DNA of 64,000 nt from Escherichia coli (lineage in GTDB: Bacteria; Pseudomonadota; Gammaproteobacteria; Enterobacterales; Enterobacteriaceae), in NCBI RefSeq assembly GCF_050920415.1, contig NZ_CP169309.1. One strand, 5' to 3'. The position numbers were made by a program, and so were the translations under genes. The notes beneath the pieces were generated by a model. That model made no database searches. It worked only from the letters and a program-made list of their open reading frames with translations, and was not told the DNA's origin. Shown here piece by piece: positions 1 through 64,000 of the stretch; position 1 is the first letter of the stretch, and every line of letters starts with the position of its first letter.

Positions 1-2128
<2,128 letters not shown>

Positions 2129-2132
2129 ACCT

Positions 2133-2432
2133 ATGGCGCTTACAAAAGCTGAAATGTCAGAATATCTGTTTGATAAGCTTGGGCTTAGCAAGCGGGATGC
2201 CAAAGAACTGGTTGAACTGTTTTTCGAAGAGATCCGTCGAGCTCTGGAAAACGGCGAACAGGTGAAACTCTCTGGTTTTGGTAACTTCGATCTGCGTGAT
2301 AAGAATCAACGCCCGGGACGTAACCCGAAAACGGGCGAGGATATTCCCATTACAGCACGGCGCGTGGTGACCTTCAGACCCGGGCAGAAGTTAAAAAGCC
2401 GGGTCGAAAACGCTTCGCCCAAAGACGAGTAA
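2133..2432 (+). CDS. ihfA: Integration host factor alpha subunit
   Basis: 99 aa, ATG at 2133, N-terminus [17 protein letters not shown] matches IhfA; hairpin terminator downstream. Confidence 0.97.
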
Positions 2433-2446
2433 TCTGATCTAACTAA

Positions 2447-2475
2447 AAAGGCCGCTCTGCGGCCTTTTTTCTTTT
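2447..2475 (+). terminator. Rho-independent terminator after ihfA
   Basis: GC stem ggccgctctgcggcc followed by T-tract tttttctttt. Confidence 0.7.
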
Positions 2476-2532
2476 CACTGTCGAAGAGTCACCGTAAAAT
2501 CAACGCCATGACACTTCAGCAGAACGGATACC

Positions 2533-3513
2533 ATGCTGACACTTGCCCGCCAACAACAGCGACAAAATATTCGCTGGTTATTATGCCTGTCAGTTTTGAT
2601 GCTGCTGGCGCTTCTCTTAAGCCTTTGCGCCGGTGAACAATGGATTTCGCCAGGTGACTGGTTTACTCCTCGTGGCGAACTGTTCGTCTGGCAAATTCGC
2701 CTGCCACGTACGCTGGCTGTATTGCTGGTTGGTGCGGCGCTGGCTATATCCGGCGCTGTAATGCAGGCATTGTTTGAAAATCCTCTGGCAGAACCTGGAC
2801 TACTTGGCGTCTCTAACGGCGCAGGCGTAGGGCTTATCGCCGCGGTATTGCTTGGGCAAGGGCAACTCCCAAACTGGGCACTAGGGCTGTGTGCGATTGC
2901 TGGCGCGCTTATCATCACTTTAATACTCTTACGTTTTGCCCGTCGTCATCTTTCGACCAGTCGGTTATTGCTGGCTGGTGTTGCATTAGGGATTATCTGT
3001 AGCGCACTAATGACGTGGGCTATCTATTTTTCCACCTCTATTGATTTACGTCAGCTGATGTACTGGATGATGGGCGGTTTTGGCGGCGTAGACTGGCGGC
3101 AAAGTTGGCTGATGCTGGCATTGATCCCCGTGTTGTTGTGGATCTGTTGTCAGTCCAGACCGATGAATATGTTAGCACTTGGCGAGATCTCGGCGCGGCA
3201 ACTTGGTTTACCCCTGTGGTTCTGGCGCAATGTGCTGGTGGCAGCGACCGGCTGGATGGTTGGCGTCAGTGTGGCGTTGGCGGGTGCTATCGGCTTTATT
3301 GGTCTGGTGATCCCACATATTCTCCGGTTATGTGGTTTGACCGATCATCGCGTATTACTTCCCGGCTGCGCGCTGGCAGGGGCGAGCGCATTACTGCTGG
3401 CCGATGTTGTAGCGCGCCTGGCATTAGCTGCCGCAGAGCTGCCTATTGGCGTGGTCACCGCAACGTTGGGTGCGCCGGTGTTTATCTGGTTATTGTTAAA
3501 AGCAGGACGTTAG
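2533..3513 (+). CDS. btuC: Vitamin B12 ABC transporter permease
   Basis: 326 aa highly hydrophobic protein, ATG at 2533, N-terminus [17 protein letters not shown] matches BtuC. Confidence 0.95.
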
Positions 3514-3573
3514 CCGCAAAAAGACGGTCTATGATTAAAAGCTAAGATTTTTACTGACCACCCAGGAGAAACG

Positions 3574-4125
3574 ATGCAAGATTCCATTCTGACGACCGTA
3601 GTGAAAGATATCGACGGTGAAGTGACCACGCTGGAGAAGTACGCCGGTAATGTGCTGTTGATTGTCAATGTCGCCTCAAAGTGTGGCTTAACGCCGCAAT
3701 ATGAGCAGTTGGAGAATATTCAGAAAGCCTGGGCCGATCGTGGTTTTGTGGTGTTGGGATTCCCGTGCAACCAGTTTCTGGAGCAAGAACCGGGCAGCGA
3801 TGAAGAGATTAAAACTTACTGCACCACTACATGGGGGGTGACGTTCCCGATGTTCAGTAAGATTGAAGTTAATGGCGAAGGACGCCATCCGCTGTATCAA
3901 AAATTGATTGCCGCAGCGCCGACGGCAGTCGCGCCGGAAGAGAGCGGATTCTATGCCCGTATGGTCAGCAAAGGTCGTGCACCGCTGTACCCTGATGATA
4001 TTTTATGGAATTTTGAGAAATTTTTAGTTGGCAGGGACGGATTGGTCATCCAGCGTTTTTCCCCGGATATGACGCCGGAAGATCCCATTGTGATGGAAAG
4101 CATTAAACTGGCGTTGGCGAAATAA
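3574..4125 (+). CDS. btuE: Glutathione-peroxidase-family thiol peroxidase
   Basis: 183 aa, RBS aggaga 8 nt upstream of ATG 3574; GPx-type NVASKCG active-site motif with Cys; stop overlaps btuD start by 1 nt (TAATG). Confidence 0.93.
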
Positions 4126-4874
4126 TGTCTATTGTGATGCAGCTACAGGATGTTGCGGAATCAACCCGCCTTGGGCCGCTTTCTGGCGAGGTTCGGGCTG
4201 GGGAGATCCTGCATCTGGTGGGGCCGAATGGCGCGGGTAAGAGTACCTTACTGGCGCGAATGGCCGGAATGACCAGCGGTAAGGGAAGCATTCAGTTCGC
4301 GGGGCAACCACTGGAAGCATGGTCCGCAACAAAACTCGCGCTGCATCGCGCCTATCTTTCACAACAACAGACGCCACCGTTTGCAATGCCGGTCTGGCAC
4401 TACCTGACACTGCATCAGCACGATAAAACGCGTACCGAACTACTGAATGATGTCGCAGGGGCGCTGGCTCTTGATGACAAACTCGGACGTAGCACCAATC
4501 AACTTTCCGGCGGCGAATGGCAACGCGTACGTCTTGCTGCGGTGGTGCTGCAAATCACACCACAAGCCAATCCCGCAGGTCAATTGCTGCTTCTTGATGA
4601 GCCTATGAACAGTCTTGACGTTGCGCAACAAAGTGCGTTAGACAAAATTCTGAGCGCGCTGTGTCAGCAAGGACTGGCGATTGTGATGAGCAGTCACGAT
4701 CTCAACCACACCTTGCGTCATGCGCATCGGGCGTGGTTGCTAAAAGGTGGAAAAATGCTGGCCAGTGGACGCAGAGAAGAGGTGCTCACGCCGCCAAATC
4801 TGGCGCAGGCCTATGGGATGAATTTTCGCCGTCTGGATATCGAAGGTCACAGAATGCTGATTTCGACCATCTGA
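4125..4874 (+). CDS. btuD: Vitamin B12 ABC transporter ATP-binding protein
   Basis: 249 aa, Walker [10 protein letters not shown] and ABC signature LSGGEWQR visible. Confidence 0.95.
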
Positions 4875-4951
4875 ATTCATGAGTATCTTGAAAATCGGGT
4901 AATTACGACGCTAAATTAATGCAAGAATAAAAAACAGAGGAACCGTACGGA

Positions 4952-5416
4952 ATGCGTTTCTGCCTTATTTTGATCACAGCACTGTTTCTGGCCGGGTGCA
5001 GCCATCATAAAGCTCCGCCGCCAAATGCCAGACTTTCTGACTCGATTACCGTTATTGCCGGGTTGAACGACCAGCTACAAAGCTGGCATGGCACACCGTA
5101 TCGTTATGGTGGTATGACGCGCCGCGGTGTGGACTGTTCGGGGTTTGTGGTTGTGACGATGCGCGATCGTTTCGATTTGCAGCTGCCCCGTGAAACCAAA
5201 CAACAAGCCTCTATCGGCACGCAAATTGATAAAGACGAGTTGCTGCCTGGTGACCTGGTCTTTTTCAAAACGGGTTCTGGACAAAATGGTTTGCATGTAG
5301 GTATTTACGATACCAACAACCAATTTATCCACGCCTCTACCAGCAAGGGAGTGATGCGTTCCTCTCTTGATAATGTCTATTGGCAGAAAAATTTCTGGCA
5401 GGCGAGACGAATCTAG
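4952..5416 (+). CDS. nlpC: NlpC/P60 family lipoprotein peptidase (MepS paralogue)
   Basis: 154 aa, lipoprotein signal with lipobox LAGC, NlpC/P60 Cys (DCSGF) present. Confidence 0.9.
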   Translation: MRFCLILITALFLAGCSHHKAPPPNARLSDSITVIAGLNDQLQSWHGTPYRYGGMTRRGVDCSGFVVVTMRDRFDLQLPRETKQQASIGTQIDKDELLPGDLVFFKTGSGQNGLHVGIYDTNNQFIHASTSKGVMRSSLDNVYWQKNFWQARRI

Positions 5417-5427
5417 TATGTCGAAAA

Positions 5428-5460
5428 ATGGACGGCGATGATACATCGCCGTCCATTTAC
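5428..5460 (+). terminator. Hairpin terminator after nlpC
   Basis: Inverted repeat atggacggcgatg...catcgccgtccat directly after the nlpC stop. Confidence 0.6.
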
Positions 5461-5662
5461 TCCTGAATACAGTAGTATTTTGCAGACAAAAATTCCGTAA
5501 ATGGATTATTCGTTTATAATCAGGATAATCTAAAAAAAGGACCCCTGAAAAAGTGGTTAACATGGAACAAATGAAAGTTACTCCTTCTGTAATTGTTATG
5601 TCTTATGGCCTCATCCCTTTTAGCCGGATACTGAAAAACATCCTTCGAGAGGGACGGTTACC

Positions 5663-6376
5663 ATGAAGATTTTTTTGGAGAATCTTTATCATTCTGATTG
5701 CTATTTCCTGCCGATAAGAGATAACCAGCAAAACCTTGTCGGCGTTGAGTTAATTACCCATTTCTCCAGTGAAGATGGTACGGTTCGTATACCGACGAGT
5801 CGGGTTATAGCGCAACTTACCGAGGAGCAACATTGGCAATTATTTTCTGAGCAGTTGGAATTGCTAAAATCATGCCAACACTTTTTTATTCAACATAAAC
5901 TCTTTGCCTGGCTTAATTTAACCCCACAAGTGGCTACTTTATTATTAGACAGGGATAATTACGCGGGCGAACTATTAAAATATCCGTTTATTGAACTGTT
6001 GATTAATGAGAATTACCCGCATCTCGATGAAGGAAAAGATAATCGCGATCTTTTGTCCTTATCGCAAATGTATCCCCTTGTGTTAGGTAATTTGGGCGCA
6101 GGCAATAGCACAATGAAAGCGGTTTTTGATGGTCTTTTCACCCGCGTCATGCTGGATAAAAGTTTTATTCAGCAACAAATCACGCATCGCTCCTTCGAAC
6201 CGTTTATTCGTGCGATCCAGGCGCAAATTTCCCCATGTTGCAATTGCATCATCGCGGGGGGCATTGATACGCCAGAAATAATGGCACAGATTACCCCCTT
6301 TGATTTCCATGCTCTCCAGGGATGCCTGTGGCCTGCCGTTCCTGTAAATCAGATAACGACGTTGGTTCAGCGATAA
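5663..6376 (+). CDS. ydiV: Degenerate EAL-domain protein, anti-FlhD4C2 factor
   Basis: 237 aa, N-terminus MKIFLENLYHSDCYFLPIRDNQQ matches YdiV; the EAL motif position reads ELI. Confidence 0.9.
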   Translation: MKIFLENLYHSDCYFLPIRDNQQNLVGVELITHFSSEDGTVRIPTSRVIAQLTEEQHWQLFSEQLELLKSCQHFFIQHKLFAWLNLTPQVATLLLDRDNYAGELLKYPFIELLINENYPHLDEGKDNRDLLSLSQMYPLVLGNLGAGNSTMKAVFDGLFTRVMLDKSFIQQQITHRSFEPFIRAIQAQISPCCNCIIAGGIDTPEIMAQITPFDFHALQGCLWPAVPVNQITTLVQR

Positions 6377-6399
6377 CCCTCCTGTTTGCTGGTGTTTAA

Positions 6400-7875
<1,476 letters not shown>

Positions 7876-7878
7876 AGG

Positions 7879-8070
7879 CTACTTGGTCAACAGCAGCTTG
7901 CCAGCCTGAGTTTTACGGAGCAGATATTCTTGCCCGTCATGATCGATAATCAGTTTGCCATCCGGACCTAACAGTGTCTGGCTGGTAATTCGCCGAATGG
8001 GCTGCGGGGAGGCGGTCTTGTGATTGGCATCCGTTTCAGGCGTGAGTTTTCTGCTATCCGTATAACGCAT
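7879..8070 (-). CDS. ydiE: Small HemP-like protein (YdiE)
   Basis: 63 aa from in-frame ATG ([14 protein letters not shown]); the ORF-track 5' extension starts at a non-ATG codon. Confidence 0.75.
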
Positions 8071-8201
8071 AAAAATTAATAATAATTGATATAACAATGA
8101 TTCTTATTATCAATATTCTGGCGGGCCAGAGCAAGCAGTAATTTGTTGAGAAGACAACAAGTTGCGCAGAAATGCCCATTCCGTCAGGAATGGGCACGCA
8201 T

Positions 8202-9248
8202 TCAGAAGCGGGTATCAACCGCAGAGGCGAGTTTTTCGACCAGGCGTTCGGTATCTTCCCAGCCCAGACACGGGTCGGTAATCGATTGACCGTAAGTGAG
8301 CGGCTGACCGCCGACGATTTTTTGCGTTCCTTCGCGCAGGAAACTTTCCGCCATAATTCCAGCAATCGCCGTAGAGCCATTGCGGATTTGCTGACAAATA
8401 TCCTCACAAACTTCTAACTGGCGACGATGCTGCTTCTGGCAGTTGCCGTGGCTGAAATCCACCACCAGATGTTCAGGTAAATCAAACTCGTGCAACGTAT
8501 CGCAGGCAGCGGCGATATCATCCGCATGGTAATTCGGCTTTTTGCCGCCACGCATAATAATGTGGCCATACGGATTGCCGCTGGTCTGATAGATGGTCAT
8601 CTGACCATTTTTGTCTGGCGAGAGGAACATATGGCTGGCGCGGGCTGCGCGGATAGCATCCACGGCAATCCGCGTGTTGCCATCGGTACCATTTTTGAAA
8701 CCTACCGGACAGGAGAGTGCCGAAGCCATTTCACGGTGGATCTGACTTTCGGTAGTACGTGCGCCAATCGCGCCCCAACTGATTAAATCAGCAATAAACT
8801 GACCGGTCACCATATCGAGAAACTCAGTCGCGGTAGGGACGCCCAGCTCATTGACCTGTAAAAGTAATTTGCGCGCCAGCTCCAGACCGTGATTTACCCG
8901 ATAGCTGCCGTTTAAATCCGGGTCGGAGATTAGCCCTTTCCAGCCGACTACAGTTCGTGGTTTTTCAAAATAGGTGCGCATTACGATTTCCAGCCGTGAC
9001 TGGTACTGATTGCGCAGTGACTGCAGGCGGGTGGCGTACTCCATTGCAGCGGTGAGATCGTGGATCGAGCAGGGGCCAATAATGACCAACAGTCGCTTGT
9101 CTTCACCATTCAGTATTTTTTCAATTCTGCGACGGGAGTCGGTGACATGGGTGGCGACGCCAGGCGTTACGGGATACCGTAGCGCGAGTTCGGCGGGCGT
9201 TACCAGGCTCTCAATACGCGCAGTACGGAGTTCGTCAGTTCTGTTCAT
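8202..9248 (-). CDS. aroH: Tryptophan-sensitive DAHP synthase
   Basis: 348 aa, N-terminus MNRTDELRTARIESLVTP matches AroH; TrpR-type operator upstream. Confidence 0.95.
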   Translation of the reverse strand: MNRTDELRTARIESLVTPAELALRYPVTPGVATHVTDSRRRIEKILNGEDKRLLVIIGPCSIHDLTAAMEYATRLQSLRNQYQSRLEIVMRTYFEKPRTVVGWKGLISDPDLNGSYRVNHGLELARKLLLQVNELGVPTATEFLDMVTGQFIADLISWGAIGARTTESQIHREMASALSCPVGFKNGTDGNTRIAVDAIRAARASHMFLSPDKNGQMTIYQTSGNPYGHIIMRGGKKPNYHADDIAAACDTLHEFDLPEHLVVDFSHGNCQKQHRRQLEVCEDICQQIRNGSTAIAGIMAESFLREGTQKIVGGQPLTYGQSITDPCLGWEDTERLVEKLASAVDTRF

Positions 9249-9392
9249 TACAAGTCTCAGAAATTTGTTGCTTCTACGGCAGGACTACCGGGAAGTGATG
9301 CGCATCACGATAAACCAATCGCAGCTGATTTCAAGTGCGAGGTGTGTCACACCTCGCCGGGTGGTTAGCATGATAACAAAAAAACAAGTTAA

Positions 9393-9412
9393 TGCACTAG
9401 TTCTCTAGTACA
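9393..9412 (-). promoter_or_regulatory. TrpR operator-like palindrome of the aroH promoter
   Basis: Palindrome tgcactagttctctagtaca with paired CTAG half-sites, about 145 bp upstream of the aroH ATG and overlapping the ppsR stop. Confidence 0.6.
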
Positions 9413-10238
9413 TTCGACGGCTAAGGCCCATGATATCAAGGATCTTGGTGGCAATCTCTTCTACCGAATAATTGGTACTGTTAATCCACGGGATCTGATT
9501 TTTACGGTACAACGCTTCCACTTCCGCGACTTCCATCCTGCACTGACGAAGCGAGGCATAGCGACTGTTCTCCCGACGTTCCTCGCGAATCGCTGCCAGA
9601 CGTTCCGGGTCGATAGTCAGGCCGAACAATTTATGCTGAAGCGGTTTGAGCGACGCGGGTAGCACCAGATTATCCATATCGTCGGCAATAAAGGGGTAGT
9701 TTGCCGCGCGGATACCAAATTGCATTGCCAGATACAGACTGGTGGGGGTTTTACCACAGCGAGAAACGCCGAGCAGGATCACCTGAGCCTGGTCCAGATT
9801 GCGCAACGAAATGCCGTCGTCATGGGCAAGGGTGTAATCAATCGCCGCAATGCGCGCATCGTATTTATTGAGATTATTAGGGTTAAGGCCATGGGTACGA
9901 TGAGCAATCGGCGTTGGATCCAGTTTCATCTCTTGTTGTAGCGGGGCAACCAGCGCCTGAACGATATCCTGGCAAAAGCCTTCACTTTGCAAGATGATGG
10001 CGCGAATCTCCGGCAACACGATGGAGTAGAAGACCAGTGGGCGCACACCTGTCTGGTGATAAATTGCGTCAATCTGATCCTTCACTGCCCGTGCACGGCT
10101 CTCATTTTCGACAAACGGCAGCGTAATGCTGCTGATAGTGACGGGAAATTGTGACATTACTGCGTGTCCTAATACCTCCGCAGTTATTGCCGTACCATCA
10201 GAAATATAAAAAACGTGGCGATCAACAGCATTATCCAT
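9405..10238 (-). CDS. ppsR: PEP synthetase regulatory protein (bifunctional kinase/pyrophosphorylase)
   Basis: 277 aa, N-terminus [22 protein letters not shown] matches YdiA/PpsR; divergent from ppsA. Confidence 0.93.
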
Positions 10239-10569
10239 TTTGTTCTTCCCGTAATGCAGACATAATTCTATGAAAGCATAAATTAAAAACGCACAGAAGC
10301 GTAGAACGTTATGTCTGGTTTATAAAATGAACCTTCAATTTTATTTTTATGAAAACAGCATTTCATTTTTACGGTTTCGTTTATACCGATGGTTTATGTG
10401 GAAATTGTCGAAGAGAGCAGATTTGCGCAACGCTGGGATCAGTCTTAAAAAGTAAAAAAATATATTTGCTTGAACGATTCACCGTTTTTTTCATCCGGTT
10501 AAATATGCAAAGATAAATGCGCAGAAATGTGTTTCTCAAACCGTTCATTTATCACAAAAGGATTGTTCG

Positions 10570-12948
10570 ATGTCCAACAATGGCTCGTCACCGCTGGTGC
10601 TTTGGTATAACCAACTCGGCATGAATGATGTAGACAGGGTTGGGGGCAAAAATGCCTCCCTGGGTGAAATGATTACTAACCTTTCCGGAATGGGTGTTTC
10701 CGTTCCGAATGGTTTCGCCACAACCGCCGACGCGTTTAACCAGTTTCTGGACCAAAGCGGCGTAAACCAGCGCATTTATGAACTGCTGGATAAAACGGAT
10801 ATTGACGATGTTACCCAGCTTGCGAAAGCGGGCGCGCAAATCCGCCAGTGGATTATCGACACTCCCTTCCAGCCTGAGCTGGAAAACGCCATCCGCGAAG
10901 CCTATGCACAGCTTTCCGCCGATGACGAAAACGCCTCTTTTGCGGTGCGTTCCTCCGCTACTGCAGAAGATATGCCGGACGCTTCCTTTGCCGGTCAGCA
11001 GGAAACTTTCCTCAACGTTCAGGGGTTTGACGCCGTTCTCGTGGCAGTGAAACATGTATTTGCTTCTCTGTTTAACGATCGCGCCATCTCTTATCGTGTG
11101 CACCAGGGTTACGATCACCGTGGCGTGGCGCTCTCCGCCGGTGTTCAGCGGATGGTGCGCTCCGACCTCGCATCTTCTGGCGTGATGTTCTCCATTGATA
11201 CCGAATCCGGCTTTGACCAGGTGGTGTTTATCACTTCCGCATGGGGCCTTGGTGAAATGGTCGTGCAGGGTGCGGTTAACCCGGATGAGTTTTACGTGCA
11301 CAAACCGACACTGGCGGCGAATCGCCCGGCTATCGTGCGCCGCACCATGGGGTCAAAAAAAATCCGCATGGTTTACGCGCCGACCCAGGAGCACGGCAAG
11401 CAGGTTAAAATCGAAGACGTACCGCAGGAACAGCGTGACATCTTCTCGCTGACCAACGAAGAAGTGCAGGAACTGGCAAAACAGGCCGTACAAATTGAGA
11501 AACACTACGGTCGCCCAATGGATATTGAGTGGGCGAAAGATGGCCACACCGGCAAACTGTTCATTGTGCAGGCGCGTCCGGAAACCGTGCGCTCACGCGG
11601 TCAGGTCATGGAGCGTTATACGTTGCATTCACAGGGTAAGATTATCGCCGAAGGCCGTGCTATCGGTCATCGCATCGGCGCGGGTCCGGTGAAAGTCATC
11701 CATGACATCAGCGAAATGAACCGCATCGAACCTGGTGATGTGCTGGTTACTGACATGACCGACCCGGATTGGGAACCGATCATGAAGAAAGCATCGGCCA
11801 TCGTCACCAACCGTGGCGGTCGTACCTGTCACGCGGCGATTATCGCTCGTGAACTGGGCATTCCGGCGGTAGTGGGCTGTGGTGATGCAACAGAACGGAT
11901 GAAAGACGGTGAGAACGTCACTGTTTCTTGTGCAGAGGGTGATACCGGTTACGTCTATGCTGAGTTGCTGGAATTTAGCGTGAAAAGCTCCAGCGTAGAA
12001 ACGATGCCGGATCTGCCGTTGAAAGTGATGATGAACGTCGGTAACCCGGACCGTGCTTTCGATTTCGCCTGCCTGCCGAACGAAGGCGTGGGCCTTGCGC
12101 GTCTGGAATTTATCATCAACCGTATGATTGGCGTCCACCCACGCGCACTGCTTGAGTTTGACGATCAGGAACCGCAGTTGCAAAACGAAATCCGCGAGAT
12201 GATGAAAGGTTTTGATTCTCCGCGTGAGTTTTACGTTGGTCGTCTGACTGAAGGGATCGCGACGTTGGGTGCTGCGTTTTATCCGAAGCGTGTCATTGTC
12301 CGTCTCTCTGATTTTAAATCGAACGAATACGCCAACCTGGTCGGTGGTGAACGTTACGAGCCAGATGAAGAGAACCCAATGCTCGGCTTCCGTGGCGCGG
12401 GACGTTATGTTTCCGACAGCTTCCGCGACTGCTTCGCACTGGAGTGTGAAGCGGTGAAACGTGTGCGCAACGACATGGGACTGACCAACGTTGAGATCAT
12501 GATCCCGTTCGTGCGTACCGTAGATCAGGCGAAAGCGGTGGTTGAAGAACTGGCGCGCCAGGGGCTGAAACGTGGTGAAAACGGGCTGAAGATCATCATG
12601 ATGTGTGAAATTCCGTCCAACGCCTTACTGGCAGAGCAGTTTCTCGAATATTTCGACGGCTTCTCAATTGGCTCAAACGATATGACGCAGCTTGCGCTTG
12701 GTCTGGACCGAGACTCCGGCGTGGTGTCTGAACTGTTCGATGAGCGCAACGATGCAGTGAAAGCACTGCTGTCGATGGCGATTCGTGCCGCGAAGAAGCA
12801 GGGCAAATATGTCGGGATTTGCGGTCAGGGTCCGTCCGACCATGAAGACTTTGCCGCCTGGCTGATGGAAGAGGGGATCGATAGCTTGTCCCTGAACCCG
12901 GACACTGTGGTACAAACCTGGTTAAGCCTGGCTGAACTGAAGAAATAA
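10570..12948 (+). CDS. ppsA: Phosphoenolpyruvate synthase
   Basis: 792 aa, N-terminus [34 protein letters not shown] matches PpsA. Confidence 0.97.
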
Positions 12949-12956
12949 AATAAATA

Positions 12957-12982
12957 CCCGGCGGCGTTTTGTCGCCGGGTTT
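12957..12982 (+). terminator. Hairpin terminator between convergent ppsA and fadK
   Basis: cccggcggcg-tttt-gtcgccggg stem-loop followed by ttta. Confidence 0.6.
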
Positions 12983-13004
12983 ACGTGATCCCCGAGTATG
13001 AAAC

Positions 13005-14705
13005 TTATTCAACCTCTTCACAGACATCCTGAATTAATCGCCGCATAATATCTTTCCTTAACAAAAACTTTTGTATTTTACCTGATGCAGTACGTGGTAA
13101 TTTCTCTGTTACCACAATATGTTCAGGATATTTATATTTTGCTACCCGTTTACGGCTAAAAAAAGCCACTATGTCTTCCAGCGATATTGAATGATGCGGC
13201 GCTTTCAGCACGACATAAGCGCATGAACGTTCACCTAAACGTTCATCGGGCATCGCAACCACACAGGCATCATGAATTTTAGGATGCTGTAATAAAATAT
13301 CTTCCACTTCACGACTGCTAATATTTTCCCCGCCGCGGACAATAATATCTTTCTTGCGCCCGGTTATTTTTATATAGCCAGCTTCATCCATTCGGCAGAG
13401 ATCGCCGCTGTAATACCAGCCTTCTTCATCCAGCGCACGGGCGGTTAATTCCGGTTCATCAAAATAACCCATAAACACATTGGGACCACGCGAAGCCTCT
13501 TCACCTACACAACCAGGCGGTAAGGTCTTGCGTGCATCATCGACCACTTTAATCTCTACGCCTGCGGCAGCGTAACCATCGGTGTTCATAAAGCGCGACA
13601 AAGGATCGTCGAGATTTACCACCGCATGCGGCGAACTTTCTGTGGAACCATAAACACTTAATAATTTAATGCCGCGTTGTTGGCATTCACGCGCCACCTT
13701 TTTGGGGATCGTGGTGCCGCCGCAAAGAAAGAAGCGTAGTGCAGAAAGGTCTGCGGGCTGTTTCTCCAGTAAATTCAAAAGGTCATAGACAAACGGTGTT
13801 GCGCCGAGCATGCAGGTACACCGTTGCTGCTCAAGTAGCAAAAGACAGGCTTCCGGGGTAAAGATATCTAACAACACGCTGCGAGCGCCAATTAAAAATG
13901 GTGCCGTTACGCCATGCAGAAAGCCCGTTGCGTGACCGAGTGGTGCAGGCATCATAAAGACATCCTGCCAGGTCAGGTTCAGCCGCGCGCAATATGCCCG
14001 CTCACTGGCGAGAATATTGTTATGCGTTAGCATCACGCCCTTTGGCTGCCCCTCAGTTCCGGAGGTAAATAGCACTGCTGCTAATTCATCGCCGTGGGTC
14101 GTTATCGCCGTAGTCAGTGGGGTATTGTCGGCGAGAATCTGACTTAATGAGAGGGACGAGGTGGCGGGAGCCAGTTTGTCCACGCCGACAATTTGTTGTA
14201 GTTGTGGAAGCTGATTTTGCAGCGGCAGGATTAAATCTACCGGACGCGTTTGTTTAAACAACGTCGGTGCAAAGAACATTTTTGCCTGACACTTATTGAG
14301 CACCCACACCAGTTCTGCTTCCCGCCAGGAAGGTAACAGCGGCACGGAAACCGCACCGGTTTTCAGGCAGGCAAGATAGATAACGGTAAATTCACACCAG
14401 CCTGGCAGTTGAAATGCGATGCGATCCCCTGATTCAATACCCTTCGCCAGCATCCAGTTTGCCAGACAGCTCGCGGCATGATCGAGCTCGCTATAGGTGT
14501 ACGATGCACCATGATTATCGACCACGGCAATTTTATCTGGCATCGCACGAGCGGTCTGCTGCCAGTAATCGGCCAGCGAAGCATCGCCCCATAATCCTTG
14601 CTGACGATACGCCGCACGACGTTGTTCGTTAAACGTTAATGTCACTTTCATTTTGGACTCTCGAAACAGAACATCAGGCCCGAGATACGGGCCTGTGGGA
14701 TGCAT
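13005..14705 (-). CDS. fadK: Short-chain acyl-CoA synthetase (anaerobic)
   Basis: 566-aa ORF with AMP-binding motifs (TSGTEGQPKG); ATG at 14705; an alternative start at MKVTLTF 17 codons in cannot be excluded. Confidence 0.88.
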   Translation of the reverse strand: MHPTGPYLGPDVLFRESKMKVTLTFNEQRRAAYRQQGLWGDASLADYWQQTARAMPDKIAVVDNHGASYTYSELDHAASCLANWMLAKGIESGDRIAFQLPGWCEFTVIYLACLKTGAVSVPLLPSWREAELVWVLNKCQAKMFFAPTLFKQTRPVDLILPLQNQLPQLQQIVGVDKLAPATSSLSLSQILADNTPLTTAITTHGDELAAVLFTSGTEGQPKGVMLTHNNILASERAYCARLNLTWQDVFMMPAPLGHATGFLHGVTAPFLIGARSVLLDIFTPEACLLLLEQQRCTCMLGATPFVYDLLNLLEKQPADLSALRFFLCGGTTIPKKVARECQQRGIKLLSVYGSTESSPHAVVNLDDPLSRFMNTDGYAAAGVEIKVVDDARKTLPPGCVGEEASRGPNVFMGYFDEPELTARALDEEGWYYSGDLCRMDEAGYIKITGRKKDIIVRGGENISSREVEDILLQHPKIHDACVVAMPDERLGERSCAYVVLKAPHHSISLEDIVAFFSRKRVAKYKYPEHIVVTEKLPRTASGKIQKFLLRKDIMRRLIQDVCEEVE

Positions 14706-14707
14706 GA

Positions 14708-15001
14708 TTAGCCGTAGCGAAAATCAATACCGAAGGTGCCTGCGGGATATTGCCACTGTTCGAGAATCGTATTGCCACACAACACCCGACAGGTGCCGCA
14801 TTCGAGACAACCGGCGGAATCAAAATGTATGTTTCCTGCGTCATCCTGCTTATACAGTCCGGCAGGGCAAGCTTTCATTAATTTACGGAATTCATTGATA
14901 TCGGGATTTGCCGCCAGAATGATATGCGGGTGACCCTCATCAACATGGAATTTATTGACACCTAATTTGATGTCGACGTTAACCGTAGCGTTCTGGCTCA
15001 T
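14708..15001 (-). CDS. ydiT: Ferredoxin-like protein (FixX family)
   Basis: 97 aa with Cys cluster CLECGTCRVLC; start overlaps ydiS stop (ATGA). Confidence 0.9.
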   Translation of the reverse strand: MSQNATVNVDIKLGVNKFHVDEGHPHIILAANPDINEFRKLMKACPAGLYKQDDAGNIHFDSAGCLECGTCRVLCGNTILEQWQYPAGTFGIDFRYG

Positions 15002-16287
15002 AGCGCGGTTGCTCCCTTAATGCCATCTTTCAGCAAGTTGATCAGCCCAATTTTCTTCGCGTGTCCCATGATCATTTTGCGTACCGGCTGGTTTGGTTTG
15101 CCGTCGATGGTGAACATATCGTTCATGATGTCGGCGACCATTCGTGGGTATTGGCTAAACAGGCGCGGGTTTTCCATCAGCGCCGGGATCTTGCGGAAAT
15201 GCTGCATATCGCGCATAACACAACTTTGTTCCAGCTCACGTTTGTATTGCGCCAGGCTGCTGGCGGAGAAGTCAGCGCGTTCTTTAGCGGCAATCACTGT
15301 TGTGGCGGCAGCCTGGGCCGATGCGATGGCTAAATCCATTCCGCGAACCGTAAAGCCCAGATTGAGGCAGAAACCTGCGGCATCACCGACGATCATCACG
15401 CCCTCATTAACCAGCTGCGGCACCATCGCCAGACCGCCTTCCGGTACCATGTGCGCGGAATATTCAAGCAGTTTGCCGCCGCTAATCAGTGAGCGAATGG
15501 CGGGGTGTTGTTTAAAATCTTCCAGCATTTGCGGCACGCTTTTTTTTGCATGGGCGATATCACCCAATCCACAAACCAGCCCCAACGATACGGAATCCTT
15601 GTTGGTATAGAGGAATCCGCCGCCCATCAGGCCGTCAGAAGGGGAACCGGCAAACAGCCAGGCGGCACCTTCCTCGCCCATAACATTAAAGCGATCGTTG
15701 ATTTGCTCTGGTGTAAGACCAATAATCTCTTTAACACCAACTGCGTAATGATGCGGATCGGAAGCGGGAACCATTCCCAGCGAGCGGCCAAGCATTGAGT
15801 TAACGCCATCAGCCAGAATCACCACATTCGCTTCAAGAACATCATCCCCGGCCTGAACGCCAGTGACCTTATTTCCTTCACGAACCAGCGCATCGACACG
15901 AACGCCCGGGATAAACTGCGCGCCAGCCTGTTCGGCTTGTTCCATCAACCACGGGTCCAGACGATTACGCAATACGGTATAAGACGCGTGTTGCGGAACA
16001 TCTGGTTGCTCGCGGTGAAAATCGAGGGTAACGGCACTCTCTTCGGTTAAGAAGGAGATTTTCTCGCGTGTGACCTTGCGTTCTACCGGCGCTGATGCTG
16101 CAAAGCCTGGAATAATCGCTTCAAGTGTGTGGGCATAAAGACGCCCGCCGGTCATGTTTTTACATCCGGCACTGTCGCCGCGTTCTATCACCAGGACATC
16201 CAGCCCGGCTCGCGCCATGACCAGTGCGGCAACGCTACCGGCAACGCCCGCACCGACCACAATGGCATCAAATTTGTCATCCGACAT
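14998..16287 (-). CDS. ydiS: ETF-quinone oxidoreductase-like flavoprotein (FixC family)
   Basis: 429 aa, N-terminal FAD fold motif DAIVVGAGVAGS. Confidence 0.92.
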   Translation of the reverse strand: MSDDKFDAIVVGAGVAGSVAALVMARAGLDVLVIERGDSAGCKNMTGGRLYAHTLEAIIPGFAASAPVERKVTREKISFLTEESAVTLDFHREQPDVPQHASYTVLRNRLDPWLMEQAEQAGAQFIPGVRVDALVREGNKVTGVQAGDDVLEANVVILADGVNSMLGRSLGMVPASDPHHYAVGVKEIIGLTPEQINDRFNVMGEEGAAWLFAGSPSDGLMGGGFLYTNKDSVSLGLVCGLGDIAHAKKSVPQMLEDFKQHPAIRSLISGGKLLEYSAHMVPEGGLAMVPQLVNEGVMIVGDAAGFCLNLGFTVRGMDLAIASAQAAATTVIAAKERADFSASSLAQYKRELEQSCVMRDMQHFRKIPALMENPRLFSQYPRMVADIMNDMFTIDGKPNQPVRKMIMGHAKKIGLINLLKDGIKGATAL

Positions 16288-16342
16288 GCGTTATGCTCCC
16301 TTCCCGCTGCATTTACAGCGGGAGATGTGGTTGAAAGGGGAA

Positions 16343-17281
16343 TTAGCGGCTCAACTGGCTAATCAGGGCAGGGACGACTTTGTAAATATCGCCCACCAGG
16401 CCGTAGTCGGCATAATTGAAGATTGGCGCGTTTTTATCTTTATTGATGGCGACAATCACTTTTGCGCCGTTGCCGCCAACCATATGTTGGATCTGCCCGG
16501 AGATCCCCAGCGTCAGGTAGAGATCGGATTTCAGCAACACGCCGGAGACACCGATATAACGTTCACGCTCCATCCAGTTCTCGCCTTCGGCAATTGGACG
16601 TGAACAGCCGACTTCAGCATTCAGCACCGCCGCCAGTTCGTGGACCATTTTCAGGTCATCCTGCGCCGCCAGACCGCGACCGACGCCAACCACACGTTTT
16701 GCTTTGCTCAGGTCCACGCTGCTTGCCGCTTTCGCTCGGCGTTCGCGACAGAGAATTTCATGACGCGGGGCAACATAAGGTACCGTTTCTGTCGGGCACT
16801 GATGAGAGATATCACTGGTGCACGGTTCCTGAACACCGGGTGCAAGGGTAATGATCGCCAGCGGGCTGTTGATCTTTTCCTGAGCGAACGCTAACCCGCC
16901 ATACATCCGGTGTTCGGCGCAAATGTGACCATCGACAATATCCACCGCCGTGGCATCGTTCACCAGCGCCGCATTCAGTTGCACACTTAACCGTGCTGCC
17001 AGAGCTTTACCACGTTTCGTCGCGGCCAGCAGCAACATAGCGGGGTGTTTATCTTTCAGCAGGGCAGCAATGCTTTCGGCGTAATTTTCAGTACGTTGCA
17101 GCGCGTCGTTTTGCTCAAGAACATAAATACATTTTGGCCCATAAGGCATAACTGCCTGCGCCTGGTCGGTATTTTGTACAATGGCATACACCTGTTGGCC
17201 CCATTGCTGCGCGCCGCCAAACAGTTCAGCATAACGTTCAGGATTATCGCTAAAGACCCAGACGCTGTTTAATTGACTCAT
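16343..17281 (-). CDS. ydiR: Electron transfer flavoprotein alpha subunit
   Basis: 312 aa, ETF-alpha/FixB-like sequence. Confidence 0.92.
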   Translation of the reverse strand: MSQLNSVWVFSDNPERYAELFGGAQQWGQQVYAIVQNTDQAQAVMPYGPKCIYVLEQNDALQRTENYAESIAALLKDKHPAMLLLAATKRGKALAARLSVQLNAALVNDATAVDIVDGHICAEHRMYGGLAFAQEKINSPLAIITLAPGVQEPCTSDISHQCPTETVPYVAPRHEILCRERRAKAASSVDLSKAKRVVGVGRGLAAQDDLKMVHELAAVLNAEVGCSRPIAEGENWMERERYIGVSGVLLKSDLYLTLGISGQIQHMVGGNGAKVIVAINKDKNAPIFNYADYGLVGDIYKVVPALISQLSR

Positions 17282-17300
17282 CGTTTCTTCTCCGTAGGCT

Positions 17301-18065
17301 TCAGTTCAGGGCTTTCTTCAGATGTTCCGCCAGCTCGGCAATGGCCTCCGGCGAATCGTTATCGAGAATGATGTGCTTACGTTCTGTTTGCGGCGGTACG
17401 CGAATGCCGGTCAGTTCAGCAAGTGGCGTGCTCTGGCTCCAGCCAATATCACTTGCCTGCCACTGATTTACCGGTTTTTTACCCGCGCCGAGAATGGCTT
17501 TCATCGAAGGAATGCGTGGCATGTTAATATCGGAGGTGACGCAGAGCACGGCTGGAACAGAGAGCTCAATAACTTCAACATCATCTTCAAGCGTGCGTTC
17601 AATCACCAGTGTATTGCCCTGACGCTGAATAGCACTCACTGCATTAATCACCGGAAGTTGCAGAATTTCTCCGACCAGCAAGCCAACCTGCTGGGCATAA
17701 AGGTCGCCGGAACCTTCACCAAAGATCAGTAAATCGAAGCCGATCTTTTCAACTGCTGCCGCCAGCGCCTTTGCGGTATCGAGAGGCAGTGCATGTTCAA
17801 GTTGCGCATCCTGCACCAAATACAGGCTATGCGGCCCGCGGGATAGCACGTCTTTGCGCACTTTCGAGTTCTGCAACAATGAGCCGCCAATGGTCAGCGC
17901 GGCTATCTCATCGTCATCTGTTGCAATCTGGCTTGCAGCTTCAATGGCATTGAGATCGAACTGGCTGATTTTGGCGTCGGCATTGTCGAAATTCAGGGTA
18001 TATTCTGGAGTGACAACAATGTCCTGTTCTTCAGGCACCAGCTTAAAGCAGGTTATTATTTTCAT
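17301..18065 (-). CDS. ydiQ: Electron transfer flavoprotein beta subunit
   Basis: 254 aa from ATG at 18065 (MKIITCFKLVPEE) with RBS caggag upstream; the ORF-track 33-codon 5' extension is rejected. Confidence 0.88.
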   Translation of the reverse strand: MKIITCFKLVPEEQDIVVTPEYTLNFDNADAKISQFDLNAIEAASQIATDDDEIAALTIGGSLLQNSKVRKDVLSRGPHSLYLVQDAQLEHALPLDTAKALAAAVEKIGFDLLIFGEGSGDLYAQQVGLLVGEILQLPVINAVSAIQRQGNTLVIERTLEDDVEVIELSVPAVLCVTSDINMPRIPSMKAILGAGKKPVNQWQASDIGWSQSTPLAELTGIRVPPQTERKHIILDNDSPEAIAELAEHLKKALN

Positions 18066-18180
18066 GATTTCTCCTGTGAGTCGCATACGGAACCATCTCC
18101 GATGGAAGGTAAAAATGGCCTGAAAATAGTGTGCGATAGCGGTGCGGGGTTTTCGACGGAGCAAGCTGTTTTCCTTGCCA

Positions 18181-18264
18181 ACAATCTTGCAAAAAAAATG
18201 CGATCGCTAAAACAAAAGTGCAATTTGCGGCAATGTTGTTATTCCATGACCGTACAATCTTGCA
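18181..18264 (+). promoter_or_regulatory. Divergent ydiQ/ydiP promoter region with direct 11-mer repeat ACAATCTTGCA (copies at 18181-18191 and 18254-18264)
   Basis: Identical 11-mer twice, 73 bp apart, in a 216-bp intergenic region. Confidence 0.4.
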
Positions 18265-18380
18265 TTCAGTGTAAATAATCTTGTTTAGCTCTCGCTAAAC
18301 GCGGTTGTATAACCGCAATACACGCCGTATTTTATCCGGCATATATTGTTTTTGCTTGCTCATGGAATAGGGAGGTTGTC

Positions 18381-19292
18381 ATGTATCAACGCTGTTTTGA
18401 TAACGCCAGCGAAACGCTGTTTGTCGCCGGTAAAACGCCACGGCTTTCACGTTTTGCATTTAGCGATGATCCAAAATGGGAGTCCGGACATCACGTTCAT
18501 GACAATGAAACCGAGTTGATTTACGTCAAGAAAGGGGTAGCAAGGTTTACCATCGATTCTTCGTTATATGTCGCGCATGCCGATGACATTGTGGTGATAG
18601 AACGTGGCAGGTTGCATGCGGTGGCCTCTGACGTTAACGATCCAGCAACGACGTGTACCTGTGCGCTGTACGGCTTTCAGTTTCAGGGGACTGAGGAAAA
18701 TCAGCTACTGCAACCGCATTCTTGCCCGGTCATTGCCGCAGGGCAGGGAAAAGAAGTCATTAAAACCTTATTTAATGAGCTAAGTGTGATTTTGCCGCAA
18801 AGTAAAAATAGCCAAACATCTTCGTTATGGGACGCATTTGCCTATACGTTAGTAATTCTTTACTACGAAAACTTTAAAAATGCTTATCGTTCGGAGCAGG
18901 GATATATTAAAAAAGATGTTCTGATAAAAGATATTCTTTTCTATCTGAATAATAATTATCGCGAAAAAATCACTTTAGAGCAGTTATCGAAAAAATTTCG
19001 TGCCAGCGTCAGTTATATCTGCCATGAATTTACCAAAGAGTATCGTATTTCCCCTATTAACTATGTTATTCAACGGCGTATGACGGAAGCGAAATGGTCA
19101 CTCACTAATACTGAATTATCACAGGCAGAGATCTCCTGGCGTGTGGGTTATGAAAATGTCGATCACTTTGCCAAACTGTTTTTGCGCCATGTCGGCTGTT
19201 CGCCCAGCGATTACCGCAGGCAATTTAAAAACTGTTTTGCGGAACAAGAAATCTTATCTGAATTTCCTCAACCGGTAAGTCTTGCCGGATAA
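18381..19292 (+). CDS. ydiP: AraC/XylS family transcriptional regulator
   Basis: 303 aa, cupin-like N-terminus and C-terminal AraC-type HTH region. Confidence 0.9.
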   Translation: MYQRCFDNASETLFVAGKTPRLSRFAFSDDPKWESGHHVHDNETELIYVKKGVARFTIDSSLYVAHADDIVVIERGRLHAVASDVNDPATTCTCALYGFQFQGTEENQLLQPHSCPVIAAGQGKEVIKTLFNELSVILPQSKNSQTSSLWDAFAYTLVILYYENFKNAYRSEQGYIKKDVLIKDILFYLNNNYREKITLEQLSKKFRASVSYICHEFTKEYRISPINYVIQRRMTEAKWSLTNTELSQAEISWRVGYENVDHFAKLFLRHVGCSPSDYRRQFKNCFAEQEILSEFPQPVSLAG

Positions 19293-19334
19293 ATCTGGCG
19301 GCGCAGTTTGTTAAGAAGCTGCGCCGCCTGCAGA

Positions 19335-20486
19335 TTATTTGTTCTGATAATCTTTCAGGATCTGCCGACCCGCTACGTAAATCATAATTTCGTCTGTACC
19401 GCCGCCGATACGTTCACAACGGACATCACGCCAGAAGCGAGAGACGCGCGCCTCATCGGTATAGCCCAGACCGCCCATGATTTGAATCGCATCATCAATG
19501 ACTTCCATTGCGGTACGTGCGCAGTACAGTTTTGCCAGCGCCGCGCTGGTGCGCAGTGACTGATGCTGATCGGCTTGCCATGCCACTTTCAACACCATGT
19601 TGCGCATGTTGTCGATCTTAATCGCCATCAGCGCCAGTTTTTCCTGAATCATCTGGTTATGACCAATGGGCTTACCAAAAGCGATACGTTGGTTGGCATA
19701 GCGGGCGGCATCTTCGAATGCGCATTCGGCAAAGCCGGTGCTGCGCGCGGCGTTGATCAGGCGCTCCATCTCAAAGTTGTACATCACATTGAGGAAACCC
19801 ATTCCTTCTTCGCCCACCATGTCGCTCTCTTCAACTTCCACGTTGTTGAGATAGACTTCGCAGGTGCTGAGCATATGCCAGCCGATTTTATGCAGCGGGT
19901 TAATCTTAATGCCGGGCTTACTGGAGTCGACCCACCACAGGGTGAAGGCTTTTTTGGGATCTTTCGGTTCTGGATCGCGCGCCAGCACCAGCATATACGG
20001 GTACTCTTTCGCGCCGGTAATAAAGGTTTTCTGGCCGTTGATGTAAACCTTGCCATTTTTACGCGTGTAAGTGGTAGTAGCACTGTTATTGTCTGAGCCT
20101 GCGCCTGGTTCCGTCAACGCCAGGGCATAGGCGGGATCACCCGTTTCCAGGGTGCTCTCTGCCGTTTTACGTAGCTGCTCAGCAGAACCGAAACGGCGCA
20201 TGCTGTGAATACATTGACCGTTGGTAATCAAAAATGCCGGAGCACCGCATTTTGACACTTCCATCAGCGCCAGCATTTGGGTGACGTAATCCGCAGGGAT
20301 ACCACCAAATTCTTCCGGCACGCCAAGCATTGAAATACCGTTATCCGCCAGTGCCCGCATAAACTCACGCGGGTATGTCCCGTTTTGATCGCAGGTGCGG
20401 AAATACTCTTCCGGAAAGTTGGTCGTAATCAACTCGCGAATACTGGCCAGCAGCAGTTCTTGTTCTTCAGTTAAAGAAAAATCCAT
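19335..20486 (-). CDS. ydiO: Acyl-CoA dehydrogenase (CaiA/butyryl-CoA dehydrogenase-like)
   Basis: 383 aa from ATG 20486 (MDFSLTEEQELL); acyl-CoA dehydrogenase-family sequence. Confidence 0.9.
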   Translation of the reverse strand: MDFSLTEEQELLLASIRELITTNFPEEYFRTCDQNGTYPREFMRALADNGISMLGVPEEFGGIPADYVTQMLALMEVSKCGAPAFLITNGQCIHSMRRFGSAEQLRKTAESTLETGDPAYALALTEPGAGSDNNSATTTYTRKNGKVYINGQKTFITGAKEYPYMLVLARDPEPKDPKKAFTLWWVDSSKPGIKINPLHKIGWHMLSTCEVYLNNVEVEESDMVGEEGMGFLNVMYNFEMERLINAARSTGFAECAFEDAARYANQRIAFGKPIGHNQMIQEKLALMAIKIDNMRNMVLKVAWQADQHQSLRTSAALAKLYCARTAMEVIDDAIQIMGGLGYTDEARVSRFWRDVRCERIGGGTDEIMIYVAGRQILKDYQNK

Positions 20487-20499
20487 CATTATACTCCTG

Positions 20500-22095
20500 T
20501 TAATGAGCCGCTTCAGGCAGGACAAAACCCATCGCCGCATCGATAAATAATCTTTCGTCCATCAGTTTGAGTTCTGGCGAAATCACTGGGGTGAAATCCA
20601 TTTTGTCGAGAATATCTTTTTGTAAATCGACGCCAGGAGCGATTTCGATTAAATGCAGGCCGTCTTCTTTTAGCGTGAATACGGCGCGCTCAGTGATATA
20701 ACGAACATCCAGTCCTCGCTCGAGAGCGATTTTTCCGCTGAAAGTAATTTCCGGTAGTTCCTGAATAAATTTCTTCACCCGTCCTTCCTGGACGATATTT
20801 AATTTGCCGTCGGCAATTTCTGTTTTTAAACTGCCCGCAGTTAATGTGCCGCAGAAAATGATTTTCTTCGAAGTGGCACTGATATCAATAAATCCACCGG
20901 TGCCCATGATTTTACCATTGAATTTATGCACGCCGACGTTACCGTGCTGGTCGACTTCAGCAAAACTCAAATAACAAACATCCAGACCGCCACCGTGATA
21001 AAAATCAAACTGGGACGTCATATCCAGAATGGCACGGGTATTCACGTTCGCGCCAAAGGCGATCCCCTGTGAAGTAATACCGCCAATTGGGCCTGTTTCT
21101 ACCGTCAGAATAAAGTCATCAGCACAACCTTCTTCCCGGGCGACCAGGCCAATGCCGTCAGCAATACCGACGCCGACATTCCCCACCGCGCCTTTGCGCA
21201 TTTCGAATAATGCGCGCCGTGCAACTAATTTACGTTGGTTTAGGGGTAGGCTAAGTTTGGTGCTGTCATCAAGGGTGAAGTCACCAGAAATAAAGCGGTT
21301 AACCGGCGCACCGCCATACAGTTGGGTTTGATCCGGATCGACTACCACAATATCCACCAGATAACCCGGAATACGGACAGATTTAGGATGCAGCGTGGCT
21401 TTCTTAACCATCTTCTGCACCTGCATCATCACAATACCGCCGTTATTGTGCACCGCCTGAGCAATAACCAATGCGTCGAGATACATCACCTCATCTTCAA
21501 AGGTGGCGTAGCCTTCGCTGTCGCAGGTGGTGGCGCGAATAAAGGCGATATCCGGCGCAATCGCTTTGTAATAGAGATATTCTTTGTTATCAAACTCGAC
21601 CAGTTTAATCAGGTCTTCTTTAGTGACTTCATTCAGTTTGCCGCCTTGCTGGCGTGGATCGACAAATGTTCCGATGCCAATATCACTAATAATACCAGGC
21701 TGGTGGGCTGCGGCGGCGCGTAAGGTTTGTGTAAGTACACCTTGTGGATAGTTATAAGCAATAATTTTATTTTGTTCTGCGAGATCAGAAATACGCGGCG
21801 ATTGTCCCCAGTGACCGCATAATGCCCATTTCACCAGACCTTCTTGTGCCAGCGGACTAATACCACGGTCGGCGCGATCGCCAAGCCCTGTTGGACTAAT
21901 AATCGATAAATTACGTGGTGTTTGAGTCTGTTTATATTTATCAGCAAGAGCAGTAATTAACGTGGTGGCTTCCAGAATACCGCCGCCAGCGCCTAACACA
22001 CAAAGTGTTGCTTCGTCGGGAATATAATTCACCGCTTCCTGTGCCGACAGGACCGGCACTCGTCCATTAATACGAGGTGGTTTTACAGGTTTCAT
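20500..22095 (-). CDS. ydiF: Fused alpha/beta acetate/3-ketoacid CoA-transferase
   Basis: 531 aa, N-terminus MKPVKPPRINGRVPVLSAQEAV matches YdiF. Confidence 0.92.
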   Translation of the reverse strand: MKPVKPPRINGRVPVLSAQEAVNYIPDEATLCVLGAGGGILEATTLITALADKYKQTQTPRNLSIISPTGLGDRADRGISPLAQEGLVKWALCGHWGQSPRISDLAEQNKIIAYNYPQGVLTQTLRAAAAHQPGIISDIGIGTFVDPRQQGGKLNEVTKEDLIKLVEFDNKEYLYYKAIAPDIAFIRATTCDSEGYATFEDEVMYLDALVIAQAVHNNGGIVMMQVQKMVKKATLHPKSVRIPGYLVDIVVVDPDQTQLYGGAPVNRFISGDFTLDDSTKLSLPLNQRKLVARRALFEMRKGAVGNVGVGIADGIGLVAREEGCADDFILTVETGPIGGITSQGIAFGANVNTRAILDMTSQFDFYHGGGLDVCYLSFAEVDQHGNVGVHKFNGKIMGTGGFIDISATSKKIIFCGTLTAGSLKTEIADGKLNIVQEGRVKKFIQELPEITFSGKIALERGLDVRYITERAVFTLKEDGLHLIEIAPGVDLQKDILDKMDFTPVISPELKLMDERLFIDAAMGFVLPEAAH

Positions 22096-22239
22096 TGTTA
22101 ATTCCTGATTCAGGTGTAATTTTCCCTACGCCAGATGGAGAATTAGAGCGCAGAGACTCACGAAATATTTTTATTAAATACGGTTGAATATATTTTTTTA
22201 GTTCGGCGGGGGAGGGTATTCCCGCCGAAATATTATTGC

Positions 22240-22998
22240 TTATGCCTGATGTAAAATAGTTAATACCGTGCGCAAATCATTTACCGAGATTTGCCCTGGC
22301 GCAGAGGCTTTTTTTACCGCACCAAAAGTTGCCGCCGACCCAAATACTTCACCAGCCAGACGAGAAATTACGCCAGTTTTTGCCATCGACATCGTGATGA
22401 TTGGACGATCGGCATACTGCTCCTGCATCTCCAGGGTCGCGGCAAGCAACGTCAGCACATCGCTGGTACTTTGCGGCATCAGCGCAATCTTAGGAATATC
22501 GGCGTCGAAGGACTGCATTTTACGCAGACGGGCAATGATTTCTTCGGCTTCCGGCGTTTTATGGAAGTCATGGTTGGACATGACAACTTTCACATCATGC
22601 GCGTGGGCGTAGGCGACGGTTTCTTTAACTTGATCATCACCGGTAAATAACTCCAGATCGATCATATCAACCAGGCCGCTGTCGATGGCTGCACGATTGA
22701 GTGCAATATAAGCCTCGGTGGAAATCGCCTGCTCGCCGCCTTCTTTGGCACTGCGGAAGGTAAACAGCAGCGGTTTTTCTGGCATGGTTTCACGGAGAAT
22801 TTTTGCCGCTGCCATGACAGACTCCACATTGGATAGGTCGGCATAGTGGTCAACACGCCATTCCAGAATATCAAAGTCCGCTTCACGATAGGCGAGAGCT
22901 TCGGATTTCACGCTGGCGATATCTTTCGCCATCAGCGAGACGATGATTTTAGGTGCGCCCGTACCAATGACGAGATCTTTTACAGTTACGGTTTTCAT
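22240..22998 (-). CDS. aroD: 3-dehydroquinate dehydratase type I
   Basis: 252 aa, N-terminus [26 protein letters not shown] matches AroD. Confidence 0.95.
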
Positions 22999-23028
22999 TT
23001 TTTACCCTTTCTGCACGCGGTCAGCCTG

Positions 23029-23895
23029 TCAGGCACCGAACCCCATGACCTGTTTAACATATTCCAGAGGGAAATCTTTGCCAGTCCATAACGTGAACTG
23101 TTCAGCCCCTTGCCACAACAACATGCCGTATCCATCAATCGTTTTGCAACCAGCTTGTTGCGCCTGCTGCAATAACTTCGTCATATGCGGGTTATACACG
23201 CATTCAGTGACCAGAAGTCCCGGATGTAACAGACTGATATCATTAACCAATGATTCATTCTCAAGGGGTTTCATGCCCACTTTTGTGCCATTGGTTAAAA
23301 TGTCGGCGGAAGCCAGGGCTTCAGCAAAGGCTTGCTGATCGGCGAGATCGGTAACCGTGACGACACAATCGGTGTTTTCGTTAACCCGCTGCGCGAAGGC
23401 GAGGGCTTTATCGAAGAACTCATCCCGACGGTTAAAGAGTTTAATTTCTTTTAAACCTTCAATTGCCCCCTGCGCGCCAATTGCCGTTGAGGCACCTCCG
23501 GCCCCTAACAGCACCATCGTTTTGCCTTTGATATCAAAACCGCTCTCTTTAATGGCGCGAATATGGCCCGTGCCGTCGGTGTTATAGCCACGCAGATAGC
23601 CATCATCATTTACGATGGTGTTGATGGCACCCACCAGTTTGGCTGCTGGCGTTAATTCATCAACATATTCACACGCCAGTTGTTTGTTCGGCATTGATAC
23701 ACCAGTTCCGCGCATTTTGAGGGCTTTTAATCCTTCAATTGCTCCGGGAAAACTATCGTTATCCACTTCAAAGGCCATATAGGTAAATGGCAATCCCGCT
23801 TTTTCTAAGGCTTTGTTCTGCATTTCGGGCGATAAACTGTGGCGGATGGGATAGGCCATCAACCCAATCAATTCGTATTTTGCGGTAACATCCAT
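23029..23895 (-). CDS. ydiB: Quinate/shikimate dehydrogenase (NAD(P)-dependent, AroE paralogue)
   Basis: 288 aa, N-terminus [23 protein letters not shown] matches YdiB. Confidence 0.95.
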
Positions 23896-23906
23896 AATTA
23901 ACTCCT

Positions 23907-25172
23907 TTAACCTCTATGCTTAATTGTGTTTAACCGGGTGCTAAATTTATGCTCGCCAAACCGCACATCATTTTCAGGAATAATGAAAACGCGGTAATAG
24001 CGGATAAAAACAATAATTGCGGTAATCAGGGCCAGCAGCGCGAAAGTAAAATCGAGAACAATGATATATTGCAGGCCGATGTTCGACAGATAACCGGTAA
24101 TCAGCGGAATAACAAAGTTAGCCAGTCCACCCATCATCATATATATACTGGTGACTTTGGCTTTGCTTTTGGGGAAAAACTCTGACATGACCGAAACGCC
24201 GAGCTGTAAAATGCCGCCAGCTGCTGAGAAACCGATAACAAAGGCTCCGGCATTACACACCAGTGGAGAAGGGTACAGGTAGATAATGGCAGCTGTTATT
24301 GTTGCCAGTGCAGAGTTAAATACATTAGCCCAGATGGGCCGGACCATTTTTTTCAGCAGTGCGGCAAAAATAAAGACACAGACCAGCGAACCCATACTGT
24401 AATAAGAGATGGTTTTTAATGCCTCAGCTTCTGACATACCAGCAAAAGCCATCGCATATTTGGGCATCCACACCACAATCACATAAAAGGTCGAGAATGC
24501 GGCTACACCGAACAGTACCGATGAAACACCTTCCAGCCAGACTAACGGTTTGCTGTTCATTTGCGGTAATTCATTAGCTACGCTGGCGTCCACCAACTGG
24601 CTGGGGAATTTGCTTTTCAACAGCATCAGCGTGATCAGTACAAACAGAATACCCGGAATAATCAGCCCATAGCCGTACCAGATATTATTGAGCAACATAT
24701 AGCTCACCAGCATTGGGTAGAACATTTGCCCGAATGACACCATCGCTTTAACCAGTATGACTGCCGAACCAGAGGCTTTCGGAAAGCATTCCATGAGCGC
24801 AGGGTAGCCACCCGTATCCAGCGCTGAGTTAGCGATACCTACGCACACTGCCAGACAGTAGGCGAGAGTTAAATTCGGGCAAGCGGGAATACCAAAGAAG
24901 AATAGCAGATACATTATTACTGCCATTAATATCACCGCCCGACGACCAAACTTATCGGAGATCACACCGAAGAATAAAATACTGATCAATCGCCCCAAAC
25001 CGATACCGGAAATTAAATAGGCAATGCCCGCGTTGTCAGTGGAAAACTTTTCTGCCAGAGATGACATATTTTGGGCAAGCGTAATAACACTAATGCCGTG
25101 CAGAAAATAGCTGAAGTAAATACAAAGAACAGCCAGGATAAATGGCGTGCTGAAAGCCTTATTTTGAGACAT
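23907..25172 (-). CDS. ydiN: MFS transporter
   Basis: 421 aa from ATG at 25172 (MSQNKAF); the ORF-track start at 25178 is GTG; multi-pass hydrophobic protein. Confidence 0.88.
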
Positions 25173-25398
25173 TTTCACAGCTCCTTGCTGAAAGATTATT
25201 TCGTTACCGTACGTATTGTTCTCCGACGGTTTACATAATTACTATACTGAAGATGATTTTCCCTGGGTACATGGCATAAAGTTTATGTTTCCAGGAATAT
25301 TGCATGTCATAGTTTGTTTTTGATCGCGATTTTCCTTAGTTAGCGCAGAAAGAGTTATTTATCCGTAAGATCTTGCATGACCTGAAAAGAATATTGCA

Positions 25399-26613
25399 TT
25401 ACCCACCCGGAGCGACATTTTCCTTTAGCGAGTTATGCTGCGTTTCTTTGCGGCTGCGTAAGCCGATAAACAGTGCCAGTAAAAAACCGATGGCAGCGAT
25501 GGCGGTATCGAACCACATAATATCGGCAATACTTCTTTGGGACAGATGAGCCGTAATCAACGGAATAGTAAAGGTCGCAATACTGCCCGCACTGTAATAG
25601 ATCCCTGTAGCTTTACCTTTAGCGTAGGGGAAACGTTCAGCCATTAACGTCAGGCCAATTTGCACAACACCTCCAGCAGAGGTAAAACCAATGACAAAAG
25701 CAAATATTATCACCACATAAAATGTGGGATGCAGGCAGACGGTAAACAGAGCAATAAATGAGATAAAGGTGTACAGCATCAGTAATGTTGTTGGGCGAAC
25801 GATATTACGAATGAGTGGAGCGGTAATAAATACACAAAGCAGCGAACCCACGGTGTAGATACTGAGTAGTTTGATCGACATAGTGTATGACATGCCTGCA
25901 ACAAATTGTCCGTACTGTGCCAGCCACTGGCTAACCAGATAAAAGGTTGCCATTGAGATATAGCCATATAAGGTATAACTGGCTAAATCGATAATTGAAC
26001 AGCGATGTTCCGTAGAGTTGGTGGCTTTCTCTATGACAGGTAAGCGACGACCCGGATGGGGTGGGAACGTACAACGGTATAAAAACAGAGCATTAATAAA
26101 CATAATGCCTGCGGCAATCATAAAGGACCAGCCGAACCACAGTTCAGCCCACACTAACAGGCTGATGATTAGCGGTAATAAAAATTGCCCGCTGGAAACA
26201 AATGCTTTAATTAAAATATTAGCTGTACCCGGTGAACGTGGAAAAGCTTCCATCAAACTGGGATAGGTGCCTGCATCGAGAAAACTGTTTGCCATTCCCG
26301 CCAGAAAGCCCAAACCATAAGCGATAATGATGTTATTGGTGTGCAGGATGCCAAAAAAGAAGGCCATATAGCAGCACATCCCGAGCATGATAAAAGGGCG
26401 GCGACCAAAGCGATCGGATAATAATCCTGCAAAAAGCAAGACACTTAATCGACCAATACCCAGCGATGAGATAACTATTGAGACGCCTGCGGCATTAGTC
26501 TGCCAAAGCGTCTCCAGCGAGGCCATATTCAGGCTCATCAAAATGACGCCCATACCATGCACCAGGTAATTAAAATACAACCCAAGTGCGGTAGGGAAAT
26601 AGGGATTTTTCAT
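25399..26613 (-). CDS. ydiM: MFS transporter
   Basis: 404 aa, ATG at 26613, about 12 hydrophobic segments. Confidence 0.88.
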   Translation of the reverse strand: MKNPYFPTALGLYFNYLVHGMGVILMSLNMASLETLWQTNAAGVSIVISSLGIGRLSVLLFAGLLSDRFGRRPFIMLGMCCYMAFFFGILHTNNIIIAYGLGFLAGMANSFLDAGTYPSLMEAFPRSPGTANILIKAFVSSGQFLLPLIISLLVWAELWFGWSFMIAAGIMFINALFLYRCTFPPHPGRRLPVIEKATNSTEHRCSIIDLASYTLYGYISMATFYLVSQWLAQYGQFVAGMSYTMSIKLLSIYTVGSLLCVFITAPLIRNIVRPTTLLMLYTFISFIALFTVCLHPTFYVVIIFAFVIGFTSAGGVVQIGLTLMAERFPYAKGKATGIYYSAGSIATFTIPLITAHLSQRSIADIMWFDTAIAAIGFLLALFIGLRSRKETQHNSLKENVAPGG

Positions 26614-26711
26614 AGGTTCTACTTAGCAAAGGTGCTTTAAAAAGTGAAGCGATGTTGTCTCAGCATCCGTTCATTATTGTTGTAACAACGACAATTCCTT
26701 TCTTTGGAAAA

Positions 26712-27068
26712 TTAACAAAGGCGCTCCAGATCGTGTGCATATAATTCAGCGGCTACCGATTGATAGATCTTCCAGTCAATAAAATTGCCATCAGGGTAGA
26801 CACGTTGAAACGCGGTTAAGTCAGGGAAAAAACGCATGGTGTTGTTGCCGATGCGGTTATTTATTTTCTCTATGATGGCATGAAGATGTTTTTTTCGTTG
26901 CTGTCGCATAGCCAACAGTTGCTCGACCACACGATCAGGAATGGCGCATTTGCCATTTTCCCACTGACGCCAGCTTTCACTGTCACCGGTCTGGGCAATC
27001 CAGGTCGCGCATTCATCAATAGTCATGGCAAAAATATGGCGAAGTGCCTGGAGTTCATAAGCGTTCAT
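26712..27068 (-). CDS. ydiL: DUF1870-type small protein YdiL
   Basis: 118 aa from in-frame ATG (MNAYELQALRHIF); the ORF-track start at 27095 is TTG. Confidence 0.75.
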   Translation of the reverse strand: MNAYELQALRHIFAMTIDECATWIAQTGDSESWRQWENGKCAIPDRVVEQLLAMRQQRKKHLHAIIEKINNRIGNNTMRFFPDLTAFQRVYPDGNFIDWKIYQSVAAELYAHDLERLC

Positions 27069-27206
27069 CGTGTAATGGCTGCATGAAATAAACAATAAAA
27101 TATAAATAACATTATCAGCCTGCCGACGGCTTGAAGAGAGTCACAGTATCTTGTGCAACATTATTGGAAAGAGTGAGGGGGCGAGGTAGCGAAGCGGAAA
27201 AATGTT

Positions 27207-27312
27207 AAAAAAAAGCCCATCGTGGGAGATGGGCAAAGACTACACACAGCAATTCGTTGTTTCACTCAGGGGATTTCCATGCTTATAAATCAATATGTTG
27301 ATTTATAACCGT
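27207..27312 (-). ncRNA. rprA: RprA small regulatory RNA (Hfq-dependent activator of rpoS translation)
   Basis: Reverse complement reads ACGGTTATAAATCAACATATTGATTTATAAGCATGGAAATCCCCTGAGTGAAACAACGAATTGCTGTGTGTAGTCTTTGCCCATCTCCCACGATGGGCTTTTTTTT, recognised as RprA with its intrinsic terminator. Confidence 0.88.
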
Positions 27313-27497
27313 GAGCTAATAGTAGGCATACGGACTTTTTGCGTCGATCAGATTCGTCTCATTAGTTTAAAAACTGTAAAGAATTTGCGACAGGTACTAC
27401 CAGCTGAAAGGCGGTAAGCAGGAAAATATAGTGAAGAGCAAGCAAATATCAATTAGCGGTGGTTAACAATCAGGCGGCAGAACCGCCTGATGAGAAA

Positions 27498-28610
27498 TTA
27501 CTTATTCGGTTTCTCGATTTCGCCAAGTTCTTCGAGAACTTCTTCCGGTTGGTCAGTCGGCGGTGGGACTTCTTCCACCCACGCGGCAAACAGACGCCAG
27601 GAAACGGCTAACAGAACCGGACCAATAAACAGACCGATCATCCCGAAAGCAATCAAACCACCAATAACGCCAGAGAGGATCAGGATCAGCGGTAAATCGG
27701 CACCCATGCGAATTAACATTGGGCGGATGACGTTATCCAGCGTGCCAACCACACCGCTCCACACTAACAATACCGTTCCCCAGGTGGTATCGCCGGTCCA
27801 GTAGAGCCAGATAATCGCCGGAATCAGTACCGGCAATGGGCCAAGCTGGACAAGGCAGGAGAGGATCATTAACACCGTGAGCAACGTTGCATAAGGTACG
27901 CCGGATACCGCGAGGCCGATACCGCCAAGCACTGCCTGTACTAACGCTGTCACCACAACACCCAGCGCCACTGCGCGGATAGCTTGTGCCGCTAGCAGCA
28001 CGGCGGCATCTCCACGAACGCCTGCCAGACGGGTAGCAAAATGGCGAATGCCTTGCGCCACTTGTTCACCGCGCCAATACAGCAGGGCGCTGAAGAGAAG
28101 CATCAGCGCACAATGCACCATAAAGCGCCCGATATGCGCCGCCTGCCCAACGAACCAGGTGGTGGTGGTGCCAATATAAGGACGGACTTTGGCCATGATC
28201 GCCGTGCCTCCCATATCCAGCAAGTTGTGCCAGCCTGCATACAGCTTCGTGCCAATCACCGGTATGGTATTAAGCCATGCCAGATCGGGTAACGTCATGT
28301 CACCGCTGGAAATGGCTTTAATCAGTGGACCGCTGCCATCGACAATACTGTTAACCAGCAAAGCAATAGGGATGATAAACACCATCACTAATAACAGCGT
28401 CATCACCAGAACGGCAAGAGAGCGGCGACCAAACATGATCTTTTGCAAACGTAACAATACCGGCCAGGTGGCGATAACCACCGTACCAGCCCATGCAAAG
28501 CCGAGAATAAAGGGTTGTACAATCCACAGACATGCCACAATCATGATGGCTAAAAACAGCACCGAAAGCAGAATTTGTGCGACATCCCTGGGCTGACGAA
28601 CATTTACCAT
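27498..28610 (-). CDS. ydiK: AI-2E (UPF0118) family inner-membrane transporter
   Basis: 370 aa, ATG at 28610, N-terminus MVNVRQPRDVAQILLSVLFLAIMIV. Confidence 0.9.
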   Translation of the reverse strand: MVNVRQPRDVAQILLSVLFLAIMIVACLWIVQPFILGFAWAGTVVIATWPVLLRLQKIMFGRRSLAVLVMTLLLVMVFIIPIALLVNSIVDGSGPLIKAISSGDMTLPDLAWLNTIPVIGTKLYAGWHNLLDMGGTAIMAKVRPYIGTTTTWFVGQAAHIGRFMVHCALMLLFSALLYWRGEQVAQGIRHFATRLAGVRGDAAVLLAAQAIRAVALGVVVTALVQAVLGGIGLAVSGVPYATLLTVLMILSCLVQLGPLPVLIPAIIWLYWTGDTTWGTVLLVWSGVVGTLDNVIRPMLIRMGADLPLILILSGVIGGLIAFGMIGLFIGPVLLAVSWRLFAAWVEEVPPPTDQPEEVLEELGEIEKPNK

Positions 28611-28998
28611 AACTACTTTTCACCTTTTTTGTGCGTCAAATCGTCGACGCGACGTGAACACGCGAAACTCACCTGCATAATGATGAGCAATTTCAGCGGT
28701 TTTTAACAGGCCGATTCTGCCCTTAATTCTGATGGGCGTGTTAGAAAAAAATGTGGTACAACAACTCAGGCAACACGCAAACGATTTACTCGTCGTATTT
28801 CAAATTGCATGTGCTGCGGCTACGTTCGTTCACCCCAGTCACTTACTTTTGTAAGCTCCTGGAGTTCACTCGCTTGCCGCCTTCCTGCAACTCGAAATCC
28901 ATAGAGTAAACAAACATCACCTTTCAGTGCGCTATTGCAGCCGCCTGAAAGAATAGTGTATCGACCTACATCACAGACCGCAGGAAAGGGTCAATATA

Positions 28999-31900
28999 AT
29001 GATTCCACAGATTTCCCAGGCACCCGGCGTCGTTCAACTGGTGCTTAATTTTTTGCAAGAGCTGGAGCAACAGGGTTTTACCGGTGATACGGCGACAAGT
29101 TATGCCGATCGTCTGACAATGTCGACCGACAACAGTATTTACCAACTTCTCCCCGATGCGGTGGTATTTCCGCGTTCAACCGCAGATGTGGCGCTGATCG
29201 CCCGTCTTGCCGCGCAGGAACGCTATTCTTCGCTGATCTTTACCCCCCGCGGCGGCGGCACCGGCACTAACGGTCAGGCGCTCAACCAGGGGATTATTGT
29301 TGATATGTCCCGCCATATGAACCGCATCATCGAAATTAACCCTGAAGAGGGCTGGGTGCGCGTTGAGGCCGGGGTGATAAAAGATCAACTCAATCAGTAC
29401 CTGAAACCGTTCGGCTACTTTTTTGCGCCGGAACTTTCGACCAGCAACCGGGCAACGCTCGGTGGGATGATCAATACCGATGCATCCGGTCAGGGATCGC
29501 TGGTCTATGGCAAAACGTCAGATCACGTACTTGGCGTACGCGCGGTGTTGTTGGGGGGCGATATTCTCGATACGCAACCTTTACCCGTCGAACTGGCGGA
29601 AACGCTGGGTAAATCCAATACTACAATCGGGCGAATTTATAACACGGTTTATCAACGTTGCCGTCAGCAACGTCAGTTAATTATCGACAAATTCCCCAAA
29701 CTTAACCGTTTTCTGACGGGTTACGATCTGCGTCATGTCTTTAACGATGAGATGACTGAGTTCGACCTGACGCGCATTCTGACGGGTTCAGAAGGGACGC
29801 TGGCCTTTATTACCGAAGCGCGGCTGGATATTACGCCCTTGCCTAAAGTGCGCCGTCTGGTGAACGTCAAATATGACTCTTTTGACTCCGCGCTGCGTAA
29901 CGCGCCGTTTATGGTTGAGGCGCGGGCGCTTTCGGTAGAGACGGTGGACTCAAAAGTGCTGAATCTGGCGCGGGAAGATATTGTCTGGCATTCCGTCAGC
30001 GAGTTGATTACCGATGTGCCTGACAAAGAAATGCTCGGGCTGAACATTGTGGAATTTGCTGGTGATGATGAGACGCTGATTGATGAGCGGGTAAATGCAC
30101 TCTGTGCGCGGTTGGATGAACTGATTGCCAGCCAACAGGCAGGTGTGATTGGCTGGCAGGTGTGCCGCGAACTGGCGGGTGTTGAACGTATCTATGCGAT
30201 GCGCAAAAAAGCCGTTGGTCTGCTTGGCAATGCCAAAGGTGCCGCTAAGCCAATTCCGTTTGCTGAGGATACCTGCGTACCGCCGGAACATCTGGCCGAT
30301 TATATTGCTGAATTTCGCGCGCTGCTCGACAGCCACGGCTTAAGCTACGGTATGTTCGGTCATGTCGACGCAGGCGTCTTACACGTCCGTCCGGCACTGG
30401 ATATGTGCGATCCACAACAAGAGATTTTGATGAAGCAAATCTCTGATGACGTGGTGGCGCTGACTGCGAAATACGGTGGTTTGTTGTGGGGCGAGCACGG
30501 CAAAGGTTTTCGTGCCGAATACAGCCCGGCGTTTTTCGGTGAGGAACTTTTTGCAGAACTGCGCAAAGTGAAAGCGGCATTTGACCCGCATAACCGACTC
30601 AACCCAGGGAAGATTTGCCCGCCAGAAGGTCTCGATGCGCCGATGATGAAAGTGGACGCGGTGAAGCGCGGTACATATGACCGGCAGATCCCCATTGCGG
30701 TACGCCAGCAGTGGCGCGGTGCGATGGAGTGTAACGGCAACGGTTTATGCTTCAACTTTGATGCCCGTAGTCCGATGTGTCCGTCGATGAAGATCACCCA
30801 GAACCGGATTCATTCACCGAAAGGGCGCGCAACGCTGGTGCGTGAATGGCTGCGCTTGTTGGCGGATCGCGGCATTGACCCACTCAAACTGGAACAAGAA
30901 CTGCCTGAATCCGGCGTCAGTTTGCGGACGTTAATTGCCCGCACGCGCAATAGCTGGCATGCGAATAAAGGCGAATATGACTTCTCACACGAAGTCAAAG
31001 AGGCGATGTCGGGCTGTCTGGCCTGTAAAGCTTGTTCGACCCAGTGCCCCATCAAAATTGATGTGCCGGAGTTTCGCTCTCGTTTCCTGCAGCTCTATCA
31101 CACACGTTATTTACGCCCATTACGTGACCATTTGGTGGCAACGGTTGAGAGCTACGCGCCGCTGATGGCACGCGCGCCGAAAACCTTTAACTTCTTCATT
31201 AACCAGCCGCTGGTGCGCAAACTCTCGGAAAAACATATCGGCATGGTTGATTTGCCACTGCTGTCGGTTCCCTCGCTGCAACAACAAATGGTGGGGCATC
31301 GCTCGGCAAACATGACGCTGGAACAGCTTGAAGTTCTCAATGCAGAGCAGAAATCGCGCACGGTGTTGGTGGTGCAGGACCCCTTTACCAGCTATTACGA
31401 TGCGCAAGTGGTGGCGGATTTTGTCCGTCTGGTCGAAAAATTAGGTTTCCAGCCCGTGTTACTGCCATTTTCGCCGAATGGCAAAGCCCAGCATATCAAA
31501 GGCTTTCTTAATCGTTTTGCGAAGACGGCGAAAAAAACGGCGGATTTTCTCAACCGAATGGCGAAATTGGGAATGCCAATGGTGGGCGTCGATCCAGCGC
31601 TGGTACTTTGTTATCGCGATGAATATAAACTGGCGCTGGGCGAGGAGCGTGGCGAGTTTAAGGTCTTACTGGCGAATGAATGGTTGGCAAGCATACTTGA
31701 GTCACAGCCAGTGGCTACAGTCAGCGGTGAATCATGGTATTTCTTTGGTCACTGTACCGAAGTTACCGCCTTGCCGGGCGCGCCAGCACAATGGGCGGCA
31801 ATATTTGCCCGTTTTGGCGCGAAACTGGAAAATGTCAGCGTGGGTTGCTGCGGCATGGCAGGGACTTACGGACATGAAGCGAAAAACCATAAAAATTCGC

Positions 31901-32055
31901 TCGGGATCTATGAGTTATCCTGGCATCAGGCGATGCAGCGACTGCCGCGTAATCGCTGTCTGGCGACCGGATATTCCTGTCGCAGCCAGGTAAAACGGGT
32001 TGAAGGCACGGGGGTACGCCATCCTGTGCAGGCTTTACTGGAGATTATTAAATGA
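28999..32055 (+). CDS. ydiJ: FAD-linked oxidoreductase with C-terminal Fe-S/CCG domains (D-2-hydroxyglutarate dehydrogenase, YdiJ)
   Basis: 1018 aa; FAD-binding PCMH-type region near N-terminus, Cys motifs (CLACKACSTQCP) mid-protein; stop overlaps menI start. Confidence 0.93.
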   Translation: MIPQISQAPGVVQLVLNFLQELEQQGFTGDTATSYADRLTMSTDNSIYQLLPDAVVFPRSTADVALIARLAAQERYSSLIFTPRGGGTGTNGQALNQGIIVDMSRHMNRIIEINPEEGWVRVEAGVIKDQLNQYLKPFGYFFAPELSTSNRATLGGMINTDASGQGSLVYGKTSDHVLGVRAVLLGGDILDTQPLPVELAETLGKSNTTIGRIYNTVYQRCRQQRQLIIDKFPKLNRFLTGYDLRHVFNDEMTEFDLTRILTGSEGTLAFITEARLDITPLPKVRRLVNVKYDSFDSALRNAPFMVEARALSVETVDSKVLNLAREDIVWHSVSELITDVPDKEMLGLNIVEFAGDDETLIDERVNALCARLDELIASQQAGVIGWQVCRELAGVERIYAMRKKAVGLLGNAKGAAKPIPFAEDTCVPPEHLADYIAEFRALLDSHGLSYGMFGHVDAGVLHVRPALDMCDPQQEILMKQISDDVVALTAKYGGLLWGEHGKGFRAEYSPAFFGEELFAELRKVKAAFDPHNRLNPGKICPPEGLDAPMMKVDAVKRGTYDRQIPIAVRQQWRGAMECNGNGLCFNFDARSPMCPSMKITQNRIHSPKGRATLVREWLRLLADRGIDPLKLEQELPESGVSLRTLIARTRNSWHANKGEYDFSHEVKEAMSGCLACKACSTQCPIKIDVPEFRSRFLQLYHTRYLRPLRDHLVATVESYAPLMARAPKTFNFFINQPLVRKLSEKHIGMVDLPLLSVPSLQQQMVGHRSANMTLEQLEVLNAEQKSRTVLVVQDPFTSYYDAQVVADFVRLVEKLGFQPVLLPFSPNGKAQHIKGFLNRFAKTAKKTADFLNRMAKLGMPMVGVDPALVLCYRDEYKLALGEERGEFKVLLANEWLASILESQPVATVSGESWYFFGHCTEVTALPGAPAQWAAIFARFGAKLENVSVGCCGMAGTYGHEAKNHKNSLGIYELSWHQAMQRLPRNRCLATGYSCRSQVKRVEGTGVRHPVQALLEIIK

Positions 32056-32462
32056 TATGGAAACGAAAAATCACCCTGGAAGCACTGAATGCAATGGGTG
32101 AAGGAAACATGGTGGGGTTGCTGGATATTCGCTTTGAACATATTAGTGATGACACCCTTGAAGCGACAATGCCAGTAGACTCGCGGACAAAGCAGCCTTT
32201 CGGGTTGCTGCATGGAGGGGCATCCGTGGTACTGGCCGAAAGTATCGGTTCCGTTGCCGGTTATTTATGTACCGAAGGTGAGCAAAAGGTGGTTGGTCTG
32301 GAAATCAATGCTAACCACGTCCGCTCGGTACGAGAAGGGCGGGTGCGCGGCGTATGCAAACCGTTGCATCTCGGTTCGCGTCACCAGGTCTGGCAGATTG
32401 AAATCTTCGATGAGAAAGGGCGTTTGTGCTGTTCGTCACGATTGACGACCGCTATTTTGTGA
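32052..32462 (+). CDS. menI: 1,4-dihydroxy-2-naphthoyl-CoA hydrolase (hotdog-fold thioesterase)
   Basis: 136 aa, N-terminus MIWKRKITLEALNAMGEGNMVG matches YdiI/MenI; ATGA overlap with ydiJ. Confidence 0.92.
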   Translation: MIWKRKITLEALNAMGEGNMVGLLDIRFEHISDDTLEATMPVDSRTKQPFGLLHGGASVVLAESIGSVAGYLCTEGEQKVVGLEINANHVRSVREGRVRGVCKPLHLGSRHQVWQIEIFDEKGRLCCSSRLTTAIL

Positions 32463-32561
32463 CGTTGTCACCAGAAAAGTGTGACGCATATTGCTTTTGG
32501 TCATTATCTGCACAGTAAACGGTGGTATACTGTGCAGGTCTTGTCTAAAAGCGAGGATGCT

Positions 32562-32750
32562 ATGTCTACTCAACTTGATCCCACCCAGCTGGCCATTGAA
32601 TTTTTACGTCGTGACCAGAGCAATCTTTCACCTGCCCAATATCTCAAACGTCTGAAACAACTAGAACTTGAATTCGCTGACTTGCTTACTCTCTCTTCTG
32701 CTGAATTAAAAGAAGAAATCTACTTTGCCTGGCGTTTGGGCGTGCATTGA
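32562..32750 (+). CDS. ydiH: Small protein YdiH
   Basis: 62 aa from ATG at 32562 (MSTQLDPTQLAIEFL); the ORF-track 5' extension is rejected. Confidence 0.7.
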   Translation: MSTQLDPTQLAIEFLRRDQSNLSPAQYLKRLKQLELEFADLLTLSSAELKEEIYFAWRLGVH

Positions 32751-32949
32751 TCCTGACGTAATGCCGCGAGTTCGCCAAATCGGCCTGGATTAATCTTCGT
32801 CCAGGTTCGAGGGCCTTCTTAATACTGCTTTTCTACCCGCCTGATAACGTTCAAAAATAATACAAATCGCAGTTTGTGCTAAAACAGCGGCTTAGCTTTA
32901 TGAGACTATTCTTATCGCCCCTTCAAGAGCTAAGCCACTGTGAGTGCCG

Positions 32950-33017
32950 GAGATAAGCGCCGGATGGGGTAGAAACCCTTAAGCCTGTGATGCACAGACT
33001 TAAGGGTTTTCTTATTT
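32950..33017 (+). ncRNA. rydB: Candidate RydB sRNA (boundaries approximate)
   Basis: Strong hairpin aacccttaagcctgtg...cacagacttaagggtt plus T-tract in the ydiH-sufA spacer, where rydB is expected; the RydB sequence itself was not recalled. Confidence 0.4.
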
Positions 33018-33103
33018 CTGAACGCTGCACTTTTTTACCTATCTCTTAAATAGTCATTTTCAATACAACTTTTTCTTTTTCATCTCAGCCTTAATGCTCC
33101 TTA

Positions 33104-33119
33104 GATAATAATCATTATC
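33104..33119 (+). promoter_or_regulatory. Distal Fur-box-like palindrome upstream of sufA
   Basis: gataataatcattatc, a near-perfect GATAAT/ATTATC inverted repeat about 180 bp upstream of the sufA ATG. Confidence 0.45.
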
Positions 33120-33233
33120 TAACAATGAGATACCTAATTCTTAGCGTGCCTGTTAACCCACACATCAGGGTCTATGCTTATTAAAAGCAGGCAAAAAGCA
33201 TGTTTTACGGTAAAGCCCCTGCGTTTGCTGGGT

Positions 33234-33252
33234 TGAACTGATAATCATTATC
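33234..33252 (+). promoter_or_regulatory. Fur box in the sufA promoter
   Basis: gaactgataatcattatca matches the Fur consensus (GATAATGATAATCATTATC), about 50 bp upstream of the sufA ATG. Confidence 0.7.
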
Positions 33253-33298
33253 ACTAACATGCTGTTATACGCTGAAAGCGATGAAGTGAGGTAAATCG

Positions 33299-33667
33299 AT
33301 GGACATGCATTCAGGAACCTTTAATCCACAGGATTTCGCCTGGCAGGGCTTAACGCTGACACCCGCAGCCGCTGTCCACATCCGTGAGCTGGTGGCAAAG
33401 CAACCAGGTATGGTCGGCGTGCGCTTAGGCGTGAAGCAAACGGGCTGCGCGGGATTTGGCTATGTGCTCGACAGTGTTAGCGAGCCAGACAAAGACGATC
33501 TGCTGTTTGAACATGACGGCGCGAAGCTGTTTGTCCCGCTGCAAGCGATGCCGTTTATTGATGGCACGGAAGTCGATTTCGTTCGTGAAGGACTTAATCA
33601 GATATTCAAATTTCACAACCCGAAAGCCCAGAATGAATGTGGCTGTGGCGAAAGCTTTGGGGTATAG
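33299..33667 (+). CDS. sufA: Fe-S cluster assembly A-type carrier
   Basis: 122 aa, N-terminus [22 protein letters not shown]-terminal CGCGESF motif. Confidence 0.95.
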
Positions 33668-33675
33668 GCGGTACT

Positions 33676-35163
33676 ATGTCTCGTAATACTGAAGCAACTG
33701 ACGATGTCAAAACCTGGACCGGCGGCCCGCTGAATTATAAAGAAGGATTCTTCACCCAGTTAGCCACTGATGAGCTGGCAAAGGGGATAAACGAAGAGGT
33801 GGTGCGCGCAATATCGGCGAAGCGTAATGAGCCGGAGTGGATGCTGGAGTTTCGTCTCAAAGCTTATCGCGCATGGCTGGAGATGGAAGAGCCGCACTGG
33901 CTGAAAGCGCACTACGACAAGCTGAATTATCAGGAATACAGCTACTACTCAGCACCATCGTGCGGTAATTGTGACGACACTTGCGCGTCGGAACCCGGCG
34001 CGGTGCAGCAAACTGGCGCGAACTCCTTTTTAAGTAAAGAGGTGGAGGCGGCGTTTGAGCAGTTGGGCGTTCCCGTACGGGAAGGCAAAGAAGTGGCAGT
34101 GGATGCCATTTTCGACTCTGTTTCGGTTGCCACCACTTATCGTGAAAAACTGGCGGAGCAGGGAATTATTTTCTGTTCCTTTGGCGAGGCGATCCACGAT
34201 CACCCGGAACTGGTGCGGAAATATCTCGGCACCGTGGTGCCGGGGAATGACAACTTCTTTGCCGCGCTTAATGCGGCGGTGGCCTCTGACGGTACATTTA
34301 TTTATGTGCCTAAAGGCGTGCGCTGCCCGATGGAACTCTCCACCTATTTTCGCATTAACGCGGAAAAAACCGGACAGTTTGAGCGCACCATTCTGGTGGC
34401 CGACGAAGACAGCTACGTCAGCTACATTGAAGGCTGTTCCGCTCCGGTGCGTGACAGCTATCAGTTACACGCGGCGGTGGTGGAAGTCATCATCCATAAA
34501 AACGCCGAGGTGAAATATTCCACGGTACAAAACTGGTTCCCTGGCGATAACAACACCGGCGGTATTCTCAATTTCGTCACCAAGCGTGCTTTGTGCGAAG
34601 GCGAAAACAGCAAAATGTCATGGACGCAATCAGAAACCGGGTCAGCGATTACGTGGAAATATCCCAGCTGCATTTTGCGCGGCGATAACTCCATTGGTGA
34701 GTTTTACTCGGTGGCACTGACCAGCGGTCATCAGCAAGCGGATACCGGCACCAAGATGATCCACATCGGTAAAAACACCAAATCGACCATTATCTCGAAA
34801 GGGATCTCTGCCGGACACAGCCAGAACAGTTATCGCGGCTTAGTGAAAATCATGCCGACGGCAACCAATGCACGTAACTTCACCCAGTGCGACTCAATGC
34901 TGATAGGCGCTAATTGTGGGGCGCATACTTTCCCGTATGTCGAATGTCGCAATAACAGCGCGCAACTGGAGCACGAGGCAACGACATCACGTATTGGTGA
35001 AGATCAACTGTTTTACTGCCTGCAACGCGGGATCAGCGAAGAAGACGCCATCTCGATGATTGTTAACGGTTTCTGCAAAGACGTGTTCTCAGAACTGCCG
35101 CTGGAATTTGCCGTTGAAGCACAAAAACTCCTCGCCATCAGTCTTGAACACAGCGTCGGATAA
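33676..35163 (+). CDS. sufB: Fe-S cluster assembly scaffold SufB
   Basis: 495 aa from ATG 33676 ([10 protein letters not shown]); the ORF-track 13-codon extension is rejected. Confidence 0.95.
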
Positions 35164-35172
35164 GGAATAAAC

Positions 35173-35919
35173 ATGTTAAGTATTAAAGATTTACACGTCA
35201 GCGTGGAAGATAAAACTATCCTGCGCGGATTAAGCCTCGACGTTCGTCCCGGCGAAGTTCACGCCATTATGGGACCCAATGGTTCGGGGAAAAGTACCTT
35301 ATCGGCAACGCTTGCCGGACGCGAAGATTATGAAGTGACGGCTGGCACGGTTGAGTTTAAAGGCAAAGATTTGCTTGCGCTGTCGCCGGAAGAACGTGCA
35401 GGCGAAGGCATCTTTATGGCCTTCCAGTATCCGGTGGAAATACCCGGCGTCAGTAACCAGTTTTTCCTGCAAACGGCACTTAATGCGGTACGCAGCTATC
35501 GCGGCCAGGAAACGCTCGACCGCTTTGATTTTCAGGATTTGATGGAAGAGAAAATCGCTCTTCTGAAAATGCCGGAAGATTTATTAACGCGTTCGGTAAA
35601 CGTTGGTTTTTCCGGCGGCGAGAAAAAGCGCAACGATATTTTGCAAATGGCGGTGTTGGAACCGGAGTTATGCATTCTTGATGAGTCGGACTCCGGGCTG
35701 GATATTGACGCATTAAAAGTGGTTGCCGATGGCGTGAACTCGCTGCGTGACGGCAAGCGTTCATTCATCATTGTTACGCACTACCAACGCATTCTCGACT
35801 ACATCAAGCCTGATTACGTCCATGTGCTGTATCAGGGACGAATTGTGAAATCCGGCGATTTCACGTTGGTCAAACAACTGGAGGAGCAGGGTTATGGCTG
35901 GCTTACCGAACAGCAGTAA
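35173..35919 (+). CDS. sufC: Fe-S cluster assembly ATPase SufC
   Basis: 248 aa, Walker A GPNGSGKST; 3' end overlaps sufD by 26 nt. Confidence 0.97.
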   Translation: MLSIKDLHVSVEDKTILRGLSLDVRPGEVHAIMGPNGSGKSTLSATLAGREDYEVTAGTVEFKGKDLLALSPEERAGEGIFMAFQYPVEIPGVSNQFFLQTALNAVRSYRGQETLDRFDFQDLMEEKIALLKMPEDLLTRSVNVGFSGGEKKRNDILQMAVLEPELCILDESDSGLDIDALKVVADGVNSLRDGKRSFIIVTHYQRILDYIKPDYVHVLYQGRIVKSGDFTLVKQLEEQGYGWLTEQQ

Positions 35920-37165
35920 CGCGCTGCAACAGTGGCATCACTTGTTTGAAGCCGAGGGTGCAAAACGCTCCCCGCAAGCACAGCAGCATTTACAACAATT
36001 GCTGCGTACCGGACTGCCGACACGTAAACATGAAAACTGGAAATATACGCCGCTGGAAGGGCTGACCAATAGCCAGTTTGTCAGTATTGCGGGGGAGATA
36101 TCCCCACAGCAGCGTGATGCCTTAGCGTTAACGTTAGACGCCGTGCGGCTGGTGTTTGTCGATGGACGTTACGTGCCCGCGCTGAGCGATGCAACTGAAG
36201 GCAGCGGATATGAAGTGAGCATTAACGATGACCGCCAGGGGTTACCCGACGCTATTCAGACGGAAGTGTTTCTGCATTTGACGGAAAGCCTGGCGCAAAG
36301 CGTGACGCATATCGCCGTGAAGCGCGGTCAACGACCGGCAAAGCCATTGCTGTTAATGCATATTACCCAGGGCGTGGCAGGTGAAGAGGTGAACACTGCC
36401 CATTACCGACATCATCTGGATCTGGCGGAAGGTGCCGAAGCGACGGTGATCGAACATTTTGTCAGCCTTAATGATGCTCGTCATTTCACCGGAGCGCGCT
36501 TTACCATCAATGTCGCAGCGAACGCCCACTTGCAGCATATCAAGCTGGCGTTTGAAAACCCGGTCAGTCACCACTTTGCCCATAACGATTTGTTGCTGGC
36601 TGACGATGCTACCGCATTTAGCCACAGTTTCCTGCTTGGTGGCGCAGTGTTACGACACAACACCAGTACGCAACTCAATGGCGAAAACAGCACGCTGCGG
36701 ATCAATAGTCTGGTGATGCCGGTGAAAAACGAGGTGTGTGATACCCGTACCTGGCTGGAACACAATAAAGGTTTTTGTAACAGCCGACAGTTGCACAAAA
36801 CTATCGTCAGCGATAAAGGCCGCGCGGTATTTAACGGTTTGATCAACGTCGCGCAGCACGCCATCAAAACGGATGGTCAGATGACCAACAATAATCTGCT
36901 GATGGGCAAACTGGCAGAAGTGGATACGAAACCGCAGCTGGAAATCTATGCAGATGATGTGAAATGCAGCCACGGCGCGACGGTGGGGCGTATTGATGAT
37001 GAACAGATGTTCTATCTGCGCTCGCGTGGGATCAATCAGCAGGATGCCCAGCAGATGATCATTTACGCCTTTGCTGCCGAACTGACGGAAGCACTGCGTG
37101 ATGAGGGGCTTAAACAGCAGGTGCTGGCCCGAATCGGTCAACGACTGCCAGGAGGTGCAAGATGA
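35894..37165 (+). CDS. sufD: Fe-S cluster assembly protein SufD
   Basis: 423 aa, ATG 35894; stop overlaps sufS start (ATGA). Confidence 0.95.
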
Positions 37166-38382
37166 CTTTTTCCGTCGACAAAGTGCGGGCCGACTTTCCG
37201 GTGCTTTCTCGTGAGGTAAACGGTTTGCCGCTGGCTTATCTCGACAGCGCCGCCAGTGCGCAGAAACCAAGCCAGGTGATTGACGCCGAGGCCGAGTTTT
37301 ATCGTCATGGCTACGCGGCGGTGCATCGCGGTATTCATACCTTAAGCGCCCAGGCGACCGAGAAAATGGAGAACGTGCGCAAGCGTGCTTCGCTGTTTAT
37401 CAATGCCCGTTCCGCGGAAGAATTGGTGTTTGTCCGCGGCACCACGGAAGGCATTAACCTGGTCGCCAATAGCTGGGGCAACAGCAACGTGCGAGCGGGC
37501 GATAACATCATCATCAGCCAGATGGAGCACCACGCTAACATTGTTCCCTGGCAAATGCTTTGCGCGCGAGTGGGTGCAGAGCTGCGTGTGATTCCTCTCA
37601 ACCCCGACGGTACGTTGCAGCTGGAGATACTGCCTAATCTGTTCGATGAGAAAACTCGCCTGCTGGCAATTACCCATGTCTCCAACGTGCTTGGGACAGA
37701 AAATCCGCTGGCCGAGATGATCACCCTTGCACACCAACATGGCGCAAAAGTACTGGTGGATGGCGCTCAGGCGGTGATGCATCATCCGGTGGACGTTCAG
37801 GCGCTGGATTGCGATTTTTACGTGTTCTCCGGGCATAAACTGTATGGCCCCACTGGAATTGGCATTCTTTATGTCAAAGAAGCCTTGTTGCAGGAGATGC
37901 CGCCGTGGGAAGGGGGCGGTTCTATGATCGCCACCGTAAGCCTGAGTGAAGGCACTACCTGGACTAAAGCACCGTGGCGGTTTGAAGCCGGTACACCCAA
38001 TACCGGAGGTATCATTGGTCTTGGCGCGGCACTCGAGTATGTTTCGGGGCTGGGGCTTAATAACATAGCCGAGTATGAACAGAATCTGATGCATTACGCG
38101 CTGTCACAGCTGGAATCTGTACCGGATCTCACTCTCTATGGTCCCCAGAACAGACTTGGCGTTATTGCTTTTAATCTTGGTAAACACCACGCCTATGATG
38201 TTGGCAGTTTTCTCGATAATTACGGCATTGCTGTGCGTACCGGCCATCACTGCGCTATGCCATTAATGGCCTATTACAACGTTCCTGCCATGTGTCGGGC
38301 GTCGCTGGCTATGTATAACACCCATGAAGAAGTGGATCGTCTGGTGACCGGCCTGCAACGTATTCACCGTCTGCTGGGATAA
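37162..38382 (+). CDS. sufS: Cysteine desulfurase SufS (PLP-dependent)
   Basis: 406 aa, RBS ggaggt upstream, sequence recognised as SufS. Confidence 0.97.
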
Positions 38383-38394
38383 CAGGGAGGCACT

Positions 38395-38811
38395 ATGGCT
38401 GTATTGCCGGATAAAGAAAAATTGCTGCGTAATTTTTTACGCTGCGCCAATTGGGAAGAGAAATATCTCTACATTATTGAGCTGGGCCAACGTCTGCCAG
38501 AATTACGCGACGAAGACAGAAGCCCACAAAATAGCATTCAGGGCTGCCAGAGTCAGGTGTGGATTGTCATGCGCCAGAATGCGCAGGGAATTATTGAATT
38601 GCAGGGCGACAGCGATGCGGCGATTGTGAAAGGGCTTATTGCGGTGGTCTTAATACTCTACGATCAGATGACGCCGCAGGATATTGTCAATTTCGATGTG
38701 CGTCCGTGGTTTGAAAAAATGGCGCTCACCCAACATCTCACCCCATCTCGTTCACAAGGTCTGGAAGCGATGATTCGCGCAATTCGCGCCAAAGCCGCTG
38801 CACTTAGCTAA
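38395..38811 (+). CDS. sufE: Sulfur acceptor SufE
   Basis: 138 aa, RBS gggagg upstream of ATG 38395. Confidence 0.95.
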
Positions 38812-38959
38812 ACTAAAGGGACAGCTTTCATCCGGTTGGCTCACATTGCCGGGTGGTCAATGTTTACACTGGCCTGCACAGGAGTGTTTTGGTTTCAGGT
38901 GAACATAAGCGCCATCCGACGTTTCAGCGTGAGTCTCCGGCAAATACAGGAGGTTTACA

Positions 38960-39964
38960 ATGAAACGCGCGTCTTTGCTTACACTCACGCTTATCGGCGC
39001 TTTTAGCGCCATTCAGGCTGCCTGGGCGGTTGATTATCCGCTACCACCAACCGGAAGCCGACTGGTTGGGCAAAATCAAACGTATACGGTGCAAGAAGGG
39101 GATAAAAACCTTCAGGCCATCGCCCGACGTTTTGATACTGCGGCAATGTTGATACTTGAAGCCAATAACACTATCGCCCCGGTGCCAAAACCTGGTACGA
39201 CGATAACTATTCCTTCGCAACTGTTATTGCCTGATGCGCCGCGTCAGGGGATTATCGTTAACCTTGCAGAGCTGCGCCTTTATTATTATCCGCCGGGAGA
39301 AAATATCGTGCAGGTCTATCCGATAGGTATTGGTTTGCAGGGGCTGGAAACGCCGGTGATGGAAACGCGTGTGGGACAGAAAATCCCTAATCCAACCTGG
39401 ACGCCAACGGCGGGCATTCGTCAGCGTTCGCTGGAGCGTGGCATTAAATTACCGCCCGTCGTTCCTGCCGGGCCAAATAACCCGCTAGGACGTTACGCAC
39501 TGCGCCTCGCGCATGGTAATGGCGAATACCTCATTCATGGCACCAGTGCGCCGGACAGCGTCGGTTTGCGCGTCAGTTCAGGGTGTATTCGCATGAATGC
39601 ACCGGATATTAAAGCCTTGTTCTCCAGCGTGCGGACGGGAACGCCGGTGAAAGTGATCAACGAACCGGTGAAATATTCTGTGGAGCCTAACGGGATGCGT
39701 TATGTGGAAGTGCATCGACCACTATCAGCAGAAGAACAGCAGAACGTTCAGACAATGCCTTACACACTGCCAGCAGGCTTCACGCAATTTAAAGATAATA
39801 AGGCTGTAGACCAGAAGTTAGTCGATAAAGCGTTGTATCGTCGGGCAGGGTATCCAGTTGCCGTGAGCACTGGCGCAACGCCTGTAGCCAGCAATGCGCC
39901 TTCAGTAGATTCAGCGCAGAATGGTGAACCAGAGCAAGGGAATATGTTACGCGCGACGCAGTAG
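38960..39964 (+). CDS. ldtE: L,D-transpeptidase (YnhG/LdtE)
   Basis: 334 aa with signal peptide and YkuD-type active site (SSGCIRM); RBS aggagg upstream. Confidence 0.92.
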
Positions 39965-39979
39965 CGGTAAATGGCAGGC

Positions 39980-40011
39980 AAAAAAATGGCGCACAATGTG
40001 CGCCATTTTTC
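39980..40011 (-). terminator. Bidirectional Rho-independent terminator (lpp terminator)
   Basis: Perfect palindrome atggcgcacaatgtgcgccat flanked by an A-tract and a T-tract, between convergent ldtE and lpp. Confidence 0.85.
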
Positions 40012-40026
40012 ACTTCACAGGTACTA

Positions 40027-40275
<249 letters not shown>

Positions 40276-40517
40276 CTAGATTGAGTTAATCTCCATGTAG
40301 CGTTACAAGTATTACACAAAGTTTTTTATGTTGAGAATATTTTTTTTATGGGAAGGCACTTATTTTTGATCGTTCGCTCAAAGAAGCATCGAACGCTGGG
40401 TTTTAGATAAAAAAATTGAGAGAAAACAGGATGCTTCCATCGGATTCATCTTAGATAAAGTGGGATTATATAGTGAAATCCGATTTGATTTTTTATTGCT
40501 TCTGGTTATCGATTAAA

Positions 40518-40545
40518 TAAAAAAAGCGCCCATCAGGGCGCTTCG
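40518..40545 (-). terminator. Rho-independent terminator of pykF
   Basis: On the minus strand: stem gcgccctgatgggcgc followed by a T-tract, just after the pykF stop. Confidence 0.75.
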
Positions 40546-40573
40546 ATATACAAATTAATTCACAAAAGCAATA

Positions 40574-41986
40574 TTACAGGACGTGAACAGATGCGGTGTT
40601 AGTAGTGCCGCTCGGTACCAGTGCACCAGAAACCATAACTACGACGTCACCTTTGTGTGCCAGACCGCTCTGCAGAGCCAGTTCTTTACCCAGACGGTAG
40701 AAATCATCAGTAGAAGTGATTTCTTTAACCAACTGCGGCACAACGCCTTTGCTCAGTACCAACTGATGAGCCGTTTTTTCGTTGGTGGTCAGTGCCAGGA
40801 TGGTGGCATCCGGGAAGTATTTACGTACTGCACGAGCAGATTTACCGCCCTGGGTAGCAACCACGATCAGCGGAGCATCCAGTTTTTCAGCAGTTTCAAC
40901 CGCGCCACGGCATACTGCTTCGGTAATGCGCAGTTTACGGTTGTCATTGTTGAACTCGAGACGGCTGTTCATAACGCGGTCGGTACGTTCGCAGATGGTC
41001 GCCATGATAGAAACTGCTTCCAACGGGTATTTACCTTTTGCGGATTCACCAGACAGCATTACTGCGTCAGTACCGTCGAGGATGGCGTTCGCAACGTCAC
41101 CGGCTTCTGCGCGAGTCGGGCGTGGGTTTTTGATCATTGAATCGAGCATCTGGGTCGCAGTGATAACGACTTTACGTGCACGGATACATTTTTCGATCAT
41201 CATCTTCTGGGCGAAGATAACTTCTTCTACCGGGATTTCTACACCCAGGTCGCCACGCGCAACCATGATGCCGTCAGAGGCTTCGAGGATTTCGTCGAAG
41301 TTGTTGAGGCCTTCCTGGTTTTCGATTTTGGAGATGATTTGGATGTTTTCACCACCGTGTGCTTTCAGATGTTCACGGATTTCGATAACGTCAGAACGCT
41401 TACGAATAAAGGAAGCAGCAACAAAGTCTACGCCTTGTTCGCAACCGAAGATCAGGTCTTGTTTGTCTTTTTCAGCCAGTGCTGGCAGGGCAATAGAAAC
41501 ACCCGGCAGGTTCACACCTTTGTTTTCGCCCAGGTCGCCGTTGTTCAGCACTTTACAGATAACTTTGTTACCTTCAATGGCGGTAACTTCCATACCGATC
41601 AGACCATCGTCAACCAGTACGGTGTTGCCAACAGACAGGTCAGTAGTGAAACCTTCATACGTTACCGCAACCATTTCGCTGTTGCCGATAACAGATTTAT
41701 CAGTGGTGAAAGTAAAGGTCTGACCCGCTTTCAGAGAAACGTCGTTACCGCCTTCCAGTTTCATGGTGCGGATTTCCGGACCTTTGGTATCAAGCAGGAT
41801 AGCGGCGGTTTTACCGGTTTTGCTCATCACGTTGCGCAGATTCTGAATGCGCTGACCGTGTTCTGCATAGTCACCATGAGAGAAGTTCAGACGCATAACG
41901 TTCATGCCAGCGTCCAGCATTTTAGCTAACATCTCTTCAGATTCGGTTTTCGGTCCGATGGTGCAAACAATTTTGGTCTTTTTCAT
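40574..41986 (-). CDS. pykF: Pyruvate kinase I (FBP-activated)
   Basis: 470 aa from ATG 41986 ([40 protein letters not shown]); the 72-codon ORF-track extension is rejected. Confidence 0.97.
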
Positions 41987-42191
41987 GACAGTCTTAGTCT
42001 TTAAGTTGAGAAGGATGGGAGAAACTTGCTTTCTGGGCGCACTGCCGGAAAGCGAATTCGGTATTACGAAAGTGGTGGTGCCTCGCTCTAAGGATAGGTG
42101 ACATCGAAAAAGCGTGCAGAGGAATGTGTGCTTGTGTCTCAGCCCAACGTGAGTGCCTGTTTTTGAGTCGTTGAGTTCTACAGTCCAAAGT

Positions 42192-42207
42192 GCTGAAACC
42201 ATTCAAG
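42192..42207 (+). promoter_or_regulatory. Cra (FruR)-like operator upstream of pykF
   Basis: gctgaaaccattcaag resembles the Cra consensus (TGAAWC...TTCA); about 210 bp upstream of the pykF ATG. Confidence 0.4.
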
Positions 42208-42542
42208 AGTCAATTGGCGCGCATTATACGCTGAAATTAATCCAAAAGGAAAACAAAAACAGCGTTTCAAAAAATATACAACTCGTTAGACAATAAATTG
42301 TTATCAAAGATTTAACGTTCCAGGGAAAACGTTACGCAAAAACTTCGCTGTTTGCGCAACGTCTGGAGTCAGATTTGTCAGTGTGAGGACGAGTGAAAAT
42401 TCATTAGGTGTACAAATACATCATCGCTAAATTGCTTCAGTTAAAATAATTTATCGCGTTATTTGTATGATTTTCTTTGGTTTTTGTTTAATTGGTTAGA
42501 TTGATATATGCTGATAGTTGGCATGATAAATAGGTATAAAGA

Positions 42543-42752
42543 ATGGGAAACCGGACAAAAGAGGATGAACTGTACCGAGAAATGTGCAGAGTTGTCGGTA
42601 AAGTTGTGCTGGAAATGCGCGATCTGGGGCAGGAACCAAAGCATATTGTTATCGCAGGCGTATTACGTACAGCATTAGCCAATAAACGCATTCAGCGCAG
42701 TGAGCTGGAAAAGCAGGCGATGGAAACCGTCATTAACGCACTGGTTAAATGA
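42543..42752 (+). CDS. fumD: Small protein YdhZ (fumarase D)
   Basis: 69 aa, MGNRTKEDELYREMCRVVGKVVLEMRDLGQEP recognised as YdhZ. Confidence 0.8.
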   Translation: MGNRTKEDELYREMCRVVGKVVLEMRDLGQEPKHIVIAGVLRTALANKRIQRSELEKQAMETVINALVK

Positions 42753-42992
42753 CCATTCAGGATGAGGCGGTAAGCTTCATCCTGATATTCTTAGTTCAGT
42801 TGCAGTCCAGTTAATCATTCTAAATAACAACTGCTGAAATTATACAAATTTCGGTATGTATTTTAATTTATAGCGCTAATGTTATTTTTATTTTCTGTAA
42901 TAAAAGTCACAAATAATTGTCGCTTAAGTTAAATTTATTTTAAATGATAATAAATATCAGTTCACTTATAATTTCTTGCTTTGTGATTTTAA

Positions 42993-43006
42993 TTGATAAC
43001 GATCAA
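42993..43006 (+). promoter_or_regulatory. FNR box upstream of the ydhY operon
   Basis: ttgataacgatcaa is a perfect match to the FNR consensus TTGAT-N4-ATCAA, in the AT-rich spacer about 200 bp upstream of the ydhY ATG. Confidence 0.7.
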
Positions 43007-43207
43007 TGTTAAGAGCTCAGAATAATCACATTATTTTTCCTCCTAACCATAAAGGATTAGTTTATCAGCGTTAAATCTTTTCTCATACACTATCGGGTTA
43101 GGGAAAATATCTGGTGTTGGGGACAGAGTCAGCAGCGTATTAGTTGAATGCTTAATATCAGGCTGCTGAATTGTCAGCACTGTGTTTGCGAAGAGGATGC
43201 GAAATAA

Positions 43208-45957
<2,750 letters not shown>

Positions 45958-45960
45958 GGA

Positions 45961-46620
45961 ATGGGTGAGATGAACCATCAGGATGTCTTGCCGTTAGCGG
46001 AAGTCAGCGAAATTGACGAGGCGAAGCGGCAATGGTTGCAGGGGATGCGCCACCCCGTTGATACGGTAAGTGAAGACATCACAGAACCAGAACCTGCTGA
46101 AATCCTGGCAGAGTTCATTCGCCAGCATTCTGCGGCTGGGCAGTTGGTGGCGCACGCCGTGTTTCTCTCGCCACCCTATTCGGTTGCAGAAGAGGAACTG
46201 TCAGTTTTGCTGGAAAACATTAAGCAGAACGGAGACTACGCGGATATCGCGTGTATGACGGGAAGCCAGGATGATTACTATTACTCAACGCAGGCCATGA
46301 GTGAAAACTACGCGGCGATGTCTTTGCAAGTTGTGGAGCAGGACATTTGTCGCGCTATTGCACACGCCGTTCGTTTTGAGTGCCAGACATATCCCCGTCC
46401 TTACAAAGTCGCCATGCTGATGCAAGCGCCATATTACTTCCAGGAAGCGCAGATTGAAGCCGCGATCGCCGCGATGGATGTTGCACCTGAATATGCCGAT
46501 ATACGGCAGGTGGAGTCATCGACGGCGGTGTTGTACTTGTTTAGCGAGCGATTTATGACCTATGGCAAAGCTTATGGCTTATGCGAATGGTTCGAGGTAG
46601 AGCAGTTTCAGAACCCCTGA
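45961..46620 (+). CDS. ydhW: Protein of unknown function YdhW
   Basis: About 216-219 aa acidic protein in operon position; the start may be ATG 45961 or 45970. Confidence 0.8.
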   Translation: MGEMNHQDVLPLAEVSEIDEAKRQWLQGMRHPVDTVSEDITEPEPAEILAEFIRQHSAAGQLVAHAVFLSPPYSVAEEELSVLLENIKQNGDYADIACMTGSQDDYYYSTQAMSENYAAMSLQVVEQDICRAIAHAVRFECQTYPRPYKVAMLMQAPYYFQEAQIEAAIAAMDVAPEYADIRQVESSTAVLYLFSERFMTYGKAYGLCEWFEVEQFQNP

Positions 46621-46683
46621 AATTTCAGGGAGATGTCATGGATAGGGTGGACAGTTGTAGCCACTGCATTAGGGGATAATCAG

Positions 46684-47352
46684 ATGTCCTTCACTCGACG
46701 CAAATTTGTTCTGGGGATGGGAACAGTAATCTTTTTTACTGGTTCAGCGTCTTCTCTGTTAGCGAACACGAGGCAAGAAAAGGAAGTTCGGTATGCCATG
46801 ATTCATGACGAGTCACGGTGCAATGGCTGTAATATTTGCGCCCGCGCATGCCGTAAAACCAATCATGTCCCCGCTCAGGGAAGCCGTTTATCGATAGCAC
46901 ACATACCGGTCACCGATAACGACAACGAAACGCAGTATCACTTTTTTCGCCAGTCATGCCAGCACTGTGAAGATGCTCCTTGCATCGACGTTTGCCCAAC
47001 AGGAGCGTCATGGCGTGATATGCAGGGGATCGTGCGGGTAGAAAAATCGCAGTGCATCGGCTGCAGTTATTGCATTGGCGCTTGCCCGTACCAGGTTCGC
47101 TACCTTAACCCTGTCACTAAAGTTGCAGATAAATGTGATTTCTGCGCTGAGTCCCGACTGGCAAAAGGCTTTCCGCCCATTTGCGTCAGCGCCTGTCCGG
47201 AACACGCATTGATCTTTGGTCGCGAAGATAGCCCAGAAATTCAGGCGTGGTTGCAGGAAAATAAATACTATCAATATCAGCTACCTGGTGCCGGGAAACC
47301 GCATCTGTATCGCCGATTCGGTCAACATTTGATTAAAAAGGAAAATGTATGA
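46684..47352 (+). CDS. ydhX: Tat-signal 4Fe-4S ferredoxin-like protein
   Basis: 222 aa from ATG 46684; twin-arginine motif TRRKFVLG; four Cys clusters; stop overlaps ydhU start (ATGA). Confidence 0.85.
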   Translation: MSFTRRKFVLGMGTVIFFTGSASSLLANTRQEKEVRYAMIHDESRCNGCNICARACRKTNHVPAQGSRLSIAHIPVTDNDNETQYHFFRQSCQHCEDAPCIDVCPTGASWRDMQGIVRVEKSQCIGCSYCIGACPYQVRYLNPVTKVADKCDFCAESRLAKGFPPICVSACPEHALIFGREDSPEIQAWLQENKYYQYQLPGAGKPHLYRRFGQHLIKKENV

Positions 47353-48134
47353 ACCCGTCGCAACATGCTGAACAGTTTCAGAGCCAGTTGGCGAACTATG
47401 TGCCACAGTTCACTCCCCAATTTTGGCCGGTGTGGTTGATCATTGCTGGACTATTGCTGGTAGGGATGTGGTTTGTGCTGGGGCTGCATGCCTTGCTTCG
47501 TGCTCGTGGCGTGAAGAAATCAGCCACCGACCATGGTGAGAAGGTTTATCTTTACAGCAAAGCGGTCAGATTATGGCACTGGTCGAATGCGTTACTCTTT
47601 GTATTGTTGCTGGCAAGTGGGCTGATAAATCACTTTGCGCTGGTGGGCGCAACTGCGGTTAAAAGTCTGGTTGCGGTGCATGAAGTTTGCGGATTTTTGT
47701 TACTGGCATGCTGGCTCGGCTTTGTTCTGATCAATGCCGTTGGGGGTAATGGTCACCACTATCGCATTCGTCGTCAGGGGTGGCTGGAGCGAGCGGCAAA
47801 ACAAACGCGATTCTATTTGTTTGGCATTATGCAGGGGGAAGAACATCCTTTCCCGGCAACAACCCAGTCTAAATTTAATCCCTTACAGCAGGTTGCCTAT
47901 ATTGGTGTCATGTATGGATTGCTGCCGTTGTTACTATTGACGGGGCTGCTGTGTCTCTATCCGCAAGCCGTGGGAGATGTGTTTCCTGGCGTAAGATACT
48001 GGTTATTGCAGGCGCATTTTGCTCTGGCATTTATAAGCCTCTTTTTTATCTTCGGTCATCTTTATCTTTGCACCACGGGGCGTACGCCACACGAAACCTT
48101 TAAAAGCATGGTCGATGGCTATCACCGGCACTAA
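47349..48134 (+). CDS. ydhU: Cytochrome b-type membrane anchor (PhsC-like)
   Basis: 261 aa with multiple hydrophobic helices and conserved His residues. Confidence 0.88.
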   Translation: MNPSQHAEQFQSQLANYVPQFTPQFWPVWLIIAGLLLVGMWFVLGLHALLRARGVKKSATDHGEKVYLYSKAVRLWHWSNALLFVLLLASGLINHFALVGATAVKSLVAVHEVCGFLLLACWLGFVLINAVGGNGHHYRIRRQGWLERAAKQTRFYLFGIMQGEEHPFPATTQSKFNPLQQVAYIGVMYGLLPLLLLTGLLCLYPQAVGDVFPGVRYWLLQAHFALAFISLFFIFGHLYLCTTGRTPHETFKSMVDGYHRH

Positions 48135-48137
48135 CGA

Positions 48138-48950
48138 ATGATCATTACACGAGCAGACCTGCGAGAATGGCGTATCGGAGCGGTGATGTATCGCTGGTTC
48201 CTGCGCCATTTCCCACGCGGCGGTAGTTATGCCGATATTCATCATGCACTTATTGAGGAAGGATATACGGACTGGGCGGAGAGTCTGGTTGAGTATGCGT
48301 GGAAAAAATGGCTGGCGGATGAAAACTTCGCGCATCAGGAAGTTTCTTCTATGCAAAAACTGGCCATAGATCCCGGAGATAGACCATTTTGCAGTCAGTT
48401 TGCCCGCAGCGACGATCATGCTCGCATCGGCTGTTGTGAGGATAATGCCAGAATCGCAACTGCTGGGTATGCCGCGCAAATTGCCAGTATGGGTTATAGC
48501 GTGCGGATTGGAAGTGTCGGCTTTAACAGTCACATTGGCAGCTCCGGTGAACGCGCACGGGTTGCTGTAACCGGTAATTCTTCGCGGATAAGCAGCGCTG
48601 GAGATAGTAGTCGGATTGCGAATACCGGAATGCGAGTACGCGTTTGCACATTGGGTGAACGGTGTCATGTCGCCAGTAATGGTGACCTGGTGCAAATCGC
48701 CAGCTTTGGCGCAAACGCCAGAATTGCCAACAGCGGCGACAATGTACACATCATTGCCAGCGGTGAAGATTCAACAATAGTGAGCACGGGCGTGGTCGAC
48801 TCAATTATTCTCGGGCCAGGGGGAAGCGCCGCACTGGCATATCATGACGGCGAAAGAGTTCGCTTCGCCGTCGCCATTGAAGGTGAAAACAATATTCGAG
48901 CCGGAGTCCGCTATCGCCTTAATGAACAGCATCAGTTTGTTGAGTGCTGA
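48138..48950 (+). CDS. ydhT: Protein YdhT with 9-residue tandem repeats
   Basis: 270 aa; residues ~91-226 form about 15 tandem nonapeptide repeats of type G-x-x-x-x-R-[IV]-[AG]-S. Confidence 0.85.
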   Translation: MIITRADLREWRIGAVMYRWFLRHFPRGGSYADIHHALIEEGYTDWAESLVEYAWKKWLADENFAHQEVSSMQKLAIDPGDRPFCSQFARSDDHARIGCCEDNARIATAGYAAQIASMGYSVRIGSVGFNSHIGSSGERARVAVTGNSSRISSAGDSSRIANTGMRVRVCTLGERCHVASNGDLVQIASFGANARIANSGDNVHIIASGEDSTIVSTGVVDSIILGPGGSAALAYHDGERVRFAVAIEGENNIRAGVRYRLNEQHQFVEC

Positions 48951-48955
48951 TAGCT

Positions 48956-50566
48956 TTACATTTGATCAAACGAAAGACGCCGACGAGCACGGGATGCAGG
49001 CTTTACGACCGCCTGAGCCATCGCCTCACCAATTTCTGCACATGCCGTAAGTCCCTGTACGAATGGCCGGTCGTGCATCAACCAGGGCAACGCGCCGAAC
49101 GCTACGCGCCCACGAATTTCTTCGGGTTGCTGTAGCGTATAATCTTCGCCAACATCAGGGATTTCATCCCCTGTTTTCTGTAATTGTTCGCGTAGTCCAG
49201 GGAAAGGAATATCTTTCACTTTAAGCGGACGCTGCCCGCGGGCATCAATAAAAACGTCAAACGAGTAGCTATCGTCTTCCGTTTTCAGGACGGTGCGCGA
49301 CTCATTAATTTCCATTTCGTAGTCTTCACCGAGGGCGAGAATATGAATGATTCCCGCTTCACGTAAGGCCAGTAGTCGACGAATAGACTCTGAAGGGATT
49401 GCCGCATAATTATCGATGAAAACCCGGGCAAGGCCTTTACTGAACCGTTTATGGTCGTGTTCATTCAGATGAGGAACAATTTCCTGTACGGCTTCATGCA
49501 GGCGCAGAATGACATAACGCCAGGGAACAGTATGTTTTTCTCGTTTATTGCGTTCGACTTCCTGGAGATTTTTTTCTGCCCAGTCGAATGGGTCGCGTTG
49601 TTTGCGCTCGGCAAACCAGGCTTGAGCAAAGGAATCGACATTCAGGCTCTCTAAGGCTATGCGTTGGCTCCAGTCTGGATCAGCAAATTTGATTTCCTCT
49701 ACTATTAATTCGAATACTCGATCCAAAAGGCCCTCTTCGCCTTTTTGAATCTCCGCATTTAATGCCTGTTCAGTGACGATGTGTAAGGGCTCGTAGGGAA
49801 TAGGGCAATAGAAATCGGCTTCGGGTAAAATACCCGTGCGCGACATCAACGTAATATTTAGCTTTTCACTTGCGTTATCGCGGTGAAAAACGACGTGTTG
49901 TTTATCATCTTCAATGAACGAACCATGCTGAATAGCCACTGCCATTGCCGCATCCAGTCCGCTCAAGGATGTTCCCATAATACCCACGTTACACGCATCG
50001 ACCTTTGCTTCCATCAGGCCTGACCACGGGCTGGGAAAATACGTTCTGGTTGCTTCTTCTTCATCAGGCCAGACGTGACCCGTCGCGATCACCGCTAAAT
50101 CAAACGTCTCGCTGGGTAAATCCTGATTTGTAGCGAGCATGACGCCAGCATTTATAATTTGCAGATCGGTAACCTGGCATGATTCATAAACAGCCACTGC
50201 AAATTTTTGCTGTCGTGCCTGGTCTACTAATCGTAAAAATTGATCGCGGAAATATTCGCCCAGCAGAATTCGCGGTAAAAACTGGCGATCGTGCAAGGTT
50301 TCTTTTTTAACGCCATAACGCTGGAGATGGCTGGCTTCTTGCTTTTGTAGCCATTCGAGATACGTACAATAAATCGGCGGTATTTCAATACTGGCAATAT
50401 TTGCCAGCATCAGTTTTGAGTTTTCCTCATCACTGTATGGCATCCCGACACCGGCTTCGTCAGCCTGCTCGAAGATAGAAATAGAAAGTGGAGTTTGTTG
50501 CTGTAGAAGCGAGAATAAGGTGTAGATCCCCGTAGGCCCGGCACCCACAATAGCAATTTTTTTCAT
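48956..50566 (-). CDS. ydhS: FAD/NAD(P)-binding protein YdhS
   Basis: 536 aa, N-terminal Rossmann motif IAIVGAGPTG. Confidence 0.88.
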   Translation of the reverse strand: MKKIAIVGAGPTGIYTLFSLLQQQTPLSISIFEQADEAGVGMPYSDEENSKLMLANIASIEIPPIYCTYLEWLQKQEASHLQRYGVKKETLHDRQFLPRILLGEYFRDQFLRLVDQARQQKFAVAVYESCQVTDLQIINAGVMLATNQDLPSETFDLAVIATGHVWPDEEEATRTYFPSPWSGLMEAKVDACNVGIMGTSLSGLDAAMAVAIQHGSFIEDDKQHVVFHRDNASEKLNITLMSRTGILPEADFYCPIPYEPLHIVTEQALNAEIQKGEEGLLDRVFELIVEEIKFADPDWSQRIALESLNVDSFAQAWFAERKQRDPFDWAEKNLQEVERNKREKHTVPWRYVILRLHEAVQEIVPHLNEHDHKRFSKGLARVFIDNYAAIPSESIRRLLALREAGIIHILALGEDYEMEINESRTVLKTEDDSYSFDVFIDARGQRPLKVKDIPFPGLREQLQKTGDEIPDVGEDYTLQQPEEIRGRVAFGALPWLMHDRPFVQGLTACAEIGEAMAQAVVKPASRARRRLSFDQM

Positions 50567-50691
50567 TGTTACTTACCTGTACGCATTCTTTCGAATTTAG
50601 TGTTATCAGATAAGTTTGGTTGAAATTTTTAGAATTTGAGAAATTTCAGACAGGGATGAAAAGGGCGCTAACCGCCCTTGGTTAAAATCTG

Positions 50692-50997
50692 TCAGGCGAG
50701 TTTTGCCTGATTGATTTGACTCAGTGGCTCATTGACATCGAAAACTTTGGCGACAACTTCCTCAACGCCGAGATTTTTCAGTCGGGCAGTATGTTTTTCC
50801 AGATAGGCAAGGGCGCTTTTTTCATCAGTGAAAAGGTAGATCCCACCGGCTTCGTGGTTCTTTTCACTTTCTGTCCATACCTTCCACAGAAAACCAGGTT
50901 CCTGATTAATTGACTCAGCAAGCGGTTTAAGCTGCTCAGCCATTGCGTCGCCAAATGGGCCATTAAAAGCAAAATGAAGTTGTAACAAAGTTGCCAT
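50692..50997 (-). CDS. ydhR: Small dimeric alpha/beta-barrel (putative monooxygenase) protein YdhR
   Basis: 101 aa, ATG 50997, [16 protein letters not shown]. Confidence 0.85.
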
Positions 50998-51104
50998 AGC
51001 GATTCTCCTTCTGATAACGCATACGAAGACAGTGTAAATCTTTTAACGTATTGGATACAGAGAAGAAACAGAGGGAAAAAGGAGAAGACCAGATTAAGAA
51101 AATC

Positions 51105-51181
51105 TGGTGCGTCCGAGTGGACTCGAACCACCGACCCCCACCATGTCAAGGTGGTGCTCTAACCAACTGAGCTACGGACGC
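51105..51181 (-). tRNA. valW: tRNA-Val (anticodon GAC), downstream copy
   Basis: Reverse complement GCGTCCGTAGCTCAGTTGGTTAGAGCACCACCTTGACATGGTGGGGGTCGGTGGTTCGAGTCCACTCGGACGCACCA folds as tRNA with anticodon GAC and encoded CCA; valV/valW names assigned by position only. Confidence 0.95.
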
Positions 51182-51185
51182 AGGA

Positions 51186-51262
51186 TGGTGCGTTCAATTG
51201 GACTCGAACCAACGACCCCCACCATGTCAAGGTGGTGCTCTAACCAACTGAGCTATGAACGC
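51186..51262 (-). tRNA. valV: tRNA-Val (anticodon GAC), upstream copy
   Basis: Reverse complement GCGTTCATAGCTCAGTTGGTTAGAGCACCACCTTGACATGGTGGGGGTCGTTGGTTCGAGTCCAATTGAACGCACCA; 4-nt spacer to the second copy. Confidence 0.95.
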
Positions 51263-51568
51263 AACGTTGTAGGTGACAACGGGGACGAATATTAGCGGCA
51301 GAGTGGGAAGGTGGCAAGAGGCAAAACGTATTTTTCTGCGGTATTTCGACCGTTTGCAGAGCTTTTAAGCAAATTGGCTATATTTTGTTGATTTGCAAGG
51401 GCGATTTTTATTCAGGATCGCATTTACATCTGACACAACCCAATAATCTTTATCAGAGTTTAAACAGAGTTGTTTGCCACCATCTCAAAATCTGTCGTGG
51501 ATAAATCCTCCGTAGCCTTTACACTTAGGTAGCAATAAAGGCACACAGATGCAGCAAAGGAATAAATC

Positions 51569-52825
51569 ATGGGATCTGATGCGAAAAACTTGATGAGCGA
51601 CGGGAACGTGCAAATTGTTAAGACCGGCGAGGTCATTGGCGCGACGCAACTTACTGAAGGTGAGTTAATTGTTGAAGCTGGCGCAAGAGCCGAAAATACC
51701 GTGGTCACGGGGGCCGGTTGGTTGAAAGTGGCAACCGGTGGGATCGCCAAATGCACACAGTACGGCAACAATGGCACGCTATCGGTCAGTGACGGTGCCA
51801 TTGCCACAGATATTGTTCAGTCAGAGGGAGGCGCAATTAGTCTCTCTACGCTCGCTACGGTTAATGGCCGCCATCCAGAAGGTAAATTTAGCGTTGATCA
51901 AGGTTATGCCTGCGGTTTGTTGCTGGAAAATGGCGGTAACCTGCGTGTACTGGAAGGCCATCGCGCGGAAAAAATCATTCTCGATCAAGAGGGCGGCCTG
52001 TTGGTCAATGGGACAACCTCAGCGGTCGTGGTAGATGAAGGTGGTGAATTGTTGGTGTATCCAGGTGGGGAAGCCAGCAATTGTGAGATTAATCAGGGCG
52101 GCGTTTTTATGCTGGCGGGGAAAGCCAGTGATACATTGCTTGCTGGTGGCACCATGAATAATCTCGGTGGTGAAGACTCTAACACTATTGTTGAGAATGG
52201 AGCCATTTATCGTCTGGGGACGGATGGCCTTCAGCTCTATAGTTCCGGTAAGACGCAAAACCTGTCCGTTAATGTGGGTGGTCGGGCTGAAGTGCATGCT
52301 GGTGCGCTGGAAAACGCGGTAATACAAGGTGGGACAGTGATCTTGTTGTCACCCACCAGCGCGGACGAAAATTTTGTCGTAGAGGAAGATCGCGCACCGG
52401 TTGAACTGACCGGGAGTGTTGCATTACTGGACGGCGCTTCAATGATTATTGGCTATGGCGCAGATCTGCAACAATCATCGATTACTGTACAGCAGGGCGG
52501 TGTGTTGATTTTCGATGGCAGCACGGTAAAAGGTGACAGTGTCACTTTCAATATTGGTAACATCAATCTGAATGGTGGAAAACTGTGGCTGATCACTGAT
52601 GCGGCAACGCATGTGCAACTGAAAGTGAAACACCTGCGCGGAGAGGGAGCGATTTGCCTGCAAACCAGTGCGAAAGAAATTTCACCTGACTTCATCAATG
52701 TGAAAGGGGAAGTTAACGGTGATATACACGTTGAGATAACCGATGCCAGTCGGCAAACTCTGTGTAACGCACTGAAACTACAGCCAGACGAAGACGGGAT
52801 TGGCGCAACGCTCCAGCCTGCGTAA
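51569..52825 (+). CDS. ydhQ: Autotransporter-passenger-like protein lacking signal peptide and beta-barrel
   Basis: 418 aa Gly/Asn/Thr-rich beta-helix-like repeats; no N-terminal signal sequence and no C-terminal translocator. Confidence 0.88.
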   Translation: MGSDAKNLMSDGNVQIVKTGEVIGATQLTEGELIVEAGARAENTVVTGAGWLKVATGGIAKCTQYGNNGTLSVSDGAIATDIVQSEGGAISLSTLATVNGRHPEGKFSVDQGYACGLLLENGGNLRVLEGHRAEKIILDQEGGLLVNGTTSAVVVDEGGELLVYPGGEASNCEINQGGVFMLAGKASDTLLAGGTMNNLGGEDSNTIVENGAIYRLGTDGLQLYSSGKTQNLSVNVGGRAEVHAGALENAVIQGGTVILLSPTSADENFVVEEDRAPVELTGSVALLDGASMIIGYGADLQQSSITVQQGGVLIFDGSTVKGDSVTFNIGNINLNGGKLWLITDAATHVQLKVKHLRGEGAICLQTSAKEISPDFINVKGEVNGDIHVEITDASRQTLCNALKLQPDEDGIGATLQPA

Positions 52826-52831
52826 AAACAC

Positions 52832-52865
52832 AGGCGCAACCCGTGAAGGTTGCGCCTTGTCTTTA

Positions 52866-52868
<3 letters not shown>
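52832..52868 (+). terminator. Hairpin terminator between convergent ydhQ and mdtK
   Basis: aggcgcaacc-cgtgaa-ggttgcgcct followed by tgtctttatt. Confidence 0.65.
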
Positions 52869-54260
<1,392 letters not shown>

Positions 54261-54453
54261 TTATATGAGAGACTAAAAAGCCGCCTGAATGGGCAGCAAA
54301 AAGAAGAAGCAGGGGAAATTCAGTCTATTGTAGCGAGGATTTATTAATTCTCCAGTGAAAAAATAGCCATTCTTACCCCTTCACTGGTAAGGGCGTTTTC
54401 CACCTGCTATTGTGCTGAACAGAATGTCTTAACTGATTTCAGGAGTTGTGAGT

Positions 54454-55095
54454 ATGTTTACGGGGATTGTACAGGGCATCGCAAAACTGGTGTCGATTGA
54501 CGAGAAACCAAATTTTCGCACACATGTGGTTGAGTTACCTGACTACATGCTGGACGGGCTGGAAACCGGTGCGTCCGTGGCGCATAACGGTTGCTGCCTG
54601 ACCGTAACGGAAATTAACGGCAACCATGTCAGTTTTGACCTGATGAAAGAAACGTTACGCATTACTAATCTTGGCGATTTAAATGTGGGGGATTGGGTAA
54701 ACGTTGAGCGTGCGGCGAAATTCAGCGATGAAATTGGCGGACACTTAATGTCAGGTCATATTATGACCACCGCTGAAGTGGCGAAAATATTAACCTCGGA
54801 AAATAATCGTCAGATCTGGTTTAAAGTCCAGGATAGTCAGTTGATGAAATATATCCTGTACAAAGGATTTATTGGCATCGACGGTATTAGCCTGACCGTC
54901 GGCGAAGTCACGCCAACGCGTTTTTGCGTCCATTTAATTCCGGAAACACTGGAACGCACTACCCTTGGGAAGAAAAAACTCGGCGCACGCGTCAACATTG
55001 AAATCGATCCACAAACTCAGGCAGTGGTAGATACGGTAGAACGTGTGCTGGCGGCACGAGAAAATGCCATGAATCAACCAGGTACAGAAGCCTGA
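54454..55095 (+). CDS. ribC: Riboflavin synthase (alpha chain)
   Basis: 213 aa from ATG 54454 (MFTGIVQG) with RBS aggag at 54441-54445; the ORF-track start at 54448 is GTG. Confidence 0.93.
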
Positions 55096-55101
55096 TCTGA
55101 A

Positions 55102-55124
55102 ATCGCCCCCGGAGCGGGGGCGAT
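55102..55124 (+). terminator. Bidirectional hairpin between convergent ribC and cfa
   Basis: atcgcccccg-gagc-gggggcgat perfect stem-loop. Confidence 0.65.
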
Positions 55125-55134
55125 AGAATAGCCT

Positions 55135-56283
55135 CTAGCGAGCGACTCGAAGGCCGTTTTCGACTCCGCGAGAGAACACCACCTGCCAGAGCTGAATATC
55201 ACGGGCGCGGAAAGCACCTGCACAGGCATTCAGATAATAGGTAAACATCCGTTTAAAGCGTTCACTGTAGTTATCCGCAATTTCTGGCCATGCAGCGAGG
55301 AAACGTTCATACCACGCCATCAACGTAGTATCGTAATCAGCACCGAAGTTATGCCAGTCTTCCATCACAAAGTGGGGTTCGCTGGACTGAGCAATCTGGC
55401 GTACAGAGGGCAGGCAACCGTTCGGGAAAATATATTTATTAATCCAGGGATCAACATTCAGATCGGTTTTTTTCGAACCGATAGTATGGAGCAGGAATAT
55501 ACCTTCCGGTTTCAAATTACGATCCACCACCGCAAAATAGGTATCGTAATTTTTCGGTCCGACGTGCTCGAACATCCCCACAGAAACAATACGATCAAAC
55601 TGGTCGTTCAGGTCACGATAATCTTGCAGCAAAATGGTGACATCCAGGCCTTCACAGCGTTCCTGAGCCATTTTTTGCTGTTCAGCAGAAATGGTGACGC
55701 CCACCACGCTTACGTCATAGTTAGACGCCATGTAATGCGCCAGTCCGCCCCAACCACAGCCAATATCCAGTACGCGCATCCCTGGTTTTAACTGCAATTT
55801 TTCACAAATCATTTTGAGCTTCGCCTGCTGGGCAGATTCCAGATTATCGGCATCTTTCCAGTAAGCGCAGGAATATTGCATGAACGGATCAAGCATGCGA
55901 CTGAATAAGTCATTACCCAAATCGTAATGCTCTTTGCCGACTATCCAGGCACGTTTTTTACTCTGCAGATTGAAGAGACGAGCGCTGGCAATACGCAGCG
56001 TGTCTTTGAAATGATGGGGGAGTTGGTTCTCGAGACCTGCGCGTAAGACTTTGCTAAAAAACATATCCAGTCGGTCACATTCCCACCAGCCATCCATATA
56101 ACTTTCGCCTAACCCCAACGATCCTTCCTGCAGAACGCGTTTAAAAAAATCGGGATTTTTCACACGAATATCCGCCGGGGCAGAACCGTTAATGGCTATA
56201 CCGGCACGGCTAAGTAATTCGTTGGCGATACGGTACCAGTTGTCATCCGGTACGCTGACTTCTTCTATACACGATGAACTCAT
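55135..56283 (-). CDS. cfa: Cyclopropane-fatty-acyl-phospholipid synthase
   Basis: 382 aa, MSSSCIEEVSVPDDNWYRIANELL; SAM-binding motif VLDIGCGWGG. Confidence 0.95.
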   Translation of the reverse strand: MSSSCIEEVSVPDDNWYRIANELLSRAGIAINGSAPADIRVKNPDFFKRVLQEGSLGLGESYMDGWWECDRLDMFFSKVLRAGLENQLPHHFKDTLRIASARLFNLQSKKRAWIVGKEHYDLGNDLFSRMLDPFMQYSCAYWKDADNLESAQQAKLKMICEKLQLKPGMRVLDIGCGWGGLAHYMASNYDVSVVGVTISAEQQKMAQERCEGLDVTILLQDYRDLNDQFDRIVSVGMFEHVGPKNYDTYFAVVDRNLKPEGIFLLHTIGSKKTDLNVDPWINKYIFPNGCLPSVRQIAQSSEPHFVMEDWHNFGADYDTTLMAWYERFLAAWPEIADNYSERFKRMFTYYLNACAGAFRARDIQLWQVVFSRGVENGLRVAR

Positions 56284-56573
56284 AGTTTCTCCATCACTGG
56301 TCGGTGATCAGAACCTTAAAACAGCGTAGACGCTTTTTGGGCTTTGTGAGAAATCTCGCAGAAAAAACTGCGAGTCTATAATCCGACGTAGAACAGAGGG
56401 AAAGGAGGAACCCTTGCCGAAATGACCATCCATAGTGAGTAGGGAACGTTCCTGTCCCCATAAAAACATAATATTTATCGTAGTCTTAACAACTCGAAAT
56501 TAGTATAGGCCGCTAATTTCAATCATACAACAAAATTTTGTTAGCAGCCTAAGTATAAGCATATCGATATAGA

Positions 56574-57785
56574 TCAGTGTGATTCGCTATGCGCCACTTC
56601 GGCATTGCCATGGCTCTGGCAATCCACTTCTTCACTGCGTTGCATCATGTAACCGAGAGCGACCAGCACTACTGTTGATAACATCACGCTGGTGGTGGTG
56701 AGCAATGGCGTACTGATACTGATAAGCCAGGACACTACCAGACTTGCGAGGAAGCACAGACCCAGTTGTAGAGTGTTCTGCAACGCTGCGGCGCGACCAG
56801 TTGCATGTGGGAAAGGACGCAGTGCCTGGGCGACAACAATCGGGTAGATCGCGCCGTTGGCAATCGCCATCACACAGAATGGGATCAGGATTTCGGCCAG
56901 CGACACATGGCTAATGAAGCCCGCAGCCCAGGTCGCAATGACGCTGACAGCAAACAGCACCAGCAACCACGGTAATAACTGCTTGCCTTGCCATTTTTGT
57001 AGTGCGGCGCGACAGCCATAGCCACCAATCAGAAACGCGATAGTTTGCGGGACATAGCTTAAACCAATCACTGCCGGGCTGTAACCCATTTCGCTAAGGA
57101 TGAACGGTGAACCGGTCAGCCATGCAAAAAAACTGGCTGAACAGGCCGCGTAAATCAGCACGTTGCCGCGATAGGTTTTAGAACGTAGCAGATCGGTAAA
57201 GGTCAGACCATCCTGACTATTGTTACGGGCCTTCGTCGTGGGTTTAAGCCAGAAAATAGGCAAAATCAGTACCACGGTAATGGCAAACAGTGTGGCGAAA
57301 ATCGCCTGCCAGGAAAAATGGACCAGAAGCCAACTTCCTAAAAGAGGAGCCAGTGCCGGAGATAGACCCACTAGCGGCATGATGGTCGCAAAAATACGGT
57401 TAACTTTCTGTGAAGGATAATAATCCGTCACTAACGCTTGCCAGATAACCGCCGCGGCGCAGACACCTATAGCCTGTACAAAACGCAATACCAGCAGCGT
57501 GGCGGCGTTTTCAACCCACAGCATCCCCATACTACCTAACGCAAAAATTGTCAGGCCGATTAATAACACCGGTTTACGACCATAACGGTCGGAGAGCGGC
57601 CCCCACAGAAGCTGGGCTGCGGCAAATCCGGCAAGGAACAGACTAAGGCTGGCACTGACAGCAGACGCAGGCGTTTGCAGGTCGGCCTGTATGGCGGCGA
57701 AAGCAGGCAGATACATATCGGTTGCCAGAAAACCGAGTACGCTCAAACCTGCCAGCCAGACTAAAAATCTTTTCCCAGGTTGCAT
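56574..57785 (-). CDS. punC: MFS transporter (YdhC/PunC purine nucleoside transporter)
   Basis: 403 aa, 12-TMS-like hydrophobic profile; divergent from the LysR regulator. Confidence 0.88.
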
Positions 57786-57897
57786 GTATATTCTCTAAAT
57801 CTCTCAATTAAACACCGCCGCAAAGTGTAGGGAGTGAAATTAGTGTTGTGAAACGGTAATATTTGATGACTGGTTTCAAAAATTTTGCAGGCAGACT

Positions 57898-58830
57898 ATG
57901 TGGTCAGAATATTCACTCGAAGTTGTTGATGCGGTAGCGCGTAATGGTAGTTTTAGCGCTGCAGCCCAGGAGTTGCATCGCGTTCCTTCTGCGGTCAGCT
58001 ATACCGTGCGTCAGCTGGAAGAGTGGCTGGCGGTGCCGCTGTTTGAACGACGTCACCGTGATGTGGAACTGACCGCTGCCGGGGCGTGGTTTCTCAAAGA
58101 AGGGCGCTCTGTTGTCAAAAAAATGCAGATCACTCGGCAGCAATGTCAGCAGATAGCGAACGGCTGGCGCGGTCAGTTAGCTATCGCAGTGGATAATATT
58201 GTCAGACCAGAACGTACACGGCAGATGATCGTTGATTTTTATCGCCATTTTGATGATGTCGAACTTCTTGTCTTTCAGGAAGTGTTTAACGGTGTCTGGG
58301 ATGCGCTTTCCGACGGGCGCGTGGAACTGGCGATTGGCGCAACACGCGCGATTCCGGTAGGCGGTCGTTATGCCTTCCGGGATATGGGGATGCTAAGCTG
58401 GAGTTGCGTTGTTGCCAGCCACCACCCGCTGGCGTTGATGGATGGCCCGTTCAGCGATGATACGTTGCGCAACTGGCCGTCATTGGTGCGCGAAGACACC
58501 TCGCGAACGCTACCTAAACGTATTACCTGGTTGCTGGATAACCAAAAAAGACTTGTCGTGCCTGACTGGGAATCATCGGCAACCTGTATCTCGGCAGGAT
58601 TATGCATAGGGATGGTGCCAACACATTTCGCCAAACCGTGGCTTAATGAGGGGAAGTGGGTAGCATTAGAACTGGAAAACCCCTTTCCGGATTCGGCATG
58701 TTGTCTGACATGGCAGCAAAATGATATGTCGCCTGCGTTAACCTGGTTGCTTGAGTATCTCGGCGATAGTGAGACGCTGAATAAGGAGTGGCTGCGGGAG
58801 CCGGAAGAGACTCCCGCAACGGGTGATTAA
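57898..58830 (+). CDS. punR: LysR family transcriptional regulator (YdhB/PunR)
   Basis: 310 aa, N-terminal LysR HTH ([23 protein letters not shown]). Confidence 0.88.
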
Positions 58831-59852
58831 CGACGATAGTCTCGGAACGGGCCGTCAGCCACGGAGCGGCGTTCAATCAAGCGCGGATGCACTTCAATGG
58901 ACTGCGGTTCTTCACGTTTGTTGACGATACGATCCAACAGCATGTTGAACGCTGTTTCACCCAGCGAATCTTTTGGCTGATGGATCGTGGTCAGCGCCGG
59001 CGTAAAATAGCGGGCGTTGCGCACGTTATCATAACCGATCAGCGAAACATCCTGCGGGACGCGCAGACCCATTTCATCAGCAGCACAAAGTGCGCCCATT
59101 GCCATGATATCGCCACCACAGAAGACGGCAGTAGGGCGATGCGGCTGCGACAGTATTTGCTGCATGGCGCGATAACCGGATTCAGGTTCAAAGTCACCCT
59201 GTACAATCCAGCTTTCCGGCACTTTGATCATCGCTTCTTCCATTGCCTTCATAAAACCGGCAAGGCGGCCTGCACCAGTGTTACGTTCCAGAGGACCGGG
59301 GATAACGCCGATTTCACGGTGACCACGTTCAATCAGATAACGCCCGGCCATGTAGCCGCCTTCAAACGCGTTATCAATGACTGCATCGGTAAAGTCTGCC
59401 TTTGCTTCACCCCAGTCCATCACCACCATTGGGATATGGCGATACTCTTCCAGCATCGCCAGCAGCGGCTCTGGGTACTCAGAACACATCACCAGCAGAC
59501 CATCGACGCGTTTTTGCGCCATCATCGACAGATAAGCCCGCTGTTTCTCAAGATTGTTCCACGCATTACCCAGAATCAGGGTGTAACCTTTCTGGAAGCA
59601 ATTTTTTTCAACCGCTTCAATGATCTCGGCAAAATAGGCCGCTTCGCTGCTGGTCGCCAGCAAACCGATAGACTTGGTGTGGTTAACCTTCAGGCTACGC
59701 GCCACCGCGCTAGGGGAGTAGTGTAATTCTTTAATCGCTGCCCACACGGCGTTGCGCGTTTCTTCAGCGACGAAACGTGTTTTGTTGATTACGTGTGACA
59801 CAGTTGTAGTGGAAACGTTTGCTCGTTTCGCTACATCTTTTATTGTTGCCAT
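58827..59852 (-). CDS. purR: Purine repressor (LacI family)
   Basis: 341 aa, [36 protein letters not shown]; the 3' end overlaps punR by 4 nt. Confidence 0.97.
59810..59825 (-). promoter_or_regulatory. PUR box (PurR operator O2) inside the purR 5' coding region
   Basis: Minus-strand GAGCAAACGTTTCC contains the pur box core GCAAACGTTT. Confidence 0.55.
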
Positions 59853-59896
59853 TCCATTTCACTCCAGACCCTAACTTCAGCTCCTGCAAAATCGCA

Positions 59897-59912
59897 AGGT
59901 AAACGTTTGCCT
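59897..59912 (-). promoter_or_regulatory. PUR box (PurR operator O1) in the purR leader
   Basis: Minus-strand GGCAAACGTTTACC, palindromic pur box core about 50 bp upstream of the purR ATG. Confidence 0.55.
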
Positions 59913-60150
59913 TTACACACCTTACGCACAACAAAAATGTTGCGGTACGCCGGAAAAACGACACGGAGCGTCAGGAAGGGGTCAATGGCCAGTACGCAAA
60001 TAGTGTAAGCGTGGAATTTTGGCCGATCTTGACGAAAAGGGGAAGTGGTAAAAACACTTATCATTATAAATGACGGGAGATTTTTTCATCACAGTGTGTA
60101 AAAATGCGTAATATCACTTTTTGTGTGGTAATAAAAAAGGAGAAAACTTG

Positions 60151-60240
60151 ATGAGCACCGACCTTAAATTTTCACTGGTAACAACAATTATCGTCCTCGG
60201 TTTGATCGTGGCCGTGGGTTTGACTGCCGCGCTGCACTGA
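60151..60240 (+). CDS. ynhF: Small membrane protein YnhF (29 aa)
   Basis: ATG at 60151 encodes MSTDLKFSLVTTIIVLGLIVAVGLTAALH, a single transmembrane helix, with RBS aggaga upstream; not in the ORF track because it is under 60 aa. Confidence 0.6.
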   Translation: MSTDLKFSLVTTIIVLGLIVAVGLTAALH

Positions 60241-60405
60241 TTTCCTCTCGAGGGAGCGCGTTCTCCCTCGCATCTCCTTCCTGTTTGTTAGCAAAATGGC
60301 AAAAGTGTTTTCTCTTTTTGTTATTTTCATTTTTTTGTGATTGCTGTCATGCTTTCGCCACTTTAATGAATATCGCGTAATGACGCGAAGAGGTGGAGAT
60401 AAGGC

Positions 60406-61575
60406 ATGAAAATTAACTATCCGTTGCTGGCGCTGGCGATTGGCGCGTTTGGTATCGGGACAACGGAGTTCTCGCCAATGGGCTTGTTGCCCGTCATTGC
60501 GCGCGGTGTGGATGTCTCGATTCCCGCTGCCGGAATGTTAATCAGTGCCTATGCAGTTGGCGTAATGGTGGGCGCGCCGCTGATGACGCTTCTACTTTCT
60601 CATCGTGCCCGCCGCAGTGCGTTGATTTTCCTGATGGCGATTTTCACGCTCGGCAACGTACTTTCCGCCATCGCGCCGGATTATATGACCCTGATGCTTT
60701 CACGCATTTTGACCAGCCTGAATCACGGAGCATTTTTTGGTTTGGGTTCAGTCGTGGCCGCAAGCGTGGTGCCAAAACATAAACAGGCCAGCGCAGTTGC
60801 CACTATGTTTATGGGGTTAACCCTGGCAAATATCGGTGGCGTGCCGGCGGCGACCTGGTTGGGTGAAACCATCGGCTGGCGGATGTCATTTCTGGCAACG
60901 GCGGGGCTGGGCGTGATTTCAATGGTAAGTCTGTTCTTCTCATTACCTAAAGGTGGCGCAGGGGCGCGACCTGAAGTGAAAAAAGAGCTGGCGGTATTAA
61001 TGCGTCCGCAGGTGCTGTCTGCATTGCTGACGACGGTGCTGGGAGCTGGCGCCATGTTTACCCTCTACACCTATATCTCTCCGGTACTGCAAAGTATTAC
61101 CCACGCAACACCGGTGTTCGTCACGGCAATGCTGGTGCTGATTGGTGTCGGGTTCTCTATTGGGAACTATCTCGGCGGCAAACTGGCAGATCGTTCAGTT
61201 AACGGCACGTTGAAAGGCTTTTTGTTGCTGCTGATGGTGATTATGCTGGCAATCCCGTTCCTGGCCCGCAATGAGTTTGGCGCAGCTATTAGCATGGTGG
61301 TGTGGGGAGCAGCAACCTTTGCGGTCGTACCGCCGTTACAGATGCGCGTGATGCGTGTCGCCAGTGAAGCGCCTGGTCTGTCTTCATCAGTCAATATTGG
61401 TGCCTTTAATCTAGGAAATGCGCTGGGAGCAGCTGCTGGTGGTGCGGTAATTTCCGCTGGGCTGGGATACAGTTTTGTGCCGGTGATGGGGGCGATTGTC
61501 GCGGGACTGGCATTATTGCTGGTGTTTATGTCAGCCAGAAAACAACCTGAGGCAGTTTGCGTTGCCAACAGCTAA
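60406..61575 (+). CDS. ydhP: MFS transporter YdhP
   Basis: 389 aa, 12 predicted hydrophobic segments, RBS ggtggag upstream. Confidence 0.88.
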   Translation: MKINYPLLALAIGAFGIGTTEFSPMGLLPVIARGVDVSIPAAGMLISAYAVGVMVGAPLMTLLLSHRARRSALIFLMAIFTLGNVLSAIAPDYMTLMLSRILTSLNHGAFFGLGSVVAASVVPKHKQASAVATMFMGLTLANIGGVPAATWLGETIGWRMSFLATAGLGVISMVSLFFSLPKGGAGARPEVKKELAVLMRPQVLSALLTTVLGAGAMFTLYTYISPVLQSITHATPVFVTAMLVLIGVGFSIGNYLGGKLADRSVNGTLKGFLLLLMVIMLAIPFLARNEFGAAISMVVWGAATFAVVPPLQMRVMRVASEAPGLSSSVNIGAFNLGNALGAAAGGAVISAGLGYSFVPVMGAIVAGLALLLVFMSARKQPEAVCVANS

Positions 61576-61584
61576 TTAAACAAA

Positions 61585-61610
61585 AACGCAGAAGGATAAC
61601 CTTCTGCGTT
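61585..61610 (+). terminator. Bidirectional terminator between convergent ydhP and sodB
   Basis: aacgcagaagg-ataa-ccttctgcgtt perfect hairpin. Confidence 0.7.
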
Positions 61611-61720
61611 ACAGTTGCTGGCAACGTGCGATTTATCTTGCCGGATGCGGTGTTAACGCTTCATCCGAGTTGGCATGGTAAGCGAAGCGCATCAGGCAAT
61701 GTTGCATTTGCCATCAGTTA

Positions 61721-62302
61721 TTATGCAGCGAGATTTTTTGCTACGAATTCCCAGTTCACCAGCGCCCAGAAGTGCTCCAGATAGCCAGGACGTGCATTGC
61801 GATAGTCGATGTAATAAGCGTGTTCCCAGACATCAACGGTCAGCAGTGGAGTCGCATCGGTGGTCAGCGGAGTACCCGCGTTAGAGGTTGAAACGATAGC
61901 CAGTTTGCCATCGCTGTTTTTCACCAGCCAGGTCCAGCCAGAACCAAAGTTTTTGATTGCTGCATCAGTAAACTGTGCTTTGAAATCGGCAAAGCTGCCA
62001 AAAGATGCGGCGATAGCTTCAGCGACTTTTCCAGTCGGTTCGCCACCCGCGTTCGGTGCCAGGCAGTTCCAGTAGAAAGTATGGTTCCAGACCTGAGCTG
62101 CGTTGTTGAATACGCCACCTTCAGAGCTGCGAATAATCTCTTCCAGTGATTTACCTTCAAACGCGGTACCTTTAATCAGGTTGTTCAGGTTAGTGACATA
62201 AGTCTGATGATGCTTGCCGTAGTGATACTCGATGGTTTCCGCAGAAATGTGCGGTGCCAGAGCATCTTTAGCATATGGTAGTGCAGGTAATTCGAATGAC
62301 AT
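61721..62302 (-). CDS. sodB: Iron superoxide dismutase
   Basis: 193 aa, [35 protein letters not shown]. Confidence 0.97.
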
Positions 62303-62429
62303 TGCTACTCTCCTTTATTATTAATTTGCATACGTACAATAGCCTTATTGTGCGTATGGATAGGGTAGCAAATTAAAAGGTGAGACAAAAGATGAACTTA
62401 CCCTGTTGCCGTAACAACAGGGTAAAGTT

Positions 62430-63257
62430 TTAGCGAAGTGTTTTTGGGGTCATTACCCGGCGAGCGCCAACATAGTGGCGCTGCCAGTAGTCTTCACTGA
62501 GAGAAGTGATTTGAATTTCCTGACCCGTACGCGGTGACTGAATAAATTTGCCGTTGCCGACATACACGCCGACATGATCGGCTGTACCGCGTCCCTGAGT
62601 ACGGAAGAAGACCAGGTCGCCGTTTTTCAGTTCACTACGTTCGATAGGTGCTGCATCACGCAGGTGATACATTTCATTCGCCGTACGCGGAATACGAATT
62701 TTTACCAAATCTTTATAAGCGTAATAAACCAGACCGCTGCAATCAAAACCGGTACGCGGTGAGCTGCCACCCCAACGATATGGCTTACCAATTTGCTGCA
62801 TCAGTTTATTCATTGCCACTTTTGTGGCTTTTTGCACCTTCGCTTTGTGTGCGTCGGCAAGGGTTCCTGACGCGGCATTTTTGACTTTCACACAATGCGA
62901 TTTATAGCCCTTACGTTTGGTACACTTTTCGGTAAAGCTGGCTGAGGCCGTTTTATTGACGACGTGTTTGCTGCGAGTTTTGGCGTTTTTAGAAGCGGTA
63001 ATGGAAGATTTTTTAACGGAGGAAGCGGTTTTGCTTTTGGTCGTACTTTTACTGGCGGCTTTTTTCGCTGTTTTCTGGCTGGCTTTCTGGGTCTTTTTGG
63101 TGGTTGCCGTGCTTTTCTTTTTATCTGCTTTTTTGGTGATATGAGTGGTAGCAGAACTCTCCCTGGCTTGCTTTGAAGCATGGGCCATAGGCATTAAAGG
63201 CAGGGTGGTAAAAAGTAAAGCACAGAGCGTGATCGAAATACGGTTTATCCGCGCCAC
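62430..63257 (-). CDS. mepH: NlpC/P60 murein DD-endopeptidase (YdhO/MepH) with Lys/Thr/Ser/Ala-rich linker
   Basis: 275-aa ORF; signal peptide, low-complexity linker, C-terminal NlpC/P60 domain (DCSGLV); the first codon at 63255-63257 is GTG. Confidence 0.85.
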   Translation of the reverse strand: MARINRISITLCALLFTTLPLMPMAHASKQARESSATTHITKKADKKKSTATTKKTQKASQKTAKKAASKSTTKSKTASSVKKSSITASKNAKTRSKHVVNKTASASFTEKCTKRKGYKSHCVKVKNAASGTLADAHKAKVQKATKVAMNKLMQQIGKPYRWGGSSPRTGFDCSGLVYYAYKDLVKIRIPRTANEMYHLRDAAPIERSELKNGDLVFFRTQGRGTADHVGVYVGNGKFIQSPRTGQEIQITSLSEDYWQRHYVGARRVMTPKTLR

Positions 63258-63591
63258 TGAGCGTCCCTCTGTTAAGGCAGGTCTATCATGCCTGCGTCTG
63301 ATTTACAAAACTTGATAATTCTAATGCATAGAAGAAGAGAAAGTTAATAGCTTTTATTGTTAAAAAATACGTTTCGTCGGCGAGCGCAAAAAAATGCAGC
63401 AGTGGAAGCTAAAAATGGTTATAAATACGCCAGTTTGCCGTGCATAAGGGAAGAAACGAATATTTGAAATGCAACAAATAGAACAAAGGGATAAAATAGC
63501 AAAAGCGTGATGAAAATGTTATTTTCCGATGCCGCACTGACCCGCTACAATGTCAGATTACTGCCGTAAAGAAGTTTGAGGAAGCAAGACA

Positions 63592-63939
63592 ATGAGCACC
63601 ACTATCGAAAAAATCCAACGCCAGATTGCTGAAAACCCGATCCTGCTGTACATGAAAGGTTCACCGAAACTGCCGAGCTGCGGTTTCTCTGCCCAGGCAG
63701 TCCAGGCGCTTGCCGCATGTGGCGAACGTTTTGCCTATGTTGATATCCTGCAGAATCCGGACATTCGTGCGGAACTGCCGAAATATGCTAACTGGCCGAC
63801 CTTCCCGCAACTGTGGGTTGACGGCGAGCTGGTCGGCGGTTGTGATATCGTGATCGAAATGTATCAGCGTGGCGAACTGCAGCAGCTGATCAAAGAAACT
63901 GCCGCTAAATACAAGTCTGAAGAGCCGGACGCTGAATAA
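63592..63939 (+). CDS. grxD: Monothiol glutaredoxin Grx4
   Basis: 115 aa, CGFS active site (PSCGFSAQ). Confidence 0.95.
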   Translation: MSTTIEKIQRQIAENPILLYMKGSPKLPSCGFSAQAVQALAACGERFAYVDILQNPDIRAELPKYANWPTFPQLWVDGELVGGCDIVIEMYQRGELQQLIKETAAKYKSEEPDAE

Positions 63940-63955
63940 TCCGTCCTGCAATACT

Positions 63956-63990
63956 GACGGATGCGAACGGGCATCCGTCAGTCCTTTCTC
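63956..63990 (+). terminator. Hairpin terminator after grxD
   Basis: gacggatgc-gaacgg-gcatccgtc stem-loop followed by a T-rich run. Confidence 0.6.
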
Positions 63991-64000
63991 TATCCCCAAT

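Follow-up and report, generated by a model that had tools for sequence, protein, structure and literature searches.

The closest described system is the operator pair O1 and O2 of the Escherichia coli purR gene (Rolfes & Zalkin 1990; Meng et al. 1990; RegulonDB). In the title of the Rolfes & Zalkin paper, two sites are stated to be required and both are placed downstream of the purR promoter. According to Cho et al. (2011; PMC3159470), PurR autoregulates its own gene and, at purB and purR, blocks elongation, for which He & Zalkin (1992) is cited. The PurR operator of purB (He & Zalkin 1992) is similar in that a PUR box lies in the transcribed, coding region and acts on elongation, not on polymerase binding. 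It differs in having one site, deep in the coding region, whereas purR has two (in the leader and in codons 10–15) and the gene controlled is that of the repressor itself. The promoter-overlapping boxes of the pur regulon (purF, purT, purC, purHD, and others) share the same 16-bp palindrome, repressor, and corepressors. Of 32 promoter regions under direct control, 14 carry the motif between −35 and −10, implying control of initiation (Cho et al. 2011; PMC3159470). Such promoter-overlapping boxes are nearer to the consensus, whereas the purR sites lie downstream and confer weaker regulation. The GalR/GalS operators of the gal regulon have the LacI-family architecture and the central CG in common with the purR sites, and GalR occupies the latter in vivo (PMC5110547). 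However, GalR-dependent regulation of purR was not seen (PMC5110547), and the fit of the purR sites to a GalR matrix is sub-threshold (see below).

The DNA analyzed here, referred to as the window, is a 64-kb stretch of E. coli. Its 1151-bp segment 59300..60450, which holds both operators, matches 5,425 of the 5,426 complete E. coli genomes (95–100% identity across the 5,425) and is annotated there as purR/cydH/ydhP. In a RefSeq strain carrying a 100% identical copy of the segment, the gene order is punC, punR, purR, cydH, ydhP, sodB, and mepH. The A of the purR ATG is at position 59852, and the codons for the N-terminal helix-turn-helix of PurR contain O2. The features at the start of purR are as follows:

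58827..59852, minus strand: purR coding sequence, the regulated gene, 341 aa (ORF list and RefSeq annotation of the strain 100% identical over 1151 bp)
59809..59824, minus strand: O2, 16-bp PUR box GAGCAAACGTTTCCAC (coding strand), nucleotides 29..44 of the coding sequence, codons Arg10–Thr15 (matrix, RegulonDB, PMC5110547, wobble conservation)
59862..59865, minus strand: purR Shine-Dalgarno sequence GGAG, between O1 and the ATG (read off the sequence)
59897..59912, minus strand: O1, 16-bp PUR box AGGCAAACGTTTACCT (coding strand), leader, −60..−45 from the ATG (matrix, consensus, ChIP motif, RegulonDB, conservation)

Two exact copies of the 10-mer GCAAACGTTT are present in the window (59901..59910 and 59813..59822); each lies on the minus strand, which is the coding strand of purR. 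The upstream core stops 49 bp short of the purR ATG and the downstream one starts at nucleotide 31 of the coding sequence (codons 11–14), in agreement with the preliminary description, which had placed two cores on the coding strand about 50 bp upstream of the purR ATG and about 30 bp inside the gene. The range it gave, 59805..59915, spans both operators (59809..59824 and 59897..59912). By itself the 10-mer count is only mildly unusual: the expectation is 0.34 exact matches per window, and at least two were obtained in 5 of 100 shuffles.

Both sites are 16-bp imperfect palindromes close to the PUR consensus ACGCAAACGTTTGCGT, with a central CG and the full GCAAACGTTT core. O1 matches the consensus at 13 of 16 positions, and O2 at 11 of 16 (counted by hand), with the remaining 5 deviating. 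When the window was searched with the consensus 16-mer and 3 mismatches allowed, O1 alone was returned; O2 is seen only via the weight matrix or the 10-mer core. The PurR 16-bp weight matrix was constructed from 27 PurR ChIP-chip motifs (Cho et al. 2011, PMC3159470 Table 1), with the site of purR itself omitted. O1 scored 21.1 bits, the top score in the 64-kb window, and the chance expectation is 0.003 such sites per 64 kb. O2 scored 11.2 bits; by chance, about 7 sites of that quality would occur per 64 kb and 0.03 within 150 bp of a given site; the weakest of the 27 training sites scored 11.9 bits. Going by the matrix alone, there is no ambiguity about O1, whereas O2 is marginal and not significant. 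Weak matrix scores had been named beforehand as grounds for giving up the assignment; they were found for O2 only, where they are outweighed by its published listing and by the conservation of its synonymous sites. Judged by the scores, O1 would be the stronger site of the pair. Binding of PurR to the two sites is reportedly non-cooperative, with O1 bound about six-fold more tightly than O2, and repression is said to be about 2–3-fold. The order of the matrix scores agrees qualitatively with this reported order of affinities.

Another strong PUR box, AGTAAATCGTTTGCGT, was detected at 28775..28790 (minus strand), in the divergent intergenic region of ydiK and ydiJ. It is the second best in the window (18.35 bits; 0.08 expected per 64 kb). 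A PurR ChIP-chip peak designated "ydiJ/ydiK" is listed without a motif in Cho et al. (2011; PMC3159470), and this box probably accounts for it.

The O1 and O2 16-mers are letter for letter the PurR sites in RegulonDB (list reproduced in PMC2585596). The motif reported under the PurR ChIP-chip peak at purR, AGGTAAACGTTTGCCT (Cho et al. 2011; PMC3159470 Table 1), is O1 on the opposite strand, so that O1 is identical to the ChIP motif for this gene. For O2, Qian et al. (2016; PMC5110547) placed GAGCAAACGTTTCCAC in purR/b1658 and noted an overlap of the sites with the PurR operators described in 1990 by Rolfes & Zalkin and by Meng et al. The proposed match to the known autoregulatory operators of purR is supported for both sites. 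One site lies upstream of the ATG and one in codons 10–15, on either side of the start codon; in sequence, gene, distance from the ATG, and 88-bp spacing, the two are identical to the described pair. The sites themselves show no difference from the known O1 and O2, and the locus represents the same system in another E. coli strain. The IPOD-HR paper gave no occupancy details particular to the purR locus itself.

The region upstream of O1 was inspected for a promoter. A sigma-70 promoter/terminator scan of 59780..60420 gave no match upstream of O1. By eye, the −10/−35-like hexamers TACACT, TTGACC, and TATAAT were seen upstream of the purR ATG at −155, −133, and −216, respectively. Two further features of the leader and the region upstream of it are:

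59923..59947, minus strand: small predicted stem-loop in the leader, −95..−71, 11 nt upstream of O1 (local folding)
59948..59986, minus strand: conserved block TTGACCCCcTCCTGaCGtcCtGTGTCGTTTTCCCGGC, containing TTGACC, −134..−96 from the ATG (column identity 0.86)

The block at 59948..59986 is a candidate for the purR promoter region; within it, the scan flagged a weak hairpin that resembles a terminator and has a T-run (59973..59959). Local folding predicts the leader hairpin in 26 of 27 Enterobacteriaceae sequences (mean z-score −1.13), with stems that differ among them (for example, CGCAAC/GUUGCG, CACAAUC/GAUUGUG, and UGCAACC/GGUUGCA), and RNAalifold run on the leader did not recover it. If the hairpin is real, transcription would start upstream of O1. 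Taken together, the block at −134..−96 and the predicted hairpin at −95..−71 give a weak hint of such a start. For the location of both operators downstream of the promoter, as the preliminary description had it, support comes from what the title of Rolfes & Zalkin (1990) states and from the elongation statement of Cho et al. (2011); the promoter itself was not located by the scan. Downstream of O1, the Shine-Dalgarno sequence sits within the conserved block GGTCTGGAGTGA (identity 0.93 in the Enterobacteriaceae alignment).

The gene divergent from purR is annotated as cydH (formerly ynhF), encoding a cytochrome bd-I accessory subunit; it is a 29-codon ORF (MSTDLKFSLVTTIIVLGLIVAVGLTAALH) at 60151..60240 on the plus strand. 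In the purR/cydH intergenic region, an inverted repeat ACGCTAA-N5-TTAGCGT at about −160..−142 is kept in most Enterobacteriaceae and is degenerate in E. coli (ACGCTTACACTATTTGCGT, 59994..60012, minus strand). It could be a regulator site.

For the comparison among species, at least 120 gamma-proteobacterial purR 5' ends were retrieved (one genome per species), using a degenerate pattern for MATIKDVA...HVINKT in which the O2 codons were left free. Among the matches listed, an O1-like box was present at −57..−63 in 28/28 Enterobacteriaceae, 11/11 Yersiniaceae, and 3/3 Hafniaceae, and at −45..−85 in 2/2 Budviciaceae, 5/6 Pectobacteriaceae, and 7/9 Erwiniaceae. In Morganellaceae the box has decayed (0/8 of the matches listed), and at this position it was found in none of the 34 Vibrionales and in 2 of the 15 Pasteurellales listed. 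This lineage distribution agrees with a statement attributed to Ravcheev et al. (2002), by which Vibrio cholerae and Pasteurellaceae lack the autoregulatory site. In the alignment of 27 Enterobacteriaceae sequences, O1 forms an island of conservation, with a column identity of 0.94 against 0.67 and 0.72 in the flanks. A PUR box is conserved at the orthologous position of purR, near −60 for O1 in most Enterobacterales and in codons 10–15 for O2 in all 28 Enterobacteriaceae among the matches listed. O1 would be the ancestral Enterobacterales site and, by its matrix score, the strong one.

O2 is more restricted: among the matches listed, its presence in the 28/28 Enterobacteriaceae goes together with Asn at PurR residue 12, and it occurs only there. 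In other Enterobacterales, Vibrionales, and Pasteurellales, residue 12 is Gly (GGN) and O2 is absent, with two exceptions in the matches listed, one Aliivibrio and Acerihabitans. The Aliivibrio has Ala12 (GCT), likewise without O2. Codon 12 must read AAC for the PUR core to be present; a GGN codon for Gly12 destroys it. Acerihabitans (L010) has Asn12 but reads GCT AAC GTA TCG and has no box; since it combines Asn12 with different wobble bases, the protein does not force the box.

Within the Asn12 clade (28 species among the matches listed), Ala11, Asn12, Val13, and Ser14 show almost no variation at their wobble bases, whereas neighboring four-fold codons vary. Synonymous entropy at the four-fold codons Ala11, Val13, and Ser14 is 0, 0, and 0.24, compared with a median of 1.39 over 109 four-fold codons of purR in this clade, and 34 of 100,000 random codon triples were as low (p about 3e-4). 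In 37 Gly12 Enterobacterales without O2 (among the matches listed), the same codons give 1.77, 1.23, and 1.68 (median 1.63); as they are unconstrained there, the constraint at O2 is not a generic effect of the 5' coding region. All four free wobble bases in O2 (GCA, AAC, GTT, and TCC) equal the PUR-consensus base, and the Ser and Thr codons dictate the departures from consensus at positions 13, 15, and 16. The coding-region site is kept beyond what the protein needs, as measured by synonymous entropy, and on this comparative evidence O2 is under selection as a DNA element.

The same data bear on whether O2 could be a by-product of coding, with the LacI-family helix-turn-helix codons Ala-Asn-Val-Ser-Thr happening to spell a PUR-like sequence and O1 alone being functional. 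Chance alone would supply some 7 sites per 64 kb as good as the 11.2 bits of O2, 3 of its 5 off-consensus positions out of 16 (13, 15, and 16) are codon-forced, and Cho et al. (2011; PMC3159470) list only O1 at purR. Against this stand the nearly invariant wobbles of codons 11–14 in the 28 species, which are free where residue 12 is Gly (among the matches listed), and the Asn12 of Acerihabitans without a box. ChIP-chip resolution is too coarse to separate two sites 88 bp apart. In addition, O2 is a RegulonDB PurR site, and the 1990 title says that two sites are required. We regard a mere coding by-product as very improbable. A different proposal is that both boxes are also, or instead, GalR operators linking purR to galactose status, with PurR being secondary. 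Qian et al. (2016; PMC5110547) observed a GalR ChIP-chip peak at ynhF/purR, gave both sequences as inferred sites, and validated the binding by ChIP-qPCR; with GalR also present at the purR region in vivo, part of the conservation could serve GalR. By our own count, O2 agrees with the GalR consensus GTGNAANCGNTTNCAC in 11 of the 12 positions that it specifies. On a GalR matrix made from 17 other sites (training range 16.4–22.1 bits), O2 scored 14.9 bits and O1 11.1 bits, but both are under the weakest training site (16.4 bits), and O1 fits PurR far better than GalR (21.1 bits). The PurR and GalR consensus sequences share the wobble bases that are fixed in O2, so these bases do not discriminate between the two. 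PurR autoregulation has direct published support, whereas little or no GalR-dependent regulation of these genes was found by Qian et al. (2016; PMC5110547). We regard this GalR proposal as unlikely; an additional GalR input at purR is possible. O2 itself is a hybrid in which one half, GTGGAAAC, is GalR-like and the other, GTTTGCTC, is PurR-like.

Two further proposals concern the pair as a unit. PurR bound at O1 and O2 might loop the 88-bp segment cooperatively in the style of LacI or GalR, the loop being what represses, and two operators 88 bp apart that flank the start codon would suit such an arrangement. However, the O1–O2 spacing is 86, 87, or 88 bp among species, so the helical phase is not kept, and 88 bp, at about 8.4 helical turns, is out of phase. 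PurR is also a dimer not known to have a tetramerization domain, and its binding is reported in the 1990 study to be non-cooperative; both count against looping, and we consider a repressing loop extremely doubtful; binding of PurR at O1 and O2 would instead be independent and non-looping. The palindromic cores might also act in the mRNA by pairing with each other and enclosing the ribosome-binding site and the start codon. In principle they could, AAACGUUU being self-complementary, but folding of 59790..59930 (minus strand) gave −32.3 kcal/mol, with shuffles averaging −32.6 (z = 0.08), no O1:O2 helix was present in the minimum-free-energy structure, and O1 is kept without O2 in most Enterobacterales among the matches listed. 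With the z-score of 0.08 and no O1:O2 helix in that structure, the RNA pairing was rejected, and we give it practically no credence.

O1 and O2 are, with high confidence, the known PurR autoregulatory operators of purR, at which, according to the literature, corepressor-bound PurR, sitting downstream of the promoter, blocks transcription in mild negative autoregulation. When the corepressors hypoxanthine or guanine are abundant, PurR dimers would occupy both 16-bp PUR boxes. With both boxes downstream of the purR promoter, as the literature has it, the bound PurR would obstruct RNA polymerase, either as a roadblock or by hindering promoter clearance. Transcription of purR would then fall few-fold, amounting to mild negative feedback. 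O2 would be the weaker, auxiliary site, written into the coding sequence through free wobble positions. In this scheme, PurR binding in vitro and in vivo, the position of the sites relative to the promoter, and the elongation block are taken from the literature, and site identity, matrix scores, and conservation are from the present analysis.

The O1/O2 system of purR is already known, having been characterized in 1990 and curated in RegulonDB, and its value here is that of a positive control, with real operators recognizable from raw sequence. The confinement of O2 to Enterobacteriaceae and its tie to the Gly12-to-Asn replacement may be new; no paper describing the link was found, in searches that were not aimed at it. 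There is about an even chance that O2 is an Enterobacteriaceae-specific addition to an ancestral O1, which could arise only with the change from Gly12 to Asn in the turn of PurR's helix-turn-helix and whose four wobbles were then fixed to the operator consensus, such that protein and operator co-evolved in the same 16 bases. As a by-product of the comparison, this is of modest evolutionary interest: an operator inside the codons of the regulator's own DNA-binding domain, with selection at synonymous sites, tied to an amino-acid replacement.
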